NCBI GenBank assembly: GCA_046293555.1
Contig: JBKBOT010000001.1
Location: 44,185-71,170, forward strand
Direction of reading: 5' to 3'
From: Pyrobaculum sp.
Lineage (GTDB): Archaea > Thermoproteota > Thermoprotei > Thermoproteales > Thermoproteaceae
Length of the DNA stretch: 26,986 nucleotides
In this document: positions 1-26,986 of the stretch, in pieces
Position numbering within the stretch: the stretch's first letter is position 1
Layout: each line of letters begins with the position of its first letter
Position numbers and translations under genes: made by a program
The notes under the pieces: generated by a model
Told to the model about the DNA's origin: nothing
Seen by the model: only the letters and a program-made list of their open reading frames with translations
Database searches by the model: none

Positions 1-255
1 GCATGGGCGTTGCCACAAATACTCAGCGCGGTGTTTACAGTCGGCGCCCCTGTCTACTATCCTGCTTACATCCTGCCGAGCCCCTATCTAGGCGTGGTCT
101 TGCCCACAGGCGCCGCGGCCATATTAATACAAGACGCCACAAGTCTAGCCACTTACGACCCCCAGCTGTTAGCCACAGCCGCCTTGACGCTAGCCGTCCA
201 GAGCTTAATAGGCCTCTTCTCTCTGGCTAAGTTAGCCCAGTGGAGACAGCCCTAG
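1..255 (+). CDS. Membrane protein, 5'-truncated (probable ABC-2 type permease C-terminus)
   Basis: Frame is open from base 1 (AWALPQILS...). Hydrophobic segments with a PVYYPxxxLPxP pattern typical of ABC-2 permeases. Stop overlaps the convergent gene at 252-255. Confidence 0.55.
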   Translation, partial: AWALPQILSAVFTVGAPVYYPAYILPSPYLGVVLPTGAAAILIQDATSLATYDPQLLATAALTLAVQSLIGLFSLAKLAQWRQP

Positions 256-581
256 ATATAAAGCGGCTGCGTGCCCCCAGACTCAGCCACCACCTCTATC
301 TCCACGCCGATGTAGGTAGACCTCAACGTCACTCTTACATACGGCGCGTCGGTAAGGTTCTTAACTCTTTCTAACAGCTCTACGGCAAGTTCTTCATGTA
401 GAATTTCTCTCCCCCTGTAGCTATCTACAACACGCCTAAACTCCTCTATAGACAACACGACGCCTTTAGGCACATATTCCACAGTGACTTCAAAAACGTC
501 TATAGTCTTACTAATGGGGCAGACCGCCTCGCCCCGTGTCTTCAGACGTACTAACTGCGGCGTCTTGGAAACTTTAAGCAT
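252..581 (-). CDS. queF-L: QueF-like (QueF-L) archaeosine synthase, T-fold amidinotransferase
   Basis: MLKVSK...VCPISKTID...ILHEEL: catalytic Cys, Asp and HEE motif of QueF/QueF-L in a 109-aa single T-fold. Start moved to ATG 581 because a TTTATATA box lies at about 599-607 on the minus strand. Confidence 0.88.
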   Translation of the reverse strand: MLKVSKTPQLVRLKTRGEAVCPISKTIDVFEVTVEYVPKGVVLSIEEFRRVVDSYRGREILHEELAVELLERVKNLTDAPYVRVTLRSTYIGVEIEVVAESGGTQPLYI

Positions 582-701
582 GTGAGATAAACCAGAGGTA
601 TATAAAAGCCGAAATTGTGCCACGGGCTTGTGGAACTTAGAGCCCCCTATTATTTAGAAGTCCACACAACAAATTATATATTTTGGCAGACGTCACAAGA
701 T

Positions 702-1859
702 GTGGATTTAAGTTTCAGCGGCGTTACTGTCATATATGGGAGGCCAGGCACTGGGAAGACCGCTCTCGCCATGCGGATTGCCTTTGAGCGAAGTCTAAAA
801 GGCGAAAAAGTCCTCTGGGTTTCTCTAAATGAAGACAAGGAGACCTTTCTAAAAAACGCGTCGGCGTTGGGGTATGACCTAAGGGAGATGGCCTTCTGGG
901 ATGTGATTTTTGTCAAGGCAGACGCCATGATGAACCAGATAATTTCTACAGTCACACAAGAGGACTACCACCTAATTGTGATAGACACAGTCTCTGCCCT
1001 CCTTGGGGGGCTCGTCCCGCCTCCCACAGGCGTGTTTCTCCCAAGGGAATTTCTCGTTAATGCCATATATCGCGTCTTTAAGCCGGCCAATATAGACCTT
1101 ATAGCAATTGCCGAAGAGGAGTCGGTAACGCCTCTTGACTATATAGCGGACAACTTGATAAGACTCGAGATGACAACTGAGGATCGGATTACCGAAAGGA
1201 GGCTATATGTCCTAAAGTCTAGAGGCCGCCGTGCAGGATTTTATGTGGAGTTTGACATCCTGGAGGGGCAGGGCATCGTGTTTATTGACGAGTTACCTAG
1301 GCCCAGCCCAAAAGGTCGCTGGGAGGCGTGGGTTGACGCCATTTCACAAGCCGTGGGGCCGCTAAAAGGCGGAAACTCCTACCTGTTTATAGGCAGGAGT
1401 CTTACGCCCATACTTGCCAAAGCCGCAGCGGAGTTATCTCAACAAGGCCGCAAGGTGTTATACAGAAGCTTTAAACACGACAGAGAGGAGCTGTCCAGCC
1501 TTATACAAAAACACGGCGGGAAGGCAGTAGTACAAAAAGTGACGCCGAGACCTCACAGCAACTTCCTCCACATGAAAGACCTATATGACGCTCTATCAAA
1601 CACCGACGCAGATGTGGTGATCTCAGATTTGGCCGACGCCGAGTTTCATCTCTACGGCATGAAGGCGCTGGAGATAAACATGAGGGAGATGGGGGAGCTA
1701 AAAGAACTCGGCATAGCGACAATCATAAGCTCGGAGAGAGGCTGGGGGCTTGAGATGGCGGCAGATGTGGTCCTACGCCGTGTGAAAAACCACATGGCTG
1801 TAGATTCTATAACTGGGAGGAAGATTTGTGAACTGGAGCCAACACGCCTATTGTGTTAA
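702..1859 (+). CDS. KaiC/RAD55-like RecA-superfamily ATPase with two domains, the second degenerate
   Basis: Walker A GRPGTGKT, Walker B LIVIDT, DYIADNLIRL and RRLYVLKSRG in the N-domain. The C-domain keeps VVISD and ADVVL but lacks Walker A. Start moved to GTG 702 (TATA-like AAATTATATA at 671-680). Confidence 0.8.
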   Translation: MDLSFSGVTVIYGRPGTGKTALAMRIAFERSLKGEKVLWVSLNEDKETFLKNASALGYDLREMAFWDVIFVKADAMMNQIISTVTQEDYHLIVIDTVSALLGGLVPPPTGVFLPREFLVNAIYRVFKPANIDLIAIAEEESVTPLDYIADNLIRLEMTTEDRITERRLYVLKSRGRRAGFYVEFDILEGQGIVFIDELPRPSPKGRWEAWVDAISQAVGPLKGGNSYLFIGRSLTPILAKAAAELSQQGRKVLYRSFKHDREELSSLIQKHGGKAVVQKVTPRPHSNFLHMKDLYDALSNTDADVVISDLADAEFHLYGMKALEINMREMGELKELGIATIISSERGWGLEMAADVVLRRVKNHMAVDSITGRKICELEPTRLLC

Positions 1860-1924
1860 TCCCCCCTCTAAAGATTTTGCGGGGGCTGTCTGGGAAGAAC
1901 ATAAAATTGTGACAAGTAGTTGGC

Positions 1925-3061
1925 GTGAGTTGTGTTAAAGTTGAGGGGAGGGCCTATGTGGGGACATTTAGGAGAGTCAAGATCGGGGGGGAGGGCTGTA
2001 GGGCTATCCAGCTCTCTAACGACTACCTAATCCTCCCCGGGATGGTGGATATCCATGTACATTTTAGGGACTGGGGGCTAGCCCACAAGGAGACGTTGGC
2101 GGGGGGCTCCGCCTCCGCTCTAGCGGGCGGCGTTGTGGCTGTAGGCGATATGCCGAACACAAGGCCCCACATAAGGACCGCCGAGCTGTATAGAAAGAGG
2201 CTTGAGGAGGGCAGCCGCCTCCCGATTTTATACAGATTACATATGGGCGTGCCGGAGGACCTGAGCCACCTCGAGACGGCGAGACCCCCCTCTGTGAAGA
2301 TATATCCGGAAGATATAGAAAGCTACGGGTGGGGACATGTGGAGGCCTTATTGAGGAAATGTGTGGAGCTTAGATGCATAGCTGTTTTCCACTGCGAGGA
2401 TCCTGCCCTGTTTAAAAACGGGGAGAGGCCACAGGAGGCTGAGGCATCGTGTGTAGAAAAGGTGAGGCTCTTGGCGAAAAAGACGGGGGCCCGGATACAT
2501 TTAACACACATAACTCTGCCATATGTCGCAGAGGCGTCTAGAGGGTGGGCCACAGTAGACGTAACGCCTCACCACCTCTATCTAGACGTAGAAAACTGTA
2601 GAGAGAAGGGCCTGTGTCTAGTAAACCCGCGGCTTAGAACTCCAGAGGTGAGAAGGGGGCTTCTGGCGGCGTTGGCCTCCGGCCTTGTGGACATATACGC
2701 CACAGACCACGCCCCCCACACTCTAGAAGAAAAGACGTCGGAGACGCCCCCGCCGGGGGTCTGTAGCCTTGAGGCCGCCTTAGGCCTTCTGTTGTCTCTA
2801 TGGAGGAGGGGAGTCATAACGCTACAAGACGTGGTGAGGCTTTATTCCAAAAGGCCGGCGTCTCTCCTCGGCGTGGATATAGACATGGGGAAAGAGTTTG
2901 CCATCGTGAAGCTAGAGGAGTGGACAGTAAGAGGGTCTGAGTTTGTGGGTAGCTGCAAGTTTACCCCACTTGAGGGACGGAAGGCGTTTGGCAGAGTTGT
3001 GGCCACGGCGGTGGGAGGCCGGCTTTATTTTAAAGACGGCGAGGTGTATTATCTAGACTAG
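1925..3061 (+). CDS. pyrC: Dihydroorotase
   Basis: PGMVDIHVHFRD, GDMPNT, FHCED, VTPHHL, VNPRLR and ATDHAPH amidohydrolase/DHOase motifs. Confidence 0.9.
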   Translation: MSCVKVEGRAYVGTFRRVKIGGEGCRAIQLSNDYLILPGMVDIHVHFRDWGLAHKETLAGGSASALAGGVVAVGDMPNTRPHIRTAELYRKRLEEGSRLPILYRLHMGVPEDLSHLETARPPSVKIYPEDIESYGWGHVEALLRKCVELRCIAVFHCEDPALFKNGERPQEAEASCVEKVRLLAKKTGARIHLTHITLPYVAEASRGWATVDVTPHHLYLDVENCREKGLCLVNPRLRTPEVRRGLLAALASGLVDIYATDHAPHTLEEKTSETPPPGVCSLEAALGLLLSLWRRGVITLQDVVRLYSKRPASLLGVDIDMGKEFAIVKLEEWTVRGSEFVGSCKFTPLEGRKAFGRVVATAVGGRLYFKDGEVYYLD

Positions 3062-3169
3062 CTTTTATTTCACATAGTCTTGTGGAACAAAGGGGCTATT
3101 TATATGGACGTTGGGAAAAATGTCGTTGTTTATACATAAGATTTAAATCTGTATGATAATTTATAGTAC

Positions 3170-3748
3170 ATGAGCCAGAAGAAAGACCGAATTAACATAG
3201 CGGTGGCGCGGGAAATCACGGAAAACCTGGCGAGGACTGCAGAGGAGCTGGGCATGACGCAATACGCTCTTGCGAACCAAATACTTGGCGTAGGCCTTGA
3301 GCTGATCCAACAGGGCTATAGCATCACGCAGATTCGCGACATTGCGCTCTTCTACAAGGTTATGGTTGAGCTCGAGACAGTCCCCATCCCCGGCAGGCTT
3401 TTAGACAAACTCGTTGTGGATATGTTTAAAGAAAAGCCGGAAGCCGTCCTAAAGGCGTGGTGCGACGGCGGGAAGATGTTAGCTAGCTACATAAAGGCGG
3501 TATTTGGAGAACTAGAAGGCGCGGTGGGGCTTTCCCAATATATAGCAAAGGTGGTGCCGGCAAAACGGTTTGAAGTAGATATAGCCGACGGCGAGTTTAA
3601 ACTAGAGACCATCGGCGTTGGGTATAGCATTGAGAGCGTAGAGGCCACAGCCAAGGCCGTCATATGTATGCTAGAGGAGCTGGGGTACGAGGTCAAGGAG
3701 ATAATAACTGCCCCCGGGATTTTGAAACTTAAGGCAGCGAGGCGTTAA
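3170..3748 (+). CDS. Hypothetical protein with probable N-terminal ribbon-helix-helix domain and V4R-like C-terminal domain
   Basis: RINIAV alternating strand followed by two helices (RHH-like). The C-terminal pattern W..GG...A.YI ... LEELGYEV.E.....GILKL resembles a V4R/H-NOX-like fold. TATA-like TTTAAAT at about 3142-3148. Confidence 0.6.
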   Translation: MSQKKDRINIAVAREITENLARTAEELGMTQYALANQILGVGLELIQQGYSITQIRDIALFYKVMVELETVPIPGRLLDKLVVDMFKEKPEAVLKAWCDGGKMLASYIKAVFGELEGAVGLSQYIAKVVPAKRFEVDIADGEFKLETIGVGYSIESVEATAKAVICMLEELGYEVKEIITAPGILKLKAARR

Positions 3749-5964
3749 TACACCTCCACGAAGTCTGTCGGCTTTGGAATCTCCTCTTTTAGTCCCTTCT
3801 TCTTTCTAAGCTGCTTGATGTAATCCAGCAGTATGGATTCCGGCATGGGGGCCCATCTTGAGAACTGCATGGACCAGAAGATCTTGCCTGCCGCAGCGGC
3901 GCGTAGCTCGTCGCTAATGTTAAACGACTCGAGAACTGGCAGCTCGGCCCTTAGATACGCCATGTATTCCTGTTGTATCATGTCGAGAATCTTGCCTCTA
4001 TGTTTGTTCAACACAGAGGTCACCGCGCCGATGTAGTCGGGGGCCACCTTTATGTCGAGTTTCATCAAGGGCTCTAGAAGCGTAGGCCTTGCAGAGAGAA
4101 ATGCCGCAAATATGGCGTTTTTTGTGGCGGGCATTATCTGCGCGGGGCCGCGGTGTGCCGGATCCTCGTGTACCACCGCGTCTACTAACACCACCTTTAC
4201 CCCCCTGAGCGGCTCTTGCGCCAACGGCCCAGCCTCTGTGGCCCACCTAAAGCCCTGGATTATGTAGTCTCTAATCTCCCTGAGGTACTGAATGCCGGAG
4301 GTCTTGTCCACAATTATGTTGAAATACCTGTCGTCAATTGCCCACACGCCCCTCGCCTCGTCTGTATCCCACCCCGCCTTTTCCCTCAATAGCTTCGCCC
4401 TCTCTCTGGGCTCCTGCTCCTCTGTAATTTCCTTAAGCGCTATAAGCTCTACAGTCGTCTCGTCGAGAGGCTCCACGTAGAAATACAGCCGGTTGTGTTT
4501 ATTAGGCGACTTGCCTTCCCACGTCTGCGACCTCTCTCTCACAGTCTCTCTAAATCTTATCAACGGCGGGGATACCGTAAACTCTGTCTTAGTCCTCTCC
4601 TTTAGAAGCCACGTGGCTATCTCCAGGTGGAGTGTACCCACGCCGGAGAGGAGTATCTGCCCCGTCTCCTGGTCTATCTTGAGGTCTAGCGTGGGGTCTT
4701 CAATCACCAGGTCTTTCAACGCCTCCACCAGTCGCGCCAACTCTGCCGGGTTTTTAGGCTCTATTGCCACAGTCACCACAGGCTCGGAGATGTAGCGCAT
4801 TTTTTCAAACGGCGGTATGTCAGAAAGCATGGGGCTAACCAACGTGTCGCCCGCCCTAGCCTCGTCTACGCCCATTAACGCCACGATGTTGCCAGCTGGC
4901 ATATACGGCACGATAATCCTGCTGGGTCCCATGTATATATATGTCTGCAGAACTCTCTTCTTTATCTTCCTCCCTATTATATACAGCTCGTCTCCCTCCC
5001 TCACGGTGCCTGAAAACACCCTGCCGGTGGCTATCAGCCCGGCGTGTGGATCTTTGTTCACCTTACTTACGGCAATTACGGCGGGGGCGTTGGGATCTGC
5101 CTCTAGGAGGGCCTTGCCAATTTCGCCGTCGAGATCTCCACGCCACAACCTGGGGATTCTATACCGCTGGGCCACGTTGGGAGGCGGCACATGTTCAATA
5201 ATCATAGACAGAATGGTTTTATACAGCTGAAACTCCTGCGCCAGTTGGTCTACATACCCCCTCTCATATGCGTCAACAATATTGCTAAACTTTACGCCAG
5301 CTTTCTGCGCCAGGGGGATGGTGATACCCCACTTATGGAGCGCAGAGCCCATAGCCATCTGGCCTTTGGCGGGGTCTATTTTCCACCTGTCTCTAAACTC
5401 CGGCGGTGCGAACATGTCGATCAGCGCGTTGAAGTCCTTCACGATGTTTAAAATCCGCTGTTGTATCTCCTGTGGCGACAGTCTGAGCTCCTTGATGAGA
5501 CGGTCGATCTTGTTTATAAATAAGACAGGCCTTACGTACTCCTCAAGCGCCTGTCTAACCACAGTCTCCGTCTGGGTCATCACGCCCTCTACCGCATCTA
5601 CTACCACCAAGCCGCCGTCCATAACTCTTAACGACCTGGTGACATGGCCTGTGAAATCCACATGCCCCGGCGTGTCCACAAAGTTTACGAGATAGGGCTT
5701 CCCGCTGTACTCAAAATACAGCGAGATGTTAGCAGCCTTTACAGTCATTTGTCTCAACTGTTCGATAGGGACGTAGTCCATAGCCAACGCCTTGCCGGCA
5801 ACTTTAGGCGAAAGCAGCCCGGCGCCCATAAGCAACGAGTCGCTGGTGGTAGTCTTGCCGTGATCTACGTGAGCCAACGTGCCGGCGTTTCGTATCTGCG
5901 CCGGGTTTTTGGCAATAGCCAAGATCTCGTCTAGCTGTTTCTCCACTATTCTGACTGAAGACAT
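3745..5964 (-). CDS. fusA: Translation elongation factor aEF-2
   Basis: AHVDHGKTT, DTPGHVDF and NKID GTPase motifs. HEDPAHRG diphthamide loop. 739 aa. Confidence 0.98.
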   Translation of the reverse strand: MSSVRIVEKQLDEILAIAKNPAQIRNAGTLAHVDHGKTTTSDSLLMGAGLLSPKVAGKALAMDYVPIEQLRQMTVKAANISLYFEYSGKPYLVNFVDTPGHVDFTGHVTRSLRVMDGGLVVVDAVEGVMTQTETVVRQALEEYVRPVLFINKIDRLIKELRLSPQEIQQRILNIVKDFNALIDMFAPPEFRDRWKIDPAKGQMAMGSALHKWGITIPLAQKAGVKFSNIVDAYERGYVDQLAQEFQLYKTILSMIIEHVPPPNVAQRYRIPRLWRGDLDGEIGKALLEADPNAPAVIAVSKVNKDPHAGLIATGRVFSGTVREGDELYIIGRKIKKRVLQTYIYMGPSRIIVPYMPAGNIVALMGVDEARAGDTLVSPMLSDIPPFEKMRYISEPVVTVAIEPKNPAELARLVEALKDLVIEDPTLDLKIDQETGQILLSGVGTLHLEIATWLLKERTKTEFTVSPPLIRFRETVRERSQTWEGKSPNKHNRLYFYVEPLDETTVELIALKEITEEQEPRERAKLLREKAGWDTDEARGVWAIDDRYFNIIVDKTSGIQYLREIRDYIIQGFRWATEAGPLAQEPLRGVKVVLVDAVVHEDPAHRGPAQIMPATKNAIFAAFLSARPTLLEPLMKLDIKVAPDYIGAVTSVLNKHRGKILDMIQQEYMAYLRAELPVLESFNISDELRAAAAGKIFWSMQFSRWAPMPESILLDYIKQLRKKKGLKEEIPKPTDFVEVY

Positions 5965-5992
5965 GGCCGTGTGGAATCTCTATTATATATAC

Positions 5993-6586
5993 TTAAAGCC
6001 TCTGGAGGAAATAGGCATGTAGGACGGCGGTAGATAGCTCTGGGTGAAACGTGGTGGCTAGATGAGGCCCTTGCGACACCACGGCCGCGGTACGGCCGAA
6101 AGCCGGGGTATCCACATAGGCAAGCGGCTCCGCCTGCCCCCAAGTCCTCACGATTGCGGGAGCCCTTATAAACACGGCCCCCACCTCCCCCACCCCCCTT
6201 ACCTCCAACACGGCCTCAAAGGAGTTTTTCTGCCTCCCATATGCGTTCCTCACCACCTCGATGTCTAACACCCCCAAGACCTTCTGCCTCGTGGCGCCAA
6301 CCGCCGCATCTCTAACCGCCTTAGCCAGAAAGATGGTTCCAGCACATGTGGCAAACACCGGAAGTCCCCCCTCCATGCCTTCTTTCAGCCTGTCGGCAAA
6401 GGGGGCTAGTACGGAAAAGGTGGTAGACTCCCCCCCTGGCAGAAATAAAGCAGAGAGCTGGCCGAGGTCTCTAGCTTTTTTCACCCTGACGACCTCTATA
6501 GATCTGCCCAACTCGGCGGCGGCCTTCCTTATTGCATGTTCATGTTCCTCCACGTCGCCCTGTAGAGCCAATATGCCGACTCTCAC
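5993..6586 (-). CDS. pdxT: Pyridoxal 5'-phosphate synthase glutaminase subunit
   Basis: [33 protein letters not shown] and FHPEL motifs. 4-nt overlap with pdxS. Confidence 0.95.
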
Positions 6587-7572
6587 AACCCTCTAGTCTG
6601 TAATAACTCTTCCGGCTTGAGGGTCCTCACGTCTATTCCCATCATGGCGCCCTTCTCGCTAACCATACGTTGGGCCTCCACAACGGCCTCGGGATCGTCC
6701 CAATGGGCGGTGGCGTAGACAATCGCCTTGGCTCTCTCCAACGGGTCTTGGCTCTTAAATATGCCAGAGCCTACAAACACGCCGTCGGCGCCAAGCCACA
6801 TCATCAAGGCAGCGTCGGCAGGGGTGGCTATCCCCCCAGCCGCAAAGGTCACCACCGGCAGCCTCCCCAGCTTTGCCGTCAACGCCACTAGCTCTGGGGG
6901 CACTTGACACTGTCTCGAGAAGTCTCTTACCCTCTCCTCATCTCTCGTGAGTGAACGTATGGCGCCCATAATGGATTTGAAGTGTTTTACGGCCTCAGCC
7001 ACGTTGCCCGTACCCGCCTCGCCTTTAGATCTAATCATGGCGGCGCCTTCTGTAATCCTCCGCAGGGCCTCACAGAGCTCTCTGGCGCCGTTTACAAAAG
7101 GCACGTCGAAAAGCCACTTGTTTATATGGTGTTGTTCGTCTACTGGCGTTAACACTTCAGACTCGTCAATTAGGTCCACCCCTATGGACTCCAGAAGAAA
7201 GGCCTCGTAGTAGTGGCCAATTCTCACCTTAGCCGAGACGGGGATGGTGATATGCGCCATGATCTCCTCGACGACCTTTATGTCTGCAGTTCTCGCCACG
7301 CCCCCAGCCTTCCTCACGTCGTAGGGCAGTTTGTCCAGCACCATAACTCCCACAGCCCCCGCCTCCTCAGCTATCTGCGCCTGTTCCACATTAGTTACGT
7401 CCATTATGACGCCGTGTTTCAACATGGCGGGAAAGCCGTATTTTACAGAAAGCGGGGCGGCCCCCCCACCCCACTTGAGGCCGCCTTCCCTAAGCCTATC
7501 TCTAATCTCCAGCAGGTCATAAAATAAAGACCTCAACCTTTCTAACACCTCCAGCGAGTTGACAATCGACAT
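6583..7572 (-). CDS. pdxS: Pyridoxal 5'-phosphate synthase lyase subunit
   Basis: [41 protein letters not shown] and GVFVGSGIF motifs. Confidence 0.97.
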
Positions 7573-7592
7573 GTGTGTTCAATAAGTCAAAA

Positions 7593-8234
7593 TTAAAAAC
7601 TTAACCAAAGGTAAAACATGCGGGAAAGCTCAAGCAGGTAGCCAAAGACGTCGCCGTTGGCGCCCCCCAGATGTCTATATGCCATATAGAAAAACAGTAT
7701 GGCCAAAACCGCTGCCACAAGCGACATGGGGCTTAGCCACACAGTAGCTGCAAGAGCCGGCAACACGAGAGGCCACCGGCGTCTAGACGCGTAGATAAAC
7801 GCCTCCCCAAGGCCAGGCTTAAAGGGCTTGCTAAATGCCGCCGCCACGACGGTAATGGCCTTAGAGAAGACCTCCGCCGCGATTAGTTGGAGAGGGGTAT
7901 GTATGCTAGAAGACGCCACGAGAAAAGAGGCGGCCACCGCAAAGATGCCAGCAGTGCCCTTCCTCGGATCTTCCAACACAGCTCTAGCTCTCTCCCGATT
8001 TCTAACCATAAGCGCGTCAGCCACGTCGGCAAGCCCGTCTAGATGATTTAATCCGGTCATTAATAACAACACGGCGTAGACAACATATGGCGACATCCCG
8101 AGGTATGTCAACGCCGCAGCTGGCGCGGCCACCACAGGGGCGACGACGTAGGGGAGGGCCCATATGCACGTGAAGTCAAGCTTAGCGGGAACTGGGATAA
8201 CTGTAAAAAAGCCGAAAAGCGGCTTTAAACACAT
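7593..8234 (-). CDS. cobS: Adenosylcobinamide-GDP ribazoletransferase (cobalamin synthase)
   Basis: FFTVIP, TGLNHLDGLADVADAL, DPRKGTAG and GGANGDVFG motifs in a membrane protein. Confidence 0.9.
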   Translation of the reverse strand: MCLKPLFGFFTVIPVPAKLDFTCIWALPYVVAPVVAAPAAALTYLGMSPYVVYAVLLLMTGLNHLDGLADVADALMVRNRERARAVLEDPRKGTAGIFAVAASFLVASSSIHTPLQLIAAEVFSKAITVVAAAFSKPFKPGLGEAFIYASRRRWPLVLPALAATVWLSPMSLVAAVLAILFFYMAYRHLGGANGDVFGYLLELSRMFYLWLSF

Positions 8235-9118
8235 ACAGCCTCTATGAGCATATCGTTAAGCTGAGGGGTCTTAATTGAGGCCCTAAACCCGTCGACACCG
8301 CGGTCTTCGAGCGTTCTCACCTTCACCCCCCTGGGAGGGGGGCCGTAAACCACGAAAAAATGCACGTCGGTAGGCTCTGTCTTCCTACAGCTAGCCACCG
8401 CGCTCCAAACTCTCGGCAGCTCCTCGCCTATATACCGCACCGTCTTTGCCTTATGTCTCCTCAGCCCGTCAGCCCCCATCATATAGATGGCGTAGTCCGC
8501 CACGGAGTTCACCTGCCAGGGGGCTTTAAGCTCCTGCCTTACCTCTCCAACCACGGCGCCGACGCGGAGACCCGGCGCAGCCAGAAGTTTGCCATAGGAC
8601 TTCACCACCGGAACGTCTGGCGCCGCCGTGGGGCAGTTACAAAAGTCTATAAAGGACTCGTCCACTACAAGCCTAGCCCCACGTATCTCTAGACGTTTTG
8701 ACAACTCCAGTAACACATCTCTTGGCGTATATCTCCCCGCGGGGTTGCTGGGATTTGACAACACCACCACGTCCCCCGCCTCTGCTCTCTCCACGCCAAA
8801 GACGTGGGGGATGCCCAACAGCTTGGCGATACGGATGTAGTCTCTATACTCAAGCTCCGGCGTGACCAGCCTCCTTGCCCTTATAGACGCCAATAGAGCC
8901 AAGGCGGCCTCCGTGGCGCCGTTGAAGACAGCCACCGGCAGGTCCTCGTATTGGCTTAACGTCTCCTCGGCCAAATTCGCCGGAAACTTCAGATATACCC
9001 CCCTCCCCACGGCCTCTCTAGCCAGCTCTATCAACTCAGGTGGGGGCCCTATGGGGTTTAGATTATCTGAAAAATCTACAGCCACCCCCTCGGCCCAGCT
9101 ACTGCCGCCGTGTTTCAT
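8225..9118 (-). CDS. cobD: L-threonine-O-3-phosphate decarboxylase-like PLP enzyme
   Basis: HGG...DFSDNLNP, NGATE, NPSNPAG, VVDESFIDF and KSYGKLLAAPGLRVG motifs. Translationally coupled to cobS. Confidence 0.8.
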   Translation of the reverse strand: MKHGGSSWAEGVAVDFSDNLNPIGPPPELIELAREAVGRGVYLKFPANLAEETLSQYEDLPVAVFNGATEAALALLASIRARRLVTPELEYRDYIRIAKLLGIPHVFGVERAEAGDVVVLSNPSNPAGRYTPRDVLLELSKRLEIRGARLVVDESFIDFCNCPTAAPDVPVVKSYGKLLAAPGLRVGAVVGEVRQELKAPWQVNSVADYAIYMMGADGLRRHKAKTVRYIGEELPRVWSAVASCRKTEPTDVHFFVVYGPPPRGVKVRTLEDRGVDGFRASIKTPQLNDMLIEAVCV

Positions 9119-9714
9119 AACAAAGCTATGTGGTAGCCCCCCACCTCTACCGCAGGCCTACAGTTCACAGCCACCTCCGCCCCCAACGCCCTCACCACCT
9201 GGCTGTGGTACTCTCCAGATTCCCCCGCCGGGTCAAAACCCAGCCTCCTGGCGGCCTGCAGGAAATCCTCCACGTTGTCTCTACCCACCCTACGGCAAAG
9301 CAGCTCTCTCCGCCCGGCGCCAATAACTATAAACTCCAACACCTCCACCTCTCTCCGCACTAGCTCCTCTCTGTCCATCCCCCATAAAGGCTCTTTTAGA
9401 GAAGCCCCCACCTCAGCCGCCAGCCTCTCCATATATTTGAGGTGCTCCTCCACATCCACATCGCCGGCCACAATAGTGCCCACGCCCAGAGATCTCAACA
9501 ACTTGACCTTCTCCTCAAACTCCCGGCCGCGAGTTAGACGTTTTACCAACACGGGGACAAGCGCCGCCCCGAACTCCACAGCCTTGCCCATGTTTAAAAT
9601 ATGTGGAGAGGGGCGGGGAAACTCATACACAAGAAACAGAAACATATCCACAGGCCACACCCTCCACGCAGCGTAGATCGAGTCCTTCCCCCCGCTATAC
9701 ATCGCCACCTTCAC
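9115..9714 (-). CDS. DUF71/Dph6-family PP-loop ATPase (diphthine-ammonia ligase-like)
   Basis: YSGGKDS PP-loop, VAGDV...H, EPLWG and DPAGESGEYHS motifs. Start moved to GTG 9714 (TATA at about 9731-9740 on the minus strand). Confidence 0.82.
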   Translation of the reverse strand: MKVAMYSGGKDSIYAAWRVWPVDMFLFLVYEFPRPSPHILNMGKAVEFGAALVPVLVKRLTRGREFEEKVKLLRSLGVGTIVAGDVDVEEHLKYMERLAAEVGASLKEPLWGMDREELVRREVEVLEFIVIGAGRRELLCRRVGRDNVEDFLQAARRLGFDPAGESGEYHSQVVRALGAEVAVNCRPAVEVGGYHIALL

Positions 9715-9912
9715 GACACAAAAGACAACATATATAAATTGTACATACATCCACTGTAAAACATCGTACCCACAACTCTTGCAAGGATATAAAGCCATAA
9801 AGAGCACCAAACGATGTTTGCCTACTAATTAAGACAAACCTGCACTCAACCTGACGATTTTCTAAAAACAATTATTGCATAACGTAAAACTATGTGTAGT
9901 ATTATGAAGATC

Positions 9913-10318
9913 TCATTGAGTTCTTATATATGCTTCATCTTCATTAAAAATGGTAATTATGATACCTATTTTGTTATCAAATTCGTCGTTAGAGTATTTT
10001 TCTATAGGTTTATAATAAAAACCGCGTGAGGGATCTGCCATGGGATCTAAGACTAAAATCCAGTCGTCTTGTATAAGAATTACAACAGCATGAAACTTGA
10101 TATCGTTATAACCACGGGGTTTAAAAATAGCTACATATGGACTATATCCTATTACTTAGTAATGCATATAGAATCATGGCTTTTGTTAAACAATTGCCTT
10201 CAACATTGTGCTTAACGAAACTTAGACATATATCAATGCTGGGACATTTTGCTTTAATGGTTCTCCTTACCTCTTGAAGAATCTTTTGTTCCTTGAGGTT
10301 AGCTCTTAAGAGTTTCAT
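9913..10318 (-). pseudogene. Frameshifted transglutaminase-like (Cys-His-Asp) protein
   Basis: Manual translation from ATG 10318 gives MKLLRANLKEQ...EGNCLTKAMILYALLSNRI* (TAG 10144-10142). A different frame from about 10155 gives IGYSPYVAIFKPRGYNDIKFHAVVILIQDDWILVLDPMAD...RTQ* (TGA ends 9913). Joined, they give the C...H...D pattern. Absent from the ORF track. Confidence 0.7.
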
Positions 10319-11516
10319 TCTTCTTTAGCTTTCTGCCCATCTGTGTTAAAAGTAGAAATGAAAGGAGAAAAACTCCGCCTATAACTAGAGGGACTATCCG
10401 CGGATTTTGTGAAAAAATTACGGCTCCTACCGCCGGCGCTATTATAGACCCCAATTGTGCTAATGGCATAAGCGAGCCGACAAGAGTGCTACGCACCTCG
10501 CTTGAGGTTAAACCGGCTACGAATACATTACTTGCCACCTGGTTTATACTAGAAGCCGCGGTAGATATCGTGAGAAGGATGGCGGCGAGAAGTAAAGCCT
10601 TTGACGGCAGTAAGCTCATTAAAATAATCGCCGTAGCTGCGAATAATATGGAGAGTTGGAGGCTCCTAAACCCGCCTAAAGTTGCGACAATTACGCCCGC
10701 TATAGGGGTAAAGACCGCGGCAGCAAGGTTAAAAGTCCCATATACAACGCCGATTTCTCCTTTCGACAAGCCTAATTCGGTTAGATATAGAGGTGTATAG
10801 ACGCCAAATAATCTTGAACCAAACTCCCCCATTACTGTGAGTACTGCAAGATATATGTATATAACGCCGAGCTTCCTTAACTCCTTTAATGACATTAAGG
10901 CCTTGAGAATAGACTCCCCCCCTTCCCCCTCTACTACCTTCCTTGTTAACGTTTCTTTAAATAAAAATGTTATAAAGAAAGATATTACGCTTAACAGGAA
11001 TGTAACTACAACTGCGGTATGTATAGCCCTCTCTGCCAACAGCCCTAATGCCAGCGATCCTATACCGCCCGATAAATATGGCATCAAAGCTGTGATAGCA
11101 AAGGCGTAACCCCTCTCCTCTTCTCTAACAGACTCGGCAATTAGGCTAAAGAGAGCTGGAAAGCTCAAAACAGTGGATATTCTAGTGATCATAATAGCTG
11201 ATATAAGTGTATAAATAGAAAGATTTAATACAAGGATACCAAAAGCCACCACAGAAAATAAGTTAGATAAAACCATAACTATTTTCCTACCATAGCGATC
11301 TGTTAAACCGCCGGCAAGAGGAGCCACAAAAATGGGAATTGCCATAGCTACAGTATATGTGATTCCCACTAGCTCTACAGACCCAAGCTCATACAACATA
11401 ATGGACAAAAGCCAAAAGAAAGCAAAAGAAAGAGATGAGGTCAACAACAAGAGAACTGTCACTACAATGTTCCTTACTTTTAGGACTGCTAAATACATCA
11501 CAATGGCTTTATTCAT
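10299..11516 (-). CDS. Major facilitator superfamily transporter
   Basis: About 12 hydrophobic segments, motif A GGLTDRYGRK, and IAESVREEERGYAF. AT-rich codon usage. Confidence 0.9.
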   Translation of the reverse strand: MNKAIVMYLAVLKVRNIVVTVLLLLTSSLSFAFFWLLSIMLYELGSVELVGITYTVAMAIPIFVAPLAGGLTDRYGRKIVMVLSNLFSVVAFGILVLNLSIYTLISAIMITRISTVLSFPALFSLIAESVREEERGYAFAITALMPYLSGGIGSLALGLLAERAIHTAVVVTFLLSVISFFITFLFKETLTRKVVEGEGGESILKALMSLKELRKLGVIYIYLAVLTVMGEFGSRLFGVYTPLYLTELGLSKGEIGVVYGTFNLAAAVFTPIAGVIVATLGGFRSLQLSILFAATAIILMSLLPSKALLLAAILLTISTAASSINQVASNVFVAGLTSSEVRSTLVGSLMPLAQLGSIIAPAVGAVIFSQNPRIVPLVIGGVFLLSFLLLTQMGRKLKKNETLKS

Positions 11517-11574
11517 AATCTACGGGAGGACAGCTGTATTAAAACTATTGGGGCAGCTTGCTGGAGTTTCTATG

Positions 11575-11592
11575 TTCAGGAGGCCTCCTGAA
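11575..11592. repeat. Perfect 18-bp palindrome TTCAGGAGGCCTCCTGAA
   Basis: Read directly from the sequence. It lies about 60 nt upstream of the MFS start, in the thiC-MFS gap. Function unknown. Confidence 0.8.
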
Positions 11593-11739
11593 TATGGCTT
11601 GTTTTTCACGGTGGCGTTTTGGATGAGTAGAGGGCCCGTGCCTTGTTACATATCTTCGCATGTGTCTCGTCAAACTTCCTGGGGTCTCTCCTCTCGGCCC
11701 ATAAGTTTTTGTAGATATAGGGCTTGTTGGGTGTTGTAT

Positions 11740-13032
11740 CTAGTCTAGCGTTTTTGCCTGTTGTATGACCATAGTCATGGGGCAGTAACCTCCGCACATG
11801 GTACATCCCTTTACTTTTGGCTTTCCGTATTGTGTATATATCTGGTGGGCCCTGGCGGGGTCTATAAGCCTTTTTATCATCTCGTCCCACATTAGACGCC
11901 CTCTGTAGTGACTTACCTCGTCGTCCCACCCCCTCGCCTTTCTCCCTAGTTTTACCACGTCGCCAATGTGGGCAGCGATGCGGTATGCTATTGCCCCCTG
12001 CTCCACCTGTTCTGGCGTCGGTAGTGATAGGTGTTCTGCAGGCGTTAGGTAGCAGAGCAGGTCTGCCCCCGCCGCAGCGGCTAGGGCTGCCCCCACGGCT
12101 GAGGCTATGTGGTCGTAAGGCGCCGCCACGTCTGTGGGGAGGGGGCCTAACACGTAGTAGGGCACCCCTCCTGTCAGTCTTTTTTCAAGCTTTATGCTCC
12201 ACACCACGTCGTTTAGGGGGACGTGGCCCGGCCCCTCTATCATGACTTGTACGCCTTTTTTAACAGCCCTTTTGGCCAGCCTGGCGGCTTCTATTAGCTC
12301 GGCGACGTGAAACTCGTCGTGTGCATCTGCGATGGCGCCTGGCCTCAACGCGTCGCCTATTGAAATCACGGCGTCGTGTTCTGCAAATAGCTCCAGTAGG
12401 TAGTCCCAATGTGTGTAGTAGGGGTTTTCCGCCTTGTTGTGAAGCATCCAGCCGATTAACATGTCGCCGCCGCGGGAGACCACCGGGATCACCCTCTCGC
12501 TTTTTAACACCTTTTTTGCCATGTCAAACGTCACCGCGGCGTGTATAGTCATGAAGGCCACGCCGTCTTTTAGCTGTTTCTCTATAGTCTTAAAGAGATC
12601 TTCTTCTGTAAAGTAGGCCCCTCCCCCCCTTTTGGAGAAAGACTCTATGAAGGCTTGATATATCGGCACTGTGCCCACGGGCAGTTTTGACCTCTCTATG
12701 GCCAAACGTCTAATCTCATCTAGGTTGCCCCCCACGCTTAGGTCCATGAGGGTGTCTCCCCACCTGTTTGCAATCTCCACTTTTTTCAACTCGGCGTCTA
12801 TGTCCACCACCTCGGTGGAGGTGCCTAGGTTTATGTTTATCTTCGTGGAGAGACCCTTTCCGATGGCCACCAGCTTTTCTGAAGGCCTCTTGACGTTTCT
12901 AATAACCACCACCTGCCCCGCGGCTATGCGCTGCTGTAGCTTTTCTATAGAGACGCCCTCTAGCTTGGAGAGGGGCTTGAGCTCCGGCGGGGCCCTCCCC
13001 TCCTTTGCGTCTAGTATTAGTGTCTTATTCAT
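11740..13032 (-). CDS. thiC: Phosphomethylpyrimidine synthase
   Basis: [49 protein letters not shown] and the C-terminal CTMCGGYC Fe-S motif. Start moved to ATG 13032. Confidence 0.93.
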
Positions 13033-13099
13033 AACCCAAAAATTTCTAATATATATAAGCATTTGCCCTAAGTATATATAGTGGAGAAATGAGGCACAT

Positions 13100-13606
13100 A
13101 TGGAGGGAGTTGAGGTGTTGTATAGAGCGTGGCTCGGCCGCCTTTATGCACAATATCTAATTCATGGGGTGAAAGAAGTGACCATTATATACGACGAAAC
13201 TCCCAGCTGTGTGGCCATAGCAGCCTCTGTAGCCGCCTTGGCAGAAGACAGAGTTCTAGCTGCAGTGAAGTCTGGAGAAATAAGAGAAGAAGTGGACAAC
13301 GCCCTTTTGATAATGAACCCACAGGTGGAGAGACTGGGGGAAAGGGCTGCCGCCGTGTTGAAAAAAGTGCGGAGGTTTGTTGCGTTACACACGCCTGTCT
13401 TCTACGCGCTTGACGAGGTGAAAGACGTCTCCGCCCTGTTGGAGGGGAAAGAGGTTAGATTCGCCGTGAGGGAAACCCCCTGGGAGGTCACCTTTTATAA
13501 GGTAGTGGCGTCTAGAGACGGCTTGAAGACAGAGCCATATGCCGCAAAGACTTTAACTCCTGGCGAAGTTGAGTTAATTAGGAAATTTGAAATTTTGAAG
13601 GCATGA
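13100..13606 (+). CDS. Hypothetical protein coupled to purE
   Basis: 168-aa ORF with a TATA (TATATATA, 13073-13080) upstream and an ATGA overlap with purE. No family recognised. Confidence 0.7.
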
Positions 13607-14082
13607 GGGTGGCCGTAATAATGGGGTCTATAAACGACCTGGAGGTTATGAAGGAGGCTTTGGAGGTTTTAGAGGCCTTGGGGATACCATATGAGGCTAG
13701 AGTGGTAAGCGCACACAGAACGCCGGATTTTATGTATCAATTTGCTAGAGAGGCTGAGGAGAAGTTCGACGTGATTATTGCCGGTGCTGGCGGCGCAGCT
13801 CACCTCCCCGGAATGACGGCTGCGTTAACCCCACTGCCAGTGGTGGGGGTGCCGATCCCCACTAAACACCTCGGCGGTTTAGACTCCTTGTTGTCCATCG
13901 TCCAAATGCCGAGAGGCACCCCGGTGGCCACTGTGGCTATTGGAAATGCCGCCAACGCCGCCTATCTGGCCGCCAGGATGCTAGGCGTCAAGTATCCAGA
14001 GGCTAGAGAGAGGGTGAGGCGACATATGGCTGAGATGCGGGAGGAAGTCTTGTCAAAATCATTTATAAAGTCATTTATATAA
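13603..14082 (+). CDS. purE: N5-CAIR mutase
   Basis: [22 protein letters not shown] and [14 protein letters not shown] motifs. Confidence 0.97.
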
Positions 14083-14103
14083 ATCCACCTTTCTCTCTAT
14101 ATT

Positions 14104-14418
14104 GTGAGGTTAAAATGCCCAATCTGCGGCGTTGATATAAATATAGAGCTTTCCCGGCGCCCCAACGCCGCGGGGGGGTTGGCGGAAGTTATTATAATCC
14201 ACAGGGGGCATTGCTTCAAGATTTATCTTGACGACACAAATTTCGTCAGGAGGGTCTCGCCAGCCTTCTGTACGCATGTAGACGAGCTGGCGGCATATAT
14301 CAACAGCGATACGGCTGTAGTGATAGAGAGGGGGGAGGTTGTAGAAATTCCTGGCCATTATGTAAGAGACGTGGTGGAGATGGAACTTAACCTGAAGAAA
14401 TGGGGTACCAGGAGATAA
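14104..14418 (+). CDS. Small putative Zn-binding protein (CPIC...HxxH)
   Basis: CPICG and HRGHC motifs. TATA box TTTATATAAAT at about 14074-14084. 19-nt overlap with the next gene. Confidence 0.65.
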   Translation: MRLKCPICGVDINIELSRRPNAAGGLAEVIIIHRGHCFKIYLDDTNFVRRVSPAFCTHVDELAAYINSDTAVVIERGEVVEIPGHYVRDVVEMELNLKKWGTRR

Positions 14419-14732
14419 TTCGCCAGGTTTTTGAAGACGTCAGAGACGTCGTGGGGGCCGCGTTGTTACATAAAAACGGCTTTGTGGTGGCCTACATCGG
14501 CCTAGAAAAGGAGACATGGGTCTATCTAACAGACGTGTTGAAAAACGTGCTAAAAGTCGCCGAATTTCTGGAGTCTGACCTATATGGCGTAGACGTCATG
14601 CTTGAAAACTATAAAGTAACTATTAGAAAGAGAGAGAATCTAATAGCTACAGTGGTCACCACGCCGGATACAGATAACCACATTTCTGACTACGTCGCCT
14701 TTAGGCTGCTAGAAGAGGCGCTCAAATTATGA
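14400..14732 (+). CDS. Roadblock/LC7-like (profilin-like fold) protein
   Basis: VVGAALLHKNGFVVA hairpin, a helix, then a three-strand end. 110 aa. Divergent relative to the neighbouring Roadblock gene. Confidence 0.65.
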   Translation: MGYQEIIRQVFEDVRDVVGAALLHKNGFVVAYIGLEKETWVYLTDVLKNVLKVAEFLESDLYGVDVMLENYKVTIRKRENLIATVVTTPDTDNHISDYVAFRLLEEALKL

Positions 14733-14766
14733 GATACACATAAAAAATATTACACATAATTACTAC

Positions 14767-15123
14767 ATGGAGGAAAAATTAAGAGGGGAGCTAAGCGTCT
14801 TTATTTCGAGAACTGGTGGTGATGTAAATGCCGCCTTGTTGGTACGTAAAGACGGCCTCCCGGTGGCCGCCATAGCGCCTGGGGCAGATGTAAAGCTTAT
14901 TTCAGCCATCTCGGCCTTGGCTATGGGCGCGTTACGTAGGGTGGGAGAGGAGTTAAAAAGCGGCGCCTTTAAGATGTCCATAATTAGCTACGAGTCACGT
15001 AACTTGTTGATATATCCGGTGCGGGATATCTACATAGTCTCCCTAATGTCGCCAGAGGCAAATCTCGGCCTTGTGTTACTAGAGGTGGAAAAACTAGCCC
15101 GCAGGCTACAGGAGATATTATGA
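14767..15123 (+). CDS. Roadblock/LC7 (MglB-like) protein
   Basis: AALLVRKDGLPVA, ISAISA...EELKSG and ANLGLVLLEV are typical MglB/Roadblock signatures. Confidence 0.88.
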   Translation: MEEKLRGELSVFISRTGGDVNAALLVRKDGLPVAAIAPGADVKLISAISALAMGALRRVGEELKSGAFKMSIISYESRNLLIYPVRDIYIVSLMSPEANLGLVLLEVEKLARRLQEIL

Positions 15124-15578
15124 TACAACTTCTGTCGCTCTTAAAAAAGCTGCTTAAAGGCGACATCCATATCGACGTGGACGAGGGGGTATTTACATAT
15201 AAGGGAGTTCGGGTGGTAACAATCCCCGTCCCCGCCGTAGTGCTCACAGCGCTAGAGGTGGCCAACATGTTCGGCGACGCCGGGCCCATACTTTTAGAGC
15301 GTCTGGGGGAGGGCGTAGGCGCCTCCATAAAAGAAACTATGGGGTGGGCCAGCGGCGAAGAGACGTTAAAAGAGTTTCCAAATATCGCAAGAGCTGGGGG
15401 CTTTGGGAAGGTATGGGTAAAAGAAAACCACTTAGTAATGGAAAACCTGCCCGTGTCGCTAGAGGATAACGTCTTGTTGGCATATATGAGGGGCTTCCTC
15501 CGCGGCCTCTGTATAGAGCTAGAGGATGTCCAAACTTCTGGCAACATCCTGCGGGCTAAGTTTAAAACAGTTTGTTAA
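15120..15578 (+). CDS. V4R / Bet3-like domain protein
   Basis: GVFTYKGVRVVTIP, ILLERLGEGVG, GGFGKV and YMRGFLRG match the V4R (XylR-N-like) pattern. ATGA overlap with the Roadblock gene. Confidence 0.7.
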   Translation: MIQLLSLLKKLLKGDIHIDVDEGVFTYKGVRVVTIPVPAVVLTALEVANMFGDAGPILLERLGEGVGASIKETMGWASGEETLKEFPNIARAGGFGKVWVKENHLVMENLPVSLEDNVLLAYMRGFLRGLCIELEDVQTSGNILRAKFKTVC

Positions 15579-15635
15579 ATCTCTAGGCGCTCTCCAGGAG
15601 GTCGTTATTAAATTTTTAAATGGACTTTTAATAAC

Positions 15636-16727
15636 GTGAGGCTGTTGACGTTAGGCGGGGGGCAGCTGGCGTTGATGTTATGTTGGGCGGCGAGACGTCT
15701 ATCTGTCATGTTTAGATTTGTAGATACACAAACTGCGCCGGCTAGCCACTGTGCCGAGGCTGCTGGCGACCCCTATACAGAGGTGGAAAGGTCAGATGTA
15801 ATCACATTTGAGTTTGAAAACGTAGACCTGGAGGTGGCTACATACGCCCATAAGTTGGGTAAACTTAGGCCACATCTAGAGTACCTCAAGATAAAGAAAA
15901 GCAGGATTTGGGAAAGAGAGCTCCTAAACTCTCTACGCGTGCCCACAATGTCGTGGAGGATGGCAGAGGGAGGGCTAGAGGCTTTAAAAATAGCCGAGAG
16001 GTGGGGAAAAGCCTTGGTGAAAATCCCGTCGGGGGGTTACGACGGGAAGGGGCAGTATGTATACCCTAGAGAGACTGGCGAGATAGAAAAGCTAGCTGGC
16101 ACATTGCTTGTAGAGGAATATGTAGATGTGAAGAGAGAGTTCTCTATTGTGGCGGCTAGAGGGGAAGACGGAGAGGCGTATTTCTACCCGCCGACACAGA
16201 ATTATTATGTAGACGGCATACTTGTGTGGAGTCTTGCCCCCACGAGTGTGCCAGTAGAGGCCTACGAGTATGTCTACAAGATACTAGAGTGGAGGAAATA
16301 TGTGGGGGTTATCGCCGTGGAGTTTTTTGAAAGCCGCGACGGGAGGCTGTTAGTAAACGAGATCGCCCCCAGAGTTCACAACACGGGCCACTGGACGCTA
16401 GAGACCGACGCCAGCCAGTTTGAAAACCACGTGAGGGCCGTAATGGGGCTTCCCATAAAGATGCCAAGAGCCATAAAGCCCACGGCTATGGTGAACATAC
16501 TCGGCAAGCCTCTCGACGGGCTCCCTCTGCGAGAACTGGAGAGGCTGGGGAAGGTGTATTGGTACCGCAAGGCCGAGGCCAGGCCTAGAAGGAAGATGGG
16601 TCATCTCAACATAGTGGGCGAGAGGCTAGAAGAAACAGCTGAAAGAGCCAGAAGGGCGTTACAGCTGATATACGGCAGGGAGTTCCCACAGCTAGTCATG
16701 AGGCCGCGGCCAATGCCGCAGTTATAA
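15636..16727 (+). CDS. purK: N5-CAIR synthetase (ATP-grasp)
   Basis: LGGGQLA, TFEFENV, GGYDGKGQ, NEIAPRVHNTGH, SQFENH and RRKMGH motifs. Confidence 0.96.
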   Translation: MRLLTLGGGQLALMLCWAARRLSVMFRFVDTQTAPASHCAEAAGDPYTEVERSDVITFEFENVDLEVATYAHKLGKLRPHLEYLKIKKSRIWERELLNSLRVPTMSWRMAEGGLEALKIAERWGKALVKIPSGGYDGKGQYVYPRETGEIEKLAGTLLVEEYVDVKREFSIVAARGEDGEAYFYPPTQNYYVDGILVWSLAPTSVPVEAYEYVYKILEWRKYVGVIAVEFFESRDGRLLVNEIAPRVHNTGHWTLETDASQFENHVRAVMGLPIKMPRAIKPTAMVNILGKPLDGLPLRELERLGKVYWYRKAEARPRRKMGHLNIVGERLEETAERARRALQLIYGREFPQLVMRPRPMPQL

Positions 16728-17577
16728 ACAAGGCTCCAACATACGCAGCTATTGCGTCTATAAGCCACAAGGCGTGGGCCACCTCAACTTCTGTAGGCCA
16801 GGTGCCACACCCAACGGCGTAATGCCCGCTTTTCTCCAGCCTTACCCCCATCGCCGCAGCTATCGCCGAGATGGGCCACTTGGCGTTTACACTCCCCACC
16901 TCTTGCCCTAGTGCTTCTACACAACGGATTCCAAACATGAGTAAAAACGCCGCAGTTGCCCTAGCCGGCAGGTAGTTCATCGCGGTGTCTAAAACGGCGG
17001 CGGGAGCTCCCGCGGGGCCGAATTCCTTAAAGCCAATTAGGCCGTCTGCCGTGTTTACAGCTCGTTGAAGCCACGCGCCAGGTAGGCCGAGGAGGAGGTA
17101 CCACATCAACGGCGATATGTAAGAATCCACAAGAGACTCTGCCGCCGTTTCCACACAAGCGCTGTTTATAAGCCACCTATCCCTAGGGGAGAGAGGCCGC
17201 CGTACGAACTCCTTTACCGCGCCGTGGGGACATCCCGAGGCGTATGCCTCAATGCAGCCATATGTGATATGTGTAATAGAGAAGGAGAACTTTAGTAGAT
17301 ATCCCTCTGCCAAACTCCACCAAAGTTCCCCTCCCCTCACAAATCTAAACAACACCGCTGCGGCAGTCATGGGGGTGGCCACAATAAGCAACACGGCGAC
17401 GCCCCGAGTAATCCCGCCGGGTTTGACAAATGGGGCGCCAAGCCTATAGATAAGAGAAACGGGATGTAACGCCGGGTGTATTAATGGAGTAACCAGATGG
17501 CCTTTCCACCATATGGGCTTGTCTAGTAGCTCTAGAAGTAGGGCGAAGATGAGGGCGTAGGGGTCTGGGGAGAACAC
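16696..17577 (-). CDS. cbiB: Adenosylcobinamide-phosphate synthase
   Basis: HPV, ETAAESLVDSYISPL, RAVNTADGLIGF, DTAMNYLPAR, NAKWP and LEKSGHY motifs in a membrane protein. Confidence 0.88.
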   Translation of the reverse strand: MFSPDPYALIFALLLELLDKPIWWKGHLVTPLIHPALHPVSLIYRLGAPFVKPGGITRGVAVLLIVATPMTAAAVLFRFVRGGELWWSLAEGYLLKFSFSITHITYGCIEAYASGCPHGAVKEFVRRPLSPRDRWLINSACVETAAESLVDSYISPLMWYLLLGLPGAWLQRAVNTADGLIGFKEFGPAGAPAAVLDTAMNYLPARATAAFLLMFGIRCVEALGQEVGSVNAKWPISAIAAAMGVRLEKSGHYAVGCGTWPTEVEVAHALWLIDAIAAYVGALFITAALAAAS

Positions 17578-17608
17578 GACGTATATATGTCACTAACTTA
17601 TAGCACTA

Positions 17609-18448
17609 ATGCCGACTGTCGGCGGCGTCGAGGACTTACTCCCCCCAGCTGTCTGTCCCGCCGTTTTGCTCTCAGGCGGCGTGGACTCCAGCGCAGTTCT
17701 GCTAGCCGCATTGAGGGGCGGCGTTAAGCCACATGCCTTTACTGTATCGCTGAGTGGCTGTGGGGTGGACATACCCTTCGCCATCTATGTGGCAAGCAGT
17801 CTAGAGGTGCCGCTAACTGTGGTGTCTGTAGGGCTAGAGGAGGCTTTAGCGGCAATAGAAGAAGTAGTGGGGGCGTTAAAGGTCTTTAACCCCATGGAGG
17901 TGGTAAACTGCGCCGTACAGTATATAGGCATCAAAGAGGCGGCTAGGTGGGGCTACGGCAAGGTCTGTACTGGCGACGGCGGCGACGAGCTTTATCTAGG
18001 CTACTCATTTTATAGAAACATACCGCTAGACAAGTTAGAGGCCAAGAGGAGAGAAGTCGTCTCTAAGTGGCGATTTTGTAGTTTTCAGATTGGCAAAACC
18101 CTCGGCGTTGAGGTGGAGGCCCCCTTCACCAGGCTGGAGGCGGTGGAGGCGGCCTTGTCGATCTCCGCCAGCGAGGCTCTTGGGAAACGGCCCGTTAGAG
18201 AGCGGTTAAGGCCGGTCTTACCGCTTGTGGCAGAACGGGAGAAAACCCCGATGGAGGCCGGCAGTTGTTTTAACAGACTTTACGAGGAGATGAGGAAAAG
18301 GGCGGGCGACGAGGTGAGATATCTCTATGAGATATACAGGAGGCTGGGGTTTACCTACCCCAGGTCCCCCTCTGGGTGCCCTAGGTGTGGCTACGCCTAT
18401 TTTGACAGATATTGTCCCATGTGTGGATATTACAAGCCACAAGATTGA
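17609..18448 (+). CDS. Asparagine synthetase-like PP-loop protein (synthetase domain only) with C-terminal Zn ribbon
   Basis: LLSGGVDSS, TGDGGDELYLGY, APF, GKRPVRE and REKTPM motifs. No N-terminal Ntn glutaminase domain. CPRC...CPMC at the C-terminus. Confidence 0.82.
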   Translation: MPTVGGVEDLLPPAVCPAVLLSGGVDSSAVLLAALRGGVKPHAFTVSLSGCGVDIPFAIYVASSLEVPLTVVSVGLEEALAAIEEVVGALKVFNPMEVVNCAVQYIGIKEAARWGYGKVCTGDGGDELYLGYSFYRNIPLDKLEAKRREVVSKWRFCSFQIGKTLGVEVEAPFTRLEAVEAALSISASEALGKRPVRERLRPVLPLVAEREKTPMEAGSCFNRLYEEMRKRAGDEVRYLYEIYRRLGFTYPRSPSGCPRCGYAYFDRYCPMCGYYKPQD

Positions 18449-18489
18449 TAAATGGGCTTCTTCTCCCCTTTATGAACTTATTGCCGAAA

Positions 18490-19479
18490 ATGTTGGTAGT
18501 GGTAATTGGCACTACAGACATCTCGTTAATCCCCGGCATAAGTGCCGCCGGCGCCACTCCAGAGCTAACGCATTACACCCCAGCCCTAGATGTGGAGTAT
18601 CTCCTCACGGGCAGCCCCAAGACTCTCGACGTGATCCCCATGACGCCTCAAGGCATACCCACGCCTGCCTTAGTCACTCGGGCTCTCACAGAAGAGATAC
18701 CTAAGCTCATAGTTGACGCAGGCTCTAGGGTAATGCCTAAAGTGCCCTATATAGAGCTTGGGGGGAGCCCAGGGGGCGACTTTAGGAAAGGCCCTGCGTT
18801 AAGTTGTGACACAGTAGACAACATAACAGAGAGGGGGATCTCGTTAGGCCGCCAGTTGGGCAAACTGGGCGTGATCTATATCGGCGAGTCTATACCTGGG
18901 GGCACCACTACAGCCATGGCTATATTAATCGCTTTGGGCTATGACGCCTGGGGGAAAACCAGTTCGTCATCGCCGGAAAACCCAGTGGAGTTAAAAGTCA
19001 AAGTGGTCAAAGAGGGGCTGGCGAGAGCTGGCGGCAGTTTTAAAACGCCGCGCGAGGCTGTGTGTCAACTCGGCGACCCCGTCCACCTGGCGGTAGCCAC
19101 AGTGGCGTTAGGGGTAGTGAAGGCCGGCGGCGTGGCCGTACTAGCTGGCGGCACCCAGATGGCTGCTTCCGCCGCATTATATAAGGCCCTTGGTGGAGAT
19201 CTGGAGAGGTTACATGTGGCCACCACGAGGTGGATTGCCGAAGACCGGCAGTCAGATTTCTTCGGCCTTATGAGCCAAGTGGGGGTAAGAAACCTACATG
19301 TGGCCACAGCCTCTTTTAGAAACTCCCGCTTTGAGGGGCTTCGGGCTTATGAAATAGGTGTAGTGAAGGAGGGAGTCGCCATGGGCGGCGCCTTGTTTTA
19401 CACACAGTTGAGACAGGTGGACCCACTGCCTCTAGTGGAGAGAGAATATGAAAGGCTATGGAGGTTATTAAAGAGGTAG
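18490..19479 (+). CDS. cobT: Archaeal-type nicotinate-nucleotide:base phosphoribosyltransferase
   Basis: IPGISAAGA, TPA, GESIPGGTTTA, SSS, GDP, LAGGTQM and YEIGVVKEGVAMGG motifs. Start moved to ATG 18490. Confidence 0.88.
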   Translation: MLVVVIGTTDISLIPGISAAGATPELTHYTPALDVEYLLTGSPKTLDVIPMTPQGIPTPALVTRALTEEIPKLIVDAGSRVMPKVPYIELGGSPGGDFRKGPALSCDTVDNITERGISLGRQLGKLGVIYIGESIPGGTTTAMAILIALGYDAWGKTSSSSPENPVELKVKVVKEGLARAGGSFKTPREAVCQLGDPVHLAVATVALGVVKAGGVAVLAGGTQMAASAALYKALGGDLERLHVATTRWIAEDRQSDFFGLMSQVGVRNLHVATASFRNSRFEGLRAYEIGVVKEGVAMGGALFYTQLRQVDPLPLVEREYERLWRLLKR

Positions 19480-20453
19480 TTCTGTGGAGGCTAGGCGGGC
19501 GGTATAGAGTAGCCGCCACGCTCCCCACGCCAGAAGTTATAGAGCAGGTAATTTTCGCCAGGGTGGATAGAGACTTCTCTGGCGACTATCTCGAAACTGC
19601 TGAAAAACTCAGAGAGAAATATGGCCACCACACTGCGGTGTTTCTTACAGCTGCGGATTTAGACAGGGCGTTTGACATTGTGGTAGAAGACGGCATGAAG
19701 CTGGGAGCTACTGTGGCCATGTCGCCGACGTCTTGTATAGGCACTATAAACCTGGCGCTTTTTGTAGACATGCCGTTGTCACAATGGGGCCTTTTAGACC
19801 TTTTGAGAACGGTAGTGGAGGCCAAGTGCATAACGGCGGTGAATAGATTGTTGCGATGTGGCGGCAAGAGGAGTCCCGGCACTGTGACAGACGCCGTAGT
19901 TGTGGGGACGACGGCAGACCTTGAAGAGTTGCATCACTTCGCCGGCCCGGCCACGGAGGTGGGGACACGAGCTGCGTCGCTTGTAAAAAACCTTTTGTCC
20001 AGACTAGACAGACACGACCTCTTCGAGAGGGCTCTGGGTGTGAGTAAGTCGGAGTTTTTAGACATATTCAGCCGCCTTGTTGAAGAAGCCCCGCTGCCGG
20101 TCAGGAGGGAGGACGTCTTAGAGGAGCTGGAACGTGTTCTAAAAGACCCCAACGTGTGGGCGTTAGTTATAGCTGCGTCTGAGCTAGACGCAATTGCCTC
20201 AGAGGGGGGCGTGCCGGGCCTCTCTGTTGATGAATACCTAAAAGACAGCATGAGAGTTGTGGCCGACGAGCTCTTAGGGGCGGCTTTAGCTGATTACCTG
20301 GGTGGATTTAACGCGGTGTTAACTACCTACTGGATAGAGAGGGTGAAGAAAAGAGGCGGCTTTAGAGAATTGGCGATGTTTTCAGACGACATACTTTCCG
20401 CACTGCTGGCTGGCGTCTACCTATCTCTATATAAAAGATACGTTCAGACATGA
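19458..20453 (+). CDS. cbiS: Fused adenosylcobinamide amidohydrolase (CbiZ) and alpha-ribazole phosphatase (CobZ), CbiS-type
   Basis: N-half has FLTAA, GTIN, EAK and PGTVTDAVVV (CbiZ). C-half has DPNV..L..AA, VADELLG, YLGG and FSDD (CobZ). Confidence 0.8.
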   Translation: MEVIKEVVLWRLGGRYRVAATLPTPEVIEQVIFARVDRDFSGDYLETAEKLREKYGHHTAVFLTAADLDRAFDIVVEDGMKLGATVAMSPTSCIGTINLALFVDMPLSQWGLLDLLRTVVEAKCITAVNRLLRCGGKRSPGTVTDAVVVGTTADLEELHHFAGPATEVGTRAASLVKNLLSRLDRHDLFERALGVSKSEFLDIFSRLVEEAPLPVRREDVLEELERVLKDPNVWALVIAASELDAIASEGGVPGLSVDEYLKDSMRVVADELLGAALADYLGGFNAVLTTYWIERVKKRGGFRELAMFSDDILSALLAGVYLSLYKRYVQT

Positions 20454-20905
20454 GGCTTGCCTTCTACGGAGGGGGCAAGGGGAAGACTTCTGCAGCTCTT
20501 GGAATAGCCCTACGTGCGTGGGGACACGACATGAGGGTACTATACGCCGGCGTTTTGAAAACGCCAATCTACATGGGCGAAGAGGTGGGGGAATATAGGG
20601 CAATGAGGAGAATGGGTATAGACACCATATATCTGTCCGAGTTTAAGAAACCACAGGCAATTTTGGAATACGTGATTTCAAACGCGGAGAAATACGACGT
20701 GATAATACTTGACGAACTTCTATACGCCGTGAGGCAGGGGTTCATAAACCCACGACATGTGGACATAGGTGTGAAAACCCACATAGTGGTGACTGGGAAC
20801 TACTGGATAGATGAATTTATAAACTATTTCGACCTGGCGACGCGACTAGACAACATAAAGCATTACTACGCCACTCGTGTTGCAATCCGTGGGCTAGATT
20901 GGTGA
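20450..20905 (+). CDS. cobA: Cob(I)alamin adenosyltransferase, CobA/BtuR type
   Basis: YGGGKGKTSAALGIALRAWGH P-loop, YDVIILDE, VVTG and KHYY...GLDW motifs. Confidence 0.88.
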   Translation: MRLAFYGGGKGKTSAALGIALRAWGHDMRVLYAGVLKTPIYMGEEVGEYRAMRRMGIDTIYLSEFKKPQAILEYVISNAEKYDVIILDELLYAVRQGFINPRHVDIGVKTHIVVTGNYWIDEFINYFDLATRLDNIKHYYATRVAIRGLDW

Positions 20906-21448
20906 TTTTTCCACAATTGTTTTGAGGTGTGCCAACGGCGCTCTAGATGTCTAGAATTTATCCCCGCGGCGCCTCAGGCCTCCGCCTTCAAAAATGCCGC
21001 TTGCCACAACGCCAGGCGGCAACGAGTGGGGAATATATGCCCAAATACTTTCCCAATGGGTTCTAAACCCTCCACAACAGACATGTGGCACCACTCTGGG
21101 GGGCTCGTCGGAAGCTGGAAGCCTCTGCCCACTGTCGCCAAGGCCGTGGGAGAGGTGTATAGCCCCCTGTTGATGGACCCACGGGGGCGCCTAGAGAGAA
21201 AAGGCGGTTCCTGAAGGCCGATAACCGGCGTAACCACTACGGCCGCCTCGCCACGATCTTCCCAACCCCGTGGCCTCCGGCAGCCGGCATTTCTGCCAGT
21301 CTTACGTACGCCTCCAGTCCTACTATAGAGTCCTTGACGTTTTTCCCATCTGGGAAGTCGTAAGTTTCACCAGGCCTGCGGAGGCCGTGGGTTCTACAAA
21401 CTCGTGAAACTCCAGGCCTATCAACGCCATTCGGCTTTTAGCAAAGTC

Positions 21449-21466
21449 CGCCGCCACTAGGCGGCG
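21449..21466 (-). terminator. GC-rich hairpin directly after the DUF504 stop (possible terminator or RNA stability element)
   Basis: CGCCGCC-ACTA-GGCGGCG: 7-bp stem with a 4-nt loop adjoining the stop at 21467. The role is inferred. Confidence 0.3.
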
Positions 21467-21715
21467 TCACCGCCGCTTTCTTCTATCGAGTATCACCTCG
21501 CCTGTGTCTAGCCGTATTTCTACTATCCTGTGGTATGGCACATATCTCTCGCCGTGTGTAGTCGCTATCACGACCCCGTCTGGGCCTATCTCTAGAAGCG
21601 CCTCTGTTGAGGCCATTTCCTCTCCGCTGGCGGAGCCCCTGTTTATGTACCAGAAGTGGCCCTTCTGGCCTGTCCACTTCAGCTTGTTAAATATCTGACG
21701 TATGGGATTTCCCAC
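21467..21715 (-). CDS. DUF504 / MJ1316-family putative RNA-binding protein
   Basis: IRQIFNKLKW, YINRG and VPYHRIVEI...DRR motifs. Confidence 0.85.
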   Translation of the reverse strand: MGNPIRQIFNKLKWTGQKGHFWYINRGSASGEEMASTEALLEIGPDGVVIATTHGERYVPYHRIVEIRLDTGEVILDRRKRR

Positions 21716-21763
21716 TAACGTATAATATCTATTTATTTTTTATGGAGGGGCGGGGGATGTGTT

Positions 21764-21838
21764 ATGGATCCCAGGGGGAACGTCTGGGTTAAGATCTTGA
21801 AGAAGAAAGAGAAGCCCTACGTTGTGGAGTACTACTAA
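21764..21838 (+). CDS. Candidate 24-aa small ORF (MDPRGNVWVKILKKKEKPYVVEYY)
   Basis: Manual translation. G-rich SD-like run just upstream and a TATA-like TATAATAT at 21721-21728. Below the ORF-track length cut-off. Confidence 0.35.
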   Translation: MDPRGNVWVKILKKKEKPYVVEYY

Positions 21839-21863
21839 TTTATTTACTATAGTTTTTTGACAT

Positions 21864-23012
21864 ATGGCCAGGATTGCCCGGTATTATAGAGAATATGGCG
21901 TCAGAATTGTGGGGGGGTTTATGCAATATGTCTGGGACGACGCCGGGAGGAGATATGTGGACTGTAACACTAACCACGGCGTGGTGTTCTTAGGGCATGC
22001 CAACCCCAAGATTGTTGAGACTGTAAAAAGACAGCTGGAAGAGATCTGGGCGGTTCCCCTCAATTTCTCCACGCCGGCGCGGGAGAGATTCATACAGGAG
22101 TTCTCTAGGCTTCTGCCCTCTAAGTTTGGCGTGGTTTTCCTCCAGAACACCGGCACAGAGGCTGTGGAAGTCGCCATAAAGATAGCCAAGAAGCTCACCA
22201 GGAGGCCTGTAGTTGTGGGGTTTACCAATAGCTTCCACGGGAGGACCATGGCCTCCCTCTCTATTACCTGGAATGAGAAATATAGAAGGGCCTTTGAGCC
22301 GCTTTACCCCCACGTCAGGTTTGGGAAATTTAACGTGGTGGCTGAGGTGGAAAAGGTGGTAAAAGAAGACACCTGCTGCGTGGTGGTAGAGCCCATCCAG
22401 GGGGAGGGGGGCGTAAATCCAGCCACGCCGGAGTTCCTAAAGGCGCTTAGAGAAGAGACCCAGCGTAGAGGTGCCCTACTGATAATTGACGAGATACAGA
22501 CAGGTTTTGGCAGAACTGGCGCCGTGTGGGCTTTCCAGAAATATGGCGTGGAGCCAGACATATTTACCGCCGGGAAGCCTGTAGCCGGCGGGCTCCCCAT
22601 AGGGCTGGCGGTAGCCAGAGAGGAATATGGCGACGTCTTTGAGCCTGGGGAACACGGCTCCACCTTTGCTGGAAACGCTGTGGTTATGGCGGCGGCGGCG
22701 GCGGGATCTAGGCTACTTCTAGAGGAGGACGTCCCCACAAAGGCCGAGCGTATTGGCGGAGAGCTGGCAAAGGCCCTGTCTGAAGTGAGGTCTAGACTGG
22801 CGGTGAGAGTAAAGGGGGCCGGCCTCATGTTAGGACTGGAGCTTAGGGTTAAGGCTGATCAGTTCCTACAGCCTTTACTCCAGAGGGGGGTCTTGGCCCT
22901 AACCGCCGGGGTGAACACACTGCGTTTTCTCCCGCCGTATGTGATCACTAGAGAAGACGTGGAGACGGTGGCTGCGGCTGTGGGGGAGGTTTTAAAGACG
23001 TCAACGGAGTGA
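21864..23012 (+). CDS. lysJ: [LysW]-aminoadipate semialdehyde / acetylornithine aminotransferase (class III PLP)
   Basis: LGHANP, NTGTEAVE, SFHGRT, VEPIQGEGG, DEIQTGFGRTG, AGKPVAGG and HGSTFAGN motifs. Confidence 0.85.
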   Translation: MARIARYYREYGVRIVGGFMQYVWDDAGRRYVDCNTNHGVVFLGHANPKIVETVKRQLEEIWAVPLNFSTPARERFIQEFSRLLPSKFGVVFLQNTGTEAVEVAIKIAKKLTRRPVVVGFTNSFHGRTMASLSITWNEKYRRAFEPLYPHVRFGKFNVVAEVEKVVKEDTCCVVVEPIQGEGGVNPATPEFLKALREETQRRGALLIIDEIQTGFGRTGAVWAFQKYGVEPDIFTAGKPVAGGLPIGLAVAREEYGDVFEPGEHGSTFAGNAVVMAAAAAGSRLLLEEDVPTKAERIGGELAKALSEVRSRLAVRVKGAGLMLGLELRVKADQFLQPLLQRGVLALTAGVNTLRFLPPYVITREDVETVAAAVGEVLKTSTE

Positions 23013-23456
23013 CGGCGCCATTTTTTTCAGAAATATTGAAATCACGACGAAGTCAGCCAAGATGAATATATGCATTGCGGTACAGTATATACACACGGCC
23101 TTTAGCACCGCCAGCTCTATATATATTAAATACGGCAGGAGGGCCACCCCCAGCAGGCGCCACCAGTAGATAAACCTTGCGACAACCTTCTTGAGGCTTT
23201 TGTAAAGCCACAACGCCGCGGCTATGTTTACTACAAACCAGCCGGCGGCAGCCAGGTCTAGCGGTATGGGGCCCAGGTGGGCGTATTGACTTGTGAGGAC
23301 TTTTACACATTCCGCAGTGACGCCGGGGAGGATCTCCAAATCTAAATAACAGCCGGGGGGCAGCTGGCCCAGCACGTAGAAGAGATAGGCCACTAGAATC
23401 GCCGACGTGAGTCCCCCCAGGGAGAAGGTAACCAACAGGGGAAGCCAGAGGTTCAT
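23001..23456 (-). CDS. Vitamin K epoxide reductase (VKOR) family membrane oxidoreductase
   Basis: Loop Cys pair (GC...ECVKVLTSQYA) and a CIYC redox motif, with about four transmembrane segments. Start at ATG 23456 is favoured by a TATA at 23473-23480. ATG 23474 is the alternative. Confidence 0.88.
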   Translation of the reverse strand: MNLWLPLLVTFSLGGLTSAILVAYLFYVLGQLPPGCYLDLEILPGVTAECVKVLTSQYAHLGPIPLDLAAAGWFVVNIAAALWLYKSLKKVVARFIYWWRLLGVALLPYLIYIELAVLKAVCIYCTAMHIFILADFVVISIFLKKMAPSLR

Positions 23457-23480
23457 AATAAAAACTACCCCCATATATAT

Positions 23481-24275
23481 GTGAGAATATATGAAATTAG
23501 GGTGAAGAGAGCTCTCTCTCCCTCAAGCCTCCCCGAATATCAATACTCCCTTAACCCCTATGTGGGCTGTCTTCACGGCTGTCGGTACTGCTACGCGATA
23601 GACTTCACGGGCGGTCCCCCGGCGGCTGCCTGGGGCGATATTGTATACGTCAAGATAAATCTACTAGAGGTGCTCAGAAAAGAGGTGGGGAGGCTCAAGC
23701 CGGGGGTGGTGGGGCTTTCCACACTTACAGATCCCTACATGCCCCCAGAGGCCAGATATGGGCTTGCCAGGGGGTCGTTGTCCATACTGGCGGAGGCCGG
23801 CTTTAAGATCTCTATACAGACTAAATCGGGGCTGGTGGTACGAGATCTAGACCTCTTTTTGAGGTATAGAGAGGCGATAGACGTGGGGGTTACCATCACC
23901 ACGTTAAAAGATAAGGCCAGGCTGTTGGAGCCACTAGCCGCACACCCCCTCGCCAGGGCTAGAGCGGTGAGAAAACTGGCGGCAGCTGGGGTTAAGACCT
24001 GGATATTTCTCGGCCCTGTGGTCCCAGGGTTTAACGACGGGGTGGATGACATTGAGGAGGTGGTGAGGCTTGCCCACGAAGCCGGCGTGGAGTTGATATA
24101 TGACAGATATAGGCCAAAGCCGCGGGCTGGGGAGATGTTAAGAAAAAGCTTGGGGGAGGTGAAACCCACGCCCCTCTGGTGGGCTAAGATAAGGCGGCTG
24201 GTGGAAGAGCTATGTGGCAAATATGGCGTCGTCTGTATGGACATGGAGAGGGAGTGGTCGGCAGGCCGCATTTAG
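23481..24275 (+). CDS. Radical SAM protein, SplB-like family
   Basis: LNPYVGCLHGCRYCYA (CX3CX2C), STLTDPYMPPE, IQTKS.LV.RDLD, LLEP and GPVVPGFND motifs. Confidence 0.88.
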   Translation: MRIYEIRVKRALSPSSLPEYQYSLNPYVGCLHGCRYCYAIDFTGGPPAAAWGDIVYVKINLLEVLRKEVGRLKPGVVGLSTLTDPYMPPEARYGLARGSLSILAEAGFKISIQTKSGLVVRDLDLFLRYREAIDVGVTITTLKDKARLLEPLAAHPLARARAVRKLAAAGVKTWIFLGPVVPGFNDGVDDIEEVVRLAHEAGVELIYDRYRPKPRAGEMLRKSLGEVKPTPLWWAKIRRLVEELCGKYGVVCMDMEREWSAGRI

Positions 24276-24322
24276 GGCGGTTTTTACCTGACGCGTATAT
24301 ATATCTCTAAGAGACATGGCAC

Positions 24323-24511
24323 ATGTTTTATGTATATATCAACGGGAGGAAAAAAAGGGTTTTAGTTACCACACGCCGTGTGGTAGACAGGGAGTGGAGA
24401 CTTGTGGCGGCTTACAGATGGCGTGTTGTAGCCATGACACAAGGCCGTAGGATTGCAGATAGGAGAGATTACATCTTGGAGTGGGCTTTTTATAGCCGCG
24501 TAGAGAATTGA
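24323..24511 (+). CDS. Small basic hypothetical protein
   Basis: 62-aa Arg-rich ORF with a TATATATAT box about 20-28 nt upstream. It fills the intergenic gap. Confidence 0.6.
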   Translation: MFYVYINGRKKRVLVTTRRVVDREWRLVAAYRWRVVAMTQGRRIADRRDYILEWAFYSRVEN

Positions 24512-24603
24512 GATAAGTCTAAATTTTCCTCTGGACATATTTTTTACAGTCGCCGAGTTTTTAGCCTCGGGAAATTTTAAATCTGGCAGTCGGCTTTCTA
24601 TAC

Positions 24604-25731
24604 GTGCGGCTACTTAGACTACTGGGGCCCGCCACCATAGTCTCCGTGGCTTATATAGACCCGGGGAACTTTGGGGCAAATATCGAGGCTGGGAGGAGTT
24701 ATGGACTTGACTTACTTTGGGTGGTGTTACTCAGCGGGCTTCTGGCCATCATAATTCAGTACGTCTCTGGCGCAGTGGGCGTAGTTAGGGGAGTTGGGCT
24801 TTTTGACCTCTTGTCTAGACACAAGAGGTGGTTTACCCCAGTGACTGTGGCTATAGTCCTCGCCACAGATATGGCTGAGTTCATGGGGGTAATTATAGGG
24901 CTCCACCTCCTGTTTGGCCTCCCCCTAGAGATAGCTGCCGCCGTGGGGTTTATAGACGTGTTTATATTAGCCATGTTGGCAGATAGGAGGGAGCTATTTG
25001 CAAAACTTATCGGCACGATGGTGGTAATGGTGGCGTTTAGCTTCCTGATAGAGCTATACCTCATCGGGCCCAGCTGGCATGAAGTACTTACTTCCGTCTT
25101 TACGCCCACCCTGTCAGCCGACATGGCGTTAGTGGCTGCCGCGATCGTGGGGGCCACCATTATGCCCCACGCCGTGTTGTTACATAGCCACATCGCGGTG
25201 GGGCAGAAAAGAGGTGACCACATGTATCAAACTGTGGCCAACCTACTGGGCGTGGCGTTTATAAATGCCGCCATTCTAATCGCCAGCGCCTACGTTCTAC
25301 ATGGCAGAGAGGTAGATATTTTAGACATACCACAGGTCTTAGAGCCGCTTTATGGCCCCCTCTCGGCGCTGTTGTTCTCCCTGGCTTTACTTCTCTCCGG
25401 CCTCTCCTCTTCCGCCGTTTCTGTAGAGGTGGGGGTACTTGCCGCCCGGTATATATTTGGCAAAAACGTGCAGCCCTGGAGGGCTAGGTTGATGGCAAGA
25501 GCTGTCAACATAGCCCCCGCGGTGTTAGCTGTGGGAGCTATGGGCATCTCGCCCATAGCGGTGCTGGTGTACACACAGGCGGCGCTCGCCCTAACGCTCC
25601 CAGTGGTGTTAGGCGCCCTGTGGTATTTCTCCCGTGGTGTGGTAAACAGGGGCCTTTCCGGCGTGGTTGCCATCTCCGCTGTGTACACAGCGGCTCTAGT
25701 CGTCATGGTGGGACTGGGGCCACACGCCTAG
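24604..25731 (+). CDS. mntH: Nramp-family divalent metal (Mn2+/Fe2+) transporter
   Basis: AYIDPGNF, ATDMAEF and GATIMPH motifs in a polytopic membrane protein. Confidence 0.93.
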   Translation: MRLLRLLGPATIVSVAYIDPGNFGANIEAGRSYGLDLLWVVLLSGLLAIIIQYVSGAVGVVRGVGLFDLLSRHKRWFTPVTVAIVLATDMAEFMGVIIGLHLLFGLPLEIAAAVGFIDVFILAMLADRRELFAKLIGTMVVMVAFSFLIELYLIGPSWHEVLTSVFTPTLSADMALVAAAIVGATIMPHAVLLHSHIAVGQKRGDHMYQTVANLLGVAFINAAILIASAYVLHGREVDILDIPQVLEPLYGPLSALLFSLALLLSGLSSSAVSVEVGVLAARYIFGKNVQPWRARLMARAVNIAPAVLAVGAMGISPIAVLVYTQAALALTLPVVLGALWYFSRGVVNRGLSGVVAISAVYTAALVVMVGLGPHA

Positions 25732-25783
25732 CTGGCTGCCTCAAGCATCTCGGCTAAACTTTAATATATGCGGCCATGGTGCC

Positions 25784-26200
25784 GTGATGGGAGGACACGA
25801 GGTGGTGAGATACCGCGCAGAGCACTACCTCGAGGCTATATACCAGCTTGGTCCCAACGCCACGTTAAGCAAAATCGCCAAGACTCTTGGCGTAAGGCCT
25901 AGCACCGCCCGTAAGATGATATTTTATCTACAGGAACTGGGGCTTGTTAAATACGGCGGCCGGAAGGGCGTCTTTCTCACAGACGAGGGGATGAGACGTG
26001 TGGAAAGTCTAAACTATGTACATAAAACTCTGGCGCAGTTTTTTAAAGCCATTGGGGTAGAGGAAAAAATTGCGGAGACAGAAGCCGAGAAGTTAGAACA
26101 TCTGATAGACAGACGGGTTGTGGAAAGAATTGAACACGTCACAAATCTTGTAAAGGCGCTCGCCAGTTTTTGCAGCTTAAAACAGCCCGAACGCCTTTAG
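25784..26200 (+). CDS. mntR: DtxR/MntR-family metal-dependent repressor
   Basis: [28 protein letters not shown]...FF and AEKLEH motifs. Adjacent to mntH. Confidence 0.88.
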
Positions 26201-26782
26201 TAACTTCTTGACTTTCCCCATGTCTTTTACCCCCGGGCTTTTCTCCACGCCGCTTGAGACATCTACCATATAGGGATTTAGCGAGGCTACTAGATGTGCG
26301 TTATCTGGCGTAATGCCGCCAGCTATCGCCACCCTCCCCAAGCTCACCACCTGCCGTAGCTGGGCGAGAGGTATCTTAAGCCCCCCATCGTAGGTGGCGT
26401 AATCCCTCTTGTCTGCATCCACCAAGACATACTCGTGGGGAGTTTTGAGAAGTCTCTCAACTCTCTCCACAAGCGACACGCCCGGGGCATACACAGCCAC
26501 AGGGGCTATGGCAACCGGCGCCTCTAGGGGCGGCAGCTCTCTGTGGTGTTGTACCACAGGTATGTCTATCCCCACGGCTATCTCAATAGCCCTCTCTATG
26601 GCTATAGACGCCGTGACTAACGCCGGTTTGCTATATCTCACAAGCTTCCTGAGCTCTCTCAGCCTGGATAGCTCCACAGAGCGGGGGCTGGAGGGGTCGT
26701 GAACAAAGCCTATATAATCCACAAGGCCGTCTAGCGTAGTTACGTCTTCTGGTCGCGTCACTCCGCAGATCTTTATCCTCAT
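26177..26782 (-). CDS. trpF: Phosphoribosylanthranilate isomerase
   Basis: [20 protein letters not shown] and [15 protein letters not shown] motifs. Confidence 0.95.
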
Positions 26783-26831
26783 GGGGGAGATTTGTTTTAT
26801 ATATTGAAGTTTTTGTCCTCATGGCCTCGGG

Positions 26832-26986
26832 GTGGTGAACTACTGGTATAACATCGCCGCGGATCTCCCCACGCCGCTCCCCCCACCCAGAGATCCAGAT
26901 GAGGGAGACAGCCGGGTGGCCCTACTCATGAAGATACTGCCCAGCGGCTTGATTGACCAAGAGTTTACCGCAGAGCGGTGGGTGTC
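26832..26986 (+). CDS. trpB: Tryptophan synthase beta chain, TrpB2 type (3'-truncated)
   Basis: Manual translation from GTG 26832: MVNYWYNIAADLPTPLPPPRDPDE...ILPSGLIDQEFTAERWV, the TrpB2 N-terminal signature. Divergent from trpF. Not in the ORF track. Confidence 0.88.
   Translation, partial: MVNYWYNIAADLPTPLPPPRDPDEGDSRVALLMKILPSGLIDQEFTAERWV

Follow-up and report, generated by a model that had tools for sequence, protein, structure and literature searches.

The interval between purE and purK in this Pyrobaculum genome holds four genes encoding two Roadblock-fold proteins, one sensor-type V4R/Bet3-fold protein and one small CPxC...HxxH protein, and these genes are gained, kept and lost together. 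Our current working hypothesis, which we favour but hold only tentatively, is that they make up a self-contained and dispensable regulatory module of a Pyrobaculum-type subset, inserted between purE and purK by chance, which may tune an NTPase encoded elsewhere, most likely a Rup GTPase.

Organization and coding status of the purE–purK interval

The window, that is the whole 26,986-nt stretch of DNA analysed, carries at positions 14104–15578 four co-oriented ORFs on the + strand, here called O1–O4, which are flanked by purE and purK.

13603..14082, + strand: purE (PF00731, 208.2 bits; TIGR01162, 208.8 bits); left border of the insertion, outside the module
14074..14082, + strand: TATA-like element TTTATATAA, spanning the purE stop codon, 22 nt 5' of the O1 GTG
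14104..14418, + strand: O1, 104 aa, GTG start; CPxC...HxxH zinc-binding-type protein
14400..14732, + strand: O2, 110 aa; divergent Roadblock/LC7-fold protein as judged from its model
14740..14752, + strand: AT-rich TATA-like stretch ATAAAAAATATTA in the 34-nt O2–O3 spacer, about 15–27 nt 5' of the O3 ATG
14767..15123, + strand: O3, 118 aa; canonical Roadblock/LC7 protein (PF03259)
15120..15578, + strand: O4, 152 aa; stand-alone protein of XylR_N+V4R / Bet3 / H-NOX-type fold as judged from its model
15636..16727, + strand: purK (PF02222, PF17769 and NF004679, the last at 316.5 bits); right border of the insertion, outside the module

The ORF coordinates bear out the original prediction of four co-oriented genes in two overlapping pairs within the purE–purK interval: O1 and O2 share 19 nt (14400–14418), and O3 and O4 share 4 nt, the O4 start lying inside an ATGA at 15120. 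The TATA-like stretches that had been placed before O1 and O3 are likewise present as AT-rich sequence. Given its distance of 22 nt from the O1 GTG, TTTATATAA is a putative promoter that would fit a leaderless O1 transcript. TATATAA is kept at the equivalent position 5' of O1 in G001, the closest relative of the window's genome (G000), and the AT-rich stretch 5' of O3 is also found in G001 and is absent in G016. A search of Rfam over positions 13500–16000 gave no match at E<=0.1. With G001 as the reference for divergence, synonymous differences are saturated in all four genes (pS 0.70–0.81, with O1 at 0.70) and non-synonymous differences are low (pN 0.24 for O1, 0.22 for O2, 0.09 for O3 and 0.20 for O4; 0.18 for purK), which indicates that O1–O4 are real genes, evidently all under purifying selection.

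The encoded proteins

O3 scores 34.7 bits against PF03259 (cut-off 23) and its orthologues 29.9–34.1 bits, and it thus belongs to the Roadblock/LC7 family; the Pfam family MAPKK1_Int matches O3 weakly and its orthologues at up to 37.1 bits (G002). Against PDB sequences the O3 profile finds Asgard Roadblock 9jue_D (2.5e-13), 7f8m_A (9.9e-12), LAMTOR3 (6.1e-7) and MglB (E 3e-3). By sequence O2 is only a borderline Roadblock relative, with 13.2 bits (E 0.078) against Robl_LC7 (PF03259), below the cut-off of 23, and an hhalign comparison of the O2 and O3 families gives E 3.4e-4 over 97 columns at a probability of just 38%. Its model (pLDDT 90.8) has the alpha-beta-beta-alpha-beta-beta-beta-alpha topology of the Roadblock fold, and Foldseek places 3kye first (TM 0.83, rmsd 2.3), followed by 7yh1, 7f8m, MglB 1j3w and LAMTOR chains (TM 0.72–0.79), all at probability 1.00. 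There are 191 PDB matches at E<=1e-3, and the best 34 of these are all Roadblock, MglB/MglC, LAMTOR/Ragulator-Rag-GATOR complex or dynein-complex entries. The expectation of one canonical and one divergent Roadblock protein is therefore upheld, for O3 by Pfam and for O2 by model and Foldseek, and the ORF at 14400, for which modelling had been proposed as a check, does model as a Roadblock protein.

The ORF at 15120, for which a similar check had been proposed, also models as expected. The O4 model (pLDDT 87.2) is matched by Foldseek to PoxR 5frz (E 1.2e-4, TM 0.60), MopR, DmpR, Bet3 and MJ1460, while VIA, over 48,161 chains, gives BcsD (Z 9.8), PoxR (Z 9.3, 139 residues aligned), DmpR (Z 9.2, 135 residues) and MJ1460 (Z 9.0), with Bet3 2cfh (Z 8.3), TRAPP 3cue (Z 8.1) and Thor TRAPPC3 7yh2 (Z 7.0) on the TRAPP side; the best row outside V4R/Bet3/H-NOX-like sensor folds stands at Z 5.4, which places O4 in this two-layer alpha/beta fold. 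By sequence the O4 profile finds MJ1460 (E 0.0043), and in a small database an HMM from six O4 sequences reaches the V4R proteins of G044, a genome of a distant family (7.9e-9 and 1.6e-6). The G016 orthologue of O4 passes the 23-bit cut-off of PF06505 XylR_N with 25.3 bits and the G002 orthologue scores 19.9; of the other proteins scanned, namely O4 itself, the G013 and G009 orthologues and an O4-like protein of G039, none gave a match. The description of O4 as a V4R protein thus stands for the V4R/Bet3 fold given by its model and falls for membership of the Pfam family, as no match to PF02830 (cut-off 31 bits) was obtained for O4, nor any genome-wide at E<=10. In an alignment that includes the bona fide G044 V4R proteins, O4 and its orthologues lack three of the four cysteines seen there and keep only the last (C152), at which the O4 chain ends, together with a family-specific C131. 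In PoxR and Thor TRAPPC3 the V4R cysteine cluster makes up a Zn site (PMC10933270). In V4R domains of the PoxR type this cluster gives the pocket its shape, and since O4 is without it, ligand binding by O4 is uncertain. The accessible part of PMC3791482 describes stand-alone V4R proteins as lacking a clear function.

O1 gave nothing above cut-off in Pfam or NCBIfam, its family being one without a Pfam model. In an alignment of 11 sequences C5, P6, C8, E28, H33, H36, K39, D43, R49 and R50 are invariant, so that C5-x2-C8 is followed, 24 residues on, by H33-x2-H36, with all four ligand-type residues conserved in 11/11. The CCHC zinc knuckle is spaced CX2CX4HX4C. Of the earlier designation of O1 as a Zn knuckle the conserved Cys2-His2 motif therefore remains, while the C-x2-C...H-x2-H spacing is not of the CCHC type. 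The O1 family is very small: a profile search across 1.84 billion representatives returned 31 at E<=1e-3, and matches beyond about E 1e-8 were rejected as family members, being generic zinc-motif matches that include Ig-repeat and C2H2 proteins. A separate search for fusions containing O1, confined to proteins of 565–2000 aa, yielded none and carries little weight. O1 is weakly similar to the zinc-ribbon protein LysW (5k2m_E, E 0.0012); its Atlas model is not confident (pLDDT 0.53), and an Atlas search with O1 returned no named family, every score being <0.9.

Linkage and insertion of the cassette

One and the same set of 7 among the 18 genomes of the genus (G000, G001, G002, G009, G011, G013 and G016) carries O2, O3 and O4 in intact or almost intact form, and the cassette is missing from 11/18. 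Linkage of the four genes across relatives, on which the original prediction had been made to depend, persists in four different gene orders and in several neighbourhoods: O1-O2-O3-O4 in G000 and G001, O2-O1-O3-O4 in G002 and G016, O4-O2-O1 with a convergent O3 in G013, and the pairs O3-O4 and O1-O2 separated by 16 kb in G011. The O3-O4 ATGA overlap is retained in 6/7 genomes and the 19-nt O1-O2 overlap in all three genomes of the window's clade. The neighbourhoods are varied, and include MCM/Hel308, Nramp/PhoU and ankyrin/complex I.

The cassette occupies the purE–purK interval in G000 and G001, lies beside purK in G011 and is found elsewhere in G002, G016, G013 and G009. In each of the five other genus genomes checked purE directly adjoins purK (spacer 73–363 nt), and the cassette was therefore inserted here. 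Only short chance-level repeats were found when flanking repeats or target-site duplications were sought at the insertion, and no integrase was seen in the window. One might suppose from the position in G000, G001 and G011, and from the weak zinc-ribbon similarity of O1 to the carrier LysW, that the cassette serves purine synthesis, for instance by regulating the purE/purK step or acting as a carrier in it. We rejected this highly improbable reading, which is close to refuted, on synteny, the cassette lying elsewhere in four of the genomes that bear it, purE and purK being adjacent without it in G002, G016 and G013, and most genomes of the genus being without it. LysW, moreover, has an acidic tail, unlike O1, which ends KKWGTRR.

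That the four genes are a small conflict/defence-type or otherwise selfish cassette would explain their patchy, mobile distribution, yet we consider it quite improbable. The restriction to 7/18 genomes and the insertion into a short purE–purK spacer would suit such an element, as would a decayed cassette in G007 (O2 frameshifted, O4 reduced to a C-terminal piece) and stray cassette fragments in G002, but neither flanking repeats nor an integrase were seen, and O1–O4 matched no PADLOC model at E<=0.1. Although V4R domains have been proposed as ligand sensors in immune systems (2026 preprint 10.64898/2026.10.19.760177), searches with Pfam and NCBIfam turned up no domain of effector type in the cassette, be it nuclease, protease, TIR, pore or other. 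The pN values of 0.09–0.24, comparable to that of purK, and the 87% identity of O3 to its G001 orthologue give no sign of fast arms-race change.

Candidate partners and related systems

The Roadblock and Bet3 families regulate GTPases (PMC10933270, PMC4316618), and the Roadblock partners named in the accessible parts of these papers are all NTPases, mostly small GTPases. As stated in the original prediction, the window is without a small GTPase, its only GTPase being EF-2 at 3748–5964, and none is found in a range of about 6 kb around the cassette in the five annotated cassette loci. The genome G000 encodes two Rup-type GTPases (Arf/Ras-like) with intact G1, G3 and G4 motifs, the nearest of their genes being 45 kb from the cassette; G3 reads DVPGQ in these proteins and so has the conserved aspartate, and MglA is without the conserved G3 aspartate (PMC4316618). 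Rup-type small GTPases are present in 24/24 genomes of the family, both with and without the cassette, and the number of copies does not track it. Crenarchaeal Rup GTPases are proposed relatives of the Arf/Sar group with no known partner according to the accessible part of PMC4316618, which also counts none of 121 Rup GTPases as coupled to MglB homologues and describes the crenarchaeal group as having no conserved neighbours. The link between the cassette and GTPases is only indirect.

A hint towards GTPases is that in both genomes of a sister genus an O1-like domain heads a 316–322-aa protein encoded directly after the sole Rup-type GTPase gene. The C-terminal 215 aa of this fusion gave nothing in hhalign comparisons with the O2 and O3 family alignments or against PDB sequences; phmmer found Roadblock ORFs only at weak E values of 0.25–0.45, and in an Atlas feature search a cluster bearing Robl_LC7 ranked 13th (score 0.85).

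With neither gene linkage nor phyletic correlation found between the cassette and GTPases, a somewhat unlikely alternative is that the same linked module is unrelated to small GTPases. O4 would then sense a small molecule, and O2 and O3 would signal to a partner of some other type, such as a KaiC-like or STAND ATPase or a transcription factor. The best full-length structural matches of O4 are indeed the effector-binding domains of the activators PoxR and DmpR, but Pfam and NCBIfam gave neither a DNA-binding nor an ATPase domain for O1–O4. A KaiC-like gene is present in the window (615–1856), although it lies 12 kb from the cassette and none is beside the cassette in the five annotated loci; the published Roadblock partners cited above, mostly small GTPases, also speak against this alternative.

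If, as we prefer, the module tunes an NTPase encoded elsewhere, O2 and O3 would form a dimeric platform, either as an O2–O3 heterodimer or as stacked homodimers. O4, translationally coupled to O3, would bind a small hydrophobic ligand or serve as a scaffold, and O1, coupled to O2, might be a zinc-stabilized adaptor, the four proteins jointly tuning the nucleotide state or the location of the NTPase. By analogy with MglB, Ragulator and TRAPP, which act on their own GTPases, the likeliest target would be one of the genome's two Rup-type GTPases. Prediction of an O3+O4 complex scored 0.02 against a mark of 0.32 in a single run without controls, which weighs neither for nor against binding. It is also conceivable, if unlikely, that a crenarchaeal complex of a Roadblock dimer and a Bet3-fold protein with a new zinc protein serves the Arf-like Rup GTPases of Thermoproteaceae as a minimal ligand-gated GAP/GEF platform; such a module would unite, in a prokaryote, the two platform folds that Ragulator and TRAPP came to use later, and no Rup GTPase would have had a known regulator before it.

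A number of known systems resemble parts of the cassette. The MglB-MglA modules of Myxococcus and Thermus also have small stand-alone Roadblock/LC7-fold proteins in compact operons, the O2 model matching MglB entries 1j3w, 3t12 and 6h5b, and the Streptomyces conservon CvnA-D likewise groups four genes around one for a Roadblock protein (PMC4316618). In contrast to both, the cassette has no adjoining GTPase, of MglA type or other, and no kinase in the five annotated loci and the window, so that the coupling to an MglA-family GTPase gene that marks an MglB-type GAP module is absent there; in their place stand two Roadblock paralogues, one protein of V4R fold and one with the Cys2-His2 motif. Ragulator LAMTOR2/LAMTOR3 (p14/MP1) shares the presence of two different Roadblock-fold subunits, whereas the cassette, in which an O2–O3 heterodimer is putative, is without the p18 anchor and Rag GTPases. 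The A domain (XylR_N + V4R) of XylR, DmpR, PoxR and MopR, and MJ1460, a stand-alone V4R protein of archaea, align with the whole length of O4, which differs from those regulators in standing alone, without AAA+ or HTH output. The TRAPP core protein Bet3/TRAPPC3, including Asgard TRAPPC3, resembles O4 in fold and in being encoded beside a platform-type partner, which is reminiscent of a GTPase regulator, but that partner is in the cassette a Roadblock protein and not a longin, and bacterial sensor domains are at least as similar to O4 as Bet3 is.

Among prokaryotes, orphan Roadblock proteins are a common sight; 328 uncoupled MglB homologues had been counted, none of them characterized as of 2014, according to the accessible part of PMC4316618. 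The cassette offers a concrete, small and testable protein set in which two Roadblock proteins are linked genetically to one of Bet3 fold. Should O1–O4 bind each other and a GTPase, such a pairing of regulator folds would predate eukaryotes and lie outside the Asgard archaea; should they not, the cassette would be one more lineage-restricted signalling module. In MK-D1 the genes for GTPases as a rule share no operon with those for Roadblock, longin or TRAPPC3, and a conserved Roadblock–V4R gene pair is accordingly not described in the accessible part of that report (PMC10933270). The Roadblock/V4R combination had been thought prominent in some TACK archaea, which is not what the phylum sample shows: among 401 genomes a V4R-like gene stands beside a Roadblock gene only in this genus and in G044, where a Robl_LC7 gene (49.1 bits) is followed by two V4R genes (65.2 and 53.6 bits). 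Genes of about 160 aa located after a Roadblock gene in G037 and G040 were considered as O4-like and rejected, HMM and hhalign comparisons showing no similarity. One of the loci bearing the cassette belongs to Pyrobaculum oguniense TE7, a cultured strain.

Architecture and coding status of the cassette

To judge by the names borne by relatives of its proteins, the source of the window is a Thermoproteaceae archaeon resembling Pyrobaculum. Between purE and purK, both securely identified, it carries the four genes designated O1 to O4, which form the cassette laid out as follows.

13603-14082, purE, left border of the cassette
14104-14418, + strand, O1, 104 aa, GTG start
14400-14732, + strand, O2, 110 aa
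14767-15123, + strand, O3, 118 aa
15120-15578, + strand, O4, 152 aa
15636-16727, purK, right border of the cassette

As originally observed, the four genes are co-oriented and fall into two overlapping pairs, O1 and O2 sharing 19 nt and O3 and O4 an ATGA. The sequence TTTATATAA, at 14074-14082, lies 22 nt upstream of the O1 start codon and is kept in the nearest relative, and the 34-nt spacer between O2 and O3 contains a second AT-rich stretch; on sequence grounds both are candidate archaeal promoters, which would give leaderless transcripts. A search of the cassette region against Rfam gave no match. Long antisense ORFs are present opposite the cassette in the window and in a relative. When the genome of the window was compared with that of a relative, G001, synonymous differences were saturated for O1-O4 (pS 0.70-0.81) and non-synonymous differences were low (pN 0.24, 0.22, 0.09 and 0.20 for O1 to O4, purK being similar at 0.18), and the plus-strand frames are therefore those under selection.

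Two further features adjoin the borders. A 168-aa ORF of no recognized family (13100-13606), which overlaps the purE start by an ATGA, is conserved beside purE in G001 (63% identity) and beside O3 in a second relative, G011 (43%). A perfect 10-nt inverted repeat at 15603-15636 (CGTTATTAAA / TTTAATAACG, arms 14 nt apart) extends to the G of the purK GTG start codon and, in the O4-purK interval, may fold into a hairpin with a regulatory or terminator-like role.

Folds and families of the four proteins

O3 scores 34.7 bits against the Pfam Roadblock/LC7 model (cut-off 23), and its family profile matches Asgard Roadblock structures (9jue, 2.5e-13; 7f8m, 9.9e-12) and reaches LAMTOR3 (6e-7) and MglB (3e-3); by sequence it is a canonical Roadblock/LC7 protein. 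At 13.2 bits O2 stays under the Pfam Roadblock cut-off, and comparison of its profile with that of O3 gives only a weak match (E 3.4e-4, probability 38%, 97 columns). The AlphaFold model of O2 (pLDDT 90.8) shows the topology of a Roadblock protein and can be superposed on chains of Roadblock, MglB and LAMTOR proteins with a best TM of 0.83; modelling therefore identifies O2 as a divergent Roadblock-fold protein, so that the cassette encodes, as proposed, one divergent and one canonical Roadblock. A third Roadblock gene in this genome (contig C51, L017:2050-2502, + strand, 151 aa; Robl_LC7 25.8 bits, 42% identity to O3) is divergent from a gene for a 178-aa double-zinc-ribbon protein and adjoins CopD; no second O3-like match was found in the other genomes of the genus.

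O4 had been called a V4R protein, and its model (pLDDT 87.2) bears out a V4R/Bet3-type fold. O4 has no Pfam match, and PF02830 (V4R) matches nowhere in the genome of the window; two O4 orthologs reach 25.3 and 19.9 bits against PF06505 (XylR_N), and the O4 profile matches the V4R protein MJ1460 (E 0.0043). Foldseek matched the model to PoxR, MopR, DmpR, Bet3 and MJ1460, and VIA-align, over 48,161 chains, to BcsD (Z 9.8), PoxR (9.3 over 139 of 152 residues), DmpR (9.2), MJ1460 (9.0) and Bet3 (8.3). Sequence and structural matches together therefore make O4 a stand-alone version of the XylR_N+V4R sensor architecture. An alignment shows that, of the four cysteines in bona fide V4R proteins, O4 retains only the last, at which it terminates, and its conserved C131 is a feature of its own.

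O1 matched no known family, and its zinc-ribbon similarity to LysW is weak. Across 11 relatives C5, P6, C8, E28, H33, H36, K39, D43, R49 and R50 are invariant, a set containing what appears to be a CPxC...HxxH metal site. The family is tiny, since from 1.84 billion representatives its profile recovers no more than 31 proteins at E<=1e-3, of which 10 also pass E<=1e-10, and it divides into four well-supported clades. Two hold the copies from G000 (the genome of the window), G001 and G011 and those from G002, G013 and G016. The third is a 'solo' paralog present in most genomes of the genus and, at the two annotated loci (G007 and G015), situated between a diphthamide-synthesis gene and HerA. The fourth forms the N-terminus of a protein of 316-322 aa in the sister genus; in each of two genomes (L022:2117-3620 in G018; L023:5600-6568 in G020) the gene for this protein lies directly 3' of that genome's only gene for a small GTPase of the Arf/Ras-like Rup type. 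The CPxC...HxxH domain occupies its first ~100 residues; the remainder has no recognizable family, and a Roadblock likeness sought in its C-terminal part could not be demonstrated. A truncated 60-aa O1 copy in G002 (C1:1044803-1044970) clusters with the cassette copy.

Linkage, mobility and distribution

Linkage was surveyed in 41 genomes of the order, that of the window included. O4 is present in eight, comprising seven of the 18 genomes of the genus and G039, which has one distant O4-like gene. The same seven carry O3-type Roadblocks and O2; more distant Roadblocks occur in 13 of 14 genomes of another family, and broken O2 remnants in G007 and G026. The expectation that the four genes stay linked in related genomes thus holds, in varied orders: O1-O2-O3-O4 in the purE-purK interval (G000, G001), O2-O1-O3-O4 (G002, G016) and O4-O2-O1 with O3 convergent (G013). 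In the draft G011, in which O2 and O4 are each split by frameshifts, O3-O4 adjoins purK and O1-O2 lies 16 kb off on the same contig; in G009 the O3-O4 pair and O2 are on different contigs, O2 at a contig end. The O3/O4 ATGA overlap is retained in six of the seven, the exception being G013, where O4 overlaps O2.

Cassette neighbours vary (MCM and Hel308; Nramp and a PhoU-like gene; ankyrin and complex I), and in all five other genomes of the genus examined purK is the immediate neighbour of purE, with 73-363 nt between them, three of these genomes having the cassette elsewhere. The cassette is therefore one unit, inserted at purE-purK here, with nothing evident to connect it with purines, and a purine role, for all its position in this genome, is very improbable. 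O1-O4 are co-inherited, under selection and mobile as a set, in which two proteins have Roadblock folds, a third has a V4R fold of sensor type and the fourth is a Cys2-His2 protein. The module is also dispensable; the copy in G007 is decaying, its O2 frameshifted and 87-93% identical to that of G016. That so mobile a set is a conflict-type cassette we consider unlikely.

The G007 remnants (L019:5003-5318, O2; 6925-7038, the last ~39 residues of O4) have unrelated minus-strand ORFs between them. G002, itself a cassette bearer, also has a stretch resembling O4 that is interrupted by two stop codons (C1:446840-447031). PhoU-domain genes lie directly beside O2 in G009 (L026:412-1035, co-directional, 11-nt gap) and G002 (L010:10791-11642, divergent).

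Six-frame searches with the Pfam model found Roadblock genes in the family of the window in cassette bearers only (5 of 22 genomes, plus G000) and phylum-wide in 92 of 401 genomes; these searches overlooked the C51 gene, which hmmscan detects (25.8 bits), so absences mean 'not found with this query'. The O4 profile, run on the 401 genomes, found close relatives in this genus only and distant V4R-like genes in 15 other genomes, of which G044 alone has an adjoining Roadblock gene (order Roadblock, V4R, V4R, all exceeding Pfam cut-offs). The Roadblock-V4R pair is thus recurrent yet rare in this phylum, and the cassette itself occurs in just a few genomes of Pyrobaculum type. The original observation is accordingly confirmed and its interpretation upheld in part, for folds and linkage; the claimed prominence of the combination in TACK archaea does not match the picture in this phylum. 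Two genomes of another genus have Roadblock and V4R-like genes 14-16 kb apart. In G037 (L028:194-2087) and G040 (L029:4602-6481) a Roadblock gene forms a tandem pair with a following gene for a cysteine-rich ~160-aa protein (alignment A6) that has no known family and no detectable similarity to O4.

Full-text searches of the literature (Roadblock with V4R, gene neighbourhood, KaiC-like, Pyrobaculum), covering main texts, found no description of the cassette. V4R has been connected with Bet3 (PMC2253512, which mentions neither Roadblock, operons nor GTPases). PMC10933270 describes Asgard Roadblock and TRAPPC3 proteins that dimerize as in Ragulator and TRAPP, and MK-D1 GTPase genes that generally lie outside the operons of Roadblock/TRAPPC3 genes.

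Small GTPases and a putative role

No small GTPase is encoded in the window, as had been noted, or in five annotated cassette neighbourhoods. A family search seeded from the sister-genus gene found small GTPases in 24 of 24 genomes of the family, with 1 to 6 matches each, regardless of the cassette. Those of G000 are:

C6:39967-40440, small GTPase
C1:103975-104436, small GTPase, 45 kb from the cassette

Both carry GxGGVGKTT, DVPGQ and GNKxD, and by description they fit the 'Group 2 Rup' of PMC4316618, which that paper presents as crenarchaeal, with up to six copies and no conserved neighbours; among 121 Rup proteins it counts none that is coupled to an MglB homolog.

The cassette is a putative regulatory module built on Roadblock proteins, unusual in its complement of a V4R-fold and a zinc protein, and no GTPase is linked to it. 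Our tentative working model, which has perhaps a little under an even chance of being right, is that O2 and O3 would provide a dimeric platform, that O4, whose gene is coupled to that of O3, would sense a ligand or act as a scaffold, that O1, whose gene is coupled to that of O2, would be a zinc-stabilized adaptor, and that the assembly would modulate an NTPase encoded elsewhere, the Rup GTPases being the first candidates. That the same module has a partner other than a GTPase is a less probable reading, albeit one to be taken seriously. With its function putative, the cassette is a small system in which ideas about orphan Roadblock and V4R proteins, and about Rup GTPases, can be put to the test. 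At the annotated cassette loci of other genomes no KaiC-like gene lies next to the cassette. In the genome of the window the nearest one is a KaiC-like ATPase gene within the window (615-1856; PF06745, 58.6 bits), 12 kb upstream of the cassette and not adjacent to it.
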